Of a stretch of 64,000 bases of DNA, positions 1-64,000 are shown in pieces. The notes beneath the pieces were generated by a model, which saw only the letters and a list, made by a program, of their open reading frames with translations, had not been told where the DNA came from and searched no databases. Source of the DNA: Microthrixaceae bacterium (GTDB lineage: Bacteria; Actinomycetota; Acidimicrobiia; Acidimicrobiales; Acidimicrobilacustridaceae); assembly GCA_947449015.1 (NCBI GenBank), contig CANFQA010000002.1:13855-77854 (forward strand), given 5' to 3'. Every line of letters starts with the position of its first letter. Positions within the stretch are counted from its first letter, which is position 1. A program made the translations under genes and the position numbers.

Positions 1-1
1 C

Positions 2-1117
2 GCGCTGCGGCCTGTCGAGGATCCTGAACTTCATCGCAGCATTGTCGATCTGGGCATGGTCCGGGGCGTGGCAATCGATGGCGGTGTCGTGGCTGTGCGC
101 ATCGCGCTGACCGTCGCTGGTTGTCCGCTGCGAAACGAGATTCAAACCCGGGTGAGCGATGCAGTGGTCGCGCTCGATGGCATCGATCGGGTCGATCTCG
201 ACTTCACAGTCATGACCGACGAGGAGCGTGCGGCAGTGCGCGAAATGCTCATCGGCGATCCTGCCTCGACCGCTGGATCGAACCCGACCCATGGTCACTC
301 CGAGGGCCGCACCATCCCGTTCGCTGATCCGATGAGTCGCACCCGCGTGCTACTCATTGCTTCCGGCAAGGGTGGCGTCGGCAAGTCGTCGGTGTCTGCC
401 AACCTGGCCATCGCCCTCGCTCAGCGCGGCAAGAAGGTCGCTATCGTCGACGCTGATGTCTGGGGCTTCTCCATTCCCCGCATGCTCGGCGTCGAACACA
501 CGCCGGTTGTCATTGACGACATGCTTGTTCCGCCGCAGACCCACGGTGTCAGTTGCATCTCCATGGGCTTTTTCGTCGAGGAAGACCAGCCCGTCATGTG
601 GCGTGGCCCGATGCTCCACAAGGCGCTTGAGCAGTTCCTGACCGATGTGTTCTGGGACGAGCCTGATTTCCTTGTCGTCGACCTACCGCCCGGCACCGGC
701 GATGTGGCGTTGTCCATCTCGGGGTACCTCCCGCGTTCGGAGATGTACGTCGTCACCACGCCACAGGAGGCTGCCCAGAAGGTGGCCCAACGAGCCGCCT
801 ACATGGCCAAGAAGGTGCAGATCGAGGTCAAGGGCATCATTGAAAACATGTCCTGGTTCACCGGCGACGATGGCAAGCGCTATCAGGTGTTCGGTGAGGG
901 TGGTGGCGCTCGCCTGGCTGAGGAACTTGAGGTTCCCCTGATCGGCCAGATCCCGATCTCGATCAGTCTGCGCAGCGGTTCTGATACCGGCGATCCCATC
1001 ATGGCCGCCGATCCCGATTCCGAGGCCGCGGCGGCGATCCGGGCCATGGCTGAGCGCATCGATGTGGAGCTCGCTCCTACTCGGCGCCCCAATCGCGGGC
1101 TCAAACTGCTCAGTTGA
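2..1117 (+). CDS. mrp: Mrp/ApbC (NBP35 family) Fe-S cluster carrier ATPase with N-terminal DUF59-like domain; 5' end truncated by the window
   Basis: Frame is open from position 2 (ALRPVEDPELHRSIVDLGMV...). Deviant Walker A SGKGGVGKS, DADVWGFSIP, MWRGPM and VDLPPGTGD motifs. Confidence 0.93.
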   Translation, partial: ALRPVEDPELHRSIVDLGMVRGVAIDGGVVAVRIALTVAGCPLRNEIQTRVSDAVVALDGIDRVDLDFTVMTDEERAAVREMLIGDPASTAGSNPTHGHSEGRTIPFADPMSRTRVLLIASGKGGVGKSSVSANLAIALAQRGKKVAIVDADVWGFSIPRMLGVEHTPVVIDDMLVPPQTHGVSCISMGFFVEEDQPVMWRGPMLHKALEQFLTDVFWDEPDFLVVDLPPGTGDVALSISGYLPRSEMYVVTTPQEAAQKVAQRAAYMAKKVQIEVKGIIENMSWFTGDDGKRYQVFGEGGGARLAEELEVPLIGQIPISISLRSGSDTGDPIMAADPDSEAAAAIRAMAERIDVELAPTRRPNRGLKLLS

Positions 1118-1211
1118 GCTCCGGCGCCGCGGCTGTCACTGATGGTCGGGGCTCTCATCGCACGTAGCATGAAGGCGGCCATTCGGCCGACAGGTACCTC
1201 AGGAGGATTTT

Positions 1212-1448
1212 GTGGACGTTCGTATCGGTGTGCTGCACACCCCGAAGGAGATCGACATCGAGCTGCCGACCGATGCCGATCGCGCCGCGGTCCGGGCATC
1301 GATTGACGCCGCACTGGCATCTGCCGAGGGTGTGTTGTGGCTCACCGACCGCAACGGCCGCGACATCGCTGTTCCGTCGGCGAAGATTGCCTACATCGAA
1401 CTTGGTCGTTCCGACAGCGAACGCCGCATCGGATTCAGCGCCGGCTGA
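1212..1448 (+). CDS. DUF3107 family small protein
   Basis: MDVRIGV...IAVPSAKIAYIELG...RRIGF pattern typical of actinobacterial DUF3107. AGGAGG RBS upstream of the GTG. Confidence 0.85.
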   Translation: MDVRIGVLHTPKEIDIELPTDADRAAVRASIDAALASAEGVLWLTDRNGRDIAVPSAKIAYIELGRSDSERRIGFSAG

Positions 1449-1477
1449 TTTCGCCAGCGATCGCCGCGTGACAGCTC

Positions 1478-2956
1478 ATGGCTAGCCTTGCTGAACTCGC
1501 CGGCGCGTCTACCGATCTTGTTGAATCGGAGATCATCCATCTGCAGCGGCTCGTGGCCACCTGGGGTCTGCTCGCCGATCTGAGTTTCTCTGATTTGATG
1601 ATCTTCGCTGAGCGGCGAAGTGATCACGGTCAGGCTTCGTCGGGTCTTGTTGTGCTCGGACAAGTGCGACCGTCTACCAGTCAGACTCTGTATCGGCGCG
1701 ACTGGGTCGGCCGTGAGCTCGCGCTCGATGAACGACCCACTGTGTTGCGAGCGCTCGAGACGCGCGCAACAGTCGAAGGTGAAACCACGAGTGACTCCGG
1801 TCCAACAGTGGTGCACGAGACCTGTATTCCGATTGTGCACAGCGGCCGGGTCATCGCCGTGCTGGCCAAGGAGACCGCAGTTCATCAGATGCGCGAGCCG
1901 GGGGAGTTGGAACGCACCTATCTCGATGTGTTCGATCGATTCGCGCTCATGATCGCAGCGGGAGTATTCCCGTTCAGCGGTGACGATGACAGCACTGATG
2001 ATGCTCCGCGTGTTGGCGACGGTGCCATCGTCCTCGGACCAGACATGAGTGTGCAGTACGCCTCGCCAAACGCCGTGTCTGCGCTTAATCGCATTGGGGT
2101 GCATACCAATTCCGAAGGGCAACGGTTCGGACAGCTCGGTCTCCCTGAGACCGCGGTGCACACCATGTGGGCCACAGGTCGACCAACTGCCGAGGAGCTC
2201 GAGGTCGGACCCGCCGTCACCGTGCTCATGCGGTTCACGCCGCTGCTGGAGGATGCGTCGGTCACCGGTGCGCTCATCTTGTTGCGCGATATTTCCGAGC
2301 TGCGTCGCCGCGACCGGATGCTGCTGTCGAAGGACGCCACCATCCGCGAGATTCACCATCGGGTGAAGAACAACCTGCAAACCATTTCTGCGCTTCTGCG
2401 ACTTCAGGGTCGGCGACTCTCCACCGATGAGGCGAAGGGTGCCATCGAGGAATCGGTGCGGCGCATCCGCTCCATTGCCCTGGTGCACGAAACGCTCTCG
2501 CACGCTGCTGGCGACGATGTGCCGTTCCTTGAGATCGTGCGGCCTCTTGTGCGCATGGTGGAGGAAGGTCTGGTGTCTTCCGAGCGCCCGATCCGGTTTG
2601 TGGTCACCGGCGATCCGGGCATCCTTCCGTCACCGATTGCCACCTCAATGGCAGTAGTGCTGGCCGAATTGCTCCAAAACGTCGTCGATCATGCCTATCG
2701 GTCCGAAACGTTGGCCGACGCCCTGGTGCGGGTCAGCCTGAGCAACGTTGGCAATCGCCTCGACGTTGTGGTGACCGATAACGGGGTGGGCCCGCCCCCG
2801 GGTTTCACCGTGCAGTCCAGCTCAGGGCTCGGACTGTCGATTGTGCGCACCCTTGTCACCACCGAGCTGCGGGGGTCCATCGCGTTCGCCGCCGGTGCTG
2901 GAGCCGAGGAACTTCCCGGTACTGAGGTACGCATCTCGGTACCGGTCCAGATCTGA
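1478..2956 (+). CDS. pdtaS: Cytoplasmic sensor histidine kinase, PdtaS-like (GAF-PAS-HisKA_2-HATPase)
   Basis: N-terminal LLADLSFSDL, H-box REIHHRVKNNLQ, ELLQNVVDHA N-box, VTDNGVG and GLGLSIV. Convergent with whiB1-like gene, as in mycobacteria. Confidence 0.88.
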   Translation: MASLAELAGASTDLVESEIIHLQRLVATWGLLADLSFSDLMIFAERRSDHGQASSGLVVLGQVRPSTSQTLYRRDWVGRELALDERPTVLRALETRATVEGETTSDSGPTVVHETCIPIVHSGRVIAVLAKETAVHQMREPGELERTYLDVFDRFALMIAAGVFPFSGDDDSTDDAPRVGDGAIVLGPDMSVQYASPNAVSALNRIGVHTNSEGQRFGQLGLPETAVHTMWATGRPTAEELEVGPAVTVLMRFTPLLEDASVTGALILLRDISELRRRDRMLLSKDATIREIHHRVKNNLQTISALLRLQGRRLSTDEAKGAIEESVRRIRSIALVHETLSHAAGDDVPFLEIVRPLVRMVEEGLVSSERPIRFVVTGDPGILPSPIATSMAVVLAELLQNVVDHAYRSETLADALVRVSLSNVGNRLDVVVTDNGVGPPPGFTVQSSSGLGLSIVRTLVTTELRGSIAFAAGAGAEELPGTEVRISVPVQI

Positions 2957-3056
2957 CCCGGACGCGAAGCGACCTCCCGAAGGAGGCCGTCGATCCTGCT
3001 CTGCGTGACGATCCGGATGGATCCTCAGGAGTTTGAACCGGTTGGTTCGAGTCGGT

Positions 3057-3353
3057 TCAGGAGGCCCGGCGACGGGCGGCAAGCCACTGACGACGGATCT
3101 TGCGGCGCTCCTCTTCGGAGGTGCCACCCCAGATACCGGAGTCCTGGTTGGTGGTCAGAGCGAAGTCGAGGCACATGTCCTTGACATCACAGGTGTCGCA
3201 GACGGCCTTGGCGGCTTCAATTTGCTCGATGGCCGGGCCCGTGGTGCCGATCGGGAAGAACAGATCGGGATCGGTGTCACGACAGGCCGAGGTGGCGCGC
3301 CATGCATCGGGAGCAGCGGACAGGGTGAGAGCACTGGACGTCGTGAGAGACAC
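3057..3353 (-). CDS. whiB1: WhiB-family Fe-S transcription factor (WhiB1/WblE-like)
   Basis: Four Cys (C-x22-C-x2-C-x5-C), FFPIGTTGPA and GIWGGTSEEERR turn. GTG at 3353 preceded by GGAGG; start moved from the ORF track's 3452. Confidence 0.9.
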   Translation of the reverse strand: MSLTTSSALTLSAAPDAWRATSACRDTDPDLFFPIGTTGPAIEQIEAAKAVCDTCDVKDMCLDFALTTNQDSGIWGGTSEEERRKIRRQWLAARRRAS

Positions 3354-3517
3354 GGTTCCTCCGAGGATTCGGTCCATATTGGGAGGGGGGTTCCCGACAT
3401 GGAAGGTTTCGCATGCCACCGAATCGACCCCGTACGAGCTGCTCGCATGCAAACCGATGTCATGTACACCGACGTCATGCGAACTGTGTTTGGGGCCCCG
3501 TGTGGCTGGGAGACGAC

Positions 3518-3546
3518 AACGTAGTTACAGGTATTTCGCCGCGCAA
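3518..3546 (-). promoter_or_regulatory. Candidate sigma-A promoter for whiB1-like gene
   Basis: Minus strand reads TTGCGC-17 nt-TACGTT (TANNNT -10 element), giving a ~160-nt leader. Confidence 0.5.
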
Positions 3547-3615
3547 GGGTCTTCCTCATGTGGGCGATTGCTTGAGGCATGGACCCAAGGGGCATCTGGC
3601 ATCGCCAGCCACTAA

Positions 3616-3631
3616 TGTGACAGAAGTCACA
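3616..3631. promoter_or_regulatory. CRP/GlxR-type (or Rex-type) palindromic binding site
   Basis: TGTGA-CAGAAG-TCACA is an exact TGTGA-N6-TCACA match, in the divergent whiB1/GDPD intergenic region. Confidence 0.65.
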
Positions 3632-3684
3632 CTCAAATGGAGGGTTTTCAGTGGTGGATCACCGGTCACCTAGCCTTCGCCGCC

Positions 3685-4365
3685 ATGGCGTTGGTCGTGG
3701 CACACCGTGGAGCATCGGCGCTTCACCCCCCGGGCAACACGCTGGAGGCGTTCCTCGCCGCGCATGAACTCGGTGCTGACTGGGTCGAACTCGATGTGCA
3801 TGCCCTTGGTGACGGGGGACTCGTTGTACATCACGATCCGGTTCTCCCCGATGGTCGGGCGCTGCATGACATGACCACTGCTGAGCTCCCGAACTGGGTT
3901 CCGCTCCTTGATGCGTCGATCGCCGCGTGCGAGCACATGGGTGTGAATGTGGAGATCAAGGCCGATGGGCCACTGGCTCTGCGCGAGGCCCTTATTGCCG
4001 ACACGGTCGGCATGCTTATGAGTTTCAACGATCCTGATCGTTTTCTCATCACATCCTTCGACAGCGGAATCATTGCCGCGGTGCGTGCATTGGCCCCAAC
4101 GCTTCGAACTGGGTTCCTCACCGCCGGTGAGCCCCTAGCCGGTGCAATGCTCGACGATGTTGCCACCGCTGGTCATGTTGCCGTGAACCCGTGGCACGCG
4201 GTGGTCACACAGGAGACGGTCGATGCCGCCCACGCTCGCGGGCTCGCGGTCAATGTTTGGACCGTTGATGATCCCGCCCGCATCGGTCAACTGGCGGCGT
4301 TCGGTGTCGATGCAATCATCACCAACCTGCCCGACATTTGTCGCCAGGTGATCAGCGGGGAATGA
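3685..4365 (+). CDS. Glycerophosphodiester phosphodiesterase (GDPD family)
   Basis: VVAHRGAS, PGNTLEAF, WVELDVH, NVEIK and VWTVDD...GVDAIITN motifs. Start placed at ATG 3685. Confidence 0.9.
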   Translation: MALVVAHRGASALHPPGNTLEAFLAAHELGADWVELDVHALGDGGLVVHHDPVLPDGRALHDMTTAELPNWVPLLDASIAACEHMGVNVEIKADGPLALREALIADTVGMLMSFNDPDRFLITSFDSGIIAAVRALAPTLRTGFLTAGEPLAGAMLDDVATAGHVAVNPWHAVVTQETVDAAHARGLAVNVWTVDDPARIGQLAAFGVDAIITNLPDICRQVISGE

Positions 4366-5269
4366 CCAGAGCGAGTGCGTCGGGTTCGAACCTGATGTCA
4401 AGGTGGTCGACTTCGCCGAGATAGTCACCGTCGACCTGATGGGGGAAGGGGCCATGGCCATCAATCGTGGCGCTTTGCACCTGCTGATGGAACGCCACAT
4501 TGGGGCTGCGGCGCAGCGCCTCTCCTGAGCCAAGCGCCGAGGCGATCATTTTCAGCGTGGGTCCGAGATCAAGTGTGCGCATCGTCACGATGCTCAACGC
4601 CGAGTCGAGCGTTGCTCCGGTATCGACATTGAAGGGTCGGGTACCGACGTAGGAATAGGGGTTGGTGTTCAGACAGACAGTGAATACGCCGTCGTCGGAT
4701 CCCGGCGCGTCGTCGACGCGAACACTGAAACGCGGTCGGTTGCGCTCGTAGCCGCGCAACCAGGTAATGAACGCGGCCCACCCGAACAGCACATGGTTGG
4801 CCCAGCGCTTCAGAGAACCGCGTCGTTCGACATCAGCCACGACTGCAGCATCGAAGCCGACGCCCACATGGAAAAGGAAATGGCGACCGTTTACCGAGCC
4901 GAGTCCGATGCGACGGATCGAGGACGCCGCTAGTGCTTCGAGAATGAGGACCGTGGCATCGATGGCATCGTCGGGGAGTCCCAGGGTGCGAGCGAACACG
5001 TTGGTGCTGCCGCCGGGAAGCGTGGCAAGTGCAGTGGCAGTGCCAGCAAGTCCGTTGGCGGCCTCGTTAAGTGTCCCATCGCCACCGAGCACCACCACTA
5101 CGTCATATCCCTCAGCGGCGGCACCCTGGGCAAGGCGGGTGGCGTGCCCACGGCGGGTGGTTTCGCACAGCGTGACGTCATGGTCGGCGGAAAGGGCCTT
5201 GTTGACGAGGACCCTCGATCGGGCAGTCACCGAGGACGCCGACGGGTTGACGATGAGCATGAGTTTCAC
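4352..5269 (-). CDS. Diacylglycerol/lipid kinase family protein (YegS/Rv2252/BmrU-like)
   Basis: LIVNPSAS, GGDGTLNE, LPGGSTNVFAR, VGVGFDA and QVDGD motifs. Confidence 0.9.
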   Translation of the reverse strand: MKLMLIVNPSASSVTARSRVLVNKALSADHDVTLCETTRRGHATRLAQGAAAEGYDVVVVLGGDGTLNEAANGLAGTATALATLPGGSTNVFARTLGLPDDAIDATVLILEALAASSIRRIGLGSVNGRHFLFHVGVGFDAAVVADVERRGSLKRWANHVLFGWAAFITWLRGYERNRPRFSVRVDDAPGSDDGVFTVCLNTNPYSYVGTRPFNVDTGATLDSALSIVTMRTLDLGPTLKMIASALGSGEALRRSPNVAFHQQVQSATIDGHGPFPHQVDGDYLGEVDHLDIRFEPDALALVIPR

Positions 5270-5390
5270 AGGACCGACGACCGTAGCGGAGCGACCCCGA
5301 CCCGGGTCGGGTCGGCCTTGGCGGGCTGATCCGAGCCATCTCTGGCGGTGATTTGGCGTGAGCAGGGTTCGTGCTCAAGACTCTCCAACC

Positions 5391-6170
5391 ATGAACGTTG
5401 TCGTCTGTGTCAAGCAGATCCCGGACCCGGCTGACCCGGGTGCGTTGGATCCCACCACCAAAACCCTGAAGCGTGACGGGAAGCTCATTCTCGACGAATC
5501 TGATTCGTACGGTGTCGAGATGGCGCTGCAGCTCGTCACTGCGGCCGGCGGCGGCGAGGTCACCCTCGTCTCCATGGCTCCCAATGGTGAGGTGTCCGGT
5601 CTTCGTACCGCGCTCGCCATGGGTGCAGCCAAGGCCATTCTCGTAAGCGACGATGCCCTCGCCGGCACCGATGCTCTCGGCACCGCCAAGGTGTTGGCCA
5701 AGGCCATCGCTCGCGTCGAAGGCGCCGATCTCGTGCTCACCGCGACCGAGTCCAGCGATGGTTACACCGGCACGGTGCCTGAGCAGATCGCCGGTCTGCT
5801 TGATCTTCCGTCGGTCACCTTCGCCAAGCAGATCGAGATCAACGGTTCCACTCTCAAGGTGCAGCGTCAGACCGAGGATGGCTTCGACGATGTCGAGTGC
5901 CCGATGCCCGCTCTGGTGTCAGTGACCGCTGGTGTGGTCGAGCCCCGCTACCCGTCGTTCAAGGGCATCATGGCCGCCAAGTCCAAGCCGGTTGACACGC
6001 TCACCGTTGCTGACCTCGGCCTCGAAGGTCAGGTTGGCTGGGCCGGTGCTGGTCAGCAGATCGTCGCCATCGAAGAAGCGCCCGCTCGCGAAGCCGGTGA
6101 GGTCATTGAAGATGACGGCACTGCTTTCGAGAAGATCGTTGCCTATCTCGACAATCTCAAGGTCCTGTAG
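5391..6170 (+). CDS. etfB: Electron transfer flavoprotein beta subunit
   Basis: MNVVVCVKQIPD, ALAMGAAKA, ESSDGYTG and EPRYPSFKGIMAAKSKP. Start moved to ATG 5391. Confidence 0.95.
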   Translation: MNVVVCVKQIPDPADPGALDPTTKTLKRDGKLILDESDSYGVEMALQLVTAAGGGEVTLVSMAPNGEVSGLRTALAMGAAKAILVSDDALAGTDALGTAKVLAKAIARVEGADLVLTATESSDGYTGTVPEQIAGLLDLPSVTFAKQIEINGSTLKVQRQTEDGFDDVECPMPALVSVTAGVVEPRYPSFKGIMAAKSKPVDTLTVADLGLEGQVGWAGAGQQIVAIEEAPAREAGEVIEDDGTAFEKIVAYLDNLKVL

Positions 6171-6181
6171 GAGGAACTGAT

Positions 6182-7150
6182 ATGTCACTCTCAAAGATTT
6201 GGGTGTTGGCCGAAGCCTCTGACGGCAAGGTCGCTACCACCACACTTGAAATTCTCACCAAGGTTCGCGAACTCGCGGGCACCGTTGAGGCCATCTACGC
6301 CGGCGGCGACGCTGACGCTATTGCCTCACAGCTCGGCGAGTACGGCGTATCGAAGGTGTACACCACCGGCGATCTCGCTGGCGCTCTGCCGGGTGTCCCG
6401 GTGGCGAACGCCATTGCCGCACTTGTGCAGGGTGGCAATGTTCCTGACGCCATTGTTGCGGCCACCAGTTACGTCGGTCGTGACATTGCTGGTCGTCTGT
6501 CGGCCAAGCTTGATCGAACCGTCATCACCAACAACGTTGACCTCGAGGTTGACGGCGACAAGCTCGTCACTACCGAGCCGGTGTTCGGTGGCAGCACCAA
6601 CGTGAAGACCACCTTCACCGCTGCTGGTCCGCACCTCGTGCTCGTGCGTCCGAAGTCCTTCGCTCCTGAGTCCGCCGGTGGCGCTGCTGCTGCTGTTGAG
6701 ACCATCGCGGTACCCGACTCGGGCAAGAGCGGCGGCGCGGTCATCACGAACCGTCATGTCGAAGAGCGTGAGGGTCCGTCACTTGACGAAGCCGCCATCG
6801 TTGTTTCCGGTGGCCGTGGTCTTGGCGAGGCCACCAGCTACGTCATGGTTGAGGATCTCGCCAAGCTTCTTGCTGCGGCCCCGGGTGCATCACGAGCCAT
6901 CGTTGACGCCGGCTGGGTGCCCTACAGCTACCAGGTTGGCCAGACCGGCAAGGTCGTGAAGCCCACGGTGTACATCGCCGCTGGTATCTCGGGCGCCACC
7001 CAGCACATGGTGGGCATGAAGGGCTCGAAGAACATCATCGCCATCAACAAGGATGCCGAAGCGCCGATTTTTTCGGTAAGCGATCTCGGCATCGTGGGTG
7101 ATGTGCACAAGATCCTTCCGCAACTCATCGAGGCCCTCAAGGCTCGCTGA
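6182..7150 (+). CDS. etfA: Electron transfer flavoprotein alpha subunit
   Basis: [39 protein letters not shown] and [20 protein letters not shown]. Confidence 0.95.
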
Positions 7151-7172
7151 GACGCCGATCGCATGATCTGAT

Positions 7173-7202
7173 CGAAGGCCCCGGCTTCGGCCGGGGCCTT
7201 CG
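7173..7202 (+). terminator. Intrinsic terminator hairpin after etfA
   Basis: CGAAGGCCCCGGC-TTCG-GCCGGGGCCTTCG: 13-bp perfect stem with UUCG loop, followed by a T-rich tail (tcgttcttctt). Confidence 0.85.
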
Positions 7203-7276
7203 TCGTTCTTCTTGCATACTGGGCCCGCGAACCGGAACTGCCAGACTGCACAGACCCCCCATTCTCGGAGACCCCC

Positions 7277-7777
7277 ATGCTTGATTCGCTCTTCGGACTT
7301 CCCGCCCACCCGCTTGTGGTGCACATCGCGGTCGTTCTTGTCCCGCTCGCTGCGGTGGGCACGATTGCCATCGCATTTTGGCCTGCGGCCCGTCGCCGGA
7401 TCGGTTGGATCGTGGTTGCCCTTGCGTTCGTGGCCTTCGTTGGATGCTTCCTCGCCAAGCAGAGCGGGGAAGCGCTGCAGAACAGCGTGAAGCACACTGA
7501 GGCTCTCGATGCTCACGTCGAGATGGCCGACGGTGGAACTGTTGCGGGCTTCGCTGTGTTCGTGGGAGCCGCTGGGGTCATGGTGGTGGATCTCATCGTG
7601 CGTCAGCGCACAGCGCGCAAGCAGCCGGCGCTTCCTCTTCAGAAGCAGGCGCCGATGATCGTCGGAGTTTTCGCCGTGCTGCTTGCACTGTTCGGCTCGG
7701 TGCGAATCATTCAGATCGGTCACAGTGGCGCCAAGGCCACCTGGGAGAACACCAAGGTCGTCAGCGAACGCGACTGA
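7277..7777 (+). CDS. DUF2231-like membrane protein
   Basis: [17 protein letters not shown] start, four hydrophobic helices and C-terminal GHSGAKATW. Confidence 0.8.
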
Positions 7778-7793
7778 CATCCCTTTGGGTTGA

Positions 7794-8534
7794 TCAGACC
7801 AATGGCCAGGGGTAGCGGTTGCCGGTTTCGTCGATGGGAAGCTCGCCCTCGCGCAGCAGAGCCCGAGCTCGTGTACGCAGAGCATCGCGTTCGAAGGTGC
7901 CCAGCAACCGATCGAACGGCGAGGAGAGACCCTCGTCAACCAAGCGCTGAAGGTCGTCAAGGAGAGGCTGGGGGATGGGTTCGCCACCGAATTCCCAGAT
8001 CACCGTGCGGAGTTTGAACTCGGCGTGGAACGACAATCCGTTGTCAATACCCCAGATGTGTTCGTTGACGTCGATGAGGCAGTGTCCACCTTTGCGGTCG
8101 GTGTTGTTGCTGACGAAATCAAATACGGCCATGCGCACGAACTGTGGATGGAGTGATTCGTCCTCGAGCATGGTGAAGTAGTGCTGTTCGAAATCGGCAT
8201 CGATGAATCGCTGGAGCGATCCGACACCGTGCTCGAGATCTTCACGTTCGATGGTGAGGGGAACAACCTCCCACCCGAGCTGTGCGCTGAGCTCGTAGGC
8301 AGCTACTTCGCGTCGATACAACCCATCGGGAAAATCCCACAGTGGGCGCTCGCCGGCATGGGGTTTGTAGATGGCACGTTCAGATCGATCCTCGAGTCTC
8401 GCTTCGACAAGGAACGTGGCATTGGAACTCCACGGCATGCGACCGAGCAGTTCAACCTCACCGTGCGCGAGGACCTCGGCGACGGCTCCTTCATCGACCT
8501 CGGCGTCGACGGGGATCAGTTCATCCTCGGACAT
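7794..8534 (-). CDS. SCO1664 family protein (PI3/PI4-kinase-like fold)
   Basis: WSSNATF, IYKPHAGERPLWDFP, REVAAY, NNTDRKGGH and IDNGLSFH. Confidence 0.88.
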   Translation of the reverse strand: MSEDELIPVDAEVDEGAVAEVLAHGEVELLGRMPWSSNATFLVEARLEDRSERAIYKPHAGERPLWDFPDGLYRREVAAYELSAQLGWEVVPLTIEREDLEHGVGSLQRFIDADFEQHYFTMLEDESLHPQFVRMAVFDFVSNNTDRKGGHCLIDVNEHIWGIDNGLSFHAEFKLRTVIWEFGGEPIPQPLLDDLQRLVDEGLSSPFDRLLGTFERDALRTRARALLREGELPIDETGNRYPWPLV

Positions 8535-9058
8535 GCATGTCCCTCAGGGTCGATCGGACGACCGCAGAGGCGACACTGGGCGCGCCCGGATCGCACGAGA
8601 TCGTTTCCAACGGTGATGAATGCGGCAACCTGGGCTCGGCTCAGGGAGATCCGAGCGCTGGACGGATCGAGTCCAAGTGATGCGAGCGCGTCGGGATCAT
8701 CAAGATCCAGGTCGGGGTCAAGCGTGTCAGGGTCGATCTCGAGAACTTCGTCGGCCACGATAACGATGCGATCGGCGGCGTCTTCGTAGGCCACTGCGAG
8801 ACGTCCCACGCTCCAGAGAAATCCGAGTGGCTCAAGCGCGCATGGAAGCACGGCGGGTTCGAAATCGGCGCGCTCCGGAAGATCAGCGAGAATGCCCTCG
8901 AGGTACTCGCACAGCGCCGCGACCTGCTGCTTCTCAATCTTGAACGAGCAGATGCGTTCCTGATCAATGGCCTGCAGAAAAAAGGTGCGCTGTCCGGGCT
9001 CACCCTGGGTGCCGGGAACGACAACATCGGGTCGGTCGAAGTCGTAGGACTCGCTCAT
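8516..9058 (-). CDS. DUF3090 family protein
   Basis: GEPGQRTFFLQA, EKQQVAAL and C-terminal GRxxCxxCGRPIDPEGHACPRMN. ATG 9058 overlaps the upstream stop; the track's 9370 start is too long. Confidence 0.85.
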   Translation of the reverse strand: MSESYDFDRPDVVVPGTQGEPGQRTFFLQAIDQERICSFKIEKQQVAALCEYLEGILADLPERADFEPAVLPCALEPLGFLWSVGRLAVAYEDAADRIVIVADEVLEIDPDTLDPDLDLDDPDALASLGLDPSSARISLSRAQVAAFITVGNDLVRSGRAQCRLCGRPIDPEGHACPRMN

Positions 9059-9762
9059 GAGAGTCCGAGACGAGAGAGGTCGTCGCCAGTGGAGTTCGAC
9101 GCGAGTACTGCGGGACCGCCGGCCGAGTAGAGGATGGCTGAGATCGAACAGGGTGAGACCACAATGCGTTGGAACAGATCGAGTGGAGTGCCGAGAGCCT
9201 GCGCAAGGGCCGCTTTGATGGTGTCGGCATGCGATACCGCGACGATCGTCTGTCCAGGATGGCGGGCAACCAGTTCGTCGATGGCACCGACCATGCGGGT
9301 TTGCATCTCGGGGAACGACTCGCCGCCGGGGAACCGGAACCCGCTCGGGTAACTCTGCACCGTGCGCCATTCGGGAAGTTTGCGGAGGTCATTGAGTTTC
9401 GCCCCGGTCCAGTCGCCAAAATCACATTCGAGGAGTCCTCGATGGATCTGGACTTTGAGGCCACGGGCCGCGGCAATGGGTCGGGCGGTTTCGCGGGTGC
9501 GCTCAAGGGGCGAGGCATAGATCGCGGCGACCTCCTTGATTTTTGCGATCCGGGAGGCAGCGGCTTGTGCCTGAGCCACGCCGGCCTCCGCGAGATGGAG
9601 TCCTTTGGCGCGACCGGGAAGAATGGCGCCGGTGGTTGGTGTTTGGCCGTGACGCACGAGCAGGACCAGCGTCGGGGCGGGAGTGGTGGGCTTCTTGGCC
9701 ATATGGCTGGCCACCCTACCGAGTGCAGCGGCAGGTTCCGATGTCGGGGCTTGTTGGGTCAC
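9055..9762 (-). CDS. Histidine phosphatase, MSMEG_4193 family
   Basis: LVRHGQT catalytic motif, SPLERTRETA, ECDFGDW and VSHADTIKA. Confidence 0.9.
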   Translation of the reverse strand: MTQQAPTSEPAAALGRVASHMAKKPTTPAPTLVLLVRHGQTPTTGAILPGRAKGLHLAEAGVAQAQAAASRIAKIKEVAAIYASPLERTRETARPIAAARGLKVQIHRGLLECDFGDWTGAKLNDLRKLPEWRTVQSYPSGFRFPGGESFPEMQTRMVGAIDELVARHPGQTIVAVSHADTIKAALAQALGTPLDLFQRIVVSPCSISAILYSAGGPAVLASNSTGDDLSRLGLS

Positions 9763-9841
9763 CGGCTACGGTTGCCCGGTGGCTACAGCGGCCTGTGGCG
9801 CGCAGCACGATCGATTGAACACATCCGATGAGGACAGCCCG

Positions 9842-10327
9842 ATGATGACAGGTGTTGAGATGGTTGAACCACGAGCTTCCCGCCGACCGGTCGGGCGCAG
9901 CACTGTTATCGGCTCACTGGTACTTGTCCTCGCGCTCTTCGGCCTCACCGGTTGCCAGCAGGACAACACGCCGAAGGAATACGGCACTGTGACCCAGCAG
10001 AACTTCCTTGAGCTGTGCACCAACCACTACTACGACAACACCAACGACACGCTGGCCATTACCGGCAACACCATCGCCGCATCAGTTGAGGCGCCGACGC
10101 CCGAGCAGTGCCAGTGTCAGTACGACGTGTTCGCCACGCAGATGCCGATCAGTGACTTCACGACACTGAACGCCAAGCTCAAGACGAACCCCGACGAAGC
10201 ATGGGGCACCGTGCCGGATTCGATCAAGACTGGCATCTCCACCTGCATGAGCGGCCCAGTCACCACCGAATCAACAACCTCAACGACCGTCGCTGCAACG
10301 GACGCAACGAGCACCGTCGCTCCGTAG
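9842..10327 (+). CDS. Predicted lipoprotein of unknown function
   Basis: Basic N-region, hydrophobic stretch and lipobox LTGC. Four further Cys and a Thr-rich tail. Start uncertain (9842/9845/9860). Confidence 0.7.
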   Translation: MMTGVEMVEPRASRRPVGRSTVIGSLVLVLALFGLTGCQQDNTPKEYGTVTQQNFLELCTNHYYDNTNDTLAITGNTIAASVEAPTPEQCQCQYDVFATQMPISDFTTLNAKLKTNPDEAWGTVPDSIKTGISTCMSGPVTTESTTSTTVAATDATSTVAP

Positions 10328-10380
10328 TCGCAGTCTGCTGTCCGGGTTGAAGTCAGTACCTCGGCGAAGCCCGCGGTCGG

Positions 10381-11580
10381 TCAGGACTTCGCTGCAGGTT
10401 TTTTCTTCTCGGGGAGACCAAGACGAACGACCGGCTCGGCCCAGCCCGGCCAGCGTGAGCGGCTCTTCTCGGCCAGTTTGCGCATCAGCGCGATGGCGCC
10501 TGGATCTTCGTCACCAGGTCGGGCGATGATCGAACCGTCAGCGATCATGCGGCTCATGATCTCGCGACCTAATTCGGTGCGCACGATGGTGAGGGTCCAG
10601 TCGTTGTCCTTGCCGATACCGCCGGTGGAGATGTCAGCGTGCTCAGCGGCGAAATCGGGACAGTAGGTGCAACCCTCGCGTGTCCAGGCATGGCATTCCT
10701 TGAGATTGATCTCGTGGTAGCCGCCATCTTTGGTCCAGATCTGGAACACACCCTTGATGTTCATCTTGGTGATCTCGGCTTTTGGAATGCGGTACTTAGC
10801 CTCGAACAATTCTTCGAAGATGGCATCGTCGAAGGTCTTGGAACACAGCAGGCCGATGTTGAACACGATGGGCTTGCTGATCTTGCCGATCTTGCGTGAC
10901 CACATGATTGGTGGCACCGATGACTGGCAGCTCATACCTACGAGAGCAAGCCGTGAGAGTCCGCGTTCACGCGCCTCGTCAATGGCAAGAGTGTTCGCTG
11001 AATAGGTGTAGCGACTGCCGGCCCCGGCGAGGACCTCTTCACGGTTGGTGGCAACGCCGGGGATGGCCTTCCATGTGGAGGCATCGCCGCCTTCGAGGTA
11101 CGAGGTGAGCGCGCCATCGATGTAGTCGTTGTCCAGCGCCCAAATCAGCAGCGCGGAGACGAGACCGCCGTCTTGTCCCATTCGGTGCACCATGTCATCG
11201 CTGGCCCGGGTGAGCAGAATGTCGCCATGAATGCCGGCGACTTCATCGTCGAGTCGGTTGCGGCCGAACAGGTGCTCATCGGCCTGGGGCTCCCAGAGGC
11301 GGAATCGGGGGCAGGCCCGGGTGCAACTGGTGCAGCCCTTCTGACCATGGCCGCAATCGGCCGGGCCGAGTTCATCTTCGATGTGGAAGGGCTTGTAGCC
11401 GCCAGCCTCGTGGTTATAGCCAATGACGTCGTGAGGGCAGGAGATCACACAGCCTGCGCATCCGGTGCACAGCCCTGAGGTGATGACCTCATCGAACAGT
11501 TCCTTCCACTGGAACGTCCACCGTTCTGATTTGGCAGGGGCGTCGGCGCTGGCTTCGGAGGTGGTGGCATCGGTGCTCAT
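10381..11580 (-). CDS. Coenzyme F420 hydrogenase/dehydrogenase beta subunit family (FrhB/FdhB) with N-terminal ferredoxin-like domain
   Basis: CTGCAGCVISCP and GCTSCTRACP Fe-S motifs, GQDGGLVSALL, AGSRYTYS, VGMSCQ, IGLLCSKTF and CTYCPDFAAEHADISTGG. Confidence 0.88.
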   Translation of the reverse strand: MSTDATTSEASADAPAKSERWTFQWKELFDEVITSGLCTGCAGCVISCPHDVIGYNHEAGGYKPFHIEDELGPADCGHGQKGCTSCTRACPRFRLWEPQADEHLFGRNRLDDEVAGIHGDILLTRASDDMVHRMGQDGGLVSALLIWALDNDYIDGALTSYLEGGDASTWKAIPGVATNREEVLAGAGSRYTYSANTLAIDEARERGLSRLALVGMSCQSSVPPIMWSRKIGKISKPIVFNIGLLCSKTFDDAIFEELFEAKYRIPKAEITKMNIKGVFQIWTKDGGYHEINLKECHAWTREGCTYCPDFAAEHADISTGGIGKDNDWTLTIVRTELGREIMSRMIADGSIIARPGDEDPGAIALMRKLAEKSRSRWPGWAEPVVRLGLPEKKKPAAKS

Positions 11581-11704
11581 CAACACCGAATCTAGGCCAG
11601 TGCGGGGTGCTCGGGTGCCTCCGCAGTAGCCACTGGCGATGGCTGAGGGGGGTTGCTCGGCGCAAAATGGGCGCGGCGGTGGCAGTCGGTGCGACAATAG
11701 GGAC

Positions 11705-12949
11705 ATGGATCTGACCTATCCCGAAGACACCGTTCCATTCCGTGCTGAGGTTCGCGCCTGGCTGGAGGAGAACCTCCCGACGGGGTGGTTCGAACCCGGC
11801 TTCAAGATGTCGGGCGATGAGCGCGCTGCTTGGATCCAGGAATGGACCGAGAAGCTCTTCGGCGGCGGTTGGATCTGCGCGTCCTGGCCAAAGGAGTACG
11901 GCGGCAAGGGACTCACCACGATGGAGGCAGTCGTGGTCAACGAAGAGTTCGCCAAGGCCGGTGCCCCCATGCGCGCCGACTTCTTTGGCGACACCCTTGT
12001 CGGGCCCACGATCCTGCAGTGGGGAACTGAAGAACAGAAGAAGGAATTCCTTCCCAAGATCCTCTCCGGCACCATTGCGTGGTGTCAGGGCTTTAGTGAG
12101 CCCAATGCTGGATCCGATCTCGCGTCACTCAGCACCAAAGCTGTGCTCGATGGTGACGAATGGGTCATCAATGGTCAGAAGATCTGGACAACGCAAGGCT
12201 TCATTGCCGACTACGTGTTCATTCTGTGTCGCACCGATCCCGATGCACCCCAGCACAAGGGCATCTCGTACCTGCTGTGTCCGATGAACCAGCCCGGTGT
12301 TGAGGTTCGTCCCATCCGGCAGGTCGACGGCTCTGCTGAGTTCGCCGAGGTGTTCTTCACCGACGCACGCTGTTCCAAAGAAAACGTTGTCGGCGGTCTC
12401 AACAACGGCTGGTCGGTGGCCATGACCACACTTGGATTTGAGCGCGGCACCTCGGCCACCACTGGTCATCGTCGCTTCGAGACCGAACTCAACCACATCT
12501 TGTCGTTGGCCAAGGCGAATGGCGCCATCAACGATCCGCTGATCCGTCAACGTCTGGCCCACGCGTATTCAAAAGTGCAGATCATGCGCATCAACGGCCT
12601 GCGTTCGCTCGCTGTGGTGCTTAACGGTCGCAAGGACTTCGGTGTCACCGCACTTGGCGCGACCAACAAGATCTTCTGGACCGAGTATCACCAAGAGGTC
12701 ATGAAGCTGGCCATGGACATTCTCGGCCTCGAAGGACAGATCCTGCTTGGCGAGGCGGGCGAAGAAGAGAGCGTCCCCGGCTACGGCCGTCGTGCCGCCG
12801 ACAACAAGTACCCGGCGAATGCATTGCAGTCCTCGTTCTTCTTCAGTCGGTCCGAGACCATCTGGGGTGGCACCTCGCAAATCCAGCGCAACATCGTTGG
12901 CGAACGCGTGCTCGGCCTGCCAAAGGAACCCAAGGTCGCGAAGGCCTGA
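11705..12949 (+). CDS. Acyl-CoA dehydrogenase
   Basis: WCQGFSEPNAGSDLASL, INGQKIWTT, FAEVFF, LGFERG and TIWGGTSQIQRNIVGERVLGLP. Confidence 0.93.
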   Translation: MDLTYPEDTVPFRAEVRAWLEENLPTGWFEPGFKMSGDERAAWIQEWTEKLFGGGWICASWPKEYGGKGLTTMEAVVVNEEFAKAGAPMRADFFGDTLVGPTILQWGTEEQKKEFLPKILSGTIAWCQGFSEPNAGSDLASLSTKAVLDGDEWVINGQKIWTTQGFIADYVFILCRTDPDAPQHKGISYLLCPMNQPGVEVRPIRQVDGSAEFAEVFFTDARCSKENVVGGLNNGWSVAMTTLGFERGTSATTGHRRFETELNHILSLAKANGAINDPLIRQRLAHAYSKVQIMRINGLRSLAVVLNGRKDFGVTALGATNKIFWTEYHQEVMKLAMDILGLEGQILLGEAGEEESVPGYGRRAADNKYPANALQSSFFFSRSETIWGGTSQIQRNIVGERVLGLPKEPKVAKA

Positions 12950-13037
12950 TCACCGTTGCGACCTCGACCAGAGGTTGAACGAAGTTCCCTTGGGGTGATG
13001 GTCGCTCAGAGGACCACCCGACTACCCTCACGGTGTC

Positions 13038-14576
13038 ATGTCTGATGCCAATCCCCCCGTTGGTGACGTCGGTTCCCCGAGGTCGCCCAAGCCACAGTTC
13101 AAGCATGCGAAGCCTGTGGCGAAGTCCAAGCGGGCGTTTCAGGGAGTGGCAGTTCTCGTCGTGATCGCGGTGGTTGCGGTCGCTGCTGCCGCGGGTTACG
13201 GCTGGTACCGATATAGCGAGATCCAACACGCTGACCTATCGCTTGATGCCTCCAGTGGTTCGGTTCAGAACATCCTGATCGTGGGTTCTGACAGTCGGGC
13301 TGCGGTGGACAAGAACGATCCCAACGCGTCGGCGTTTCTCAATGCTCCTGGCGCCAGCAGTGCGGGACAACGATCGGACACGATCATGGTTGCCCGAATC
13401 GATCCGAAGGCCAAGACCGTCGATCTGTTGTCCTTTCCCCGCGACCTCTGGCTCCCGATCGCTCCGTCCGGTTCTCCGGAACGGATCAACACCGCATTTG
13501 CTGATGGCACTGACGCCAGAGATGGCGCGCAACGTCTCATTGACACAATCAAGTTGAACTTCGGAATCAAGATCAACCATTACGTGCAGATCAACTTCAA
13601 GAGCTTTCAGGGTGTTGTTGATGCCGTTGATGGTGTTCCCATGTACTTCGATAAGGCAGTGCGCGACACAAACTCGGGCCTGTATCAGTACGACCTCGGA
13701 TGTGTGAAGCTCAATGGAGAGCAGGGTCTCGCATACGCGCGATCGCGTCATCTCGAATATCTGAACGCAAAAAAGCAATGGATTGATGACCCCACTGGCG
13801 ACCTTGGTCGAATTAATCGTCAGACGTATTTCTTGCGCACGGTGCTTGACCGCGCCCAGGCCAAGTTCGGATCCTTCGACATCAAAGCCATCAACGGCAT
13901 TTTGTCCTCCACCGCAAACAACCTCCTCCTCGACAAGGGATTCGGTGTCAGCCAGTTGGTGAGCCTCGCAAAGTCATTTAAGGGATTTTCCGGCGAGCAG
14001 ATTCAGTCGCATGCACTTCCGGTGTACCCCGATATGACCAATGGTGGGGCCAGCATCCTCCGACTCGACGCACTGGCCGCAGAGGACATCCTCAATGTGT
14101 TCCGCGGAATGCCTGCCGGCACTGTGCTGCCATCTTCGGTCACCCTCGGTGTGAGCGGGGCAAGCGGAGTATCCGGACAATCGGCGTCGGTGGTCAGCCG
14201 TCTGAACGCGCTCGGCTATCACGCGTCGGCCGCCGGTGACATCAGTAAGCAGACACGCACCGTTGTCCGTTACGCCCCGGGTTACCGAGCACAAGCCGAT
14301 CTGGTGTCTCGACAACTGAGCGCGGGTGCGGATCTGAAGGAAGACACCTCACTGGCGAAGTCGAAGACACCGGTGATCCTCGTGGTCGGACAGGACTACA
14401 CCGACGCACTCGACAAAGCAGCGCCGCCCACCACGACCATGGCTCCGTCCACCACGCTTGGGTCCGGTTCATCAACCTCCACCACATCGACGACCACTCC
14501 GCCCCGCTCTGGAGAGGTCACCGAATTGGTTGGGGTGCTCGTGGGCAAACCTCCCGCCGGCACGGTCTGCAACTGA
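13038..14576 (+). CDS. LCP (LytR-CpsA-Psr) family glycopolymer ligase with C-terminal LytR_C-like domain
   Basis: Single TM anchor, NILIVGSDSR, RSDTIMV, SFPRDL, RINTAF, LAYARSRH and DLGRINRQ. C-terminal VILVVGQDY followed by a Thr/Ser-rich tail. Confidence 0.92.
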   Translation: MSDANPPVGDVGSPRSPKPQFKHAKPVAKSKRAFQGVAVLVVIAVVAVAAAAGYGWYRYSEIQHADLSLDASSGSVQNILIVGSDSRAAVDKNDPNASAFLNAPGASSAGQRSDTIMVARIDPKAKTVDLLSFPRDLWLPIAPSGSPERINTAFADGTDARDGAQRLIDTIKLNFGIKINHYVQINFKSFQGVVDAVDGVPMYFDKAVRDTNSGLYQYDLGCVKLNGEQGLAYARSRHLEYLNAKKQWIDDPTGDLGRINRQTYFLRTVLDRAQAKFGSFDIKAINGILSSTANNLLLDKGFGVSQLVSLAKSFKGFSGEQIQSHALPVYPDMTNGGASILRLDALAAEDILNVFRGMPAGTVLPSSVTLGVSGASGVSGQSASVVSRLNALGYHASAAGDISKQTRTVVRYAPGYRAQADLVSRQLSAGADLKEDTSLAKSKTPVILVVGQDYTDALDKAAPPTTTMAPSTTLGSGSSTSTTSTTTPPRSGEVTELVGVLVGKPPAGTVCN

Positions 14577-14581
14577 TTTCG

Positions 14582-16045
14582 GTGCTCCTTCACGAGGTCA
14601 TCGGACAGGTCGCAGGTACCGATCCGGATTCCGTCGCACTGATCGACGGAGACCGCAGCTTTACGTTCGCCGATCTGCACCAACGCATTGCCTGCTCCAT
14701 CGGAGTCATTTCCTCGCAGATGCGGCCCGGTGACCGTGTGGCAGTCATCGGCGCCAATCACCATGGATGGGTTGATCTCTATTACGCGGTGCCAGCTGCC
14801 GGATGCGTGCTGGTCTTCCTGAATCACCGGTTGTCTGCTGTGGAGATCGAGGAACTGATTGCTCGCAGTGGTGCGTCGATGATCATCGGTGACCGCGCCC
14901 AGCTCGATCGAATCGACCACCGTTTGCCGGTGTCATATGACTGGGATGAGTGGGAGAACGTGCTCGTAGCGGCAGTGCCGACCGCACCGTTGGCAACCGA
15001 TGCCGATGCGCTCGCATGGCTGCTGTTCACCAGCGGGACCACTGCCGCTCCCAAGGGGGCGATGCTCACTCATCGCAATGTGTTGGCCGCGGTTGCGGCA
15101 AGTACCGCTGCTCGTCCGGTCGACGTCGACGATGTCTACGTGTTCCCGTTCCCGTTATGTCATGTGGCTGGGTACAACCTGGTACATCGTCATTCGAGCG
15201 GCCGTCCGGTTGTGCTGGTGGACCGGTTCGATGCGGCTGGGTTTTGCGACGCGGTGAAACGCTCGCAGGTCACCTCGACCTCATTGGCGGCCACGATGGT
15301 GGCCAGTCTCCTCGATCATCTTGAACAACATCCCGATGACGTGGAAAAACTTGCGACACTGCGGTCAGTTGCCTACGGAGCGTCGCCGATGTCAGCCACG
15401 CTGCTACGACGCACCCATGCGCTGCTGGGTGTTGATTTTGCGCAGGGCTATGGCATGACTGAGCTCGCCGGCAACGCCGTGTTTCTCGATGCTGATGCGC
15501 ACCGCCGGGGACTTGCTGGCGACGATGAAATCCTGCGCGCGGCTGGAAAGCCGGCGCCGGGGGTTGAAATCCGACTCGCTGCTGATGGGGAAATTCTGGT
15601 GCGGGCCGATCAGGTCATGGCTGGATACTGGAATGACAATGAAGCCACCCGCGAGGCGCTGCAGGACGGCTGGTTGCGAACTGGCGACATCGGTCGCTTC
15701 GATGCCAGCGGCCTTCTTCATATCGTTGATCGCAGTAAGGACATCATCATCACCGGCGGTGAGAATGTGTCCTCTCGTGAGGTCGAAGATGTGCTCATTG
15801 CTGCCGACGGCGTTGACCGGGTCGCGGTGGTGGGTGTCGCTGATCTGCACTGGGGTGAGATGGTGTGTGCGGTAGTTGTGGCACGCGATGCAAAGACGTT
15901 CGACGAAACGGCCATGTTGGTTCACGCCCGCGCACAGTTGGCTGGCTTCAAGATCCCAAAGCGGGTCGTGCTCGTTGATGAGTTGCCCGTAAATGCGTCA
16001 GGAAAGGTTCGTAAAAACGAACTCCGAATGCTGCTCCAGCGCTGA
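14582..16045 (+). CDS. AMP-binding acyl-CoA synthetase (fatty-acid--CoA ligase)
   Basis: FTSGTTAAPKG, QGYGMTE, WLRTGDIG, DRSKDIIITGGENV and NASGKVRK. Confidence 0.92.
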   Translation: MLLHEVIGQVAGTDPDSVALIDGDRSFTFADLHQRIACSIGVISSQMRPGDRVAVIGANHHGWVDLYYAVPAAGCVLVFLNHRLSAVEIEELIARSGASMIIGDRAQLDRIDHRLPVSYDWDEWENVLVAAVPTAPLATDADALAWLLFTSGTTAAPKGAMLTHRNVLAAVAASTAARPVDVDDVYVFPFPLCHVAGYNLVHRHSSGRPVVLVDRFDAAGFCDAVKRSQVTSTSLAATMVASLLDHLEQHPDDVEKLATLRSVAYGASPMSATLLRRTHALLGVDFAQGYGMTELAGNAVFLDADAHRRGLAGDDEILRAAGKPAPGVEIRLAADGEILVRADQVMAGYWNDNEATREALQDGWLRTGDIGRFDASGLLHIVDRSKDIIITGGENVSSREVEDVLIAADGVDRVAVVGVADLHWGEMVCAVVVARDAKTFDETAMLVHARAQLAGFKIPKRVVLVDELPVNASGKVRKNELRMLLQR

Positions 16046-16134
16046 GGTACTCCCAGGGCATGACCGCGGGTCCACGGAGCAACTGAGTGACAACAAACTT
16101 TGCACTCCCAAAAAATGAATGGTATCCATGCGCT

Positions 16135-16788
16135 GTGGCTCCAATTCTGAACCCCTCGCCTGAAAGTAAGTCCGCCAAACGAATTCTCGACGCCGCAGTT
16201 CAGATCTGCGTTGAATCGGGAGAAGCGTCGCTGAGAATCGCCGATGTCATGGAACGCGCTGGTGTCCAGGCGCCGATGATCTACCGGCATTTCGGAGATC
16301 GCGAGGGTCTTGTGCAATCTGCGCAGCTTGCTCGCGGCCTGAGCGTGATGAACGAGGTGCTCGTTGAGTTCGCTGAAGCGATTGCACTGGCAACTGACAC
16401 AGATTCGGTCCGTGGATGTGTCGTGATGTTAATGGAGGGGATCGGAGGTGCCGATCAGATCGGCATCCGCCGGGGACGCATCGAGGTGCTCGGCGCAGCC
16501 ATCACCCGGCCAGACCTTCTTGAACAACTTCGAGCCAATCGAACCCGAATTTTCGAACTCTTGTTGGTGGCGGTTACTCGGGTGCAGGCCAATGGCTTCG
16601 TCCGCAGCGACCTTGATGCCGCCGTGTTCGTTGAATGGGCGATGGGAGCATCAATGGGTCTGGGATCACTTGAACAGGTCAGCAACCTGCCCCAGATTCG
16701 CGAAGCTTGGATGACCATGCAGCTGCAGTGCGTCAATGCGCTGCTGTTCGGTGATCAGATCGGCGTCTCCCCGCAACTCCAGGGCTGA
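16135..16788 (+). CDS. TetR/AcrR family transcriptional regulator
   Basis: ILDAAV...LRIADVMERAGVQAPMIYRHFGDREGL HTH. Start uncertain (16087 or GTG 16135); the latter follows TTGCAC-17-TATCCA. Confidence 0.85.
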   Translation: MAPILNPSPESKSAKRILDAAVQICVESGEASLRIADVMERAGVQAPMIYRHFGDREGLVQSAQLARGLSVMNEVLVEFAEAIALATDTDSVRGCVVMLMEGIGGADQIGIRRGRIEVLGAAITRPDLLEQLRANRTRIFELLLVAVTRVQANGFVRSDLDAAVFVEWAMGASMGLGSLEQVSNLPQIREAWMTMQLQCVNALLFGDQIGVSPQLQG

Positions 16789-16804
16789 CGCTCGACATCT
16801 TCTG

Positions 16805-16876
16805 TGCCCTCGGGGCGATTCGAACGCCCGCACACGCCTCCGGAGGGCGATGCTCTATCCCCTGAGCTACGAGGGC
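16805..16876 (-). tRNA. tRNA-Arg(CCG), CCA not encoded
   Basis: Reverse complement folds as acceptor GCCCTCG/CGAGGGC, D arm GCTC...GAGC, anticodon loop CTCCGGA and T arm GGGCG-TTCGAAT-CGCCC; 72 nt. Confidence 0.93.
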
Positions 16877-16930
16877 GGGGGAGCCAAGACTAGCCGCAGC
16901 CGCCGATGGCGCCGATGGTGCTCGCCGATG

Positions 16931-18283
16931 TCACTGGTGATCAATACCGACCGCGCTCAACTTTGATCGGAACTCGGCGTAGCCGCGGTCAAGGAGATCT
17001 ACGCCGTGGATCAGGCTTTCGCCCTCGGCTGCAGCAGCGGCAATGACGTACGAGAAGCCGGCACGTAGATCGGGGACAACCAGTTCCGCGCCGTGGAGTC
17101 GGGTGGGGCCCACCACAACCGCGGAATGACGGTGATTGGCGGCGCCAAACCGACAACGTGTGGGGCCAAGGCATTCGGTGAACACCTGAATCTGGGCGCC
17201 GAGACTACGCAGGGCGTCGGTGTACCCGAGGCGGTCCTCATAGACGGTTTCATGGATGACGCTCACGCCGTCGGCCTGGGTGAGAGCAGTGACGAACGGT
17301 GACTGCCAGTCGGTCATGAACCCGGGGTGCACGTCAGTCTCAAGGGCCAGCGGGCGCAACATGCGGCGGGCCCGGCGAAACGAGATGGTGTCGCCGTCGG
17401 CGTTGATGGTGAAATCGCCGCCGGCCCGGCGGTACACGTTGAGGAAGGTAGCCAGTTCAGACTGCTGCACGCCTTGCACCGTGATTTTGCCGCCAGTGGC
17501 GAGCGCAAGCGAGGCCCAGGACGCCGCTTCAAGTCGATCGCCAATGACTCGATGTTCGAAACCGCCGAGCTCGGTGACTCCGGTGACTCGGATGGTTCGG
17601 TTGGGCTCGACGGAGATCAATGCGCCCATCTTCTGCAGCACGCTGATGAGATCGAGAATCTCGGGTTCAATGGCGGCATTGGCGAGTTCGGAGTCGCCCT
17701 CGGCAAGCACGGATGCAAACAGGAACTGTTCGGTCGCACCGACGCTGGGGAAGGGGAGTTCGATACGGGCACCGCGCATGTGCTCGGCATGCAGCTCGAT
17801 GACGTCATCGTGGTGGTTATCTCGGGCACCAAAGGCACGCAGCACATTGAGATGGAAATCCACTGGCCGCGGACCGATGGAGCATCCACCCGGCGCAGCC
17901 ACGACAGCATGGCCGGTGCGATGCAGCGAAACGGCGGTGGTGAGCACCGGGATGCGGCTGGATGCGTGCAGCCGCATGACGTCGGCCTCGCCAAGCGCCG
18001 TGAATGCATCTGCGGTGATGGTGACTGATTCGGCATCGCGCACGACAGTGCCGCCGGCGATGCGGATGAGTTCGTCGACGACATCGATATCGGTGATCTC
18101 GGCGATGTTGGTTAGCCGGCAGGTCTCGGTGGTGAGCAGAGCGGCAACCATGGCCTTGGGGAGCGCGTTCTTCGACCCCCGGATCGCGATGTGGCCCTCA
18201 ACGGGAACTCCGCCGCGCACCATGATGGTGTCGGATCGGGGTGTGATCGGTGCGTTGCTCGGAGCATCGGTGGAGGCAGACAT
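16931..18283 (-). CDS. murA: UDP-N-acetylglucosamine 1-carboxyvinyltransferase
   Basis: GSKNAL, PGGCSIGPRPVDFH, PSVGATE, AIEPEI, DRLEAAS, HPGFMTD, ETVYEDR and PDLRAG. Confidence 0.93.
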   Translation of the reverse strand: MSASTDAPSNAPITPRSDTIMVRGGVPVEGHIAIRGSKNALPKAMVAALLTTETCRLTNIAEITDIDVVDELIRIAGGTVVRDAESVTITADAFTALGEADVMRLHASSRIPVLTTAVSLHRTGHAVVAAPGGCSIGPRPVDFHLNVLRAFGARDNHHDDVIELHAEHMRGARIELPFPSVGATEQFLFASVLAEGDSELANAAIEPEILDLISVLQKMGALISVEPNRTIRVTGVTELGGFEHRVIGDRLEAASWASLALATGGKITVQGVQQSELATFLNVYRRAGGDFTINADGDTISFRRARRMLRPLALETDVHPGFMTDWQSPFVTALTQADGVSVIHETVYEDRLGYTDALRSLGAQIQVFTECLGPTRCRFGAANHRHSAVVVGPTRLHGAELVVPDLRAGFSYVIAAAAAEGESLIHGVDLLDRGYAEFRSKLSAVGIDHQ

Positions 18284-18374
18284 GACCTCGTGATGCTAGG
18301 GCCGCCAGGGGTGTGACCGCACGAGCCCCAGCCGTTCATGGGGTGGAAGGTAGGGTTCGAGGACCCCAATCGAT

Positions 18375-20003
18375 GTGTCATCCACCGGAGCGTCCCCTTC
18401 CGTGATCCGCGATCAACTCGCCGCCGTTCTCATGAACACCCTCTCGGTCCTCGAGATCGATCCGCTTCCCGAATCGATCAACCTCGAGCGTCCGGCCCGG
18501 CGCGAGCATGGTGATTGGTCCTCCAATGTGGCTCTGGCCACCGCCAAGCGAGCGGGCTGGAACCCACGGGAACTTGCCGGGCGCATCGCAGAGATCCTGA
18601 ACGCACAGCTCCCACCCCACGTTCTCGCGGTCGAGATTGCAGGGCCGGGATTCGTGAACTTCCGTCTGGCTGATTCATGGCTGCACGATGTGCTCGACGA
18701 TGTGCTTGCCGCCGGTGTCGACGGGTACGCCTCCTCGTCAATCGGAGTTGGTACCAAGGTGCTTGTGGAGTTTGTGAGCGCCAATCCCACCGGGCCGCTT
18801 CATGCCGGCCATGGTCGCGGTGCGGCCTATGGCGATTCGCTCGCTCGCATTTTGGCGCGTTGTGGTTATGAGGTCTCCCGGGAGAACTACCTCAACGACC
18901 GCGGCACCCAGATGCAGTTGTTCGTGGCATCGCTCGCAGCTCGCCAGCGCGGTGATGATGTTCCCGAAGGTGGGTATCAGGGGCAGTACATCGTCGACTG
19001 GGCCGCTGAAGTTCCTGAGGGAGCGGACCTCATGGAGTGGGGCGAGGCACGGGCAGTGGCCGATCATCGCGAAACCCTGACGCGAATGAACGTCGAGTTC
19101 GACTCTTGGTTCAGTGAGCGTTCCATGGTTGATTCCGGAGCTATCGAGATTACCTTGGCCGATCTTCGCGAGCGCGGTGTCGTGTACGACCACGAAGGTG
19201 CGGTGTGGCTCCGCTCCACCGATCATGGAGACGATAAGGACCGCGTTCTCATCAAGAGTGACGGCGAGTTCACCTATCTGTTGCCCGATATCGCCTATCA
19301 CCGCAACAAATTCACCCGCGGGTTCGATCTGCTCATCGACGTCTGGGGTGCTGACCATCACGGGTATGTCCCGCGTATGAAGGCCGCCATGCAGTCGCTT
19401 GGGCATGATCCTGCCGAACTCGAATGCGTCATCATTCAGCTGGTCAACCTTTTGAAGGGCGGCGAGCCAGTGCGTTTCTCCAAGCGAGCCGGCGACATCG
19501 TTGAACTCTCCGAGGTACTTGATGAGGTTGGCGCAGATTCGGCCCGTCTCACCTACCTGTTGCAGTCAGTCGATTCCACACAAACCTTTGACTACGACAT
19601 CGTCAAGAGCCGAGCCATGGACAATCCGGTGTTCTACGTCCAGATGGCCTACGCACGCCTTCGTTCGATCTTCCGGGTCGCCGAGGAGCGCGGCGTGATT
19701 GTGCTCGACGATGTGGATAGCTCGCTTCTCGTGCACGAACGCGAGCTTGAGATCCTGCGTGCATTGTCTGAGCTCCCCGACACCGTGGCTACGGCAGCGA
19801 CTGATCGCGCCCCGCATCGCATTGCCACATGGGTGCGCGAACTTGCCGGCGCAGTGCACGGCTTCTACCACGACTGTTATGTCATGGGCGATGGCATCTC
19901 GGCAGAACTCACCCAAGCCCGACTCCGACTCGCTGAGTCGGCATCGATCGGATTGGCCATCGGCCTTGACCTTCTCGGTGTCAGCGCACCCGACCAGATG
20001 TGA
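18375..20003 (+). CDS. argS: Arginine--tRNA ligase
   Basis: GDWSSNVA, AGPGFVNF, EFVSANPTGPLHAGHGRG (HIGH), WGADHHGY and YVQMAYAR. Confidence 0.97.
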   Translation: MSSTGASPSVIRDQLAAVLMNTLSVLEIDPLPESINLERPARREHGDWSSNVALATAKRAGWNPRELAGRIAEILNAQLPPHVLAVEIAGPGFVNFRLADSWLHDVLDDVLAAGVDGYASSSIGVGTKVLVEFVSANPTGPLHAGHGRGAAYGDSLARILARCGYEVSRENYLNDRGTQMQLFVASLAARQRGDDVPEGGYQGQYIVDWAAEVPEGADLMEWGEARAVADHRETLTRMNVEFDSWFSERSMVDSGAIEITLADLRERGVVYDHEGAVWLRSTDHGDDKDRVLIKSDGEFTYLLPDIAYHRNKFTRGFDLLIDVWGADHHGYVPRMKAAMQSLGHDPAELECVIIQLVNLLKGGEPVRFSKRAGDIVELSEVLDEVGADSARLTYLLQSVDSTQTFDYDIVKSRAMDNPVFYVQMAYARLRSIFRVAEERGVIVLDDVDSSLLVHERELEILRALSELPDTVATAATDRAPHRIATWVRELAGAVHGFYHDCYVMGDGISAELTQARLRLAESASIGLAIGLDLLGVSAPDQM

Positions 20004-20010
20004 GCCGACC

Positions 20011-21282
20011 ATGAACGCACTCGAGTTCTCACTGCTTCCGGATAGCGCGGAGATTGGTCCTTCGGGCCAACTCATCATTGGTGGTTGCGACACGCTCGAA
20101 CTTGCGCAGCGTTTTGGTACGCCACTGTTCGTCTACGACGAACAACATCTGCGCACTCGCTGCCGGGAGGCAGTCGCTGCATTCGGCCCCGGCGTCAACT
20201 ACGCCACCAAAGCGTTCCTCTGCCTTGCCATGGCGAAACTCGCTGCAGAAGAGGGATGCAACCTCGACGTGTCGACGGCGGGGGAGTACCACGTCGCCCG
20301 CTCCGCAGGAGTGCCAGCGGAGCGTCTGGTTCTCCACGGCAACAACAAGAGCACCGATGAGCTTCGCCGGGCGATGGCCGAAGGTGTGGGACGAATCATC
20401 GTCGACTCCTTTGATGAACTCGATCGCATCGAGGCGCTTGTTGCCGAGGGTCTCGGTCGTCCCCGGGTACTCATTCGGGTCACGCCTGGGGTTGAAGCGC
20501 ACACCCATGAATTTGTGCGCACGGGCCAGGATGATTCCAAGTTTGGTTTCGGACTCTCCACGGGCATGGCCGAATTGGCGGTTGTGCGTGCGGCATCCTC
20601 CGATGCCATCGATCTCGCCGGCATCCACGCCCATATCGGCTCTCAGGTTTTCGATGCTCGTTTCTTCGAGATGGCGATCGAGGTGCTCGCACCTTTCGTC
20701 GAACGGCACGCACTTGAGGAGTTCTCCGTGGGTGGCGGACTCGGTGTTGCCTACGTCAACGGCGAGGCGGCCGACACCCTCACCGAGTGGGCCTCTGCGG
20801 TGCATCGAGCCTGTGCGGCCGCGGGAATCACCGCTCGGGTCACTGCCGAACCGGGTCGATCACTCGTCGCACAGGCTGCCGTCACGCTCTATGAGGTCGG
20901 CACCATCAAAGACATCCCGGGAATCCGCACCTACGTCTCGGTCGACGGTGGCATGAGCGACAACGCTCGACCGATTCTTTACGGGAGCCAGTACGAGGCA
21001 TTCCTCGCCCGTGATGTCGCTGCTGACCGCAGTCGCACGGTCACCATTGTGGGTAAGCACTGCGAATCAGGTGATCTACTCATCCGCGATGCACAGGTTC
21101 CTGACGACCTGGCGGTTGGCGATGTCCTCGCCACGCCGGTGACTGGTGCGTACGGCTACTCGCTGGCTTCCAATTACAACAAGGTCACGAGACCAGCGGT
21201 GGTGTTCGTTTCCAATGGTGAAGCCCGACTTGTGGTGCGTCGGGAAACTCTCGACGATCTCCTCACACTCGATTTGGGCTGA
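20011..21282 (+). CDS. lysA: Diaminopimelate decarboxylase
   Basis: YATKAF (PLP lysine), HGNNKS, HAHIGSQ, GGGLG, EPGRSL, HCESGD and GAYGYSLASNYN. Start moved to ATG 20011. Confidence 0.96.
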   Translation: MNALEFSLLPDSAEIGPSGQLIIGGCDTLELAQRFGTPLFVYDEQHLRTRCREAVAAFGPGVNYATKAFLCLAMAKLAAEEGCNLDVSTAGEYHVARSAGVPAERLVLHGNNKSTDELRRAMAEGVGRIIVDSFDELDRIEALVAEGLGRPRVLIRVTPGVEAHTHEFVRTGQDDSKFGFGLSTGMAELAVVRAASSDAIDLAGIHAHIGSQVFDARFFEMAIEVLAPFVERHALEEFSVGGGLGVAYVNGEAADTLTEWASAVHRACAAAGITARVTAEPGRSLVAQAAVTLYEVGTIKDIPGIRTYVSVDGGMSDNARPILYGSQYEAFLARDVAADRSRTVTIVGKHCESGDLLIRDAQVPDDLAVGDVLATPVTGAYGYSLASNYNKVTRPAVVFVSNGEARLVVRRETLDDLLTLDLG

Positions 21283-21293
21283 GCAGGCGACCT

Positions 21294-22028
21294 ATGGGCG
21301 CCGTCGACATCTGGACCACAGTCGCGGTCGTGCTTGTGGCTGCCATGGTGCAGAGCACCACAGGTTTCGGCTTCTCGCTGTTGGCGGTTCCGTTGCTCTC
21401 GTTGGCGATTCCTACCGAAATCGCCGTTGTCGTTGCGGCCACGCTTGGAACGCTCACCAGTTCGGTGCAGGCGATCGGCGAACGCGAGCACGGTGATCGA
21501 CCCACAATCCGACGGATGCTGGTGGGCGCGGCGATTGGCGCTCCATTCGGGCTGATCCTGCTTTCGGTGGCGTCGAATCGGCAACTCAAGTTCGGCCTTG
21601 CCGCGGTGATTCTCGCGTTCCTCATCATCAATCTCCGCGGCATCACCATCGAGCGGGGCTCCCGTGTGGTCGATGTTGTCGCAGGCACGATCAGCGGGGT
21701 GCTTAACACCTCGCTCTCCACGAACGGGCCGCCACTGGTGATGGCGCTCCACGCCCGGCATCTGGCGCCCTCGGTGTTCCGGGGCACCATCTCAGCGGTC
21801 TTCGCCGGCACTGGAGTCATCACCGTTGGTCTCTTCCTTGCCAGCGGGCGCTACAACTCCGATGTTCGGGAACTGCTCGTCGTTGCAGTACCTGCCATGG
21901 TGATCGGCTACGCAACCGGGGCGCGTCTGCGTCGCCATATTGATCCACCACGGTTCCGCCAGGCGGTCATGGGGTTATTGACGGCCACGGCGATCGTCAC
22001 AGCTGTCGGCGCGCTACTGGCCTCCTGA
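21294..22028 (+). CDS. TauE/SafE family (sulfite exporter-like) membrane protein
   Basis: QSTTGFGFSL and LSTNGPPLV repeat-pair motifs; about eight TM helices. Confidence 0.85.
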   Translation: MGAVDIWTTVAVVLVAAMVQSTTGFGFSLLAVPLLSLAIPTEIAVVVAATLGTLTSSVQAIGEREHGDRPTIRRMLVGAAIGAPFGLILLSVASNRQLKFGLAAVILAFLIINLRGITIERGSRVVDVVAGTISGVLNTSLSTNGPPLVMALHARHLAPSVFRGTISAVFAGTGVITVGLFLASGRYNSDVRELLVVAVPAMVIGYATGARLRRHIDPPRFRQAVMGLLTATAIVTAVGALLAS

Positions 22029-22098
22029 GGAGTCAGGTTGGTCCGCCGATGCGGAATCCAATTCGGGCCGGGGTCGCCATCCCGATAGCCTCAGGCAG

Positions 22099-23436
22099 GT
22101 GAACGACTCCACGGTGCGGGTCGGCCTGCTCGGTTGCGGCACGGTCGGTTCAGCCCTCATCTCTCTCCTTCAACGCCAGCACGATGCCATTGCGGCGCGA
22201 ACTGGTCTCCACATTGAGGTCACCCGCGTGGCGGTGCGTGATCTGTCGCGGCCGCGTCCGTCATCGCTTCCGAGCTCGGCATTCACCGATGACACCGCGT
22301 CGGTCATTGCTGACCCGGACATCGATGTCATCGTCGAGGTAATGGGCGGGGTTGAACCCGCACGTGCACTCATCGGGAATGCGCTCAACGCCGGCAAGCC
22401 CGTGATCACGGCGAATAAGGCCCTTCTTGCGGAGCATGGCGCGGAACTGTTCGCCGCTGCCGACGCTGCCGGTGTTGATCTGCTCTTCGAGGCTGCAGTC
22501 GCCGGTGGTATCCCGTTCGTTCGACCGTTGCGGGAATCGCTGCTGGGTGAGCCGATCCGTCGGGTCATGGGCATCATGAACGGCACGACGAATTACATCC
22601 TCACCCGCATGACTGAGGCTGGTGCCAGCTACGGCGAGGCATTGGCTGAAGCCCAGGCGCTCGGTTACGCAGAGGCTGACCCCACTGCTGATGTCGGTGG
22701 TTTCGACGCCGGAGCCAAGATCGCCATCGTTGCGTCCATTGCCTTCGGCGCCAAGGTCACTGCCGCCATGGTCGATGTTGAGGGGATCACCTCCGTCACC
22801 GCCGATGACATTTCCTTTGCAACTCGCAACGGCTATGTCATCAAGCTTTTGGCTGTTGCCGAACGCTTCGATGCCAGTACTGGTGAGCAACTCTCGGCTG
22901 CAGTTCATCCTGTTTTAGTTCCCGTGCACCATCCCCTCGCGTCGGTGCGTGACAGCTTCAACGCGGTGTTCGTAGAAGGCGATGCTGTCGGCGAACTCAT
23001 GTTCTACGGTCGCGGCGCTGGTGGTGATCCCACAGCAAGTGCAGTGCTTGGCGATCTCATCGATGCATCAATCAACCTGCATCGCGGAGCCCACGCCTCA
23101 ATCGGCGCGTTGGCCCCGGCGCGCTTGCGTCCTGCTGCCGACTCGGCCTCCGCGCATTATCTCAGCCTTGTCGCTGTCGATCGCCCGGGAGTGTTGGCAG
23201 CTATTGCCAGCGTGCTTGGAGACAACGGTGTGTCCATCGCCTCTATGTCGCAGTCGGCTCCTGATTCTGATCTCGGGGGCTCATTGGCCGAGGACGAGGC
23301 GCGGATCGACTTCATCACCCATCGCACCGGCCGTCGTGATCTTGATGCCACCCTGACAATTCTGCGTTCGCTCGATGCTGTGCGTCGTGTCGGCAGTGTC
23401 ATCAGTGTTCTCAGCGACGAGGAGGATGACGCATGA
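22099..23436 (+). CDS. hom: Homoserine dehydrogenase with C-terminal ACT domain
   Basis: GLLGCGTVG, ITANKAL, FEAAVAGGIP, NGTTNYIL, GYAEADP, YGRGAGGDPTASAV and ACT VDRPGVLA. Confidence 0.96.
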   Translation: MNDSTVRVGLLGCGTVGSALISLLQRQHDAIAARTGLHIEVTRVAVRDLSRPRPSSLPSSAFTDDTASVIADPDIDVIVEVMGGVEPARALIGNALNAGKPVITANKALLAEHGAELFAAADAAGVDLLFEAAVAGGIPFVRPLRESLLGEPIRRVMGIMNGTTNYILTRMTEAGASYGEALAEAQALGYAEADPTADVGGFDAGAKIAIVASIAFGAKVTAAMVDVEGITSVTADDISFATRNGYVIKLLAVAERFDASTGEQLSAAVHPVLVPVHHPLASVRDSFNAVFVEGDAVGELMFYGRGAGGDPTASAVLGDLIDASINLHRGAHASIGALAPARLRPAADSASAHYLSLVAVDRPGVLAAIASVLGDNGVSIASMSQSAPDSDLGGSLAEDEARIDFITHRTGRRDLDATLTILRSLDAVRRVGSVISVLSDEEDDA

Positions 23437-24845
23437 GTGGACTCACCTACGTCAGCACTCGCGGTGCTGCCCCGGAGTTGGGTTTCGCCGATGTGCTGCT
23501 CGCCGGTCTCGCTCGTGACGGTGGCCTCTATGTTCCCAAGCAGTGGCCATCGATCACTGTTGAGGCGCTTGAGCGCTTCGCCACAATGCGTTACGCCGAG
23601 GTGGCGGTTGAGGTTATGTGGCCGTTCGTCGAAGGCTCGATTGAGTACGACGCATTCGCGGCAATCGTGGCTGACTCGTATGCCACCTTCGAGGCCGATG
23701 AGGTCGTGCCCCTTCGCGATCTTGGCGACAACCTCTGGCTGGCTGAACTGTTCCACGGTCCCACGCTTGCCTTCAAAGACATTGCCCTGCAGCTGGTCGG
23801 GCGTCTGTTCGACCATGAACTGACCCGTCGTGGTGAGAAGGTCACCATTGTCGGAGCCACCTCTGGTGACACCGGTTCGGCAGCAATTGAGGCGCTTCGC
23901 GAGAGGGCAACGGCGGAGGTTTTCATTCTGCATCCTGCCGGGCGGGTCTCCGATGTGCAGCGACGACAGATGACCACCGTGGATGCACCAAACGTGCACA
24001 ACATCGCTGTCGAGGGCACCTTCGACGACTGCCAGGATCTCGTCAAGGCGTTGTTCGCCGATGACAGTTTCCGCGAGACCCGAAACCTCTCGGCGGTGAA
24101 CTCCATCAACTGGGCTCGTGTTATGGCCCAGATCGTTTACTACGTCACAACCACCACGCGACTCGGCGGGGGAGTTGGCCGACCGGTGGCCTTCTCGGTT
24201 CCCACTGGCAATTTCGGCAACGTCTTTGCCGGCTATGGCGCCCAACGAATGGGCACACCGATCTCGCAGTTCGTTGTCGCATCGAATCGCAATGACATCC
24301 TCACCCAGTTCCTCACCACCGGAACAATGACCATCGGTGAGGTTCATCCCACCCTCAGCCCCAGCATGGATATCCAGGTGTCCTCCAATCTCGAACGTCT
24401 CTTGTTCGAAATCCATGGACGCGACGGCTCAGCGATTGCCGAGATGATGGCTCGCTTCCGCTCCGAGGGCACTGTCACGGTCGACACCGGCCGGCTTGAC
24501 CTGCTCGCTGACCACTGGAGTGCCGGTCGGGTCGACGACGCGCGCACCTCGGAGACGATTGCTCGGTTGTACGAACAGCAGGGTGTGCTCATCGATCCGC
24601 ATACTGCGGTTGGGCTCGCCGCTGCCCGCGAGGCCCGGGCCGATGCCTCGGTTCCGATGGTGGTGCTGGGCACCGCGCACCCCGCAAAGTTCCCGGCCGC
24701 TGTCGAGGCTTCCTCGGGCGTTCACCCGCAACTGCCCGACCGACTAGCCGATCTGTTTGATCGTGAGGAGCGCCTCGTCACCGTCGCCAATGACTATGTG
24801 GCGGTCCGCTCCCTTATCGAGAACACCCTCGATACGGCTCGCTGA
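23433..24845 (+). CDS. thrC: Threonine synthase (long ~470 aa type)
   Basis: YVSTRG, GLARDGGLYVP, ELFHGPTLAFKD (PLP lysine), ATSGDTG, NSINWAR, VPTGNFGN and TAHPAKF. ATGA overlap with hom. Confidence 0.96.
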   Translation: MSGLTYVSTRGAAPELGFADVLLAGLARDGGLYVPKQWPSITVEALERFATMRYAEVAVEVMWPFVEGSIEYDAFAAIVADSYATFEADEVVPLRDLGDNLWLAELFHGPTLAFKDIALQLVGRLFDHELTRRGEKVTIVGATSGDTGSAAIEALRERATAEVFILHPAGRVSDVQRRQMTTVDAPNVHNIAVEGTFDDCQDLVKALFADDSFRETRNLSAVNSINWARVMAQIVYYVTTTTRLGGGVGRPVAFSVPTGNFGNVFAGYGAQRMGTPISQFVVASNRNDILTQFLTTGTMTIGEVHPTLSPSMDIQVSSNLERLLFEIHGRDGSAIAEMMARFRSEGTVTVDTGRLDLLADHWSAGRVDDARTSETIARLYEQQGVLIDPHTAVGLAAAREARADASVPMVVLGTAHPAKFPAAVEASSGVHPQLPDRLADLFDREERLVTVANDYVAVRSLIENTLDTAR

Positions 24846-24880
24846 GCCGCTCACCCGCGAAATGCGCCACACTTAGACCC

Positions 24881-26029
24881 ATGAAGTACGTCGTCTGTGT
24901 TCCCGATGGTTGTGCCGATGAGCCGCTGGCCGAGCTGGGCGGTCGAACGCCCCTGCAGGCGGCCAACACCCCCACCATTGATCGTCTCGCCGCCCGATCC
25001 ACATTGGGACGCGCTGCAGTCATCCCCGCCGGCATGCCGCCGGGTTCCGATGTCGGCAATATGTCGATCTTCGGTTACGACCCAGCTCGCTATCACACCG
25101 GTCGCGCCCCCATCGAGGCTGCTGCACTTGGTCTTCGCCTCCGTCCCGATCAGGTGGCGTATCGCTGCAACCTCTCCACGGTGGGAGCGGACGGCACCAT
25201 GATCGATTTCGCCGGCGGACATCCCTCCACCGAAGATGCCGCCACCGTCATTGCTGCGCTCCAGTCGGAGCTCGGCGGCGATGGCATCGAGTTTCATCCC
25301 GGCGTGCAGTACCGACACATCATGGTTGCGCCCGCAGAGTGGGCCGAAGCTGAGTGCGCCCCGCCGCACGATCTCACTGGCAAGCCATCGGTATGGCCCA
25401 CCGGTGCTGCAGCTGCGCAGTTGCAACGACTTATGGACGCGTCGCGTGATGTTCTCGCGGACTCCAACATTGACGCATCGCAGATCTGGCTCTGGGGTCA
25501 GGGGTTCCAGCCCCAGATGCCCTCGTTCAGTTCTACCTACGGCGTCCAGGCAGGCCTCGTCACCGCAGTTGATCTCGTGCGCGGGCTTGGCGTGCTTACC
25601 GAGATCGACATCGTCGAGTTGGCCACGGCCACCGGTTGGTACGACACCGACTACGAAGGCAAGCGCGATTGTGCGCTGCGCTCGCTCGAGTCCGGTGCTG
25701 ATCTGTTCATCATCCATGTCGAGGCCACCGATGAGGCTGGTCATGCCGGCAACGTCGAGGAGAAAGTTCGCGCCCTCGAGAACTGGGACGCTCGCATCTT
25801 CGCCGATCTTCTCCCCGCTCTCGATGACATGGGGCCCTGGCGCCTGCTGATGCTTCCCGATCACGCCACGCCGCTCGCCACTCGCACCCACAGCTCCGAT
25901 CCCGTGCCGTTTTTGCTCGCTGACTCTGCGGTGGATGGTCCCGGTGGGGTCTACACCGAAGATGGGGTGGCATCCGCGCCCGTGGTTGCCGGCCACGAAC
26001 TCATGGGTCGTTTGCTCTCACCGGCCTAG
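24881..26029 (+). CDS. apgM: Cofactor-independent phosphoglycerate mutase-like (ApgM) protein; candidate alternative homoserine kinase
   Basis: DGCAD, TPLQAANTP, PGSDVG (phospho-Ser), YHTGRAPIEA, HVEATDEAGH and PDHATP...HSSDPVP alkaline-phosphatase-superfamily motifs. Confidence 0.8.
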   Translation: MKYVVCVPDGCADEPLAELGGRTPLQAANTPTIDRLAARSTLGRAAVIPAGMPPGSDVGNMSIFGYDPARYHTGRAPIEAAALGLRLRPDQVAYRCNLSTVGADGTMIDFAGGHPSTEDAATVIAALQSELGGDGIEFHPGVQYRHIMVAPAEWAEAECAPPHDLTGKPSVWPTGAAAAQLQRLMDASRDVLADSNIDASQIWLWGQGFQPQMPSFSSTYGVQAGLVTAVDLVRGLGVLTEIDIVELATATGWYDTDYEGKRDCALRSLESGADLFIIHVEATDEAGHAGNVEEKVRALENWDARIFADLLPALDDMGPWRLLMLPDHATPLATRTHSSDPVPFLLADSAVDGPGGVYTEDGVASAPVVAGHELMGRLLSPA

Positions 26030-26040
26030 GTCCCTACGCT
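26012..26040 (+). promoter_or_regulatory. Candidate sigma-A promoter for rho
   Basis: TTGCTC-17 nt-TACGCT. Confidence 0.5.
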
Positions 26041-26226
26041 TCGCAGGTCGATCGCAGCTCAGCCCGATCCTCTCCCCGCCGTCCGGCGGACCCCGGAACA
26101 CTGCGTTTCGGTCCTCACTCCCTTTCTTTCACTACCCATTTCCCGAAGCAGTTCTGTGATCAGGCCGCGCGCAATCCAGCGTCGTTGATCGCCGGGCACC
26201 ACCACGATCTCCCCGGAGGAATCACC

Positions 26227-27855
26227 ATGGCCGACCAACTCGAACGCTCCATGCTTGAGGCAAAGGAACGCGAAGAACTCGTTTCCATTGCCAAGGCGCT
26301 GGGGGGCAAGCCCGCAGCCCGGGCCAAGAAGTCCACGGTGATCGATCTGATCCTCGAGCTCGCCGGTGTCACCGGTGCGCCAGCGCAGGAGCCGGCCGCC
26401 GCTCCGGCCCGCAAGACCAAGGCACCGGCGAAGGCGCCGGTCGAAGCGGTCGCTGCCAACCTCGACGCCGAGGAACCCGCCGCTGAGGTCGAGTCCGATG
26501 ATGATGATGATGCGTCCGACGCCGCTTCATCGGAAGCTGCACAGGTTGTTGCCATTGATCCCGATGTTGAAACTGTCCCGACCCCGCCTGAGTTGCTCGA
26601 TGATGCAGCTGACACTGGCGAAGCCGGAGAGGGAGGTCGTCGCCGCCGTCGCCGGGGTCGTGGTGGCGATCGCGATGGTTCACGCGAGATCGTGCGCGAC
26701 ACCAATCGTCCCGATGAGCCCTTCGTTGGCGAACCCACTGAGGTTTCCGGTGTTCTCGACCTTCGTGATGAGGGCTACGGATTTATCCGCGTCGCTGGTT
26801 ACCTGCCCACCCGTGATGATGTCTACGTCTCGGTGAAGCAGGTCCGTCAGTTTTCCCTTCGCCGCGGCGATCTGGTGGCCGGCGCCTGTCGTCCCGCCAC
26901 ACGTAACGAAAAGAACCCGGCGCTTCTGCGGATCGACACCGTCAATGGCGTCGATCCCGATGCCGCTCGTGACCGTCGTCGTTTCGACGAACTCACACCG
27001 CTGTTCCCCGACTCGCGTCTCGCGCTTTCCAGTCGCGATGAGCCGTACAACATGACCGCGCGCATCATCGATCTGATCGCACCTATCGGTAAAGGCCAGC
27101 GCGGACTCATCGTGTCGCCTCCGAAGGCAGGCAAGACCACGATCATGAAGCAGATCGCCAAGTCGATCGAGATGAACAATCCCGAGGTGCACGTCATGGT
27201 GCTGCTCGTCGATGAGCGACCTGAAGAGGTCACCGATATGCGACGATCAGTCTCCGGTGAGGTCATCGCCTCCACCTTCGATCGTCCGGCTGAAGAGCAC
27301 ACCGCGGTCGCTGAGCTTGTCATCGAACGAGCCAAGCGCCTGGTCGAGGACGGCGCGGACGTCGTCATCATTCTCGATGGCATCACGCGACTCGCTCGTG
27401 CCTACAACCTTGCCGCGCCGACCACTGGTCGCGTCATGTCCGGCGGTATCGATACTGGCGCCTTGTACCCGCCCAAGAAGTTCTTCGGTGCGGCCCGCAA
27501 TGTCGAGGAGGGTGGGTCACTCACGATCCTCGCCAGTGCGCTCGTCGACACGGGCTCGCGTATGGACGAGGTCATTTTCGAGGAGTTCAAGGGCACCGGA
27601 AACATGGAACTTCGACTCGATCGCCGCATGGCTGAGCGTCGGATCTACCCGGCCATCGACGTGGATGGCTCCTCGACCCGCCATGAGGAGCTGCTCTACG
27701 ACCGCAAGCAGCTTCAGAACGTCTACAAACTGCGTCGGGTGCTCTCCGGACTCGCCGCTGAGGGGTCTGGCGCTGCTGGTCTCGAGATGCTTATCGACCG
27801 GCTCGGCTCGTTCCGCACCAACGACGAATTCCTGGCTGAGATCGCCAAGGGCTGA
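26227..27855 (+). CDS. rho: Transcription termination factor Rho with actinobacterial N-terminal insertion
   Basis: [67 protein letters not shown] before ATG 26227. Confidence 0.97.
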
Positions 27856-27879
27856 CCTGATTCAGCGTTTTTGACCGAT

Positions 27880-27903
27880 TCCGGCCTCCCCTCGGAGGCT
27901 GGA
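27880..27903 (+). terminator. Hairpin downstream of rho
   Basis: TCCGGCCTCC-CCTC-GGAGGCTGGA: 10-bp stem with one G-U pair. Confidence 0.5.
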
Positions 27904-27964
27904 TTGCGGTTTACCCGTCCCGTCCGGCAGACTAACAATCCCAATTTCTCACTGGAGTATCGCC

Positions 27965-28171
27965 ATGAAGGCCGACATCCATCCCAATTACGTCGAGGCG
28001 ACGGTCAAGTGCTCGTGTGGCAACACGTTCACGACTCGCTCCACCAAGGCTGAGCTCACCTCCGAACTCTGCAACGAGTGCCACCCCTTCTACACGGGCA
28101 AGCAGAAGCTCGTTGATACCGGTGGTCGCATCGAGAAGTTCGAGAAGCGCTACGGCAAGCGCCGTAAGTAG
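27965..28171 (+). CDS. rpmE: 50S ribosomal protein L31, zinc-binding (C+) type
   Basis: [27 protein letters not shown] and GGRIEKF. Confidence 0.97.
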
Positions 28172-28196
28172 CGCGACCGCCCGACGTCAGGGGCCT

Positions 28197-29225
28197 GTCG
28201 TTCCACTCGAAGCAGATCAGCGAGCCCCGCTCCTAGCGGCCAAGGCACGCGGTCTGGTCTCCCAACATCTCGGACTCGCGAGCGATGAGGTCGCGCCTGT
28301 TGCGCTGCCTTTCGGCGCGGCAGTGCACTACGAGGACAGCATCTGGCTATTGCTCGATTCAGACCCGATCCGGTCAGTTGGGCCAGCGATGGTCTGGGCT
28401 GAAGGCAAAGGTGCGAATGCGCTGCACCTGATGGTTGACGATCCGGTGGCCTGTGCGGTCGTGGCTCGTCGCGCCACGCTGTTCGCCGATGCACCGCAGG
28501 TCTGGCGGGTAACGGGGCGGTCATTGTCGGCCTCGCCGGTTGCCGAGCCGCATCTTCCGATCGAGCCCTCCGCGGTGGCACGAGAGGCCGCAGCATTGCT
28601 TCGCAGCGCCGGTGTCGATGTCGTCATCGAACATGGCGAGATCCGCGGTGAGATCCGCGGGCTGGAGATTGCGCGTGTTGTGCTCCAGGACAATGGCGAT
28701 GCCCGCATCGATGTCGGTGTTGGCCGACACGACCGTGAGGCATTCACCATGGTGCACGGAACCCTGCCAACTGCCGAGGCACTCGCCTCAGTGGTGGCCA
28801 GTGTGGATGCCGTTCGACGGCCCGAGGCCCAGCCGCATCCGCTACGCCAACTCGCGGCGGAGGGTTGGTTGCGATGGCGTCTGCTCAACGAACCGGGACT
28901 GGTCGGCCTGACCGAACTACGAGCGGCTGAGGCCACCGTGGCTCGTGAGAGCGTTAAGGACACCGGGGCGACCATCGCCTTCGGGTGTGATCAGGCAGGC
29001 GACGATGTGGTCGTGGCCTGTTCCGTCGGCATTGATCTCGACCTTGTCCCTGCCGCCGCCGATGGTCGCCTCTCACTCGCTGCTGATGCCCGCCTCGTCA
29101 TTGTGCTTCCCGAACGTGATCTGCACCCGGCCACCCGTCGGTTGGCTGGACTTCTCGAGCACCCGGCCGAGTTCGTCACAATCTCCGGCGACTGGCGTGT
29201 CGCAACTGCAGAGCAGTTCTCATGA
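28197..29225 (+). CDS. Conserved hypothetical protein between rpmE and prfA (start codon unresolved)
   Basis: Long ORF with host-like codon usage that fills the rpmE-prfA gap and ends in an ATGA overlap with prfA. No ATG/GTG/TTG between the rpmE stop and ~28322. Confidence 0.7.
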   Translation, partial: VVPLEADQRAPLLAAKARGLVSQHLGLASDEVAPVALPFGAAVHYEDSIWLLLDSDPIRSVGPAMVWAEGKGANALHLMVDDPVACAVVARRATLFADAPQVWRVTGRSLSASPVAEPHLPIEPSAVAREAAALLRSAGVDVVIEHGEIRGEIRGLEIARVVLQDNGDARIDVGVGRHDREAFTMVHGTLPTAEALASVVASVDAVRRPEAQPHPLRQLAAEGWLRWRLLNEPGLVGLTELRAAEATVARESVKDTGATIAFGCDQAGDDVVVACSVGIDLDLVPAAADGRLSLAADARLVIVLPERDLHPATRRLAGLLEHPAEFVTISGDWRVATAEQFS

Positions 29226-30295
29226 GCATGCTCGAGCGTCTCGATGGACTCGAACGTGAATTTGCCGATGTTGAACGCTCGATTGCTGACCCCGCAGTTA
29301 TCTCCGACCAGACCATCTACGCGGAGCTCAGTCGCCGCTATCGCGACCTTGGCGATCTGGTCGGTCGTCTTCGTGAGCTTCGGCAGGCGACCGAGGATCT
29401 GGCGATGGCCCGGGAGATGTACAGCGACGCGGATGCCACCGATCGCGAGATGTTGCGCGAGGAGATCGATACGGCCGAATCCGCGATCGAGCGACTCGAC
29501 GAGGAGATCAAAGTTCTCCTACTGCCCAAGGATCCCAACAACGATCGCAATGTCATCGTGGAGATCCGTGGTGCCGAAGGTGGTGAGGAAGCCAACCTCT
29601 TCGCCCGTGACCTGTTCGAGATGTACCGCTCCTATGCCTCGCGCCTGGGATGGAAGTTCGAGATCATGGAAGCGCAGGAGTCCGATCTTGGCGGCTATGC
29701 CGACGTGACCTTCCGACTTGCCGGCGACGGGGTGTGGAGCCGCATGAAGCATGAGGGTGGCGTGCATCGCGTGCAGCGGGTGCCGGTCACCGAGAGCCAA
29801 GGCCGCGTGCACACCTCCTCGGCTGCTGTCACGGTGCTTCCCGAAGCCGATGAGGTAGACGTACAGCTCGATATGAACGAACTTCGTATCGACGTATACC
29901 GCTCATCTGGTCCGGGCGGGCAGTCGGTCAACACCACTGACTCGGCGGTGCGGATCACGCATCTGCCCACCGGTGTGGTCGTCGCCATGCAGGACGAGAA
30001 GAGCCAGATCCAGAATCGGGAGAAAGCACTGCGGGTGCTGCGCAGTCGGTTGTTGCAGGCCGAGCAGGATCGCCAGGCGGCAGAGGCCTCCGGTGCCCGT
30101 CGGGCGCAGACCGGCGGTGGTGGCCGATCCGAGAAGATCCGCACCTACAACTTCAAGGAGAATCGCCTCTCCGACCATCGCATCGGGCTCACCCTCTACA
30201 AGCTCGACAAGATCCTCGGCGGCGAACTCGACGAGGTAGTTGACGCTCTTGTTGCTGATGAGCGGGCCACGCAGTTACGAGAACGCGAGAGCTGA
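29222..30295 (+). CDS. prfA: Peptide chain release factor 1
   Basis: GGEEANLF, HRVQRVPVTE (PxT tripeptide), GPGGQSVNTTDSAVRITH and RSEKIRTYN. Confidence 0.98.
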   Translation: MSMLERLDGLEREFADVERSIADPAVISDQTIYAELSRRYRDLGDLVGRLRELRQATEDLAMAREMYSDADATDREMLREEIDTAESAIERLDEEIKVLLLPKDPNNDRNVIVEIRGAEGGEEANLFARDLFEMYRSYASRLGWKFEIMEAQESDLGGYADVTFRLAGDGVWSRMKHEGGVHRVQRVPVTESQGRVHTSSAAVTVLPEADEVDVQLDMNELRIDVYRSSGPGGQSVNTTDSAVRITHLPTGVVVAMQDEKSQIQNREKALRVLRSRLLQAEQDRQAAEASGARRAQTGGGGRSEKIRTYNFKENRLSDHRIGLTLYKLDKILGGELDEVVDALVADERATQLRERES

Positions 30296-31188
30296 TGGGT
30301 TCGCAGCCCGACGGCACGGTGTCGTGGCGCAACCTGCAGGCTGAGGCCGAACGAGCCCTCGGCGCGGTCAGCGATTCACCTGCGATTGATGCCCGCCGAA
30401 TCGTCGAGCGTGCATCGGGTCTTGAGGGAGCGCAGTACGTGCTCGGTCTTGATGATCTCGCCACCGAACGAGGCGTGCACTTCTTCGATCTCATGCTCGA
30501 GCGCCGGGTGCATGGTGAGCCCCTGCAGTATGTGGTGGGCAGTTGGGGATTTCGCTATCTGGATCTGCTTGTGGATCAGCGAGTCCTCATTCCTCGGCCC
30601 GAAACCGAGTCAGTGGTGGAGTTTGCATTGGTCGAGCTTGATGCCATGCGTGTTGGCGAGCCGGGTCGTTCGCTAGTGGCAGTTGATCTGGGAACAGGGT
30701 CGGGAGCGATCGGACTGTCCATCGCATTCGAGCGCGAGCGTGTGGATGTGTGGCTCACCGATGCATCGGAAGATGCGCTTTCAGTTGCCCGCGCCAATCT
30801 TGCCGGCCTCGGTCGCGCCGCCCCCCGGGTTTCCATCGCGCCAGCCGGGGAGTGGTTCGCCTCGTTACCTGCGCAACTGCGGGGTCAGATTGATCTCATC
30901 GTGTCGAACCCGCCCTATGTCGCGGATTCCGATGAGTTGCCCGCGGTGGTGCGCGACTGGGAACCGGCCTCAGCACTGTTCGCCGGAGCTGACGGTCTCG
31001 ATGATCTGCGGGTGATCGTGGCCGAGGCGCCGAGCTGGTTGTCACCTGCTGGATCGCTGGTGGTCGAACTGGCTCCGACTCAGGCCGAGGCCTTCGCAGC
31101 GCTTGCCCGCGAGGCTGGGTTTGCTGAGGTTGAGATCAAGCAGGATCTCACCGGACGCGACCGTGCGGTGATCTGCCGACGGGGCTGA
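30295..31188 (+). CDS. prmC: Release factor glutamine methyltransferase
   Basis: EPLQY, VLIPRPETE, DLGTGSGAI, VSNPPY and QDLTGRDR; follows prfA. Confidence 0.95.
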   Translation: MGSQPDGTVSWRNLQAEAERALGAVSDSPAIDARRIVERASGLEGAQYVLGLDDLATERGVHFFDLMLERRVHGEPLQYVVGSWGFRYLDLLVDQRVLIPRPETESVVEFALVELDAMRVGEPGRSLVAVDLGTGSGAIGLSIAFERERVDVWLTDASEDALSVARANLAGLGRAAPRVSIAPAGEWFASLPAQLRGQIDLIVSNPPYVADSDELPAVVRDWEPASALFAGADGLDDLRVIVAEAPSWLSPAGSLVVELAPTQAEAFAALAREAGFAEVEIKQDLTGRDRAVICRRG

Positions 31189-31236
31189 TCTCGCGGCGGC
31201 GGCCTGCGAACCTTTCAGACCAACCTACGATGCGGC

Positions 31237-32076
31237 GTGGCCATCGCCCTTGCACTCATCTCCTCGGTCCTGTGGGGCACCTCGGACTTCATTGGCGGAA
31301 CGGTCTCAAAACGGATTCCTTCGTCCACGGTGCTGCTGTGGTCCAGCCTTGCCGCGCTTCCCTTCATGGCTGTGGTGGCTCTTGCTACCGGCAACTTGCA
31401 CTTCTCCGGCACCACAGTCGGCTGGGGGATCGTGGCTGGAGTCTCCTGCTCCCTTGGGATCGTGGCGCTGTATCAGGCGCTGGCCACCGGCATCATGGGT
31501 GTCGTGGCGCCGATTGCCAGCACCTCGGTGCTGGTCCCGGTCGTGGTGGGGTTCGCTCGGGGTGAGGGTCCCGGGCCGATGCGGTCGGCTGGTATCGCGA
31601 TCGCCATCATCGGGGTAATCCTCGCCGGCGGTCCGCATCTGCGGCTGTTTCGCACCGGTGGGCACCGCCCGATTCTGCTTGCCCTCATTGCCGCGCTGGG
31701 TATTGGCATCTCACTGCTCGCAGTGGCGAATGGCAGTAGCGACAACGCGCTCTCAACGCTGCTGGTGATGCGCATCGTCTATCCGGTGCTGTTGATCGTC
31801 GTGGTTATCGTCACCCGTGCTCCTCGCGTCGCCGGTCGCGGCAATGTGTTGCCCGCCGCAGTCGCCGGCATCGGTGACGCGCTTGCCGTCACGCTCTACG
31901 GCGTGGCCACGCGCAGCGGCGCGCTGCCGGTCGTCGCCGCGCTGTCCTCGCTGTTCCCTGTCACGACGTTGGTGCTTGCTCGCCAGATCGAACATGAACG
32001 TCTCGAACGCGAGCAGGCCATCGGGGTGGCGTTGGCACTGGTCGGTGTACTCATCGTGGTGACGAGCGGCAGCTAG
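31237..32076 (+). CDS. EamA/DMT family transporter
   Basis: LWGTSDFIGG start, ten TM helices in two repeats and SSLFPVTTLVLAR. Confidence 0.87.
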   Translation: MAIALALISSVLWGTSDFIGGTVSKRIPSSTVLLWSSLAALPFMAVVALATGNLHFSGTTVGWGIVAGVSCSLGIVALYQALATGIMGVVAPIASTSVLVPVVVGFARGEGPGPMRSAGIAIAIIGVILAGGPHLRLFRTGGHRPILLALIAALGIGISLLAVANGSSDNALSTLLVMRIVYPVLLIVVVIVTRAPRVAGRGNVLPAAVAGIGDALAVTLYGVATRSGALPVVAALSSLFPVTTLVLARQIEHERLEREQAIGVALALVGVLIVVTSGS

Positions 32077-32082
32077 CGAATC

Positions 32083-33033
32083 TCAGAAGTGCCAGGGGAA
32101 GCTCGACCAGTCGGGGTCGCGCTTCTCGAGGAAGGAGTCGCGCCCCTCGGCGGCTTCATCGGTCATGTAGGCGAGTCGGGTGGCTTCGCCGGCGAACACC
32201 TGCTGGCCCACAAGTCCATCGTCAATGAGGTTGAACGAGAACTTGAGCATGCGCTGCGCAGTAGGGCTCTTGCCGTTGATGAGACGACCCCACTCGAGCG
32301 CGGTGGCTTCGAGTTCGGCATGGGGCACGACCTCGTTGACCATGCCCATGCGATACGCCTGCTCAGCGGTGTACTCGCGGCCGAGGAAGAAGATCTCGCG
32401 GGCGAATTTCTGGCCGACCTGACGGGCCAGATAGGCCGAGCCGAACCCGCCGTCGAAACTGGCGACGTCAGCGTCGGTTTGCTTGAACCGGGCGTGCTCG
32501 GCACTGGCAAGTGTGAGATCGGCCACGACGTGGAGGCTGTGGCCCCCGCCGGCGGCCCAACCCGGAACCACGCAGATCACGACTTTGGGCATGAAGCGAA
32601 TGAGTCGCTGCACCTCGAGGATGTGAAGCCGTCCGGTGCGGGCCGGATCGATGGACTCGGAGGTCTCACCTTCGGCATATCGATAACCATCGCGACCGCG
32701 GATTCGCTGATCACCACCTGAGCAGAACGCCCAGCCGCCGTCTTTGGGAGAGGGGCCGTTGCCGGTGAGCAGGACGCAACCGACATCGCTCGACATTCGC
32801 GCATGGTCGAGAACCCGGTAGAGCTCGTCGACGGTCTGCGGGCGGAACGCGTTGCGGATTTCGGGTCGATCAAAGGCCACCCGCACGGTGCCGTGGTCGT
32901 TTGCCCGGTGGTAGGTGATGTCGGTCAGGTCGTCGAAACCGGGGACGACAGTCCATGACCTGGGGTCGAAGATCTCAGAGACCACAATTTCTCCGTTCGC
33001 AATGGGCGAGATACGCATACCATCTTCCCCCAC
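32083..33033 (-). CDS. menB: 1,4-dihydroxy-2-naphthoyl-CoA synthase
   Basis: DITYH, FDRPEIRNAFRP, FCSGGDQRIRG, RLHILEVQRLIR, FDGGFGSAYLARQVGQKFAREIFF. Confidence 0.96.
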   Translation of the reverse strand: MGEDGMRISPIANGEIVVSEIFDPRSWTVVPGFDDLTDITYHRANDHGTVRVAFDRPEIRNAFRPQTVDELYRVLDHARMSSDVGCVLLTGNGPSPKDGGWAFCSGGDQRIRGRDGYRYAEGETSESIDPARTGRLHILEVQRLIRFMPKVVICVVPGWAAGGGHSLHVVADLTLASAEHARFKQTDADVASFDGGFGSAYLARQVGQKFAREIFFLGREYTAEQAYRMGMVNEVVPHAELEATALEWGRLINGKSPTAQRMLKFSFNLIDDGLVGQQVFAGEATRLAYMTDEAAEGRDSFLEKRDPDWSSFPWHF

Positions 33034-33080
33034 GGAGCGCGTTCAGCGTTCATTCGACGGAATCACCCCGTGGAGGACCC

Positions 33081-33509
33081 ATGTTCGGAAAGCGATGCAA
33101 GGCCGAGAACGCCGCTGATCGCCTGCGTCCACTCGAGTTCTTCGAGGGATTCAGCGATGCTGACCTTGACCGCGTGGGCGAACTTGCCGATGACGTCGAG
33201 GCTGAGACCGGCGCTGTGATCATCGATCAGGGTCGGGTTGGACAGCAGTGCTACATCATCGAATCCGGATATGCCGGTGTCTACGTAGCCGAAGAGCACA
33301 TCGTCACGCTTGGCCCAGGCTCGATGGTGGGGGAGATGGCGCTTATCGACCGCCGCCCGCGCACCGCAACTGTCATCGCCGAGTCGCCGATTCGACTGCT
33401 TGAGTTCGATACGCGTGCATTCCGAACACTTCTTGCCGAGATGCCGATGGCTGAGGAGCGCGTGCTTACCCTGCTCGCCGATCGCATCAAGGCCAACAAG
33501 GCTGTTTGA
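33081..33509 (+). CDS. Stand-alone cyclic nucleotide-binding domain protein
   Basis: GAVIIDQG, CYIIESG and phosphate-binding cassette GEMALIDRRPRTATV; no HTH follows. GGAGGA RBS. Confidence 0.87.
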   Translation: MFGKRCKAENAADRLRPLEFFEGFSDADLDRVGELADDVEAETGAVIIDQGRVGQQCYIIESGYAGVYVAEEHIVTLGPGSMVGEMALIDRRPRTATVIAESPIRLLEFDTRAFRTLLAEMPMAEERVLTLLADRIKANKAV

Positions 33510-33518
33510 GTTTTCGAG

Positions 33519-35051
33519 TTAGGCGAGTTCGATCTCGCCACTCGCGCTGCGACTGGCGGCACGACCAATGAGATCGACGGTTGCCACTGCATCCATAAAT
33601 GCCGGTTCCGCGCTGTGGCACCAGGTGCGGTTCCCATTCGGAGTGCGAGCGGCGACAAGGGCATGTGTGGGTCCGCTGCGTTCATGGGCCACGGTTGCGC
33701 TCTCGATCGTGACCGGTCCGATCCATGCATCGTCGAGCTCGACCCGGGGGAGAGCATCGACCTCCGCCTGCGGTTCGCTGTAGCCGTACGCGCCGCGTCG
33801 TGGTGGCGCCGTCGAAAGCACAAGCACCGCGTGTTCAGTCGTGTAGCCGCCGTTTGCGGTGCACAGGCCGATCGAGCCTGGATCATGGCGCAGTACGTCC
33901 ACCATCGTGGCGACGCCATGGCTCGTGTAGTCGTTCCACGGTCCGCCGGCGAAGCTCATCCCACCAGTAACTGTCAAGGGCAACCGGGCGCCGACACCAC
34001 CCCATCCATTGCCATTGGCGTTTGGATCATCGACGAGGCCGAGTTCGATGGCTCCGATCTGCACGGCGGCGGGGAAGCAGGAGTAGAGATCGGCATGATC
34101 GATTTCATCGACGGTGATGCCAGCGAGAGCGAACGCGTCACGACCGGCGAGACGAAGCGCTGGGGAACTGCAGAGATCAACTCGGTTCGACACATTCCAG
34201 TGATCGACTGCTTCGGTGCCGGCGTGCAGGAACACCCACCGGTCACGCGGTACGCCAGCAGCCTGCGCTGCTGCCACTGAGGTGATGATCAAGCCAGAGC
34301 CCTGATCAACCTGATTATTCGAACAGAGACGCTTTGTGTAGGGGAACGAAATCATGCGGTTGTCATCGGACACCGTGGCGATCTCATCGGGGCTGAACCC
34401 CGATTGAATCCAAGCCTGCGGATTGTTCCGGGCCACCTCAGCAAAGGCCGACCACAGGGTGCCGAGTCGCTGCTGGTGCTGATCGATGGTGAGACCCAGC
34501 CGAGCGCGAAGTGCGTTCTCGAACAGGGGATAGATGTGCACGGGCATGACGACGCCGCGACCGGCTTCAACCTCATTCGCCAGGGGTCGTTCGTCGCCGA
34601 TCGCTGTTGGCGAAGGGGTGTCTTCTGCTTGGACGGTCCATTCGGGTTTTGCGCCGGCTGCTTTTGCCATGGAGACCGAGCGAGTTGCCTCGCCACCGCA
34701 GAGCACGATGACCTCGGCGTCGCCGGCCTGAATCTCTGCTGCGGCCCGGGCGATCATCACCCCGGCGAGGTTGCCGCCCATCACCGATGTGGCCAACTCG
34801 CCCGGATGTGCACCGATGGCTTCAGCCACCAGCGCGGCAACGTTGCGATAGCGCCAGGACAGCTGCGAGACCGTGCGAACTGCATCGGCTGCTGCCAGAA
34901 GTCCGGTGCCTCCGCTGTCGAGTTCAGCCTGACGCAATGCCTCAATCATGAGGTCGGCTGGTTCGAGCGAGGTTTGGCCGCGATCGGGTCGAATGGTGAT
35001 CTGCCCGACTCCAACGATCACGGGAAGACGGGGATCAAGTTCTTCTGTCAC
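33519..35051 (-). CDS. Thiolase-like (acetyl-CoA acetyltransferase family) protein with C-terminal extension
   Basis: PVIVGVGQ, VLCGGEA, FPYTKRLCSNNQVDQG, DLYSCFPAAVQ, TVTGGMSFAGGPWNDY. Start moved to GTG 35051. Confidence 0.82.
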   Translation of the reverse strand: MTEELDPRLPVIVGVGQITIRPDRGQTSLEPADLMIEALRQAELDSGGTGLLAAADAVRTVSQLSWRYRNVAALVAEAIGAHPGELATSVMGGNLAGVMIARAAAEIQAGDAEVIVLCGGEATRSVSMAKAAGAKPEWTVQAEDTPSPTAIGDERPLANEVEAGRGVVMPVHIYPLFENALRARLGLTIDQHQQRLGTLWSAFAEVARNNPQAWIQSGFSPDEIATVSDDNRMISFPYTKRLCSNNQVDQGSGLIITSVAAAQAAGVPRDRWVFLHAGTEAVDHWNVSNRVDLCSSPALRLAGRDAFALAGITVDEIDHADLYSCFPAAVQIGAIELGLVDDPNANGNGWGGVGARLPLTVTGGMSFAGGPWNDYTSHGVATMVDVLRHDPGSIGLCTANGGYTTEHAVLVLSTAPPRRGAYGYSEPQAEVDALPRVELDDAWIGPVTIESATVAHERSGPTHALVAARTPNGNRTWCHSAEPAFMDAVATVDLIGRAASRSASGEIELA

Positions 35052-35169
35052 GCCTGAACGGTAACTGGGCGCAATGGCGTCACTACAATCCCCACCACGA
35101 CGCGTTGGTCGACTGCCCCGCAACACGGTGGCACCAGCTTCCAGCGCCGCACCAAGGGAGACCCTCGCC

Positions 35170-36411
35170 ATGCCCTGGCCCGCCGACAACGACAGCGCAG
35201 TGTTCGACCTCATTGATGCCGAGGTCGAACGACAGAACACCACGCTGCAGCTGATCGCTTCGGAGAACTTCACCTCGCCTGCGGTCATTCGCGCCACGGG
35301 GTCGGTTCTGACCAACAAGTATTCCGAGGGCTACCCGGGGAAGCGCTACTACGGCGGCAATCTCATCGTCGACGACATCGAAGATCTCGCTCGAGATCGC
35401 GTCAAGGCGCTCTTCGGCGCCGATCACGCCAATGTGCAGCCGCATTCGGGTGCGAACGCCAACCTCGGTGTGTACCTCGCGCTGCTGAAGCAGGGCGACA
35501 CGGTGATGGGTCTCAGTCTCGATCATGGCGGCCATCTCACCCATGGCTCGCCGGTCAACATCTCCGGGCTCTTCTACAACTTTGTCTCCTACGGCGTCAC
35601 TCCTTCTGATGAGCGCATCGATTACGACGAGATCCGTGACACCGCGCTGCGTGAACGACCCAAGATGATCATCGCCGGGGCCACTGCGTATCCGCGCATC
35701 ATCGACCCCGCGCCCATTCGTGCCATCGCTGATGAGGTGGGTGCGCTGTTCATGTTCGACGCCGCACATATCGCTGGTCTCATCGCCGGTGGGGTGCATC
35801 CCAACCCGGTGCCCTATGCCGACGTCGTCACGTTCACGACGCATAAGACGCTGCGTGGACCTCGCGGTGGTTGCATCCTCTCCACCGCTGAGCACGCGGC
35901 GGCAATCGACAAGGCGATCTTCCCCGGTTTGCAGGGTGGACCGCTTGAGCACGCCATCGCTGGCAAGGCCGTGGCCTTCCGTGAGGCTGCCGATCCGTCA
36001 TTCAAGGGATACGCCGAGCAGATCGTGCGCAACGCCGCAGCCCTTGCAGAAGCATTGGCCAAAGAAGGGTTCCGTCTTGTGTCCGGTGGCACTGACAACC
36101 ACCTACTTCTTCTCGATCTGCGTAACTTCGATGCCGAACTCACCGGCAAGGAAGCGCAGGCGGTGCTCGATCAGGCCGGCATCACTCTCAACAAAAACAC
36201 AATTCCCGATGATCCTCGCTCACCGTTTGTCACCAGTGGTGTGCGCATCGGTACCCCTGCAGTCACCACCCAGGGCATGACCGAACCGGAGATGGTCGAG
36301 ATCGCATCGCTCATCTCTCGCGCGCTGCGTAACCGCACCGACGACTCGGCTCTGGCGGCAGTTCGCGACGACGTGGCCGTGCTCTGTTCCAAGTTCACGC
36401 CATACGGCTGA
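35170..36411 (+). CDS. glyA: Serine hydroxymethyltransferase
   Basis: [43 protein letters not shown] and SGVRIGTPA. Confidence 0.98.
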
Positions 36412-36431
36412 GCGAACAGCGAATCTGACTC

Positions 36432-37568
36432 GTGCCCACGCTCGGCGCTTATGGAGTAATCCTCGCCGTCGTGGCCGGGACCACGTTCGCGTCGTTGTTT
36501 GCTGTGCGTCGGCTCTCGGTCCGCATTGGCGCAGTGGTGCGCCCCGACGAACGACGCGTGCATGAACGACCCACCCCCACACTTGGCGGCGTGTCGATGC
36601 TCCTGGGCGTCGTTGCGGGTATTGCAGTGGCTTGGGCAATGGGATCGTTCGATGCCATCTTCGAAGGCAGTACCGAACCGTTGGGTTTGGTGCTCGCCGC
36701 AGTGCTCATCGCCGGGGTGGGCATCATTGATGATCTCCGCGATGTTTCTGCGCCGGCCAAGTTGGCCGGCATGGTTGTCGCCGCCAGCGTTCTGGTCATC
36801 TCCGGCATTTCGATCCTGGTGTTCCGTGTGCCATTCGCGGGCGTGTTTGTGCTCTCAACCGACTGGTCGTATCTGCTGTCGGTGCTTTGGGTGGTGGGCA
36901 TGGCCAATGCCATCAACCTCATTGACGGCCTTGACGGTCTGGCCGGTGGGATCGTGGCGATCGCCGCGGGAACGTTCTTCCTCTACGCCCATCAGCTCAG
37001 CGGCGAGGGACTGCTCGGGGCCGGCAATATCGGTCCGCTCATCGCGATTGTCGTTCTTGGTGCCTGCGTCGGCTTTCTGCCCCACAACATTCATCCGGCG
37101 AAGATCTTCATGGGAGATGGGGGAGCGCTGTTGCTCGGTCTGCTTATGGCGGCTTCGACCATGGTGGTCGGGGGTCGAACCGATCGCAGCTTCTCGGGCA
37201 GTTCGTTCTTCTTCTTCGCCCCGCTGTTCATCCCACTGGTGATCCTCGGCGTGCCGGTGATTGACACGTTGTTCGCGATCATTCGCCGGGCCCGTCATCG
37301 GTCGGGTATCTCCACCGCCGATAAGGGACACCTTCACCATCGGCTTATGGATCTCGGCCACGGTCACCGGCGCAGCGTGTTCATCCTGTGGACCTGGACC
37401 GCCCTTTTGTCAGGGTTCGTTCTCTGGCCGATCTACAGCCGCTCTGGAGATGGCGTGGTGCCGTTCGGCATTGCCGCGATCCTGCTGAGCCTCTACACGA
37501 TCCTGCATCCCGGAGTCCGGACCGGCCGTCGACGAGTCGGTGAATCCACAGGTGATTCCAGCCAGTGA
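36432..37568 (+). CDS. MraY-family undecaprenyl/decaprenyl-phosphate GlcNAc-1-phosphate transferase (WecA/TagO/Rfe-like)
   Basis: PTLGG, GIIDD, NAINLIDGLDGLAGG, FMGDGG, DTLFAIIRR and ADKGHLHHRL. Confidence 0.92.
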   Translation: MPTLGAYGVILAVVAGTTFASLFAVRRLSVRIGAVVRPDERRVHERPTPTLGGVSMLLGVVAGIAVAWAMGSFDAIFEGSTEPLGLVLAAVLIAGVGIIDDLRDVSAPAKLAGMVVAASVLVISGISILVFRVPFAGVFVLSTDWSYLLSVLWVVGMANAINLIDGLDGLAGGIVAIAAGTFFLYAHQLSGEGLLGAGNIGPLIAIVVLGACVGFLPHNIHPAKIFMGDGGALLLGLLMAASTMVVGGRTDRSFSGSSFFFFAPLFIPLVILGVPVIDTLFAIIRRARHRSGISTADKGHLHHRLMDLGHGHRRSVFILWTWTALLSGFVLWPIYSRSGDGVVPFGIAAILLSLYTILHPGVRTGRRRVGESTGDSSQ

Positions 37569-37582
37569 AAACCTGACAGAAC

Positions 37583-37611
37583 TTGCGGAAATGGCGTGCA
37601 TCGCCTACTTT
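37583..37611 (+). promoter_or_regulatory. Candidate sigma-A promoter of the atp operon
   Basis: TTGCGG-17 nt-TACTTT. Confidence 0.6.
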
Positions 37612-37627
37612 GCGATTCTCTTCACAA
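37610..37627. promoter_or_regulatory. Candidate Rex (NADH/NAD+ sensor) operator overlapping the atp promoter
   Basis: TTGCGAT-TCTC-TTCACAA versus consensus TTGTGAA-N4-TTCACAA (12/14 match). Confidence 0.5.
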
Positions 37628-37715
37628 GCCCAGTGGGTCGGTCTGGTACCACCCCAGGCATGCCCCGTTGAACAGGTCAATCATGGACGTCGGGGTGACC
37701 CGGAGGATGGACGCA

Positions 37716-37961
37716 GTGGCCGTGTCGAACAAGCGCGAGATCTCCGAGCAGATGGGTCGAGCCACCGGTGGCTACGAGCTCGCGCTTTCTCCGCTGCTGC
37801 TTGCCCTCATCGGCTACGGCCTTGACCGTCTCTTCGGAACAGTTCCGGTCCTCACCATCGTGCTGGCTTCCGTCGGACTCATCGGCGTCGTCGTCAAGAT
37901 CTACTTCCAGTACCGCTCAGAGATGGAAGAGCACGCAAAGAACGGACCGTGGGCCCGATGA
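37716..37961 (+). CDS. AtpZ/AtpI family small protein
   Basis: ELALSPLLLALIGYGLDRLFGTVP pattern with two TM helices, first gene of the atp operon. Start uncertain (37683/37707/37716). Confidence 0.8.
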   Translation: MAVSNKREISEQMGRATGGYELALSPLLLALIGYGLDRLFGTVPVLTIVLASVGLIGVVVKIYFQYRSEMEEHAKNGPWAR

Positions 37962-38431
37962 TTCCATCGTCGATGCCGTCACCGTCCGCAGTCGAAGGCA
38001 CCGCGCCCGAAGCGATCATTGCTCGCGACATCGCCAAGCGTGCGGCCATGATCGCTCCGATCTTCATCCTCGTGTTCGGTCTCATCTGGGGCATGAACGG
38101 GGCGTATTCCACCGCCTACGGACTCGCAATCGTGGTTTGCAATTTTGCTCTGGCTGGGGCGCTATTGTCTTGGTCTGCAAGTATCTCGCCGGGCCTGATG
38201 ATGGGTGTAGCGCTGTTCGGTTACCTCATTCGCCTGGCGCTTATCTTTCTGGCCATCTGGCTGGTTCGCGGTGCATCGTGGGTGGCGCTCGTGCCACTCG
38301 GTATCACGATCATCTCGGCTCACCTGGGCCTGCTGTTCTGGGAGATGAAGTACATCTCAGCCTCCCTCGCCTTTCCGGCCCTCAAGCCTTCCTCGCCCAA
38401 GCCTGTCTCCAAGGAGTCTTCCGCATCGTGA
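37958..38431 (+). CDS. atpI: ATP synthase protein I (UncI-like)
   Basis: Four TM helices, located between atpZ-like gene and atpB with ATGA/GTGA overlaps. Confidence 0.75.
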   Translation: MIPSSMPSPSAVEGTAPEAIIARDIAKRAAMIAPIFILVFGLIWGMNGAYSTAYGLAIVVCNFALAGALLSWSASISPGLMMGVALFGYLIRLALIFLAIWLVRGASWVALVPLGITIISAHLGLLFWEMKYISASLAFPALKPSSPKPVSKESSAS

Positions 38432-39195
38432 TCTTCGGACTCGAGTTCCCACCGATTCAGAACCTCGTCGAATGGCCGAACTGGTTCGGCCCCGAGGGGT
38501 CCTGGTACGGCTTCAATAAGATCGCGTTCATCAACGTGATCGCGTTGGTTGCCACAACCTCGCTGTTCTTCATCGCCGGTCGGTCGAAGTCGCTGGTTCC
38601 CAAGGGAGCAAAGAACCTTGTGGAGTCCGCAGTCGACTTCATCCGTGACGGCATCGTGCTCGAGACCATGGGGCCCGAGGGCATCAAGTACTTGCCCTAT
38701 CTGGTGAGCCTTTTCTTCTTCATCCTCATCACGAACATCTTCGAGGTCATCCCGTTCTTCCATATGCCGGGTAATGCCCGCATGGCTGGTCCTGCGGTGC
38801 TCGCCCTGTTGACTTGGGCCTACTACATCGCTGTCGGAATCAAGCACCAGGGTCCGAAGTACTTCATCAACGCCATTGCGCCCGCCGGTGTCCCCAAGGC
38901 GCTGTTGCCGCTCGTGATCCCGATTGAGTTCCTCTCAACCTTCATCGTTCGGCCCTTCTCGCTGGCCGTGCGTCTGTTCGCCAACATGCTTGCCGGTCAC
39001 ATTCTTCTCGTGACCTTCAGCGTGCTCTGTATCACGCTGTTCACGGCGTCGCTCTTGGCGATCGTCCTGCCACTCTCGTTCGCCATGCTCGTGGGCCTCA
39101 CCGGCTTCGAGATCATGGTGGCGTTCCTGCAGGCCTACATCTTCACCATCCTGGCCGCCGTGTACATCGGCAGCTCGATGCACGCCGAACACTGA
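38428..39195 (+). CDS. atpB: ATP synthase Fo subunit a
   Basis: IEFLSTFIVRPFSLAVRLFANMLAGH (conserved Arg) and FEIMVAFLQAYIFTILAAVY. Start GTG 38428. Confidence 0.96.
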   Translation: MIFGLEFPPIQNLVEWPNWFGPEGSWYGFNKIAFINVIALVATTSLFFIAGRSKSLVPKGAKNLVESAVDFIRDGIVLETMGPEGIKYLPYLVSLFFFILITNIFEVIPFFHMPGNARMAGPAVLALLTWAYYIAVGIKHQGPKYFINAIAPAGVPKALLPLVIPIEFLSTFIVRPFSLAVRLFANMLAGHILLVTFSVLCITLFTASLLAIVLPLSFAMLVGLTGFEIMVAFLQAYIFTILAAVYIGSSMHAEH

Positions 39196-39567
<372 letters not shown>

Positions 39568-39662
39568 TCCACTGTTCGGGTGTTGTGCCCTCCCCTTCGG
39601 GGGAGGGTCGACCCAGATAGTCCTTCCTTCCGCACGACGACGCACGCCTCAAGGAGTTCTCT

Positions 39663-40229
39663 GTGCTCGCTCTCGTACGGGTCCTCGCTGAAGCCGCCGC
39701 CACTGATGTCCAGCAGGCGACGGAAACCGCAGCGAAGAACCCGATCCTTCCGACAATCAACGAGATGTTCTGGGCAGCAGTTGTCTTCTTGCTGCTCTGG
39801 GCCCTCATGAAGTTCGTTCTGCTCCCGCCCATCACCAAGTTGATGGCCGCTCGGGCCGACACCGTCCGGGGCGACCTCCAGGCTGCTGAAGCTGCCGAGG
39901 CGCAACGGGTCTCCCGACTCTCCGACTACGAGGCCGGCCTTGCCGGGGCTCGTTCTGAGGCCATCGGGATCATCGAGCAGGCCCGCAGCGAGGGCGATGC
40001 CGAACGGCGCGTGCAGATCACGGCAGCCGATGCCGAGGTCGCCACGCTTCGCGCCGACGCTGCAGCCGAGATCGCCGCCGCCAAGGTGCGAGCCCGGGCC
40101 GAACTCACCTCATCGATCACTGACATCGCTGTCGGTGCCGCCGAGGCGGTCGTCCAGAAGCCCATCGATCGTGCGTCACAAACCGCACTGGTCGAGGACT
40201 ACGTCAGCCGTTCCGGCTCCCAGAACTGA
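39663..40229 (+). CDS. atpF: ATP synthase Fo subunit b-type (first copy, b')
   Basis: NPILPTINEMFW, one TM helix and an Ala/Glu-rich coiled coil. Confidence 0.88.
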   Translation: MLALVRVLAEAAATDVQQATETAAKNPILPTINEMFWAAVVFLLLWALMKFVLLPPITKLMAARADTVRGDLQAAEAAEAQRVSRLSDYEAGLAGARSEAIGIIEQARSEGDAERRVQITAADAEVATLRADAAAEIAAAKVRARAELTSSITDIAVGAAEAVVQKPIDRASQTALVEDYVSRSGSQN

Positions 40230-40246
40230 TCGGCACAGGAGACGAC

Positions 40247-40828
40247 ATGAACATTCTCATCCTCGCCGCTGAGGTCACGACCAAAACCGCCGAAGCAGTC
40301 ACCACCACAGCCGCTTCCGAAGGCACCCACCATGCCAATGGTTGGATCCTCCCCGGCGACATCAACGAGGTCATCTGGGGAACGATCGGTTTCCTCATCG
40401 TGTTCTCGCTCATCGTCTGGAAGGGTGGCCCGGCCATCAAGGCCATGTGGAACGGTCGCATCGACCGCATCCGCACCGAACTCGAGACCGCGGCTGCAGC
40501 ACGGTCCGAAGCCGAGGCCAAGCTTGCTGCGGTCGAGGCCAGCCTGGCCGATGCCGATAATGAACGTCAGCGCATCGTTGCCGAGGCCCGCGAAGCTGCT
40601 GTCACGGTCCGCGCACAGATCATTGCCAAAGCCGGCACCGATGCCGCCGACCTGCGTGCCCGCGGCTCGGCCGACGTCGAAGCCGCCAAGGCCCAAGCCA
40701 CAAACGATCTGCAGGCTGAGATCGGTGTGCTGGCCATCGGCGCCGCAGAGGCCGTCGTGGCCAATGCGCTCGACGCCTCCACCCAGTCGCAACTGATCGA
40801 CAACTACATCGACAAGGTGGGTGCCTGA
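40247..40828 (+). CDS. atpF: ATP synthase Fo subunit b-type (second copy)
   Basis: WILPGDINEVIWG, one TM helix, coiled coil and C-terminal QLIDNYI. Confidence 0.88.
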   Translation: MNILILAAEVTTKTAEAVTTTAASEGTHHANGWILPGDINEVIWGTIGFLIVFSLIVWKGGPAIKAMWNGRIDRIRTELETAAAARSEAEAKLAAVEASLADADNERQRIVAEAREAAVTVRAQIIAKAGTDAADLRARGSADVEAAKAQATNDLQAEIGVLAIGAAEAVVANALDASTQSQLIDNYIDKVGA

Positions 40829-40830
40829 TC

Positions 40831-41355
40831 ATGAGCGATCGCAGCAATCTCTACGCCGACTCGTTCCTCACCCTCATTGCTGCCGAGGGTAACGGCAACG
40901 AAATCATCGACGAACTCTTCCGGGTGTCGCGCACCATCGAAGGCAACGACGAACTTCGTCAGGCCCTCACCGATGCCACGATCCCAGCGGAGCGCCGCCA
41001 GCAGATCGTTGAAGATCTTCTCGGCGGTAAGGCATTCCCCCTTACGACCTCGCTCGTCTCACTCGTGGTGGCCACTGGCCGAGTCCGCGAGCTCCCGAGC
41101 GTGGTAGATCGTCTCATGGAGCTTCAGGCTGCACGAGGCGAGAAAGTCGTCGCCCAGGTTCGTTCTGCGGTGGCGTTGTCCGACGAGCAGAAGAGCCGTC
41201 TTGCTTCTGCGTTGGCCAAGAACACCGGCAAGCAGGTCGAGGTCGTGGTCATCGTTGACCCCACCGTCCTCGGCGGTCTTGTCACCCAGATCGGCGACAC
41301 CGTCATCGACGGCTCCGTGCGCCAGCGTCTGTCCCAACTCCGCGAGTCGTTCTGA
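40831..41355 (+). CDS. atpH: ATP synthase F1 subunit delta
   Basis: [29 protein letters not shown] and [10 protein letters not shown]. Confidence 0.95.
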
Positions 41356-41372
41356 GACCAGAGGACCCCGTT

Positions 41373-42920
41373 ATGGCTGAACTCACAATCAACACCGGCG
41401 ATATCACCGCCGCACTTCAAAAGAATCTGTCGGGCTTCACCCCGTCACTCGAGTCGACGCAGGTCGGCCGGGTGCTCGAGGTGGGCGACGGCATCGCACG
41501 CGTCTCGGGCCTGCCCGATGTCGGTGTGAACGAGCTCCTTGAGTTCGAGGGCGGCACCGTTGGTCTCGCTCTGAACCTTGATGAGGACTCGATCGGCGCC
41601 GTCATCCTCGGCGATGCCGAATCGGCCGCTGCGGTTGAGGAGGGCACCCCGGTGCGCGCCACCGGACGCATCCTTTCGATGCCTGTCGGCGACGCCCTGC
41701 TGGGTCGTGTCGTCAACGCCCTCGGCGAACCCATCGATGGCCGCGGGCCGATCATCGGCGCCCAGAGCCGCCGCATGGAGATCCAGGCGCCCGGCATCAC
41801 CGGCCGTAAGCCCGTGCACGAGCCGCTGCAGACCGGCATCAAGTCGATTGACGCCATGACCCCCATCGGTCGCGGTCAGCGCGAGCTCGTTATTGGTGAC
41901 CGCAAGACCGGCAAGACCACCGTGTGCATCGACACCATCCTGAACCAGAAGGGTCTCGGGGTGAAGTGCATCTACGTCGCCATCGGTCAGAAGGCGTCCA
42001 CTGTTGCTCAGACGGTGAACACCCTTACCGAGTACGGCGCCATGGAATACACCTGCGTCGTGGTGGCCCCGGCCTCCGACCCGGCTCCGTTCAAGTACCT
42101 CGCCCCGTATGCCGGTTGCGCCATCGGTCAGCACTGGATGGACAACGGCGAGCACGGCCTCATCGTGTACGACGATCTCTCCAAGCAGGCCGAGGCCTAC
42201 CGCCAGTTGGCGCTGCTGCTTCGTCGTCCGCCGGGCCGTGAGGCATACCCCGGAGATGTGTTCTATCTCCACTCCCGCCTGCTTGAGCGTTCCGCCAAGC
42301 TCTCCGATGAACTCGGCGCCGGTTCGCTCACCGCCCTTCCGGTCATCGAGACCAAGGCCGGCGACGTCTCGGCGTACATTCCCACCAACGTGATTTCGAT
42401 CACTGATGGTCAGGTCTACCTGCAGGATGATCTCTTCAAGTCCGGTGTGCGCCCGGCTGTCGACGTAGGCATCTCGGTGTCCCGCGTGGGCTCCGCTGCA
42501 CAGATCAAGGCCATGAAGAAGGTTTCGGGCACTCTGAAGCTCGATCTCGCCCAGTTCCGTGAGCTCGAAGCATTCGCTACCTTCGGTTCCGAGCTCGACA
42601 AGATCTCGGCCGCCCAGCTCGAGCGCGGATATCGCCTCACCGAGCTGCTCAAGCAGAACCTCAACTCGCCGATGCCGGTCGAGGAGCAGGTCGTGGTCAT
42701 CTACGCCGGCACCAACGGCTACCTCGACAGCATCCCGGTCACCGATGTCAAGCGCTTCGAAAAGGATCTGCTCGACTTCATGCGTGGCCGCTACAGCTCA
42801 CTGCTCGACGAGATCCGCTCCAGCGGGGATCTTCCCGGCGCCATCGATGATGCGGTCAAGACGTTCGCCGAGGAGTTCCAGGCGACCGAGACCGCTACCA
42901 CCGGAATCACCGAGGCCTAG
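41373..42920 (+). CDS. atpA: ATP synthase F1 subunit alpha
   Basis: [47 protein letters not shown] and NVISITDGQ. Confidence 0.99.
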
Positions 42921-42922
42921 TC

Positions 42923-45364
<2,442 letters not shown>

Positions 45365-45365
<1 letters not shown>

Positions 45366-45760
45366 TGCCTCTCGCCGTCGAACTCGTTTCCCCCGAGCGC
45401 ACGTTGTTCTCGGGTGAGGCCACCATGGTGCGTGCGCGCACCGTGGGCGGTGGCGATATCGCGTTCCTTACCGGTCATACCCCGTTCGTGGGGGCGCTTG
45501 CCATCTCTACGCTGGAGATCACGCTGGTCTCCGGCGGCTCCGAAGTCGTAGCCGTGCATGGTGGATTCATCGAGGTCAGCCATGACCGCGTGAAGGTGCT
45601 GTCTGATCTGGCTGAGCTCTCATCGACGATCGATGTTGAGCGGGCGCGTCGGGCCGAGGAAAAAGCACAAGCAGCGGTAGCCCGTGGCGACGAAGTCGAA
45701 GCACAGGGCGCACTGGCCCGCGCCACCGCTCGTCTCGCCGCATCCGGCCAACTGAGCTGA
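45365..45760 (+). CDS. atpC: ATP synthase F1 subunit epsilon
   Basis: VELVSPERTLFSGEA, FLTGHTP, VHGGFIEV and IDVERARRA. Confidence 0.96.
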
Positions 45761-45827
45761 TCCCGATCGGCCGCATCACGGTCGGATCGCATCTAACGTC
45801 AGTAGCCATGATCCACATGGCAGGTCG
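45728..45827 (+). repeat. Direct repeat, left copy (attL-like); includes the last 33 nt of atpC
   Basis: 45728-45814 is identical to 48905-48991 (87 bp); the match extends to 100 bp with 2 mismatches (ACAT vs TCTT). Confidence 0.97.
45764..45789 (+). terminator. Hairpin after atpC (inside the duplicated segment)
   Basis: CGATCGGCCG-CATCA-CGGTCG(G)ATCG: 10 pairs with one G-U and one bulge, no U-tract. Confidence 0.35.
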
Positions 45828-45957
45828 CTAGGTGAGCAACTGGAAACACGGGTGAGAAGTGACTTGATGTGTCTCGTAGTCGCGATTTCAAGTCGCGGAG
45901 ACCCACTGATCGCTTTCGAGAGACCCGGGTCGGGCTCACCTTCTGGTGTTCTTTGCG

Positions 45958-46518
45958 TCAAACCTCGAACATTTCGTGGCGCAATTCGAAACTGGTCTCG
46001 AGATTCGAGTCCCAATCAATGGAGCGAATGTCAACTTCAGGACCTATTCGGACTTCGGGACGGATCACCTCAAGGGTCTCTTCGAACCAGCCACCGCGGG
46101 CGACGTAGACATCGCGACCCGAGAGATGGAAGATGATTCCATGATCAATTGAGACCCTGAAGGCGAGTGCGCCTGCGATAAAGGCGTCCACCTGGGCTCG
46201 AACCACCGAAATTCGATCAATCGACTGACCCCTCTCGTGGAAGTACATAAGACCTCGGGACATTGCAGCTCGGGAATCTCCCATACCCTCCTGGATAGAG
46301 AGGGCGGCGAAGTCCTCTGGGCCGCTTTCGAGCGGTGAATCGACTAGGTCTGTGCCGATCGTGAATGAACCGGCTGAGGTAACGATATAGAGCGACCCGA
46401 CGGCGAATCGGCCTTCATGGAGCAGAGCTGAACCGCCGTAGTAATCCCATGTAGTTCCGATGTGGGAGTTGAGGATTAACTTCTCGCGTGGGGTCAAGTG
46501 TGTTTCAAACTCATTCAT
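45958..46518 (-). CDS. Acidic hypothetical protein (candidate immunity/antitoxin)
   Basis: 186 aa with about 29 D/E versus 15 K/R; ATG overlaps the stop of the upstream gene (46515-46518). No family recognised. Confidence 0.7.
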   Translation of the reverse strand: MNEFETHLTPREKLILNSHIGTTWDYYGGSALLHEGRFAVGSLYIVTSAGSFTIGTDLVDSPLESGPEDFAALSIQEGMGDSRAAMSRGLMYFHERGQSIDRISVVRAQVDAFIAGALAFRVSIDHGIIFHLSGRDVYVARGGWFEETLEVIRPEVRIGPEVDIRSIDWDSNLETSFELRHEMFEV

Positions 46519-46883
46519 GTTGAGCTCCTAACGAAGTGGATGCGTTGAGTCTTAATTGGTCCGCCGCTTTTCGAACGTGTGAGTTGGATCGAAGGAGACC
46601 CATCTCTTGATGTTGGTCGAACACTGATACTTGAACCATCGCTGAAGAGCACTATCTTCGCTCCATTTTTGGCGATAGTTGCTTTGGGGCCGTTCTTCGT
46701 CGCATAAGCAAAGAATTTTTCAGAAGAGTTCCCAGGGTTTGAACTTGCGATTCGACGACGGTTCGAACTGGATCCGGGCTCTCCGAAATAGCCTGCCTTG
46801 AGCTGGCCGAATTCCCGCACGAGTTGATGGAGGTTGCTCTGGATAGATCGTGCGCCTGGAGTACTCCCGCTACCCCCGCCCAT
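46515..46883 (-). CDS. Small basic 'MGGG' protein (candidate nuclease-type toxin)
   Basis: Starts MGGGSGS at ATG 46883, overlapping the DUF4417 end by 14 nt with GGAG upstream. 122 aa with 18 K/R versus 5 D/E; C-terminal DGSSISVRPTSRDGSPSIQL...KTQRIHF. Confidence 0.7.
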   Translation of the reverse strand: MGGGSGSTPGARSIQSNLHQLVREFGQLKAGYFGEPGSSSNRRRIASSNPGNSSEKFFAYATKNGPKATIAKNGAKIVLFSDGSSISVRPTSRDGSPSIQLTRSKSGGPIKTQRIHFVRSST

Positions 46884-47565
46884 CGTTGACTCCGTTTCTG
46901 GCAAGAGCGATCCGCGGAGCGAATATGAGCAACTCAACGGAGCGGTGCTTAAGTGAGTTCTCGATACTCGGCGAAAGGGGCCGCCCGTGGAGAAGGATAA
47001 GCGGTGGCGACAGGACTTCGGCGAGTGCGATTAGGCCTTCTTCAAAGTAGAACTTGTCTTCCCGACTTCGCCAGCAACCGTGGTTCGACACGGTAACTGG
47101 AATGCCGGATGGCACACCTGCGAAACAAAAGTCGTAGTCAATGCTGGTACTCCACCTAATCGTAGGAATGACCGTTAGGCCGCGTGACTGAAAGTAGACA
47201 CCGACTTCTCGGCTCATCCAAACATTGCCGATTCGCTTGTGACGAGGCATAGACCGATGCAATGAAAAATCCGGTGTCGCAACGCTGGAATATCTTGAGA
47301 TTCGGAACAGCTGCCGGTGAGGACTCCTCACTAAGCCGGAGATGCGATTGTCCTGAAGGTAGAAGTGGATCATCGAATCAGCTGGATCAGAGTCGCGACC
47401 AATGCGATCAAATCCGACCATATGTTTCGGGGGCTCCCTGAGGTCTGGCGGCGGAACCAGCTTGGGAATCTGTTCGGTTCCATCGGTTTGGCAAGGGGGA
47501 AGCCACTCTGGCGTCGTGACTACATGGGAAACGCTTCCCGTAGGAGCATTGGGGGGATATAGCAT
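46870..47565 (-). CDS. DUF4417 family protein
   Basis: IHFYLQD, VATPDFSLHRSMP, GNVWMSR, FQSRGLTVIPTIRW, YDFCFAGVP and ILLHGRP match the DUF4417 pattern as I recall it. Confidence 0.82.
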   Translation of the reverse strand: MLYPPNAPTGSVSHVVTTPEWLPPCQTDGTEQIPKLVPPPDLREPPKHMVGFDRIGRDSDPADSMIHFYLQDNRISGLVRSPHRQLFRISRYSSVATPDFSLHRSMPRHKRIGNVWMSREVGVYFQSRGLTVIPTIRWSTSIDYDFCFAGVPSGIPVTVSNHGCWRSREDKFYFEEGLIALAEVLSPPLILLHGRPLSPSIENSLKHRSVELLIFAPRIALARNGVNDGRG

Positions 47566-47621
47566 CTAAGTAATCCTTGGTGTTCGTGTAGGGAATGCAG
47601 GGATTTAGGCGCAAGCCGCTG

Positions 47622-47651
47622 GTGTGGGCGGAGGTGCAACTCCGCCCACAC
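47622..47651. terminator. Perfect 12-bp hairpin between the HTH-peptidase gene and DUF4417
   Basis: GTGTGGGCGGAG-GTGCAA-CTCCGCCCACAC. Confidence 0.6.
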
Positions 47652-47676
47652 ATCTGCTTGGTTGAGCTGCGTGTGT

Positions 47677-48783
47677 CTAGTTCCAGGAGTTGAGGTCCTC
47701 CTTGACCGAAGGAATTCGCTTATTGAGGCGAGAGTTCCAGGGAATGCGACCGTCACGCTGAAGTCTTCCGATGATGAGCGATTCACTAATCCCTCGGCGT
47801 CTGGAAAGTTCGACTACCTGAGCTTCGGTTACGGGTCCGGTGGATAGGTCCTCAAGATCAGGAACGAGCCAACTTCCTGCTTGAAGGTCCGCTGCAAGTT
47901 CTCGACTTGCCTCCTCAACCCTTTCAGAAGATTCGGGATCACTTATGTAGATCCCACCATTTTGGAGATGACCAAGTGATACGTGTGCAAGCTCATGCGC
48001 AATCGTGAACATGATCTTGTCGCTTCGCCCACCGCGACCTGAGATGGAAATGAGCGGGTGACCATTGACGACTGTGCAGACTCCATCAATGTTCCCCCCG
48101 GAATACGGAGGTACGAAGACAAGCGCAATTCCGACCTCGGAAAACCTCTCTGGCAATTCGCGAAAATCCTCACGCGTCCTGACGGTGGTCGCCAGTGAGC
48201 CACCAAGTTGTTCGAGGACAGTTACGTTTGCGAGCGGAGGCAGGTCGCCAGAAACGAGACTTCGAGACTCTGCAATCCAAGCAAGTTGCTGTCGGGAAAC
48301 TGGCCCGATCTTTTCTTTCCTGCGCGCAGAGGCCGAAAATATGATTTCGTCCTCTATGGAACTTATGCCGAGCAACTTATTTGCAGCCTTCTCAATCGTT
48401 TGCGGGTCCGAGTCGGGAAGCGTCCCCCTGCGAATCATCTCGCGTGTTGGCAGAATCCGCTCCACGCGGCTCCGGCTCTCGATTTCGCCGAGTCGTCTGA
48501 GAGTTCCTGAATCTTGGAATGCTGAGTTGAGGTTCTCACTCGCTCGAATCGTCATCCAACTGAGGGCAGAACCACCAAGGGCTCGACTTAGGTCAAGCGC
48601 CTCCTCCGGTCGGAGTGGAGATCGATGATTGACAAGGTTAGAGAGAGACTGCGCAGACCAACCGAGGACCCGAGCAAGGTCTGCTTGCGACCAACCTCGA
48701 GCCTCTATGTGTAGCCCAATTGCCTCGCGAATGGAGGAAAATATCGGGCTTTCATCATACATATCAAGGAATCCGTAATTCAC
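47677..48783 (-). CDS. XRE/HigA-type HTH fused to ImmA/IrrE-family zinc metallopeptidase
   Basis: N-terminal HTH ARGWSQADLARVLGWSAQSLSNLVNHRSPL...ALDLSRALG, then NIDGVC, DKIMFTIAHELAH (HExxH) and downstream ELAAD. Confidence 0.88.
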   Translation of the reverse strand: MNYGFLDMYDESPIFSSIREAIGLHIEARGWSQADLARVLGWSAQSLSNLVNHRSPLRPEEALDLSRALGGSALSWMTIRASENLNSAFQDSGTLRRLGEIESRSRVERILPTREMIRRGTLPDSDPQTIEKAANKLLGISSIEDEIIFSASARRKEKIGPVSRQQLAWIAESRSLVSGDLPPLANVTVLEQLGGSLATTVRTREDFRELPERFSEVGIALVFVPPYSGGNIDGVCTVVNGHPLISISGRGGRSDKIMFTIAHELAHVSLGHLQNGGIYISDPESSERVEEASRELAADLQAGSWLVPDLEDLSTGPVTEAQVVELSRRRGISESLIIGRLQRDGRIPWNSRLNKRIPSVKEDLNSWN

Positions 48784-48791
48784 GGATACTT

Positions 48792-48820
48792 GGTATAGAC
48801 CTGTGGATAATAAGTCGCAA
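48792..48820 (-). promoter_or_regulatory. Candidate promoter of the islet with a DnaA-box match in its spacer
   Basis: Minus strand reads TTGCGA-17 nt-TATACC, 8 nt before GTG 48783; the spacer contains TTATCCACA (48802-48810). Confidence 0.4.
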
Positions 48821-48904
48821 CCTTATCTTCACGAAGTAACTGCCAGCGCCGAATGCCCGAACCGTCGCACTCACATTTCGAGACATTTGGCTAATGGGGC
48901 CAAG

Positions 48905-49004
48905 GCTCGTCTCGCCGCATCCGGCCAACTGAGCTGATCCCGATCGGCCGCATCACGGTCGGATCGCATCTAACGTCAGTAGCCATGATCCTCTTGGCAG
49001 GTCG
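48905..49004 (+). repeat. Direct repeat, right copy (attR-like)
   Basis: Matches 45728-45827 at 98/100 positions; ends 12 nt before the GAP gene start. Confidence 0.97.
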
Positions 49005-49016
49005 AGACCAAGCGTC

Positions 49017-49667
49017 ATGAGCATGAATCTCGTTTTTCTCGGTCTTGCCACCACAGCCTCGCCATTGTTCCTTTTGGTGAGCGTGCTCATGCTGGCTCAG
49101 TCGCAGCGATTACGCGAGGCCACAGCACTGGCTATCGGATGGTTCCTGTCCATCGGGTTTTGTGCCGCCACGGTGCTACTGGTGGGTTCTGCCCTTCCTC
49201 AGGAAGGCGGACACCCGAATGGCCATCTCATGGCTGCGCTCGACCTGTTGCTAGGAGCAGGGCTCGCCCTGCTCGCCCTGCGATTCCGTCGCCGATTTCA
49301 GCGCGACCCGACCGCTGCAGTGCCGAAATGGCTCGACCGGGTTGGCAACATGTCGGTCATCGTGGCCTGTGGTCTTGGCATGTTCCTGCCGCCAACGGTT
49401 CTATCGTTCGCTGCCGGCAACGAGATCGTGCAACAGCATGTTTCGGTGCGCGCCGAATGGATTTTTGTGATCGTCTACGCGGCGATCGGTTCGATCCTGC
49501 AGTTCGCGCCGTTGGCTGTTGTTGCTGCGCAGCCGAAGCGTTCCACCCAACGACTTCTTATAGCCCAAAGGTGGCTCGAGGCTCACTGGCAGCAGGTGCT
49601 GATGCTGCTGTTCGCTGTGATCTCGTTGTACCTGATGGGCAAGGGTGCGTATTCGCTCAGTCGGTGA
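49017..49667 (+). CDS. GAP family membrane protein (LysE superfamily-like)
   Basis: LATTASP...LML, six TM helices, PKWLDRV and RWLEAHWQQV. Confidence 0.75.
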   Translation: MSMNLVFLGLATTASPLFLLVSVLMLAQSQRLREATALAIGWFLSIGFCAATVLLVGSALPQEGGHPNGHLMAALDLLLGAGLALLALRFRRRFQRDPTAAVPKWLDRVGNMSVIVACGLGMFLPPTVLSFAAGNEIVQQHVSVRAEWIFVIVYAAIGSILQFAPLAVVAAQPKRSTQRLLIAQRWLEAHWQQVLMLLFAVISLYLMGKGAYSLSR

Positions 49668-50484
49668 TGCGGATGTCGGCGATGCCGTCGATGGGTTCGG
49701 GATAGTGCATGTCGAGCGCCTCGAGCGTGGCGACAAGAAGTTGTGACACCACGAGGTTGCGGTACCACTTGTGGTCTCCCGGGATGATGTACCAAGGCGC
49801 ATGATCAGTGGAGGTTTCGCCAATGGCCTGTTCGTAGGCCTCGGTGTAGGCGTCCCAATGGGCGCGTTCGGCAATATCGCCATGCTCGAACTTCCAGTGT
49901 TTGGCCGGATTATCCAGACGTTCCTGAAGTCGGGCCCGCTGCTCGTCTTTCGAGATGTGGAGGAACAACTTGATGATGGTGGTGCCCTCATCGGCCAGCA
50001 TCTGTTCGAAGCTGCGGATGTGCTCGTAGCGGCGATGCCAAACATGTGCAGGAACGAGGTCGTTCACTCGCACCACCAGCACATCTTCGTAATGGCTGCG
50101 GTTGAAGATGGTGATGTGACCGTTGCGGGGTGCCTGCTGGTGCACTCGCCACAGATAGTCATGGGCCAGTTCAACCTCGTTGGGGCGTTTGAAGTTGGCC
50201 ACTTGCACGCCCAATGGATTGACCGTGCGGAACACATGCTTGATGGTTCCGTCCTTGCCTGAGGAGTCCATGCCCTGCAACACGATGAGCACCTTGTGTT
50301 TCGACTCGGCGTACAGCGTCTGTTGGAGATCGCCGAGCTGCTCGTTGAGCGAGGCAAGTAGCGCAGCGCGGTCCTCCTTGGTGCCCTCGAACCCGTCTGT
50401 GGAATGAGTGCTCCAGTCATCGAGGCGAACTTGATGCCCCGGTTTCACCCGGAAGTGATCAGTGCGGATCTCGTTATCGCTCAC
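49657..50484 (-). CDS. ppk2: Polyphosphate kinase 2 family (polyphosphate:nucleotide phosphotransferase)
   Basis: LQGMDSSGKDG Walker A, FNRSHYEDVL, LHISKDEQRARL...R, WKFEHGD and WYIIPGDHKWYR. Confidence 0.93.
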   Translation of the reverse strand: MSDNEIRTDHFRVKPGHQVRLDDWSTHSTDGFEGTKEDRAALLASLNEQLGDLQQTLYAESKHKVLIVLQGMDSSGKDGTIKHVFRTVNPLGVQVANFKRPNEVELAHDYLWRVHQQAPRNGHITIFNRSHYEDVLVVRVNDLVPAHVWHRRYEHIRSFEQMLADEGTTIIKLFLHISKDEQRARLQERLDNPAKHWKFEHGDIAERAHWDAYTEAYEQAIGETSTDHAPWYIIPGDHKWYRNLVVSQLLVATLEALDMHYPEPIDGIADIRITD

Positions 50485-50921
50485 GATCGGTTCCGTCGCT
50501 CGGCGTTACGTCGACCAACCATTGAGCCGATAACTCTCGCTGCCTTGTCCACGGTGACCTCAGGCTTTGCCGCCGATGTGTCACTGGATGGTGCTTTCGA
50601 CCCAACCGGTGGCTTCGGCGCGCCGATGCGGGCCACCTTGTTGAGTCCCTTGCCCACCACGGCACCAGCGCGCCGGCCAGTGGCCTCGAAGGAGTCACCC
50701 CGGCCTTCAACTGCTGCTTCATGAGCGCCACGTTCGAACGCGGCGCTGGTGTTGAGGCCGAGTGACAGACACACACGAGCCACGACGAACCCGATCAGGA
50801 AGATGACGGCAACCCACACCCAACCGAAGATGGAGTCAGGAATGCCGGTAAGCATGAACAGCAGACCCACTGCAGCAGCGCCGACGACTGCAGACAAAGC
50901 GGCGATGAGTAGGCGGATCAT
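50481..50921 (-). CDS. Hypothetical membrane protein
   Basis: Two N-terminal TM helices and a basic/Ala-rich tail; GTGA overlap with ppk2. Confidence 0.65.
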   Translation of the reverse strand: MIRLLIAALSAVVGAAAVGLLFMLTGIPDSIFGWVWVAVIFLIGFVVARVCLSLGLNTSAAFERGAHEAAVEGRGDSFEATGRRAGAVVGKGLNKVARIGAPKPPVGSKAPSSDTSAAKPEVTVDKAARVIGSMVGRRNAERRNRS

Positions 50922-50931
50922 GGGTTCATGC

Positions 50932-52176
50932 CTAGTCCAGATCGAGACTCAGCATCTTGATGGCGTTGCCCCGGATGATCTTGTAGAGGGTCTCATCGTC
51001 GAGATCCGCGGTCATTTCGCGGACGAACCTCTCGGTATCGGGCCAGGTGGAATCCGAATGCGGGTAGTCGGTTTCGAACACCACGTTGTCGACGCCGATG
51101 TCCTGGATGTTCTTCAGACCGAAGTCATCACGGAAGAAACACGCATAGATCTGACGACGGAAATAGAACGCCGGCTCCTCGGAGATGACGGCGGGATCGA
51201 AAGCCCAGCCCCGGAACTGCTCCCACACGCTCTTGGCCCGCTCAAGGGCGTACGGGATCCAGCCCATCTGCGCTTCGGAATAGGCGAGCTTGAGATTGGG
51301 ATGGCGGGGGAGGATGCCCGAGAAGATCCAGTCGGCCATCGAGGCCATGCCCTGGTTGAACGACAGCGTGGCCTGCACGGCGGCGGGCGCATCGGGCGAA
51401 GTGGCCGGCATGCGTGAGGAGGAACCGATGTGCATGTTGATCACGGTGTTGGTCTCTTCGCAGGCAATGAAGAACGGCTCCCAATGGCCTGAGTGGATTG
51501 AGGGCAGACCGAGGAAGTGCGGAACCTCGGAGAAGCACACAGCGTGCACGCCGCGGGCTGCGTTGCGGTACACCTCAGCAGCAGCCAACTCGGCATCCCA
51601 CAACGGAACGATGATGAGCGGAATGAGGCGGTCCTTGCCGGCACCGGCGCACCATTCCTCAACCATGAAGTCGTTGTAGGCCTGCACGCACAGCAGCGCG
51701 AGTTCTTTATCCTTGGCCTCGGCGAAGGTTTGACCGCAGAATCGCGGGAAGGTGGGGAAGCACAGCGACGCTTCGGTGTGATTCGCGTCCATATCGGCAA
51801 GGCGGGCAGCCTGATCCCAGCAGCCCTTGCGCATCTCTTCGTAGGTGACCGGAAGCATCGTGCGTTCTTCGGGTGCGAAGCCCACTGCGGTGATGATGCG
51901 GCGCATCGGAACCTTGAGGTCCTCGTAGCACCAGAAATCGGCGAACTTTCCGTTGTCACTCTTGTTGTCAACGATGTCGAAGGAGTAGTTCATGCCGTCG
52001 AACGCAAGGTTGTCGACACGCAGACGCTCAAGGCGGGGACCGATGTCCTGGTATTTCGCCGGCAGGCGCTTGGTCCAGGTGTCGGCGGGTTCGATCACGT
52101 GATCGTCGACGCTCACGATCCGCGGGATGACCCGCTTGGTCTCGGTGGTGGCGGGATCGGGTGCGGTGATGGTCAC
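50932..52176 (-). CDS. Amidohydrolase_2 family protein
   Basis: SVDDHVIEP, LCFPTFPRFCGQ, AYNDF, INMHIGSSS, YSEAQMGW and FETDYPHSDSTWP. Confidence 0.9.
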   Translation of the reverse strand: MTITAPDPATTETKRVIPRIVSVDDHVIEPADTWTKRLPAKYQDIGPRLERLRVDNLAFDGMNYSFDIVDNKSDNGKFADFWCYEDLKVPMRRIITAVGFAPEERTMLPVTYEEMRKGCWDQAARLADMDANHTEASLCFPTFPRFCGQTFAEAKDKELALLCVQAYNDFMVEEWCAGAGKDRLIPLIIVPLWDAELAAAEVYRNAARGVHAVCFSEVPHFLGLPSIHSGHWEPFFIACEETNTVINMHIGSSSRMPATSPDAPAAVQATLSFNQGMASMADWIFSGILPRHPNLKLAYSEAQMGWIPYALERAKSVWEQFRGWAFDPAVISEEPAFYFRRQIYACFFRDDFGLKNIQDIGVDNVVFETDYPHSDSTWPDTERFVREMTADLDDETLYKIIRGNAIKMLSLDLD

Positions 52177-52231
52177 GATGGACTCCTCGGTGCCGGAAAG
52201 GGGCGAACGCCCCGATGGAGAAACTCTACGG

Positions 52232-52258
52232 CAGAACCTGACGACCCGTCAGGTTCTG
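52232..52258. promoter_or_regulatory. Palindromic operator candidate, copy 1
   Basis: CAGAACCTGACG-ACC-CGTCAGGTTCTG, perfect 12-bp arms. Confidence 0.6.
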
Positions 52259-52294
52259 GCTGAAGCCGGCCGGATCCCGGACAGAGCAGAGGAT

Positions 52295-52316
52295 CAGAAC
52301 CTGACGATCCGTCAGG
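52295..52316. promoter_or_regulatory. Palindromic operator candidate, copy 2
   Basis: CAGAACCTGACG-ATC-CGTCAGG: same left arm as copy 1 and a 7-bp right arm. Confidence 0.55.
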
Positions 52317-52383
52317 GGGTGACCTACGATCAGCGCTCCGGGCCGAGCGGCCCCAGCGACCCAGCCCCCTGACGGAGTCGACC

Positions 52384-53562
52384 ATGGACATGCGATTTAC
52401 CGAGGCCGAAGAGGCCTTCCGCGCCGAAGCTCGGGCGTGGCTCGAAGCCAACGTGCCCCACGGGCTGCCCTCGGGCGACACCCATGAGGGGTTTGCGCTC
52501 CATGTGGAGTGGGAAAAGAAGTTGTTCGCCGATCGCTGGTCGGTGGTGTCCTGGCCCGAGGAGTACGGCGGCCGCGGTGCCTCGTTATGGGAATGGCTCA
52601 TTTTCGAAGAGGAGTACTACCGCGCTGGTGGCCCGCAGCGCGTCACGCAGAACGGCATCTTCCTTCTTGCCCCCACCATTTTCGAGTTCGGGACCGAGGA
52701 GCAGAAGGCGCAGTTCCTGCCCCGTATGGCCGCGGCGGAGGACCTTTGGTGTCAGGGTTGGTCCGAGCCAGATGCTGGTTCCGATCTCGCCGGCATCAAG
52801 AGCCGCGCTGTGCGCGATGACGCCGCCGGAGGTTGGGTGATCAACGGACAGAAGACCTGGACCACCCGTGGCGCGTTCTGCAATTGGGTGTTCGGTCTGT
52901 TCAGGACCGATCCTGACGCGGCCCGCCATTCGGGCATGACGTACCTGATGGTGCCCCTCGATGCACCTGGTGTCACTGTTCGCGGTGTTGAACGACTCGA
53001 CGGTGACGAAGGTTTCGCTGAGGTGTTCTTCGATGACGTGTTCGTCGCCGATGATCTTGTGCTCGGTGGCGTGAATAACGGCTGGGCTGTGGCTATGGCG
53101 ACAGCCTCGTCTGAGCGCGGCCTCACCTTGCGTTCGCCCGGACGTTTCTGCGCTGCGGCCGACCGTTTGGTCGAGTTGCATCGTCGCCTAGCTGCAACTG
53201 GCGAGCATCCCGAGCGGGTGGCCTCGTTGCGTGAGGCTGTGGCTCAGGCGTGGATGGAGGCCGAGGCATATCGCCTCGCCACCCTCGCTGATGTGAGCGG
53301 TTTGGTCGAAGGCCGCTCTCAGGGTGCTCGCTCAAGTCTCACCAAGATCTACTGGTCGGAACTCGACGTGAACCTCAATGAGACTGCGCTGCGACTCCTC
53401 GGTCCTGCTGGTGAACTCATCGAAGGATCTGCCGGTGCCATCGATGACGGCGCATGGATGAAGGCCTTCGAGTTCTCACTTTCGGGTCCCATCTACGCCG
53501 GTACGAATGAGATCCAACGCAACGTCGTCGCCGAGCGCGTGCTCGGCCTGCCCCGGAAGTAG
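52384..53562 (+). CDS. Acyl-CoA dehydrogenase, alpha subunit of a heteromeric pair (FadE30/IpdE1-like)
   Basis: WCQGWSEPDAGSDLAG, NGQKTWTT, FAEVFFDDV, ASSERG and IYAGTNEIQRNVVAERVLGLPR. Confidence 0.9.
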   Translation: MDMRFTEAEEAFRAEARAWLEANVPHGLPSGDTHEGFALHVEWEKKLFADRWSVVSWPEEYGGRGASLWEWLIFEEEYYRAGGPQRVTQNGIFLLAPTIFEFGTEEQKAQFLPRMAAAEDLWCQGWSEPDAGSDLAGIKSRAVRDDAAGGWVINGQKTWTTRGAFCNWVFGLFRTDPDAARHSGMTYLMVPLDAPGVTVRGVERLDGDEGFAEVFFDDVFVADDLVLGGVNNGWAVAMATASSERGLTLRSPGRFCAAADRLVELHRRLAATGEHPERVASLREAVAQAWMEAEAYRLATLADVSGLVEGRSQGARSSLTKIYWSELDVNLNETALRLLGPAGELIEGSAGAIDDGAWMKAFEFSLSGPIYAGTNEIQRNVVAERVLGLPRK

Positions 53563-53571
53563 GTCGCTGCC

Positions 53572-54588
53572 ATGCGTTTCGCGTTTACCGACGATCAACT
53601 CATGTTCCGCGACGCGGTCGCTGATCTGTTGAGCAATGAATGTCCGCCCGAGAAGGTCCGCTGGTCCTGGAATGACGACACGGGACGTGACCCGCAGTTG
53701 TGGGCGGCGTTGGCTGCCATGGGTGTGGTCGGTCTGACTGCGCCGGAAAACAGCGGTGGACTCGGCATGAACGAGGTCGATCTGCTGCCGATCCTCACCG
53801 AAGCCGGGCGCGCCGCGCTTCCCGCACCGCTGCTTGAGACAACCGCAGTTGTCATTCCGATGCTTGCTGAATCGGCGCCGGACGCGCTGGCTGCAACATG
53901 GCTGCCCGGTCTGTCAGACGGCTCCGTGATCGCCACGGTTTCGCTTGAGGGTCAACCGTTTGTCTCCGATGCGCATATTGCTGACCTTCTTGTTGCTGAG
54001 CGCGGTGGTTCGTTGTTCGCAGTAACCGGCGACAAACTGCGCCTTACTCCGCAAACTTCTGTTGACGGGGCTCGTCGACTCTTCACTGCGGAATGGGACG
54101 AGGCCGATGCCGAACTCATCGCCTCGGGTGATGCAGCGGCGGCTGCAGTGGCTCTGGCCTTCAACCGCGGTGCTGTTGCCGCCGCAGCTGAACTCATCGG
54201 CTTGGCCGAGCGCATGATTGCCATGACTGTTGAGTACGTGGTTGCCCGTCAGCAGTTCGGCGTTGCGATCGGCAGCTTCCAAGCCGTGAAGCATCACCTT
54301 GCTGATGCCGAACTCAAGGTGTCCTTCGCTCGACCCATGGTGTGGAACGCCGCGTATGCGCTCGCCAATGGAGAACCCGATCTCGATCGCAGCGTGTCGA
54401 TGGCCAAGTGCTTTGCCTCCGATGCTGCAGAGGTTGTGGCCCGTAAGGCGCTGCAATGCCACGGCGCCATTGGTTACACCACCGAGCACGACCTGCACTT
54501 CTGGCTCAAGCGCTCCTGGGCGCTCTGCGCGTCATGGGGCGACGCTTCCTGGCATCGTCGCCGGGTTGCTGCGTCGCTGCTTGACTGA
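53572..54588 (+). CDS. Acyl-CoA dehydrogenase, short beta-type partner subunit
   Basis: 338 aa; LAAMGVVGL, ARQQFGVAIGSFQAVKHHLAD and LQCHGAIGYTTEHDLH. Has FNRG where the partner has SERG. Confidence 0.87.
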   Translation: MRFAFTDDQLMFRDAVADLLSNECPPEKVRWSWNDDTGRDPQLWAALAAMGVVGLTAPENSGGLGMNEVDLLPILTEAGRAALPAPLLETTAVVIPMLAESAPDALAATWLPGLSDGSVIATVSLEGQPFVSDAHIADLLVAERGGSLFAVTGDKLRLTPQTSVDGARRLFTAEWDEADAELIASGDAAAAAVALAFNRGAVAAAAELIGLAERMIAMTVEYVVARQQFGVAIGSFQAVKHHLADAELKVSFARPMVWNAAYALANGEPDLDRSVSMAKCFASDAAEVVARKALQCHGAIGYTTEHDLHFWLKRSWALCASWGDASWHRRRVAASLLD

Positions 54589-54617
54589 TCAACGCTGATC
54601 GAGCGCTGATCCTCCGG

Positions 54618-55085
54618 TCAGCGTCCGATGCTCGTGTCGATGAGTTCGCGAATGATGTCGGCGTGTCCCGCGTGTCGGGCCAGCTCGCTGATGAGATGAG
54701 TGAGGATCCAACGCATCGAAACTGATTCGTTACCGGTATCGCCCGCGCTCGTCGTGTCGAAGTCCAACGTCTGATCGATCACCTCATCAACACGCTGGCC
54801 GATGGTCTCGTAGTTGTCGCGTGCCTGCTGCAACGTGTCGCTCGAGATGAACGGTCGAATCTCACCCTCACCGAGGAATCGGTTCACGAACCAGATCTCC
54901 TCCACGAATGCCATGTGATCGATCAACCACAGGATCGAAGTTCCGCTGGCCACCGGGGACCAGTGAGCGGTTTCGTCGTCGAGGCCGTCAGCCTTGCGCA
55001 GCAGCGATTCGCGTAGATACCGCAATGTCGACGGAAGGATCGTGGTCTCGGGTCCTCCGGTTCGGGGGGTGTCGATATCGGCCAT
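54618..55085 (-). CDS. DinB/DUF664 family (mycothiol transferase-like) protein
   Basis: LRESLLRKADGL, SILWLIDHMAFVEEIWF and WILTHLISELARHAGHADIIRELID. Confidence 0.85.
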   Translation of the reverse strand: MADIDTPRTGGPETTILPSTLRYLRESLLRKADGLDDETAHWSPVASGTSILWLIDHMAFVEEIWFVNRFLGEGEIRPFISSDTLQQARDNYETIGQRVDEVIDQTLDFDTTSAGDTGNESVSMRWILTHLISELARHAGHADIIRELIDTSIGR

Positions 55086-55181
55086 GAGCGGTGATCGTAG
55101 GTGGCTGGTAGCAATCTGCTTGAGGAGTTGTGCCGGTTTCCTTGCGTTCGCAAGTACTATGCCAAGGTGACCACGACCCGG

Positions 55182-55955
55182 ATGCCAAGTGCGTATATCT
55201 CCCATGGCGGCGGTCCCTGTTTCTTCATGGAGTGGGACCCACCGCATGAGTGGGACGCACTTCGCGAGGCTCTTGCCTCACTGTTGACCCTGCTGCCGGC
55301 CAAGCCGAGAGCGATTTTGGTGATCTCGGCCCACTGGGAGTCCGAGGTGTTCGAGATTGAAAGCGCAGTGGCACCTGGTCTGATCTATGACTACGGCGGC
55401 TTTCCTCCGCATACCTACGAACTCACCCATCCCGCTCCCGGCGACCCAGCGCTCGCCGCCGAGATTGATGGGTTGCTCACCAAAGCGGGCATCGACCATC
55501 GCCTGCATCCGAACCGCGGTTGGGACCATGGCGTGTTCATCCCGCTCAAGGTGATGGATCCCGAAGCGCGCATACCGATCGTGGCTATGTCAGTGCGAGG
55601 TGATCTCGATCCCGTCGCCCATCTGGAGCTTGGTCGAGCGCTGGCTCCGTTACGCGACCAAGGAGTGCTCATCCTCGGCAGCGGATTCAGCTTTCATAAC
55701 TTCGCCACGTTCGGTTCGCCAGAGGCGCATGTGTTCGACGATTGGTTGCAGAGCGTGATGACCAGTGATGCGCAGACCCGCTGGAATGCACTCGCAGATT
55801 GGGAAGACGCTCCCACCGCTCGCAACGCGCATGCTCGTGAAGAACATCTCATCCCGTTGATGGTTGCTGCTGGAGCTGCCGATGATGTTCCCGCTCGTCG
55901 GTTCTTCAGCGGTCGGGTGCTCAACACCCCGACCTCATGCTGGTTGTTCGACTGA
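55182..55955 (+). CDS. Class III extradiol dioxygenase (DODA/YgiD/LigB-like)
   Basis: YISHGGGP, VISAHWE, YDYGGFP, RGWDHGVFIPL, ILGSGFSFHN and AHAREEHLIPL. Confidence 0.92.
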   Translation: MPSAYISHGGGPCFFMEWDPPHEWDALREALASLLTLLPAKPRAILVISAHWESEVFEIESAVAPGLIYDYGGFPPHTYELTHPAPGDPALAAEIDGLLTKAGIDHRLHPNRGWDHGVFIPLKVMDPEARIPIVAMSVRGDLDPVAHLELGRALAPLRDQGVLILGSGFSFHNFATFGSPEAHVFDDWLQSVMTSDAQTRWNALADWEDAPTARNAHAREEHLIPLMVAAGAADDVPARRFFSGRVLNTPTSCWLFD

Positions 55956-55986
55956 GGCCGTGACTCGTCACCGCTGGTGACGCGAA

Positions 55987-56010
55987 GGAGCCGGCCCGAG
56001 GGCCGGCTCC
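55987..56010. terminator. Bidirectional terminator hairpin between convergent genes
   Basis: GGAGCCGGCC-CGAG-GGCCGGCTCC, perfect 10-bp stem. Confidence 0.75.
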
Positions 56011-56044
56011 ATTCAAACGACTGGTGTAGCGGTGTTGGGTGGAA

Positions 56045-57505
56045 CTAGCCGCCGATGGGCAGGTCGATACCGCCGGGCAGCGAGATGGTCTTGCACTCGC
56101 AGAACGCCTCGATGCCTTCGGGGCCGAGCTCGCGGCCAACGCCAGAACTCTTGTAGCCACCGAACGGGCCGTTGAAGTCCATGCCCTGGGCGGTGTTCAC
56201 GCCGAAGGTGCCGGTGCGGACCTTGCGGGCCACGTTGATGCCCTTCTCAAGATCGGTGGTGTAGCACGCACCGGCCAGGCCGTAATCGTTGTCATTCGCC
56301 ATGTCGATCGCGTCCTGGAGCGTGTCGTACTTGATGAGCGACAGCACCGGGCCGAAGATCTCCTCACGGGCGATGGTCATGTCATTGGTGACATCGGCGA
56401 AAAGGGTGGGGGACACGAAATGGCCCTTGGCCTCGTCGGGACGACCGCCGCCGACGACGACGGTTGCGCCCTCGGCACGGCCCTTGGCGATGTAGCCCTC
56501 GACGCGCTCACGCTGACGCTCGGCGATGAGTGGTCCGCACATGTTCTCGGGGTTGGCGGGATCGCCGGCAACCTGCGACGCCACTGCAGCGCCAAGGGCG
56601 TCACGGATCTCGTCATAGCGGCTGGCCGGGGCAAGCACGCGGGTCAGTGCCACGCAGGCCTGGCCGTTGTTCATGAGGCCGCCCTGAATGATTGCGGGGA
56701 TTGCCTCATCGAGGTTTGCGTCATCACAGATGATGGCGGCGGACTTGCCACCCAGCTCGAGGGTGCAGCGCTTGAGCTGCTCGCCACAGATGGCGCCGAT
56801 CTTGCGCCCGGCGGCGGTGGAGCCGGTGAAGCTGACCTTGTTGACGTCGGGATGACGCACGAGGTACTCGCCAACCTCGCGGTCAGCAGCGACGATGTTG
56901 ACCACACCAGCGGGAACGCCGGCCTCAATGAGCACCTCGGCAAAGAGGTTGGCATCAAGCGGGGTCTCCGGAGCGGGCTTGATCACGATGGTGGAACCCG
57001 AGGCAAGCGTGGGTCCAACCTTGAGGGTGGTGATGAACAGCGGAACATTCCACGGAATGATGCCGGCGCACACGCCGACGGGCTCGCGACGCACGATGAT
57101 CTGACCACCGAGGGCGCCGTCACGACGCTCCTCGAACGGGAAGTTCAGCGTGTGCTGCGCGAAGGAGTTCAGCACCATGGTCGACGACAGCACCTGGCCG
57201 AACATCGAGAAGTAGTAGGGGGCACCGACCTCGCTGGTGATGAGGTTGGTGAACTCTTCCTGGCGAGCGGTGAGGATCTCGGCAACCTTGGCGAGCAGAG
57301 CCGAGCGCTGCTGCGGGGTGTAGTCAGCCCATTCGCCAGTGAGCGCGGCCTTGGCGGCGGCGACGGCACGGTCCATGTCTGCCGGAGTGGCCACCGGCAC
57401 CGAGCCGATGATCTCTTCGGTGGTGGGGGACATGACCTTAAGGGTCTCGTTGCCAGCGGGCTCGACCCACTCGCCCCCGATGAAGAACTTGTCGTACGTA
57501 AGCAT
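56045..57505 (-). CDS. Aldehyde dehydrogenase
   Basis: IIPWNVP, KPAPETP, FTGSTAAG, LELGGKS, NNGQACVA (catalytic Cys), EEIFGPV and FGGYKSSGVGRELG. Confidence 0.95.
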   Translation of the reverse strand: MLTYDKFFIGGEWVEPAGNETLKVMSPTTEEIIGSVPVATPADMDRAVAAAKAALTGEWADYTPQQRSALLAKVAEILTARQEEFTNLITSEVGAPYYFSMFGQVLSSTMVLNSFAQHTLNFPFEERRDGALGGQIIVRREPVGVCAGIIPWNVPLFITTLKVGPTLASGSTIVIKPAPETPLDANLFAEVLIEAGVPAGVVNIVAADREVGEYLVRHPDVNKVSFTGSTAAGRKIGAICGEQLKRCTLELGGKSAAIICDDANLDEAIPAIIQGGLMNNGQACVALTRVLAPASRYDEIRDALGAAVASQVAGDPANPENMCGPLIAERQRERVEGYIAKGRAEGATVVVGGGRPDEAKGHFVSPTLFADVTNDMTIAREEIFGPVLSLIKYDTLQDAIDMANDNDYGLAGACYTTDLEKGINVARKVRTGTFGVNTAQGMDFNGPFGGYKSSGVGRELGPEGIEAFCECKTISLPGGIDLPIGG

Positions 57506-57663
57506 GGTTCCCCTTGTGTGGTGTGAGTCTCGAGATATTCGGACTCGTGATCGGGCAGGAGCCCGGGTCGGTGTGTCCGCCCCGGTCTGGACCGAACGGA
57601 TCAGCGAAGTGTGAATCTATCGCCGTTGTGGGCCAACGTCAGCCTGAGGGGACCGACCGAGGC

Positions 57664-59991
57664 CTACCTGCTGGCTGGGCGAACCCCGTTGAGCTCGTTG
57701 ACCACCCGGAGAAGGTCGCCCTTGTCGTAGAAGTTCACCCCGATGATGTTGGGGATGCGCCCCCGCTGGGCCATGCAATCGCGTATCCGGGGCATCAGAA
57801 CGTCGTAGGCGTTGATCCCCTTGGACTGCTGGGCAGTAGCGGCTTCGCCGACCGGGGTGACCCAGTGGTTGATCTGGAACAGCGGCGAGACGGGTGTTCC
57901 CCGGTTGGGGGCACAACTGGGTACGCCGGTCCACTGGTCAGCGGGCACGAATGCCGTTGCTTCGGAATCGGTCGCTGTGGGTGCAGCGACGACATCAGGC
58001 ACCGGGCCATCGACCACGGCATCGCCGGTGTACCCCGGTGCGCCGGGTGTGAGCAGTTCCTCTGGGGTGCGGAAGGTGAACGGTGTGTCCTGGAAGGCGC
58101 CATAGGCCGCCGAGTTCCACGCGGGCTGCGCGGAGCCGAACTCGGCGAACATCACGATGTTGCGGCGGGCGTCGATCATTTCGCGAAGTGTCGGCCACCC
58201 GGCTCCGGGTTCGACGTTCCAGAGTCGGTCGAAGAGCTTCGCATCGCGGAACGCCTTTTCGGTATCGGCATCAGAGACGTAGTTGCCGACGACCAGCATG
58301 ATCACCTCATCGGGATTCGCATCGAGGAACTGGCGTAGGTAGCGAAGTGCGTCGGTGAATTTCGTGGCACCGAGTTCGCAGTTCACATGACAGAGATACA
58401 CATCTCGCAGCGATGGGTCGACCTTGGCTGACGCGGCAATAGCAGCAGCTTGGCGTTGCTGTTCGGCGGTGAGAAGTGCACTTGCCTCGGGAGTGGAGGT
58501 AGCGAGCTCCGCGCCCTGATCGGTGACCACCAGCGGTGCGCCGGTGACATTGAGTCCCGACGGGACGCCGTAATGGGTCTTCACCAACAGCGCCCGGATG
58601 CCGTAGGAAAGCTGCGCTGGAATCCCTTGGTCGTGTTCCGCAAATAACCATCCCGGATCCCGTCGTGCGGACATGGAGTTGTGTGAGGCAGCGAAAGCGA
58701 CCTCATCGAGATGACGGTCGCAGAGTTCGACGTAGCCGTTGCAGCGCATCTCCTGCGCTGCCGATCGCGTAGACCCGACGTGGAGTGTGATGCCGATAGC
58801 GGCGATGACGATGACGAGCGCCAGTGTCGCACCCAGAATCCGATGGGATCGGATGCGCACCACCTGGTCGTGCGCATGTTCGGTGACCACTGAGCGCACC
58901 GAACGGTGGTCCGATCGACCGACGACGCTCAGCAGTTCGATAACGCCGAGGTACACCACATAGGAACCGACAAAGAAGATGAGTAGCGGCGCCACAACGT
59001 CGCGGTGCACGATGACGATGTACCCAATTGTCATAATCACCAGCGCTCGGACGATGTGGCCGACGGGCGAGTTCGGTGACCAGCGGCTGGCACGAGCACG
59101 AGCGAACGCCCAGAGTTCGCTCGGTGCAAGCGGAGGTCGATCGGGTCGTGTGGCGATGCTGAATCCGCACAGGATGATTCCGATCGCAGCCAGGTTGATA
59201 CCCAGCGAGACCAAACTCCCGAAGAAGATGCCGGTACCATCATGGAGCGCTCGTTGGATCGAGGGAGTTGATCCGAACGAAGCGGCGAAACTCGGCGCGC
59301 TCAGCGCGAGTGCGAACAATGTCGTACCGGCGAGCGCAATCCCGATCCCGACCTTGAACACTCCGCGCCGTCGTTCCCGCTCAAGCAACACGATTGCGGC
59401 TGCGAGCACGAGAAGGATTGCCAGCGAGCGCAGATTGCCCTCGCCCGATGCTTTGGCAAGTTTCCAAGGCTGCGCACTTCGAAGTGTTGAGCTGATGTTC
59501 ACGAGGAAGTCGTCGGTTCCGCTGGGTATGGAATCCGCGAGATCCGGGTTGGTGACTTGAAGGCTCCCGCTCAGTACTCCCAGAGCTGCACTCAGGTTGA
59601 TTGCAGCAGCATTTCCTTCTTCGGTGAGGATCGCATCTTGAGCGCGAATGATGGCCGTGCGAAAGATTGATCGAAATACTTCGGTGTTGAGTAGTTGCTC
59701 GATGGCAGGGTGCAGCACAGTTTGGAACGAGGCGAGACGCGACGGGCCAGACTCGACGAGCTTCTCGGTGATGGCATCGGCAAGCGCTGTGCGCACGGCC
59801 GCGGAATCGAGCAGGCGCACTGAACTGTTCGCGAATCGAGAACTGCTGAGCATGGTGTCCTGAGCCCAGAATCCGAAACCGTCAAGGGTGAGCAGAAAGG
59901 TGAACACGAGTGCGAGTGCAGTCGCGAGATGCCGGCGTCGACGCTTCTTGCGGGTACTCCCCGTGGCGCTGTTCATGGATTCGGTGGTCAT
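57664..59991 (-). CDS. Multi-pass membrane protein with C-terminal PI-PLC X-like phosphodiesterase domain
   Basis: About seven TM helices, then CNGYVELCDR, AASHNSMS, AQLSYGIRAL, YLCHVNC, FLDANPDEVI, INHW and NIIGVNFY. Start moved to ATG 59991. Confidence 0.75.
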   Translation of the reverse strand: MTTESMNSATGSTRKKRRRRHLATALALVFTFLLTLDGFGFWAQDTMLSSSRFANSSVRLLDSAAVRTALADAITEKLVESGPSRLASFQTVLHPAIEQLLNTEVFRSIFRTAIIRAQDAILTEEGNAAAINLSAALGVLSGSLQVTNPDLADSIPSGTDDFLVNISSTLRSAQPWKLAKASGEGNLRSLAILLVLAAAIVLLERERRRGVFKVGIGIALAGTTLFALALSAPSFAASFGSTPSIQRALHDGTGIFFGSLVSLGINLAAIGIILCGFSIATRPDRPPLAPSELWAFARARASRWSPNSPVGHIVRALVIMTIGYIVIVHRDVVAPLLIFFVGSYVVYLGVIELLSVVGRSDHRSVRSVVTEHAHDQVVRIRSHRILGATLALVIVIAAIGITLHVGSTRSAAQEMRCNGYVELCDRHLDEVAFAASHNSMSARRDPGWLFAEHDQGIPAQLSYGIRALLVKTHYGVPSGLNVTGAPLVVTDQGAELATSTPEASALLTAEQQRQAAAIAASAKVDPSLRDVYLCHVNCELGATKFTDALRYLRQFLDANPDEVIMLVVGNYVSDADTEKAFRDAKLFDRLWNVEPGAGWPTLREMIDARRNIVMFAEFGSAQPAWNSAAYGAFQDTPFTFRTPEELLTPGAPGYTGDAVVDGPVPDVVAAPTATDSEATAFVPADQWTGVPSCAPNRGTPVSPLFQINHWVTPVGEAATAQQSKGINAYDVLMPRIRDCMAQRGRIPNIIGVNFYDKGDLLRVVNELNGVRPASR

Positions 59992-60154
59992 GCGGGCCCT
60001 TGGAACATGGGTTCGTATGTTCTCACAGGGGGTGGTCGGTATGCCGGTGCGTTGGTAACTGTGAGGGAGCCACACATGGTGGAGTCACTTCGCTGAATTC
60101 TTTGGCACGATGGGGGCCCCGCCAGTCGGTGGGCGTGGTCGGAGGGAATGCAGC

Positions 60155-61186
60155 ATGCAACTCGGAATGGTCGGTCTGGGTCGGATGGGCGCCAATATTG
60201 TTCGGCGACTCGTCTCCGATGGTCATACCTGTGTGGTGTTCGATGTGAATGCTGCCGCGGTCAATGCACTTGCCGCCGAGAGCGAGGCCATCACTGCTTC
60301 GGCTGATCTTGCCGACTTCGTGGCAAAGCTCGAGACACCGCGTTCGGCCTGGGTCATGGTGCCGGCCGCGTATGCCGGCTCCACGGTGCACGATCTCGCG
60401 GCATTGATGTCCGCGGGTGACGTGGTGATCGATGGTGGCAACACCTATTACCGCGACGACATCGATCGTGCCGAAGCACTTGCGCCACTCGGCGTCCACT
60501 ATGTCGATGTCGGTACCAGTGGTGGTGTGTTCGGTCTGGAACGAGGGTTCTGTCTCATGATCGGCGGCGAGGCCGAGGTGGTGGCGCGTCTCGAACCGAT
60601 CTTCCGAACGATGGCGCCCGGTGTTGGCGATGCCGAACGAACACCTGGTCGCACTGGCGACCTGTCACCCGAGGAGCAGGGGTATCTGCACTGCGGACCG
60701 GTGGGTAGCGGTCATTTCGTGAAAATGGTTCATAACGGAATTGAGTACGGGATGATGGCCGCGCTTGCTGAAGGACTGAACATCATCGAGCACGCCGATG
60801 TTGGTCGGGCCACTCACGAGGTCGATGCAGAAACGACACCTCTGCGCGATCCGAAGTACTACCAGTACGACATCGACACCCGCGCTGTTGCCGAGGTATG
60901 GCGGCGCGGCAGCGTGGTCGCCTCATGGCTTCTCGATCTCACCGCTGCTGCGCTGGTCGATGATCCGCAACTCGAGCAGTTTGGTGGACGCGTCAGCGAT
61001 TCCGGGGAGGGACGCTGGACCAGCCTCGCCGCCATCGATGAAGGGGTCCCGGCGCATGTGCTCACTGCAGCGCTCTACGAACGATTCAGTTCCCGGGGTG
61101 AGGCGACCTATGCCGACAAGTTGCTGTCGGCTATGCGCAAGCAGTTCGGTGGTCACGATGAGAAACCTGCGACCGGTGGTGCCTGA
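60155..61186 (+). CDS. gnd: 6-phosphogluconate dehydrogenase (decarboxylating), short type
   Basis: [46 protein letters not shown] and [10 protein letters not shown]. Confidence 0.95.
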
Positions 61187-62108
61187 GTCGTTGGACGCGT
61201 CTGGGGTCTTGGAGCCAGTCGAATCGATCACGCTGGTAGCCGGCGCCACCACAGCCACTGTGCTTCCACAACTGGGAATGGCTGTCTCCTCGCTGCAGCA
61301 TGACGGCGAGGAGTTTTTGAGTTTCCATGGTGGCCCCACCGCGCTGCGAGGGGGCCACACAACGGGCATCGCGTTGCTCTCTCCCTGGGCCAACCGATTG
61401 CGCGGACCCGACTATGAGATTGATGGACGGGTTGTCGGTGTGGTCGGTTCACCCGGGGTGCATCTCGATACCAACGGTCTGCCGATCCACGGCACAATGG
61501 TCGGTCGTGGCGGCTGGGAGGTCGGCCCCGCGCTCTCCGCCGGCGACCATGCGTCAATCACGGCGGTGTTTGACGCCGCCATTGACGATGAAGTCATGGC
61601 CTCGTTCCCGTTCCCACACCTCATCTCAGTGGAACTGGTTCTCACTCCGGCATCACTCTCGGTGACCACGACCATCACCGCCTCAGGGTCGGTTGCCGTG
61701 CCGGTGAGCTTCGGTTGGCATCCGTATTTCTGCCTCCCGACCGGGGATCGTGACACTTGGATGCTGGAGCTGCCCGAACGAAACCATCTCGAACTCGATG
61801 AACTGCAGTTACCGACTGGCGCCGTGTGCCTCGAAGCCCCCGAGACCATCACTTTGCAAGGGGTTTCGTTGGATGACGGATACGCGCTCGGAACCGACCG
61901 GCGCCTTGTTCTCAGCGGCCCGGGCCATCGGCTCACTGTCGCCTTGGATGAGGGGTACCCATTCGCTCAGGTCTACGCACCGATAGGTTCTTCATTTGTG
62001 GCTCTCGAGCCGATGACCGCATCCACTGATGCGCTCTCTCGGGCCGGAACCATCAGTGTTGAACCCGGAGATCACCACTCGGCCTGTTTCGTCGTGTCGA
62101 TCTCCTGA
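61179..62108 (+). CDS. Aldose 1-epimerase (GalM/YeaD) family protein
   Basis: [30 protein letters not shown] and [11 protein letters not shown] overlaps the gnd stop region. Confidence 0.85.
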
Positions 62109-62121
62109 GCCGGAGGCCCCC

Positions 62122-63759
62122 ATGGTCGCAGTCCCCGAATCCATCGACCGCACCCCACAATGGTGGGCGCTGGCCGCACATCAGGCGGAGATTGCCGATG
62201 TGCACCTACGGGAGCTTTTCGCGGCCGATGTCAACCGGGGCGCACGCATGCAGCTCACTGTCGGTGATCTCCACGTCGACTACGCCAAGCATCGAATTGA
62301 TGACACCACGCTGTCATTGCTGTTCGACCTGGCGCGCGCTGCTGGAGTCGAGCAATTGCGCGATGCAATGTTTGCCGGAGAGCGGATCAACGTCACAGAG
62401 GATCGGGCCGCGCTGCACACCGCGCTGCGTGCGCCACGTGGAACAGTCGTTGAGTTCGAGGGCCGCGATGTTGTCGCTGATGTGCACGATGTCCTTGATC
62501 GCATGGCGTTGTTCAGCGAGAGTGTTCGTTCGGGTGATTGGGTCGGCGCGACTGGTCGTCGCATCCGCAGGGTGGTCAATATCGGTATCGGCGGAAGCGA
62601 TCTCGGTCCGCATATGGCGCATGACGCGCTGCTGCCGTTTGTCACCCCGGAGATCACCTTCACGTTCCTCTCCAACGTGGATGGCAATGAGTTTCATGAG
62701 CTCGTGCACGACCTCGATCCCGCTGAAACCTTGTTCATCATCGCCTCGAAGACCTTCACCACACTTGAGACAATGACCAACGCGAACTCTGCCCGGCGAT
62801 GGTTGTTGGACGCGCTGGGCGACGAGGCCGCGATCGCCCACCACTTTGTTGCCGTGTCAACTAATGCCGAGGCTGTTGGCGCGTTCGGGATCGATACACA
62901 CAACATGTTCGGATTCTGGGACTGGGTCGGTGGTCGCTACAGCGTTGATTCAGCTATCGGGCTGTCACTGATGATTGCGATCGGCCCTGAGCGATTCGCC
63001 GAGTTCCTCGCCGGCTTCCATCAGATCGATGAGCATTTCCGCACCGCGCCACTGGAGCGCAATCTGCCGGCAATCCTTGGTCTGATCAGCGTTTGGTACA
63101 ACAACTTCTTCGGTGCTCAGACACTCGCCGTGCTTGCCTACAGCCACTATCTCGGCCGGTTGGCGCCGTATCTCCAGCAACTCGCCATGGAGAGCAACGG
63201 CAAATCAGTGGATCGATGGGGGAGGCCGGTGGCCACCCAAACCGGTGAGATCGTCTGGGGCCAGCCCGGCACCAACGGTCAGCACGCGTTCTACCAACTG
63301 ATCCATCAGGGAACGAAGCTCATTCCTGCTGACTTCATCGGCGTGTCCCGACCCGCCCATGAACTCGACGTACACCACGACATCTTCATGGCCAACTTCT
63401 TCGCGCAGCCCGAGGCATTGGCCTTCGGCCGCACCGCCGAGCAGGTTGTGGCCGATGGCGTTGACGCCGCCCAGGTGTCGGCTCGCACCTTCGCCGGCAA
63501 CCATCCGACGACATCGATCCTGGTTCCGGAACTCACTCCGGCAGTGTTGGGTCAACTCATCGCGCTCTATGAGCACCGCACCTTTGTGCAGGGCGCCGTC
63601 TGGGGCATCGACAGTTTCGACCAGTGGGGAGTGGAACTGGGCAAGAAGTTGGCGCAGGCGATCATTCCCGAGCTCACGAACGACGCGGAGCCGTTGCTCA
63701 GTCACGACAGTTCGACGAACGAACTCATCCGCGCCTATCGACGCCAGCGTCGTGGCTGA
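62122..63759 (+). CDS. pgi: Glucose-6-phosphate isomerase
   Basis: [66 protein letters not shown] and DQWGVELGK. Confidence 0.97.
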
Positions 63760-63780
63760 ACTGAACTGAACCGAACCGAA
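63756..63780 (+). repeat. Pentanucleotide tandem repeat (CYGAA)x5
   Basis: CTGAA CTGAA CTGAA CCGAA CCGAA, spanning the pgi stop. Confidence 0.8.
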
Positions 63781-63832
63781 TCAGTCGCCGGCGAGCTGGA
63801 CGAGGTCGCAGCCACGCAGCGAATGAGCTGGC

Positions 63833-64000
63833 TTAGCGGGTGTGGTGCGACTCCGGCAGGTGGCTGAGGTCGGAAAAACGGAACAGGCTGAATGAGTGCC
63901 GGCCGGCAATATCGATGGGGCGCACCACGCTGACCGACGCGTGGAATGCCACGAATCGCTCCCATTCCCAGGGCACTGGATCGATGCCAAGGAGATGGCC
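63833..64000 (-). CDS. C-terminal end of a probable histidine phosphatase family protein (truncated by the window)
   Basis: Frame not in the ORF track reads GHLLGIDPVPWEWERFVAFHASVSVVRPIDIAGRHSFSLFRFSDLSHLPESHHTR*, resembling the C-terminal ...hAS(I/V)S...(N/S)DxxHL of histidine phosphatases. Confidence 0.5.
   Translation of the reverse strand, partial: GHLLGIDPVPWEWERFVAFHASVSVVRPIDIAGRHSFSLFRFSDLSHLPESHHTR

Follow-up and report, generated by a model that had tools for sequence, protein, structure and literature searches.

In the genome of this lake bacterium, the 3' end of the atp operon carries a real, foreign, single-copy accessory cassette, flanked by a duplication of the end of atpC, and the operon end is a genus-wide recombination hot spot for new genes. 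The cassette (hereafter the islet) has moved between lineages inside homologous-recombination tracts. As to its founding insertion, we lean, with some reserve, towards an event anchored by homology and carried out without a dedicated integrase. The features of the locus are given below, numbered from the first letter of the window, i.e., the whole 64-kb stretch of DNA analyzed.

45365..45760, + strand: atpC (ATP synthase epsilon), intact, last gene of the atp operon (Pfam ATP-synt_DE_N 3.7e-21, ATP-synt_DE 2e-06)
45722..45827, + strand: left repeat copy, comprising 39 nt of the atpC end including the stop codon and 67 nt downstream, with two stem-loops
45828..45957, - strand: islet tail, 130 non-coding nt past the last cassette gene, with GC-rich palindromes (read from the sequence)
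45958..46518, - strand: p186, acidic, 186 aa, third member of the conserved DUF4417 module (homologues adjoin DUF4417 in >20 loci)
46515..46886, - strand: p140 (true length about 123 aa), basic, starts MGGGSG, conserved core ends QKIHF (HMM matches beside DUF4417)
46870..47565, - strand: DUF4417 protein, 231 aa (Pfam PF14386 5.5e-38; phrog_940 2.6e-38)
47677..48783, - strand: fusion of an XRE-family HTH and an M78 peptidase (ImmA/IrrE-type, HExxH), 368 aa, first cassette gene (Pfam HTH_3, Peptidase_M78)
48784..48898, - strand: cassette promoter/leader region; CCTGTGGATA at 48800-48809 is common to the diverged cassette of genome G003
48899..49004, + strand: right repeat copy, the displaced atpC tail (39 nt coding and 67 nt downstream), directly upstream of SfLAP
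49017..49667, + strand: SfLAP (Sap-like membrane protein) gene, native downstream neighbour of atpC in empty-site relatives (Pfam PF11139)

Structure of the repeats and the cassette

Positions 45728-45827 and 48905-49004 are identical at 98 of 100 bases (87 bases exact; mismatches at 45815 and 45817), where chance alone would give exact repeats of up to about 15 nt in 64 kb. The genome (2.38 Mb) contains the 100-mer just these two times. Repeat finding across the window lengthened the pair to 106 nt at 96% identity (45722-45827 and 48899-49004), so that the loose 'echo' of atpC noticed upstream of the right copy in a preliminary description of this DNA is a weak but real part of the repeat. 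At the echo position, the right copy of a sister haplotype (Z, see below) reads GCCACC, the same as atpC. Given the coordinates of atpC, the repeat starting at 45728 contains its final 10 codons and stop codon, plus 67 nt 3'. The near-identical repeat pair, the intact atpC and the repeat-borne atpC end with its downstream hairpin, all proposed earlier, were thus reproduced, with two stem-loops found in the left copy (about 45756-45790 and 45805-45821). The second of these is intact in the left copy and in the empty site of the closest species (G022) and is broken in the right copy; the folding energy is no better than that of shuffled sequences (z -1.2).

The islet interior has a GC content of 0.538, against 0.63 on its left and 0.61 on its right (8–9 points under the host), and all four genes (4/4) lie on the minus strand, as previously described. 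None of the four ORFs has a recombinase domain (0/4; Pfam, PHROG, NCBIfam), and the nearest species has an empty site, both of which agree with the earlier view of an inserted, integrase-less islet. Remnants of an integrase were considered and none were found, the non-coding ends being only 130 and 115 nt long. The GC-rich palindromes of the islet tail are likely the cassette's own terminator, and this tail is 99% identical between the window haplotype (W) and Z, from 45828 exactly. Scans of the islet with promoter and terminator consensus sequences gave hits no more common than in shuffles.

The 3.1-kb cassette specifies four proteins: an XRE-HTH/M78 peptidase fusion, a DUF4417 protein, one of 123 aa with a Gly tag and an acidic one of 186 aa. 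This regulated module of a peptidase-linked repressor, DUF4417, a Gly-tagged basic protein and an acidic partner is probably toxin/immunity- or defence-like. The fusion protein has the HELAH motif and matches PADLOC PD-Lambda-2_B (3.4e-19) over nearly its whole length; a 292-aa 'truncated' regulator in some contigs was dismissed, as the DNA is identical and only the start call differs. The AF2 model of the DUF4417 protein (pLDDT 89.6) has archaeosine TGT and DpdA as its nearest folds (Z 9.9–10, with an exhaustive aligner only), and a Foldseek search against the PDB gave no match at E<=0.001; the TGT/DpdA-like fold is a model-based prediction. DUF4417 always precedes the Gly-tagged protein, the glycine-rich N-terminus and core of which are kept in 18 homologues. 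The acidic p186 is without a Pfam, PHROG, NCBIfam or PADLOC match, and a word-indexed protein search with it returned close relatives only. Phages or plasmids as its carrier were rejected on a tblastn search that found zero matches among 50,697 phage and 72,556 plasmid records.

Mapping across the junctions had been proposed as a check of the assembly, and single contigs from independent runs and lakes do cross both junctions. One is a Logan contig of 10.3 kb, assembled from an unrelated freshwater run of 2017; a second, 3.95 kb long, is from a different run. The same structure is present in two ENA scaffolds (349 kb and 62 kb) and in several JGI contigs. Contigs of the source sample do break at each of the repeat copies, as they would if the assembly graph looped through a shared 100-bp node, but the islet has the same depth (37) as its flanks (43 and 35), and relatives with the same architecture have repeats too diverged for collapse. 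An assembly artefact, excluded by the spanning contigs and the even depth, is extremely improbable.

Occupied and empty sites across the genus

The preliminary description called for a comparison with relatives. In the closest species, G022, the atpC-SfLAP junction is empty and contains one copy of the 100 bp, and atpC likewise directly adjoins SfLAP in at least five other species (genomes G005, G006, G019, G008 and G016). At the same site, G003 has a diverged version of the cassette (41–57% aa identity), and G023 retains p186 (59% aa), the remainder being replaced by an IS3. Overall, the slot from atpC to SfLAP/PPK2 holds species-specific cargo: the cassette, a pair consisting of a 437-aa protein and a lipoprotein, a 3545-aa giant protein, hydrolases or an IS3.

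Haplotypes W and Z share 97.8% identity over the islet interior, against 93.0% in core genes, 76.0% in the 3' half of atpC, 86.8% in the repeats and 78.6% from SfLAP to PPK2. Among the further loci compared (L129, L130 and L132), L129 and L130 are 99.7% identical to W over 44381-49000 and 86.7% further left. The import tracts that include the islet are about 100% identical and end within atpD, near 44380 in L129/L130 and between about 44670 and 44880 in L132, with the right end near 50600. The interior is thus 97.8–99.7% identical across diverged lineages whose flanks are 76–93% identical, and the tract ends differ in atpD, which together show spread by homologous recombination. Exchange of the cassette by homologous recombination, one of the options raised earlier, is accordingly borne out. 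The accompanying argument that near-identical repeats imply a recent event is doubtful, since the same islet in Z has repeats that are only 87% alike, and the 98% of W may instead reflect gene conversion or a conspecific donor. The high W-Z identity ends within about 10–20 nt of the inner edges of both repeats. When the left and right repeats of both haplotypes were compared with G022 to parse donor and recipient sequence, they formed a mosaic without a clean crossover point.

The same layout, i.e., an intact gene, convergent cargo, a 3' fragment of the gene and then the native neighbour, recurs in the genus with unrelated cargo, and the duplications are 111–736 bp long. Those of atpC measure 236 bp in G003 and 736 bp in G015, and those of PPK2 in G015 and G003 measure 111–123 bp. 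At C10 in the islet's own genome, a racemase-like gene has a 456-bp duplication around a cargo gene for a 1321-aa surface protein. The anchors so far are atpC, PPK2 and the racemase-like gene, with duplications of 106–736 bp and three unrelated cargos. The 251-bp pair C63 of the same genome (acyl-CoA dehydrogenase ends) was left out, as it resembles paralogues at a contig end. The atpC duplications begin 39, 236 or about 680 nt before the stop codon and run to +67, to the stop codon or to +53, so that end points shared across independent insertions were not found at atpC; the 3' ends fall at a stop codon or terminator. At the 5' boundaries there are scattered matches only and no clear microhomology, the window 'echo' being a weak stretch of about 20 nt. 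In G015, the two atpC copies are 97–100% alike for about 600 bp and then 68–74% alike in the last 130 bp, and this allele switch indicates that the cargo came with its own atpC tail. In the window, where the copies are 98% alike, donor and resident tails are indistinguishable.

Origin of the insertion

The recurrent layout, the variable duplications and the lack of an integrase near atpC across 34 genus genomes favour a homology-anchored '3'-tail displacement' over a fixed att site. Under this scheme, donor DNA carrying an atpC tail and cargo would recombine with the resident atpC, either by one Campbell-type crossover of a circularized fragment or through one homologous and one illegitimate end. 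The functional atpC would then end in the incoming tail, and the resident tail and terminator would be pushed downstream as the right copy. The left copy would provide the C-terminus and terminator of atpC while the right copy preserved the native sequence upstream of SfLAP, so that both neighbours could keep working; recombination between the copies would remove the islet cleanly or make one copy match the other. Among other routes considered, NHEJ capture at a staggered break was rejected because Ku was not found in the 96.9%-complete genome, and Xer/dif-type (IMEX) docking was set aside, informally, because no dif-like palindrome was seen when the repeat was read by eye. The host has ComEC and DprA, and so do non-competent control genomes, so their presence is no proof of DNA uptake. 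Against tail displacement stand the facts that the 5' boundaries show no clear microhomology, that relatives of the module in other phyla occupy classical att-type islets at tRNA/tmRNA genes, and that the W-Z identity stop at the inner repeat edges is not predicted by a simple crossover within the repeat, and would need hyper-divergent flanks as barriers or later gene conversion.

Those relatives of the module make a CIME-like or otherwise reduced island possible, if on balance unlikely: the 106-bp repeats would be attL and attR, the recombinase lost or supplied in trans, and attP would have brought the atpC tail as target repair. The direct repeats do cover the atpC 3' end in an att-like manner, and homologous modules elsewhere lie between att-type repeats. 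In L040, which has an Xis-like HTH_17 gene and lacks an integrase, the repeat is 43 bp of tRNA-Pro, from the anticodon loop; in L052, with a tyrosine integrase inside, it is 45 bp of tRNA-Ile; in L042 it is 80 bp after tmRNA; and in L091, also without an integrase, it is 131 bp from the end of mutS2. The HTH and M78 domains correspond to an ImmR/ImmA-type switch, which usually adjoins the int genes of integrative elements, the genome encodes a single tRNA-Arg-linked integrase and a single large serine recombinase, either of which could act in trans, and the halt of high W-Z identity at the inner repeat edges would also fit. The preliminary description likewise took atpC as an attB-like site for an integrase, and this found no direct support: no tyrosine recombinase (PF00589) is encoded less than about 19 kb from atpC in the 34 genus genomes, no integrase-bearing element was found at atpC in the genus genomes searched, and the genome has no third att copy or plasmid-borne attP. 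Neither the islet nor the same site in these 34 genomes thus has an own or cognate recombinase; G015 has two Xer-like recombinases only and no serine recombinase. Duplications of 236 and 736 bp with other cargo are not what a fixed att core yields, and the same architecture around unrelated cargo is hard to fit to one. W and Z differ by 13% in both copies and by 2% in the interior, so that neither copy of the repeat behaves like part of the element. No excision product or empty-site joint was found in four runs, which is weak evidence because contigs drop rare forms.

That the islet is instead an old, vertically inherited resident, lost many times through repeat recombination so that the empty sites are deletions, appears quite improbable. 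Diverged cassette versions do occupy the same site in G003 and G023, repeat-mediated deletion would restore a perfect single copy, and the 87% identity of the Z repeats means that the structure is not young. However, the W and Z cassettes agree at 98%, and the agreement with G023 is only 59% (aa), whereas the core genes of all three differ by similar small amounts, a mismatch that is incongruent with vertical descent; the low GC content and the islet-carrying tracts of horizontal movement also argue against it. A further proposal, also unlikely, is that the XRE/M78-DUF4417 islets form a widespread class of recombinase-less mobile cassettes that enter conserved genes at their terminators or 3' ends and duplicate 40–130 nt of the target by an undescribed mechanism. 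This might be a host function, such as template switching directed by a terminator or hairpin, or the cassette itself might provide the activity. The docking sites in such a class would be atpC here and mutS2, tRNA-Pro and tmRNA in other phyla.

Known systems and significance

Rhs, CDI and T6SS effector-immunity loci have been proposed to undergo C-terminal displacement by homology-facilitated illegitimate recombination (PMC5361080 and references therein). There, as at atpC, homology is upstream only, a new 3' end is installed with its cargo, the old 3' end is orphaned downstream, and alternative cargos pile up at one locus; in both cases the mechanism is inferred. In contrast, housekeeping genes (atpC; PPK2, a racemase-like gene) here take the place of a polymorphic toxin gene as anchors, the cargo forms a convergent operon of its own, and the displaced piece is a non-functional tail with a terminator. 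CIMEs resemble the islet in being small and recombinase-less with direct repeats that restore the target 3' end, and relatives of the module are found in att-flanked islets at tRNA/tmRNA genes, one with an integrase. They differ in that no cognate integrase-bearing element for atpC turned up in the 34 genus genomes, the duplication at the same site varies from 106 to 736 bp, and neither repeat copy travels with the islet. Defence and accessory hot spots flanked by core genes and exchanged by flanking homologous recombination are described for E. coli, Pseudomonas and Acinetobacter. The variable slot between conserved atpC and SfLAP/PPK2 is alike in being transferred via its flanks, with near-identical cargo in import tracts that have differing core-gene end points, but it has long duplications of the anchor 3' end, and plain allelic replacement gives none.

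PD-lambda-2 is a toxin-antitoxin-like abortive-infection system with an Xre-HTH/peptidase fusion, and consists of the HigB-like A, the Xre-peptidase B, which is toxic if expressed alone, and the P4 antitoxin-like C (PMC9519451). The first cassette gene matches component B, but A and C are missing and its partners are DUF4417, the Gly-tagged basic protein and the acidic protein; membership was rejected, as these other three are without a PADLOC match.

Streamlined planktonic bacteria have very few classical mobile elements, yet their genomes are flexible, and the locus is a concrete case of gene gain without integrases or transposases. In the proposed sequence of events, a cassette would arrive on the tail of an essential gene, displace the resident tail, and then spread as a unit via the core-gene flanks. 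Within a single genus the signature is seen at three anchor genes and with three cargos, which suggests that the route may be general. It can be searched for as an intact core gene followed, a few kb downstream, by a partial copy of its 3' end. The conserved, uncharacterized four-gene module, carried on small islets in several phyla, may represent a new toxin/immunity or anti-phage system.

The islet at the 3' end of atpC

The islet is a genuine cassette that is exchanged horizontally at an insertion hot spot. It lies between atpC and SfLAP and is bracketed by a direct repeat, the copies of which (45728-45827 and 48905-49004) are 98/100 identical, with 87 bases exact; the expectation by chance for exact repeats in a 64-kb window is about 15 nt. 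The pair differs at 45815 and 45817, extends to 106 nt (45722/48899) when lower identity is allowed, and the 100-mer occurs twice in the 2.38-Mb genome, both times at the islet. The genes concerned are:

45365-45760, atpC
45958-46518, minus strand, p186, an acidic protein of 186 aa with no family
46515-46886, minus strand, p140, a basic protein starting MGGGSG
46870-47565, minus strand, DUF4417 protein (5.5e-38)
47677-48783, minus strand, fusion of an XRE-HTH domain and an M78 (ImmA/IrrE-type) peptidase, HELAH motif intact (PADLOC PD-Lambda-2_B, 3.4e-19)

From the position of atpC, the left repeat copy comprises its last 10 codons, the stop codon and 67 nt, and these 67 nt hold two stem-loops. 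No recombinase was found in the islet, where the non-coding ends are merely 130 and 115 nt long, and the GC content of the interior is 0.538, against 0.61-0.63 outside. The preliminary description had reported the same repeat figures, the end of atpC and a downstream hairpin within the repeat, a low-GC interior with all genes antisense, and the lack of an integrase, and recomputation bears out each of these, with all four interior genes on the minus strand. The part of atpC coding for the C-terminal helices (45480-45720) is only 70-78% identical between close lineages, compared with 93-98% for the rest of the operon; the domain may evolve fast, or foreign tails may have been imported repeatedly.

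The contigs of the probable source run are interrupted at both repeat copies, as expected from an exact repeat of 87 nt, and read depth in this run is even (37 for the islet, 43 and 35 for the flanks). Both junctions are crossed by single contigs from unrelated runs and lakes: a 10.3-kb contig of an unrelated 2017 freshwater run is collinear with the window from 45066 to 50000, a 3.95-kb contig from a further run covers 45725-49668, and the same structure is present in ENA scaffolds (349 kb and 62 kb) and several JGI contigs from other lakes. The islet is not a product of assembly. The run contigs, from which rare forms get lost, showed neither an empty-site joint nor a circle joint.

Variable cargo at gene ends in the genus

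The interval between atpC and PPK2 was compared across 34 species of the genus. In the nearest species (G022), atpC is followed by one 100-nt copy of the repeat and then by SfLAP, an empty site, and atpC also adjoins SfLAP/PPK2 in G005, G006, G019, G008 and G016. A diverged version of the four-gene cassette (41-57% aa identity) occupies the same place and orientation in G003, flanked by atpC and a 236-bp atpC 3' fragment (84%). Most of a diverged cassette in G023 has been replaced by an element of the IS3 family (rve and HTH_Tnp_1; L015:2460-3616); what remains is a p186 homologue (59%) together with the end of p140. In G015, two complete atpC copies (L016:1564-1959 and 4400-4795), both inside a 736-bp duplication, enclose other cargo, namely a 439-aa protein and a lipoprotein-like protein. 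The interval is occupied by a 3545-aa ORF (L018:2035-12672) in the complete genome G021, and two hydrolases lie 3' of atpC in G024. This variety of cargo marks the atpC-PPK2 interval as a hot spot. In G015 and G003, the PPK2 3' end is also duplicated, over 111-123 bp, on either side of a related two-gene cargo, and the large protein of this cargo has a 46%-identical copy at the G015 atpC site:

L016:5569-8258 (G015) and L017:1718-4398 (G003), 437-aa protein of no family and 196-aa lipoprotein-like protein

Self-comparison of the whole genome from which the window comes revealed one further structure of the same type, on contig C10:

C10:28637-33916 (L137:2138-7417), racemase-like gene, its 456-bp 3' fragment and, between them, a convergent gene for a 1321-aa FN3/beta-propeller surface protein

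The fragment (368 bp at 97.6% and 88 bp at 91%) is followed by the next gene, and its repeat terminates precisely at the stop codon. G022 lacks this insert, having about 1 kb where the C10 region has 4.8 kb. The only non-Xer tyrosine integrase gene of the genome (C10:14182-16400, L142) adjoins a tRNA-Arg gene, some 13 kb upstream of the insertion on this contig. In every case in the genus the order is intact gene, cargo facing it, displaced 3' fragment and original neighbour. The 5' ends of the repeats are sharp, and the 3' ends coincide with the stop codon in G003, at the PPK2 site and on C10, or lie just past the terminator hairpin in the window and in G015.

Spread by homologous recombination and the founding insertion

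Two islet-bearing haplotypes were distinguished: W, comprising the window and ENA contigs, and Z, comprising L049, L150-L155 and two Logan contigs from several lakes.

Nucleotide identity between haplotypes W and Z
atpG-atpD-atpC 5' part: 93.0%
atpC 3' half: 76.0%
Left repeat: 86.8%
Islet interior: 97.8%
Right repeat: 86.8%
SfLAP-PPK2: 78.6%
Further right: 91.1%

The left flank of Z is 93-100% identical to the empty-site species G022. Within the W group, L129 and L130 match the window at 99.7% over 44381-49000 and at 97.8% on to 50600, compared with 86.7% left of 44380 and 80.7% at 50601-50900, while in L132 the switch of identity falls at about 44670-44880. The islet has thus moved between backgrounds in homologous-recombination tracts with differing end points, and homologous recombination is its present vehicle, one of the options raised in the preliminary description. 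The recent event read there from the near identity of the repeats is doubtful: the two copies are 98% identical in W and just 87% in Z, and their similarity in the window is therefore no proof of recent insertion.

For the founding insertion, we lean, with modest confidence, towards a homology-anchored displacement of the atpC tail. Had a circularised fragment entered by a single crossover, a new tail would have been installed together with the cargo and the old tail displaced; one homologous and one illegitimate join would have had the same outcome. The atpC copies of G015 agree at 97-100% along some 600 bp but at only 68-74% in the final 130 bp, and no two of the four atpC tails in G015 and G003 are more than 74% alike, indicating that each cargo brings its own tail. 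A similar process, C-terminal displacement, has been proposed for Rhs and T6SS loci (PMC5361080). The genome of the window encodes ComEC and DprA, and Ku was not found in it.

The main rival, an origin as a cis-mobilisable element (CIME), appears rather unlikely. It is close to the earlier view of atpC as an attB-like site. Against a dedicated integrase, every version of the islet lacks a recombinase, the genome has no third att copy, PF00589 has no match in the 34 genomes for about 19 kb around atpC, and duplications at this one site measure anything between 106 and 736 bp. In most of the 34 genomes two Xer-type genes are the only tyrosine recombinases, G015, with two such insertions, has neither a further tyrosine recombinase nor a serine recombinase, and unrelated cargo at other genes shows the same architecture. 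On the other side, related modules outside the genus, in other bacteria, occupy classical att-flanked islets: L040 has perfect 43-bp repeats of tRNA-Pro (anticodon loop to 3' end) and an Xis-like HTH_17 protein but no integrase, L052 a 45-bp tRNA-Ile repeat with a tyrosine integrase inside, L042 an 80-bp repeat directly after tmRNA, and L091 a 131-bp repeat of the mutS2 end, again without an integrase. The genome of the window itself encodes the tRNA-Arg-linked integrase and a large serine recombinase. Moreover, the high identity between W and Z ends 10-20 nt or less from the inner edges of the repeats, a pattern not predicted by homologous crossovers within them; under homologous crossover, it would require either hyper-divergent flanks that act as a barrier or conversion at a later stage. 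Parsed against G022, the four repeat copies (left and right of W and Z) form a mosaic with no clean crossover. Overall, the observations of the preliminary description are confirmed and its interpretation is supported in part.

The L042 repeat (copies at 2637-2716 and 8884-8963), which bounds a 6.2-kb DUF4417 islet, is in itself a strong terminator-like palindrome, and a terminator hairpin is duplicated in several such islets.

The cargo module

The genes for DUF4417, p140 and p186 are conserved as a module at more than 25 loci in genomes and metagenomes, in two gene orders and often with the HTH/M78 gene at the head. All p140 homologues (including those of L040-L120) have a Gly-rich N-terminus, either MGGGSG or MG with GGG within 8 residues, and a conserved QKIHF core at the end. 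Genes of this type are frequently missed by gene callers because they overlap the DUF4417 stop codon.

The AF2 model of DUF4417 is confident (pLDDT 89.6), and a Foldseek search of it against the PDB gave no match. In exhaustive structural alignment the top folds were archaeosine tRNA-guanine transglycosylase (TGT), the DNA preQ0 insertase DpdA and QTRT2, with Z 9.4-10 against about 7-8 for the TIM-barrel background. The predicted TGT/DpdA-like fold is a lead for function only. The fusion of DUF4417 to a ParB-type partner in phages is reminiscent of the DpdA/DpdB pair. In phage proteins, DUF4417 frequently occurs in fusion with a ParB-CTPase fold (10.1101/2025.10.10.680097).

Among named relatives, the one closest to the HTH/M78 gene is PD-lambda-2B, which is toxic alone and part of an abortive-infection system (PMC9519451). 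As a working reading, the cargo may be a toxin-immunity or anti-phage module switched by a repressor/protease. This module merits follow-up, as does the recurring, recombinase-less docking of cargo at gene ends.

Follow-up and report, generated by a model that had tools for sequence, protein, structure and literature searches.

In this study, we followed up three overlapping minus-strand open reading frames (ORFs) at positions 45958-47565 of a 64,000-nt stretch of DNA (hereafter the window) from a Microthrixaceae bacterium (GCA_947449015.1, contig CANFQA010000002.1), which encode a DUF4417 protein, a basic protein and an acidic protein. We consider it probable that these genes form, behind an HTH-ImmA/IrrE regulator, one copy of a polymorphic toxin-immunity cassette that is led by DUF4417 and works as proposed below. 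We document links between the gene families, swapping of cassettes, co-variation of their parts, and folds, and this comparative evidence, drawn from sequence, supports a toxin/immunity reading of the basic and acidic genes.

In the mechanism we propose, the 122-aa basic protein would be a toxin made of a glycine-rich N-terminal tag and a toxin domain, and the overlapping acidic protein would be its cognate immunity protein, neutralising it by binding. DUF4417, the constant partner, would be an enzyme-like protein with a TIM-barrel fold. By recognising the glycine-rich tag it would hold on to, process or pass on any toxin encoded next to it, and the toxin-immunity pair behind the tag is presumably exchanged by recombination. 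By analogy with ImmR/ImmA or CapH/CapP, the HTH-protease is probably a repressor of the operon whose self-cleavage is set off by a stress signal, for instance DNA damage or infection.

The islet, its genes and its regulator

The cassette sits on an acquired islet of 3.2 kb, bounded by two copies of a 106-nt direct repeat that are 96% identical and lie 3177 nt apart (Table 1). GC content is 54% within the islet versus ~62% outside, and in one complete genome of the same genus the islet is absent and atpC adjoins the SfLAP/PPK2 genes. The genes are co-conserved, their four-gene order being kept in metagenome and genome relatives, and against three of these relatives all four have pN of 0.23-0.43 versus pS of 0.68-0.88 and are under purifying selection. 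Because pN is below pS and the gene order is conserved, we regard them as real genes and not chance ORFs.

Table 1. Features of the islet, in window coordinates
Feature	Coordinates	Strand	Remarks
Left 106-nt direct repeat (att-like)	45722..45827		Overlaps atpC 3' end; islet boundary
Acidic immunity-like protein, 186 aa	45958..46518	-	ATGA coupling; co-varies with toxin family
Small basic putative toxin, 122 aa	46515..46883	-	MGGGSG tag and uncharacterised predicted alpha/beta toxin domain
DUF4417 protein, 231 aa	46870..47565	-	Pfam 5.5e-38; constant partner, predicted TIM-barrel-like
30-bp palindrome / 12-bp GC-rich hairpin	47622..47651	-	Candidate operator or terminator/attenuator
Fused XRE-type HTH + ImmA/IrrE (M78) zinc protease	47677..48783	-	HELAH motif; likely cassette regulator
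Right 106-nt direct repeat	48899..49004		Other islet boundary

The initial annotation had described three translationally coupled genes, and its coordinates hold: DUF4417 overlaps the basic gene by 14 nt (46870-46883), and the basic gene overlaps the acidic gene by 4 nt (46515-46518), where the acidic start and the preceding stop share an ATGA that would couple their translation. The 122-aa protein with the MGGGSG start begins at an internal ATG (46883) of a longer ORF (46937..46515). The charges it reported were confirmed at 18 K/R versus 5 D/E for the basic protein (pI 11.5) and 29 D/E versus 15 K/R for the acidic protein (pI 4.8); its DUF4417 assignment is borne out by a match to PF14386 (E 5.5e-38, 130.7 bits versus a Pfam gathering threshold of 28.9); and the HTH-protease it had placed upstream is real, with HTH_3 (2.3e-8) and Peptidase_M78 (2.4e-5) domains and an intact HELAH motif (HExxH).

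PADLOC matches this upstream protein to PD-Lambda-2_B (3.4e-19) and capP (4e-7). HTH and M78 domains, encoded as separate genes, lie directly upstream of DUF4417 in 33 of 80 loci and are likewise placed in one viral contig, and some related loci carry Fic or AbiEii-like AAA_21 genes directly upstream. As in ImmR/ImmA, CapH/CapP and the B component of PD-lambda-2, an XRE HTH with an M78 protease is found upstream of, and co-directional with, effector genes. PD-lambda-2 itself comprises a HigB-like A, an HTH-peptidase B and a P4-antitoxin-like C (Vassallo et al. 2022, PMC9519451), whereas at this locus PADLOC, Pfam and NCBIfam matched only B, the HigB-like A and P4-antitoxin-like C being absent. 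Neither PADLOC nor NCBIfam returned a match for any of the three cassette genes. Unlike in CBASS or mobile-element excision settings, the genes under regulation would here be DUF4417, toxin and immunity.

Between the protease gene and DUF4417 lies a perfect 30-bp palindrome that is unique within the window and is predicted to fold into a hairpin (MFE -37.5, z -2.6). It is kept in relatives, where its changes are symmetric (compensatory). A second palindrome half-site was not found upstream of the protease gene, Rfam gave no matches within the islet, and a scan for sigma-70 promoters and terminators returned sites no more numerous than expected by chance.

The glycine-rich tag and the exchange of toxin-immunity pairs

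The initial annotation had stated that DUF4417 genes are often followed by MGG-starting ORFs, and this is the rule in a survey set of 89 loci, drawn from phages and from a wide range of phyla: an ORF starting MG[GATSK][GR] lies at the DUF4417 stop in 77, the other 12 having no tagged ORF. The tag, of 6-16 residues, is followed by unrelated bodies that fall into 22 families. Beside MGGGSG it takes other forms, among them MGAGFHGGFGNTKG and a variant, MSKxSSGLFxGTxG, that is preceded by a divergent DUF4417. The tag draws on all four Gly codons and on both His codons; because codons vary while residues stay fixed, the tag appears to be selected as a peptide, and it is kept at that level across DUF4417 proteins that are only 30% identical. 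The bodies behind it include Ntox50 (1.5e-19), EndoU (2e-16), DUF6883, a glutamine deamidase (Gln_amidase, 2e-14) and PBECR1-like domains. In mycobacteriophage ArcherNM, gp1 is DUF4417, gp2 an MGKRGG-tagged VIP2 ADP-ribosyltransferase and gp3 a small acidic protein.

Toxin families and the families of the genes downstream of them pair about 1:1 (T0-I0 in 12/12 and T1-I1 in 8/8), with the window's basic and acidic proteins belonging to toxin family T1 and immunity family I1, respectively. The neighbourhood survey that the initial annotation had called for yielded variable toxins with cognate downstream ORFs, and its view of DUF4417 as the conserved partner of a variable toxin is strengthened both by the 22 body families and by DUF4417 genes 95-97% identical to one another that bear different toxin families. 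In these near-identical loci, DNA homology ends +29 to +50 nt inside the toxin gene. One locus (L071) has a second, tandem cassette in which the junction is repeated, and in another (L001) an IS has replaced all of the cassette except the immunity gene. The T1-I1 pairing also occurs behind a 207-aa protein with a different N-terminus, and in another architecture the toxin domain is again followed by a homologue of the acidic protein. In five genomes of the same genus the order is permuted to toxin(MGGGSG)-immunity-DUF4417, and the triad survives this permutation. DUF4417 and the tag always share the constant region or travel together, and their co-inheritance alone is therefore no proof of contact.

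Relative to DUF4417, the toxin gene is in frame +1 in the window clade and in frame -1 in loci with a 1-nt overlap. We rejected a programmed frameshift that would fuse DUF4417 to the toxin, since there is no common recoding geometry across loci; termination-reinitiation coupling would be the simpler reading, given that the toxin frames differ. The flanks of related loci are mixed, with few phage portal/terminase genes, few Mob/recombinase genes and many housekeeping genes. Phage-borne cassettes are found immediately ahead of the terminase or at the left end of the genome. Capsid packaging is weakened as a general mechanism, because phage structural genes are missing from most related loci.

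Competition between cells or mobile elements is, in our estimate, close to an even chance as the biological target of the cassette, and self-targeting addiction or abortive infection a lesser but tenable one. Searches of the three cassette genes with Pfam and NCBIfam found no signal peptide or known trafficking domain, and the islet has no secretion or lysis gene, so that a route to other cells is missing. This absence of export machinery is consistent with an intracellular three-component toxin-antitoxin or abortive-infection module, in which the toxin would act only in the producing cell, the acidic protein would be a labile antitoxin, DUF4417 a sensor or activator, and the HTH-M78 protein would de-repress the operon upon infection. 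The resemblance of HTH-M78 to PD-Lambda-2_B and CapP, the overlapping basic/acidic pair, the Fic or AbiEii-like AAA_21 genes directly upstream in some related loci, and the many loci that lie among housekeeping genes with no phage nearby all fit such a module. We nonetheless consider it rather unlikely, as the toxin domains belong to exported polymorphic toxins (Ntox50, EndoU, MuF-fused domains and a predicted fold shared with clusters annotated as RHS and MafB), and the swapping of whole toxin-immunity pairs between near-identical backbones, together with the tandem cassettes, is typical of kin-discriminating toxins. The retention of an immunity gene alone in L001 also argues against it, as does the lack of any PADLOC match for the DUF4417, toxin and immunity genes.

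The three cassette proteins

The AF2 model of DUF4417 (pLDDT 91, pTM 0.87) predicts a TIM-barrel-like protein, in which conserved H67, D72, D99, S101 and G163 fall, by DSSP positions, in loops just after successive beta-strands. Its best solved-structure neighbours by VIA-align, 1iq8 (Z 10.1), 7ui4 (Z 9.6) and 6fv5 (Z 9.4), are all chains of the tRNA/DNA-guanine transglycosylase (TGT) family; ordinary natural TIM barrels reach Z <= 8 and the designed TIM barrel 7uek reaches 9.1. Foldseek searches of the PDB, AFDB clusters and Swiss-Prot returned just generic TIM barrels or DUF4417 itself, with TGT missing from the best 1000 matches. Like the TGT/DpdA superfamily, DUF4417 occurs in phages and is linked to nucleic acids through ParB fusions; unlike it, DUF4417 is far smaller (about 200 aa versus 370-580). 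True homology to TGT/DpdA was rejected, since a 70-sequence DUF4417 alignment against a narrow 12-sequence TGT alignment gave an hhalign probability below 1%, leaving a resemblance of predicted fold.

Fusions of DUF4417 to ParB N-terminal domains are frequent, and the family is enriched in phages, with 492-502 matches in the phage collection; it is also present in chromosomal loci of many bacterial phyla. This distribution, together with the nucleic-acid transglycosylases that are its nearest solved folds and the 12 loci without a tagged ORF, would suit a DNA- or RNA-modifying enzyme of mobile elements that is unrelated to the toxins, its 3' end being a recombination hot spot or a well-expressed site beside which toxin-immunity pairs merely accumulate. 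We find this improbable. The tag peptide is conserved across divergent DUF4417 proteins, and the triad is retained in permuted loci, in which the toxin is separated from the DUF4417 3' end; both observations speak against it. MGGRG-tagged genes follow the ParB-fused DUF4417 genes as well, and an Atlas cluster of 86 proteins, seen at cluster level, has DUF4417 on the same polypeptide as a barnase-type Ribonuclease domain.

The family of the basic protein comprises at least 597 clusters (E <= 1e-3) and has no Pfam model. Conserved positions are N17, GYFG 31-34, R43, D82, R89, S96-P97, Q113, K/R114, H116 and F117, and among 142 representatives the near-invariant polar residues (R89 in 100%, H116 in 99%, Q113 in 93%, D82 in 92% and R43 in 91%) fit a putative active site. 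Metal-independent RNases use a catalytic set of His, Arg/Lys and Ser/Thr; near-invariance of R43, D82, R89, Q113, K/R114 and H116 is compatible with RNase chemistry, of which it is not diagnostic. The same domain is found in P0054 behind a MuF fragment, and clusters annotated as RHS-repeat and MafB share its predicted fold (TM 0.65 and 0.60, respectively).

The initial annotation had guessed that this protein is a BECR-fold nuclease neutralised by the acidic ORF. Its toxin/immunity part gains support, as the basic protein falls in a toxin family and the acidic ORF co-varies with it; the BECR part fails. The model (pLDDT 85) has no BECR fold among its best PDB matches and matches no solved fold (Foldseek against the PDB, E >= 0.05; VIA-align, Z <= 4.9), and hhalign of the family against the PBECR1-like, Ntox50 and EndoU sister families gave probabilities of ~1% or less. 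A BECR or other known fold was thus rejected, nothing significant having come from Foldseek, VIA-align or local hhalign. A recurring weak likeness to Pol-beta nucleotidyltransferase cores (Z 4-4.9) was also discarded, because the toxin family has no conserved acidic pair. Feature searches of the Atlas with the three cassette proteins returned only unnamed clusters and weak Ntox37, MafB and DUF6334 leads, and a single-sequence search of viral contigs with the toxin matched the tag alone.

That the basic and acidic proteins are something other than a toxin and its antidote, such as a nucleic-acid binder with its chaperone or small structural components of a mobile element, seems to us very improbable: Pfam, NCBIfam and PADLOC give no match for either protein and the basic model has no solved counterpart, yet recognised toxins occupy this slot behind the same tag in sister loci, which counts against such a reading, as do the MuF-linked copy of the domain, the recurrence of its predicted fold in clusters annotated as RHS and MafB, and the active-site-like pattern of its polar residues.

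Relation to known toxin systems

Polymorphic toxin systems include Rhs, CdiA, LXG, MafB and others (Zhang et al. 2012, PMC3482391). Like them, the DUF4417 cassettes have a constant part followed by interchangeable toxin domains, an immunity gene immediately downstream, tandem or orphan cassettes, and a common toxin repertoire (Ntox50, EndoU, BECR-type, deaminase/deamidase and ART). Unlike them, the constant part is a separate DUF4417 gene plus a tag of 6-16 residues on the toxin, and the cassette lacks any recognised domain for secretion or trafficking. The delivery routes that Zhang et al. (2012, PMC3482391) list do not include DUF4417, and our literature search found no paper linking DUF4417 to toxins or describing the cassette system.

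The MuF toxins of temperate phages are fusions to a head protein and are presumed to be packaged (Jamet et al. 2017, PMC5576092). These toxins share with the cassettes a phage-borne setting and a toxin repertoire, and the window's own toxin domain has a MuF-linked copy in P0054; they differ in that the cassette toxin is small and unfused, with a TIM-barrel-like protein encoded next to it, and that many cassettes, including that of the window, have no phage structural genes nearby. Nuclease colicins and pyocins likewise combine a basic toxin with an overlapping small acidic immunity gene, and induction by DNA damage via a repressor is plausible, whereas the cassette lacks domains for receptor binding or translocation as well as a lysis gene, and its toxin domain is unrelated.

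If our reading is correct, DUF4417, a Pfam family without a known function, marks a large class of toxin-immunity cassettes with a simple architecture of constant protein, tag of about 14 residues, swappable toxin and immunity gene, and with the constant protein and the tag as guides, new toxin and immunity domains could be found from their position alone. These two constant parts may also point to a new principle in how toxins are handled or delivered. We think it unlikely, though worth stating, that DUF4417 itself represents a new way of handling or delivering polymorphic toxins, as a transglycosylase-like TIM-barrel enzyme, often ParB-fused, that reads the tag, with the tagged toxin being processed, coupled or loaded, e.g. 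onto nucleic acid or mobile-element particles. Were this so, any toxin behind the tag would become a deliverable weapon, and a route would be added to the eight catalogued in 2012. The window copy extends the DUF4417-led system to a lineage of ~62% GC and 2.4-Mb genomes, in which the triad is kept despite permuted gene order. Close relatives of this host are mostly metagenome assemblies.

The islet downstream of atpC

Immediately after atpC, between the two 106-nt repeats, lies a 3.2-kb islet of four co-directional genes, with 54% GC against about 62% outside it. The initial annotation had described three of these genes as DUF4417, a basic and an acidic protein, joined by overlaps of 14 and 4 nt, and this description is borne out: Pfam agrees on DUF4417, the ORF coordinates give both overlaps, and the charges are 18 K/R vs 5 D/E (pI 11.5) for the basic protein and 29 D/E vs 15 K/R (pI 4.8) for the acidic one. 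Neither small protein has a match in Pfam, NCBIfam or PADLOC. Since pN is 0.23-0.43 and pS 0.68-0.88 in all four genes when compared with three relatives, we regard them as selected coding sequences.

Features of the islet and its borders
Feature	Position	Strand	Remarks
Left direct repeat, 106 nt	45722-45827		overlaps atpC 3' end; 96% identical to right copy
Acidic immunity-like protein, 186 aa	46518-45958	-	
Candidate toxin, 122 aa	46883-46515	-	N-terminus MGGGSG
DUF4417	47565-46870	-	Pfam 5.5e-38
Perfect 30-bp palindrome	47622-47651		12-bp GC-rich stem; in the 111-nt gap HTH-M78/DUF4417
HTH-M78 fusion	48783-47677	-	Pfam HTH_3 + Peptidase_M78
Right direct repeat, 106 nt	48899-49004		96% identical to left copy

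Word-indexed searches returned only a handful of close homologues. The four genes recur together on the contigs of these homologues, at the same atpC/SfLAP site in some cases and in a different context in the rest. DUF4417 is patchy within the window's genus (7 of 34 genomes) and absent from 53 genomes of 22 other genera of the family, and in a complete genome of the genus atpC adjoins the SfLAP/PPK2 genes with no islet between them; the islet is thus an acquired one. The islet contains no integrase gene and looks like an integrase-less element, either mobilisable in cis or decayed.

Several related contigs depart from this arrangement. In GCA_018969405.1 (L001 6760-8567) an IS with an rve transposase stands where the protease, DUF4417 and toxin genes would be expected, and the acidic immunity-like gene alone is left beside atpC as an orphan. 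On two metagenome contigs (L003, L004) DUF4417 is in pieces of 105-169 aa, through either pseudogenisation or assembly error, and the toxin and immunity genes are intact. A record titled 'MAG: Bifidobacterium breve' (L012) has the same cassette arrangement as a genome of the window's genus (G003), with HTH-M78 and DUF4417 close to the window's; its organism name looks doubtful.

Tagged, exchangeable genes behind DUF4417

The survey of DUF4417 loci took in 80 from species genomes, across many phyla, and came to 89 with the earlier metagenome loci. At 77 of the 89, the start codon of an ORF with the N-terminus MG[GATSK][GR] falls on the DUF4417 stop or no more than a few bases away from it. The most frequent form of this tag is MGxGxHGGFGNTxG; variants are MGGRGAxS (actinobacteria, lactobacilli, streptococcal and mycobacterial phages), MGGGSG (the window's clade), MGHGY and MSKxSSGLFxGTxG. 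That all four Gly and both His codons occur among 32 distinct tag sequences, while the residues stay fixed, argues that the tag is selected as a peptide and not as DNA.

The proteins behind the tag are mutually unrelated, forming 22 BLAST families among 71, and include Ntox50 (1.5e-19), bacterial EndoU (2e-16), DUF6883 (3e-14), a papain-fold glutamine deamidase (2e-14) and a PBECR1-like family, seen in nine members at scores under Pfam's threshold. The gene that follows is usually small and acidic, and its family matches that of the toxin almost one to one (12/12 for toxin family T0 with downstream family I0, 8/8 for T1 with I1). Different toxin families lie behind DUF4417 proteins that are 95-97% identical, and the window's toxin family occurs behind DUF4417 proteins just 30% identical to each other. 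DNA homology between toxin-swapped loci spans DUF4417 and ends 29-50 nt into the toxin gene, where the tag ends. At one locus (L071 3593-4835) two tagged toxin-immunity cassettes stand in tandem behind a single DUF4417, and the junction (-62 to +46, the last 62 nt of DUF4417 and 46 nt of tag) is repeated before the second. Such co-variation of toxin and immunity genes, swapping at the tag end and tandem cassettes are hallmarks of polymorphic toxin systems.

The best-supported reading of the window's locus is a polymorphic toxin-immunity cassette, whose constant part would be DUF4417 together with the toxin's short tag. The chief alternative is an intracellular toxin-antitoxin or abortive-infection role. 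That the cassette comes without any export function favours such self-targeting; cassette swapping, the retention of an orphan immunity gene and a toxin repertoire common to exported toxins all favour a competitive role. The polymorphic toxin delivery routes compiled in 2012 (PMC3482391) do not include DUF4417, and our full-text literature searches found no paper that links it with toxins. In published text it figures solely as a partner fused to ParB-CTPase domains and enriched in phages, without an assigned function.

Three further arrangements appear to tie DUF4417 to the toxins in a way that goes beyond plain adjacency. First, the triad is permuted in five genomes from the window's genus, to the order MGGGSG-toxin, immunity gene, DUF4417 (L117 4980-6795 in genome G011, L118, L113-L116), without a protease gene and at a different chromosomal site; the tag is therefore kept even where the toxin gene does not adjoin the 3' end of DUF4417. 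Second, in an ESM-Atlas cluster of 86 proteins, automatic annotation places DUF4417 (100% of members) and a barnase-type Ribonuclease domain (99%) in a single 348-aa polypeptide. Third, tagged genes also follow ParB-fused DUF4417 genes. Other Atlas and AFDB clusters have DUF4417 in one polypeptide with a Cys_rich_CPCC domain or ParB_N.

Predicted folds of the candidate toxin and DUF4417

By local jackhmmer, the window's basic and acidic proteins are linked to pairs that lie behind DUF4417 in records whose titles name Selenomonadaceae, Treponema and Muribaculaceae. An exhaustive profile search gave 597 cluster representatives of the toxin family at E <= 1e-3 (407 at E <= 1e-10), mostly 120-145 aa with a glycine-rich tag at the start. 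A few members are C-terminal domains of longer proteins, one with a MuF fragment at its N-terminus (P0054). The gene after that for P0062, a further protein of this kind with 207 aa, encodes a product of 180 aa; this can be aligned to the acidic family along 140 columns (E 1.6e-4), and the motif S.D..I.F....D....R..WF.E is common to both.

The AlphaFold2 model of the toxin is confident (pLDDT 85, pTM 0.79) and has a helix-strand-helix followed by four strands. Its matches are Atlas clusters of small unnamed proteins, one mostly viral (TM 0.81-0.84), a cluster with RHS repeats in 28% of members (TM 0.65) and one with MafB in 65% (TM 0.60). The BECR-like fold suggested earlier for the basic protein is not supported, as no solved structure resembles the model (Foldseek E >= 0.05; VIA-align Z <= 4.9) and no profile relation to the sister toxin families was found. 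Across 142 representatives, N17, G31/F33/G34, R43, D82, R89 (100%), S96-P97, Q113, K/R114, H116 (99%) and F117 are near-invariant; an acid-Arg-His set among them would be compatible with a metal-independent RNase.

In the DUF4417 model (70-sequence alignment; pLDDT 91, pTM 0.87) strands and helices alternate, and the conserved residues H67, D72, P98-D99-F100-S101, G163 and G194 lie in loops right after successive beta-strands (DSSP strand positions), as do the active sites of TIM barrels. Foldseek returned generic TIM barrels alone, at poor scores, and AFDB matches were DUF4417 or ParB-DUF4417 proteins alone; among the AFDB neighbours, one carries the annotation calcineurin-like phosphoesterase. 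The top three in a Foldseek-independent search were members of the tRNA/DNA-guanine transglycosylase superfamily, namely archaeosine TGT (1iq8, Z 10.1), the DNA preQ0 insertase DpdA (7ui4, Z 9.6) and QTRT2 (6fv5, Z 9.4); a fourth member (3unt) had Z 7.9, a designed TIM barrel (7uek) Z 9.1 and other natural TIM barrels Z <= 8. Because hhalign against a TGT alignment gave a probability below 1%, this likeness is a fold-level lead only.

The probable upstream regulator and phage context

The cassette's regulator would be ImmA/CapP-like. At 33 of the 80 loci the gene immediately upstream of DUF4417 is an M78 gene, and in Firmicutes and Treponema separate genes for an XRE HTH (117-121 aa) and an M78 protease (172-240 aa) recur upstream of DUF4417, the split form of the window's HTH-M78 fusion. 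The palindrome downstream of the protease gene occurs once in the window, and relatives conserve it, with symmetric base changes. It may serve the HTH protein as an operator or form an RNA hairpin (a terminator or attenuator without a U-tract).

DUF4417 matches 385 Mycobacterium phage records; in the sampled rows its position is close to one end of the genome, either the left or the right (the latter at about 63-67 kb). The genome of Mycobacterium phage ArcherNM (Fromanvirus; L093 391-2296) opens with three genes that encode DUF4417 (gp1, annotated 'nuclease'), an MGKRGG-tagged VIP2-type ADP-ribosyltransferase 'toxin' (gp2) and a 99-aa acidic protein (gp3). In Streptococcus phage A25 the DUF4417/tagged-gene pair directly precedes the terminase genes. 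Downstream flanks are mixed, with a few portal/terminase genes, a few Mob/resolvase/integrase genes and many housekeeping genes, so the cassette stands as a module of its own, without a tie to virion genes. On an IMG/VR viral contig (L125 1950-7039), HTH, M78, DUF4417, tagged toxin and acidic genes are directly followed on the same strand by a large serine recombinase (573 aa), an order that resembles an immR-immA-int lysogeny operon with a toxin cassette inserted.

Follow-up and report, generated by a model that had tools for sequence, protein, structure and literature searches.

PD-lambda-2 of E. coli is a three-gene defence system in which component A is HigB-like and component B is a helix-turn-helix (HTH)-peptidase that was unexpectedly found to be toxic by itself, with A relieving the toxicity (Vassallo et al., 2022, PMC9519451). 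ImmA cleaves ImmR, and fusions of Xre and COG2856 domains are common (PMC2701414); Xre-peptidase fusions rank with the most common TA-like genes that lack an explanation (PMC2701414). CapH is cleaved by CapP in response to ssDNA, and fused CapH-CapP proteins are found at the head of defence operons (10.1101/2022.04.27.489752, 10.64898/2026.05.16.725639). In RosmerTA (RmrT/RmrA; PMC10440598), a protein with an HTH and an ImmA-type peptidase is found with interchangeable toxins on mobile elements.

The window, by which we mean the whole stretch of 64,000 nucleotides analysed here, contains an islet whose leading gene encodes a regulator with the same end-to-end architecture as component B of PD-lambda-2, a HigA-like Xre HTH followed by a C-terminal peptidase. 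Component A, encoded directly upstream in PD-lambda-2, and component C, which is P4-antitoxin-like and required for defence, are both missing, and downstream of the regulator, unlike in PD-lambda-2, are genes for a DUF4417 protein, a tagged toxin-like protein and an acidic protein; a role in defence is conjecture here. As in CapH/CapP, ImmR/ImmA and DdrO/IrrE, an Xre HTH is combined with an M78/COG2856 peptidase of the HExxH...E type (10.1101/2022.04.27.489752, PMC2701414, PMC6868357), and like CapH/CapP-type switches the regulator heads a potentially toxic operon. Unlike CapH/CapP and ImmR/ImmA, it is one chain, with a HigA-type HTH and a predicted helical linker of ~120 residues, and whereas capH/capP is described as divergent from its cargo, the regulator is co-directional with its own. 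The likeness to RosmerTA lies in the pairing of such a protein with exchangeable cargo on a mobile element, but RosmerTA is a two-gene unit in which RmrA neutralises an adjacent RmrT toxin, the RmrT proteins being mutually unrelated, whereas four genes make up the cassette here, among them a conserved DUF4417 gene and a separate gene for an immunity-like protein. With HigBA type II toxin-antitoxin modules the regulator shares a bona fide HigA fold in its N-terminal domain, and its relatives follow HigB-like genes, but HigB itself is absent here and there are ~270 extra residues, including the protease. For the cargo, the nearest published relatives are the MuF polymorphic toxins of temperate phages (Jamet et al., 2017, PMC5576092), which also have variable C-terminal toxin-like domains with a small cognate partner encoded next, close to the genes for packaging in phages of Firmicutes; in contrast to MuF, the constant part here is an N-terminal Gly-rich tag of ~10 residues plus a separate DUF4417 gene.

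The HTH-peptidase regulator and its fold

The regulator is the first of four co-directional genes (Table 1), and its ORF is intact, with GTG as the start codon. An HTH together with an intact HELAH motif had been noticed in the initial annotation, and both are confirmed here. Pfam HTH_3 covers residues 27-72 (E 2.3e-8, 34.4 bits, cut-off 23) and Peptidase_M78 covers residues 222-300 (E 2.4e-5, 24.6 bits, cut-off 22). HELAH corresponds to H263-E264-L-A-H267, and in alignments of 16 and then of 28 homologs H263, E264 and H267 show no variation, while E295 is invariant or nearly so. By analogy with the spacing in IrrE-type enzymes, E295 would occupy the third-ligand position. The regulator thus has what defines an M78 peptidase, HExxH and a downstream Glu, the putative ligand, in an M78 fold. 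The dN/dS of the gene is 0.17-0.25, which indicates purifying selection.

Table 1. Positions of the islet features in the window
Feature	Coordinates	Strand	Details
Left copy of 106-nt direct repeat, including the real atpC 3' end (stop 45760)	45722..45827	.	
Acidic 186-aa protein, immunity-like	45958..46518	-	pI 4.8
Basic 122-aa protein beginning MGGGSG; N-terminal tag plus variable toxin-like C-terminal domain	46515..46883	-	pI 11.5
DUF4417 protein, conserved cassette component	46870..47565	-	231 aa; Pfam E 5.5e-38
Terminator/attenuator-like hairpin, regulator/DUF4417 interval	47622..47651	-	12-bp GC-rich stem, 6-nt loop
Regulator: HigA-type HTH fused to M78 (ImmA/IrrE/CapP-type) Zn-peptidase, PD-lambda-2_B family	47677..48783	-	368 aa
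Regulator promoter (inferred)	48784..48820	-	six-islet alignment
Right copy of 106-nt direct repeat bounding the islet	48899..49004	.	

The best PADLOC match of the regulator is PD-Lambda-2_B (E 3.4e-19; residues 20-344 against positions 62-376 of a 402-position model), and the same model is the top PADLOC match of every homolog tested (E 1e-25 to 1e-45). The initial annotation had suggested a check with RmrA and CapP profiles and did not name PD-lambda-2_B; both kinds of profile are matched, but weakly and over the peptidase core only. The seven RmrA models (best E 6e-8) are confined to residues ~217-310, about 80 residues, and the CapP profile (E 4e-7) covers the peptidase domain alone. TIGR02607 gave E 4.4e-8, below the cut-off of the model.

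In comparisons with solved structures, the N-terminal domain proved to be that of a HigA antitoxin by sequence (3cec at E 2.5e-20, 2icp and 6chv; HigA chains in the PDB at E 1e-15 to 1e-20) and also by fold, with TM scores of 0.65-0.76 against HigA chains and the best superposition on 2icp (TM 0.76, rmsd 1.4 Å). For the peptidase domain, CapP (7t5t) is the best match by sequence (E 1.2e-8) and the top match by fold, and IrrE is also matched by sequence. Indeed, the AlphaFold model of the regulator (28-sequence alignment, pLDDT 88) gave the same two partial fold matches, to HigA and to CapP, and no solved chain in the fold search spans the whole protein.

Loss of the HigB partner and the link to DUF4417

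The right 106-nt repeat is 115 nt from the regulator start codon, close to the ~120 nt previously estimated, and the distance from that codon to Sap (49017), the next gene, is 233 nt. It had been proposed that no HigB/RelE toxin adjoins the regulator, and that this lack is atypical. Both points stand: neither a gene nor a remnant was found when HigB/RelE/ParE families (PF05015, PF09907, PF05016) were searched against the whole contig, with no match, and when a profile of 13 upstream partners of homologs was searched against the islet and six homologous islets, with nothing better than E 2 (positive controls, E 1e-31). The sole HigB-like gene of the genome is on a different contig, beside its own short HigA. 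The absence is atypical because a small upstream partner gene is present in all 16 homologs outside the clade of the regulator (16/16), and is HigB-like wherever it could be typed. Directly upstream of distant relatives (28-32% identity), either overlapping or adjoining, is a gene of 100-110 aa, annotated as HigB-like in L013. A full-length homolog was found in 11 of the 400 genomes sampled from the phylum, always with an upstream gene (11/11) and never with DUF4417 (0/11); at E<0.01, Pfam HigB-like or HigB_toxin matched five of the ten upstream partners from this sample, with some of these matches below the Pfam cut-off. Two genomes of the same order are arranged alike. The PADLOC PD-Lambda-2_A model was unmatched by the upstream partners of homologs.

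Two HigB-linked contexts may be recorded here. At L011:4641-8080, the HigB-like and HTH-M78 pair adjoins BubE, DUF6791-ThiF, Multi_ubiq and two Ser/Thr kinase genes, a context that is defence-island-like. In the phylum members L198 (2551-3687) and L201 (1993-3120), the pair is followed by a gene of ~375 aa, an order reminiscent of PD-lambda-2 A-B-C; the third protein of L198, the one searched, has no PADLOC match.

Only 16 relatives of the regulator were retrieved from 5.8 billion proteins in a word-based search, ten of them 49-98% identical, and on readable contigs the close relatives are followed by DUF4417, a small gene and a ~190-aa protein. The regulator belongs to an actinobacterial clade (100/100 support, 45-98% identity) that has lost the HigB-like gene. 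All clade members with readable context head DUF4417, a basic MGGG protein and an acidic protein in identical order and orientation, and this synteny holds down to 45% identity and across two insertion sites. The tie to a DUF4417 block proposed in the initial annotation is therefore upheld, by the clade-wide synteny, by the two insertion sites and by 36 further HTH+M78/DUF4417 loci (below). The conserved gene order speaks for coupling of regulator and cassette, not for the direction of control.

In the maximum-likelihood tree, the DUF4417-linked actinobacterial clade is nested within HigB-linked proteins. A second DUF4417-linked fused protein, from an Oscillospiraceae MAG (L089), is located on the other main branch of the tree, on a long branch. 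An exchange of HigB for DUF4417 therefore took place, and probably more than once. Furthermore, among 160 DUF4417 loci (80 genomic and 80 viral), 36 have a separate M78 gene directly upstream of DUF4417 (29/80 genomic, 7/80 viral), in other phyla and in phages. These M78 proteins are stand-alone (172-240 aa), are encoded 26-460 nt upstream of DUF4417 on the same strand, and are usually preceded by an Xre HTH gene of ~117 aa; the HTH and M78 pairs were confirmed by Pfam in two loci. When a profile of the split M78 proteins was searched in ~1.5 Mb of flanks, all matches but one fell directly upstream of DUF4417. In three further genomic loci, a fused HTH-M78 gene is upstream of DUF4417. Together, the actinobacterial fused clade, L089 and the split pairs indicate three or more separate recruitments of HTH and M78 domains to the DUF4417 cassette.

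In L016 (870-2000 and 6673-7631), which has the actinobacterial cassette copy that diverges most, an IS110-like transposase gene is beside the cassette, and a second, split HTH and M78-like pair is present ~2.7 kb downstream. Between L010 and L015, synonymous divergence rises from 0.24 in the regulator to 0.63 in DUF4417 and 1.6 in the acidic gene; the cassette thus looks mosaic, with its cargo end exchanged or evolving faster than the regulator.

Cargo, control region and insertion of the islet

The cargo genes are tightly packed, with an overlap of 14 nt between DUF4417 and the basic gene and of 4 nt between the basic and acidic genes. A gene with a Gly-rich tag is next to DUF4417 (within -80..+60 nt) in 128 of 171 DUF4417 loci, and the window has the same arrangement, DUF4417 directly followed by a tagged gene. 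The tag reads MGGRGASSG in phages, MGAGxHGGFGNT in many Firmicutes and MGGGSG in the window. In phages the DUF4417/tagged pair is just before the terminase genes, as for gp26/gp27 of phage A25 (PMC8066415). Some phages carry two tandem MGGRG-tagged genes with unrelated bodies after DUF4417 (L120:6578-7521, L128:6563-7493).

In a comparison of 46 dereplicated loci, 30 of the 52 pairs that resemble each other in the C-terminal domain also have similar third genes, against 0 of 983 other pairs, a comparison that is descriptive, the loci being related and not independent. The C-terminal domain of the 122-aa protein is common to the tagged proteins of L045, L067 and L083, and two of these loci, L045 and L067, have the 186-aa acidic protein as well. 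Searched with a profile of the C-terminal domain, 1.84 billion proteins gave 601 cluster representatives, most of them stand-alone; a few longer proteins carry it at the extreme C-terminus, one with a partial MuF match (25.3 bits, below the cut-off of 29.6). Variable tagged C-termini that track the next gene, together with this domain distribution, make the cargo look like a polymorphic toxin and immunity pair with DUF4417 as its constant partner. PADLOC, NCBIfam and PHROGs gave no match for the 122-aa or the 186-aa protein, and PADLOC gave none at E<=0.1 for any of the three downstream proteins.

For DUF4417, there was no sequence match in the PDB, and its AF2 model (pLDDT 92) has no fold match to a solved structure at E<1e-3. 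In a viral structure library, the best matches after DUF4417 proteins themselves are TGT/DpdA-like barrels of phages ('queuine tRNA-ribosyltransferase'), although these are weak (E 7e-3, TM 0.47). DpdA works with a ParB-like partner. A ParB domain is fused to DUF4417 in most viral copies (compare 10.1101/2025.10.10.680097). A base-exchange or glycosylase-type activity of DUF4417 on nucleic acid is a weak lead from the DpdA-like model and the phage ParB fusions.

Upstream of the regulator, a putative -35 element (TTGCGA, 48820-48815) and -10 element (TATACC, 48797-48792) are separated by a 17-nt spacer, with 8 nt from the latter to the GTG, and the spacer contains the box ATCCACAG (48808-48801). 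In an alignment of six islets, TTG, ATCCACAG, TA..C and TCCGTG are all invariant, with the layout TTGAC(or CG)-N17/18-TAnnCT, 6-8 nt and GTG; the last base of the -10 hexamer is C in the window and T in the other five islets. This layout and the invariant TCCGTG support the annotated GTG, and the distance from the -10 element to the GTG implies a leaderless mRNA. From its conservation and position, the box is a likely operator and is treated here as a candidate. It occurs exactly once in the window, and no second copy is present before DUF4417.

In the interval between the regulator and DUF4417, no promoter-like site was identified, only the hairpin, which begins 26 nt past the regulator stop codon. 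It is kept in seven islets, where 3 of its 12 pairs show compensatory changes (-23 kcal/mol, z = -4.0), and a hairpin still forms in the divergent L016 copy, where the sequence is different, which favours an RNA/DNA structure over a sequence-specific protein site. We read it as a probable attenuator or terminator that would hold cargo expression below that of the regulator. A Shine-Dalgarno-sequestering hairpin in the DUF4417 leader was considered and rejected, as it appeared in a single-sequence fold only, with no consensus across seven islets, and Rfam gave no match in 45600-49100 at E<=1. In L089, a 324-nt spacer before DUF4417 (L089:2060-2382) contains two copies of a ~25-nt unit, GCATTCCT.(A/T)(C/T)CGTAATGTGGTAA, each within a hairpin-like context.

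The cassette is an insert of ~3.1 kb, at 45828-48898 in the window, that occupies two different sites in related genomes and is flanked at each by a duplication of the target. In the window, the two repeat copies are 96% identical and correspond to the 3'-terminal 39 nt of atpC followed by 67 nt from the spacer between atpC and Sap. The GC content of the islet is 0.53-0.54, against ~0.62 around it. The regulator gene occurs in just one of 33 other species genomes of the genus, and an empty site, with atpC directly followed by Sap and PPK2, is found in two complete or near-complete genus members. In the metagenomic lineage of L004-L009, the module is ~3 kb away, between an amidohydrolase gene and a 147-aa gene, and its bracket is a 40-nt copy of the amidohydrolase 3' end (L004:3748-6833); for L010, the bracketing sequence is duplicated atpC coding sequence, at least 83 nt long. 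A recombinase gene is absent from every cassette copy. At L004:8071-8933, a lone 219-aa gene is bracketed by a 67-nt copy of the PPK2 end, also without a recombinase; two L004 inserts, each within a duplicated 3' end of a neighbour, suggest a general mode of insertion in this lineage.

A proposed protease-gated switch and alternative readings

We propose, with a probability of about 0.5, that the regulator is a single-chain switch of the ImmR/ImmA or CapH/CapP kind that gates the DUF4417 cassette. A repressor-protease of the PD-lambda-2B lineage would have exchanged its ancestral HigB-like partner for a mobile DUF4417 cassette. Presumably, the HTH dimer binds the box in its own promoter and holds down the level of the leaderless operon transcript, and the stem-loop past the regulator stop would reduce read-through into the DUF4417, toxin-like and immunity-like genes. 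A stress cue, which could be a phage product or, by analogy with IrrE, ImmA and CapP, ssDNA or DNA damage, would activate the peptidase domain. Cleavage in cis or in trans would then inactivate the HTH part and set off a burst of cassette expression. Against this switch, there is no second box before DUF4417, the -10 hexamer of the window has C at its end and not the T of the other five islets, and a hairpin that terminated fully would leave the cassette in need of a promoter of its own, of which none was identified.

A simple repressor is also at odds with the behaviour of PD-lambda-2B, the single member of this lineage examined by experiment, which is toxic when overexpressed and is neutralised by its HigB-like partner (PMC9519451). 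The regulator could instead act on or through a partner at the protein level, either neutralising the tagged toxin or DUF4417 in an RmrA-like manner, or being itself toxic and held in check by a cassette protein that has replaced HigB. Its best family, PD-Lambda-2_B, is indeed toxic alone and rescued by a partner (PMC9519451), many unrelated toxins are paired with ImmA-domain antitoxins (PMC10440598), the tree shows partner swapping, and RmrA profiles match the peptidase domain, although weakly and over ~80 residues only. We nevertheless hold such a role to be rather unlikely, since a co-varying acidic partner for the toxin-like protein is already part of the cassette, the box conserved within the promoter points to DNA binding there, and 36 loci have separate HTH and M78 genes of the ImmR/ImmA type, for which the known mode is repressor cleavage. 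It is less probable still that the peptidase processes cassette proteins, trimming the Gly-rich tag or destroying the immunity protein on a signal, with the HTH serving merely for autoregulation. In favour of it, an M78 gene adjoins DUF4417 and tagged proteins in three lineages, and among tagged proteins that are otherwise unrelated, conservation is highest in the tag; but about half of the sampled DUF4417/tagged loci (for example, 73 of 80 viral contigs) have no adjacent M78 gene, so the peptidase cannot be needed for tag handling, and the known M78 relatives cleave HTH repressors.

We regard as very improbable that the regulator has no role in the cassette and is either the leftover half of a decayed HigB/HigA-peptidase module of the PD-lambda-2 type or a regulator of islet movement. 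In favour of such a reading, the ancestral HigB partner is gone, and the islet is mobile and lacks an integrase. A relic would hardly retain intact catalytic residues and a dN/dS of 0.17-0.25, or the same order and orientation in all clade members down to 45% identity at two insertion sites; other HTH and M78 lineages were independently recruited to the same position, and no recombinase gene is there to be regulated.

The kind of protein is known, and its coupling to DUF4417 cargo is new: the literature searched links DUF4417 neither to HTH-peptidase regulators nor to toxins, so that the partner set is, as the initial annotation anticipated, new to that literature. Also new are a PD-lambda-2B-type fused regulator without HigB and its actinobacterial host range, a conserved, putatively leaderless promoter with its box and the hairpin, and a tree showing partner exchange. 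The locus offers a natural experiment in which one protein lineage has had its HigB partner replaced by other cargo, within a compact 3.1-kb unit that can be cloned whole, with a conserved candidate operator and promoter. It extends a DUF4417/tagged-toxin cassette found mainly in gut Firmicutes and phages to streamlined Actinobacteria. The recruitment of a protease-gated repressor on at least three occasions is the strongest comparative argument that the cassette endangers its host and is conditionally expressed. As a tentative and still doubtful extension of the switch proposed above, repressor-proteases of this kind may be dedicated, exchangeable sensors of an undescribed toxin class, consisting of DUF4417 and small Gly-rich-tagged toxins, and the actinobacterial cassette may be an abortive-infection or addiction module triggered by damage or infection. 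If that extension were true, repeated swaps between HigB and DUF4417 would explain PD-lambda-2B as a toxic hub and not as a plain antitoxin.
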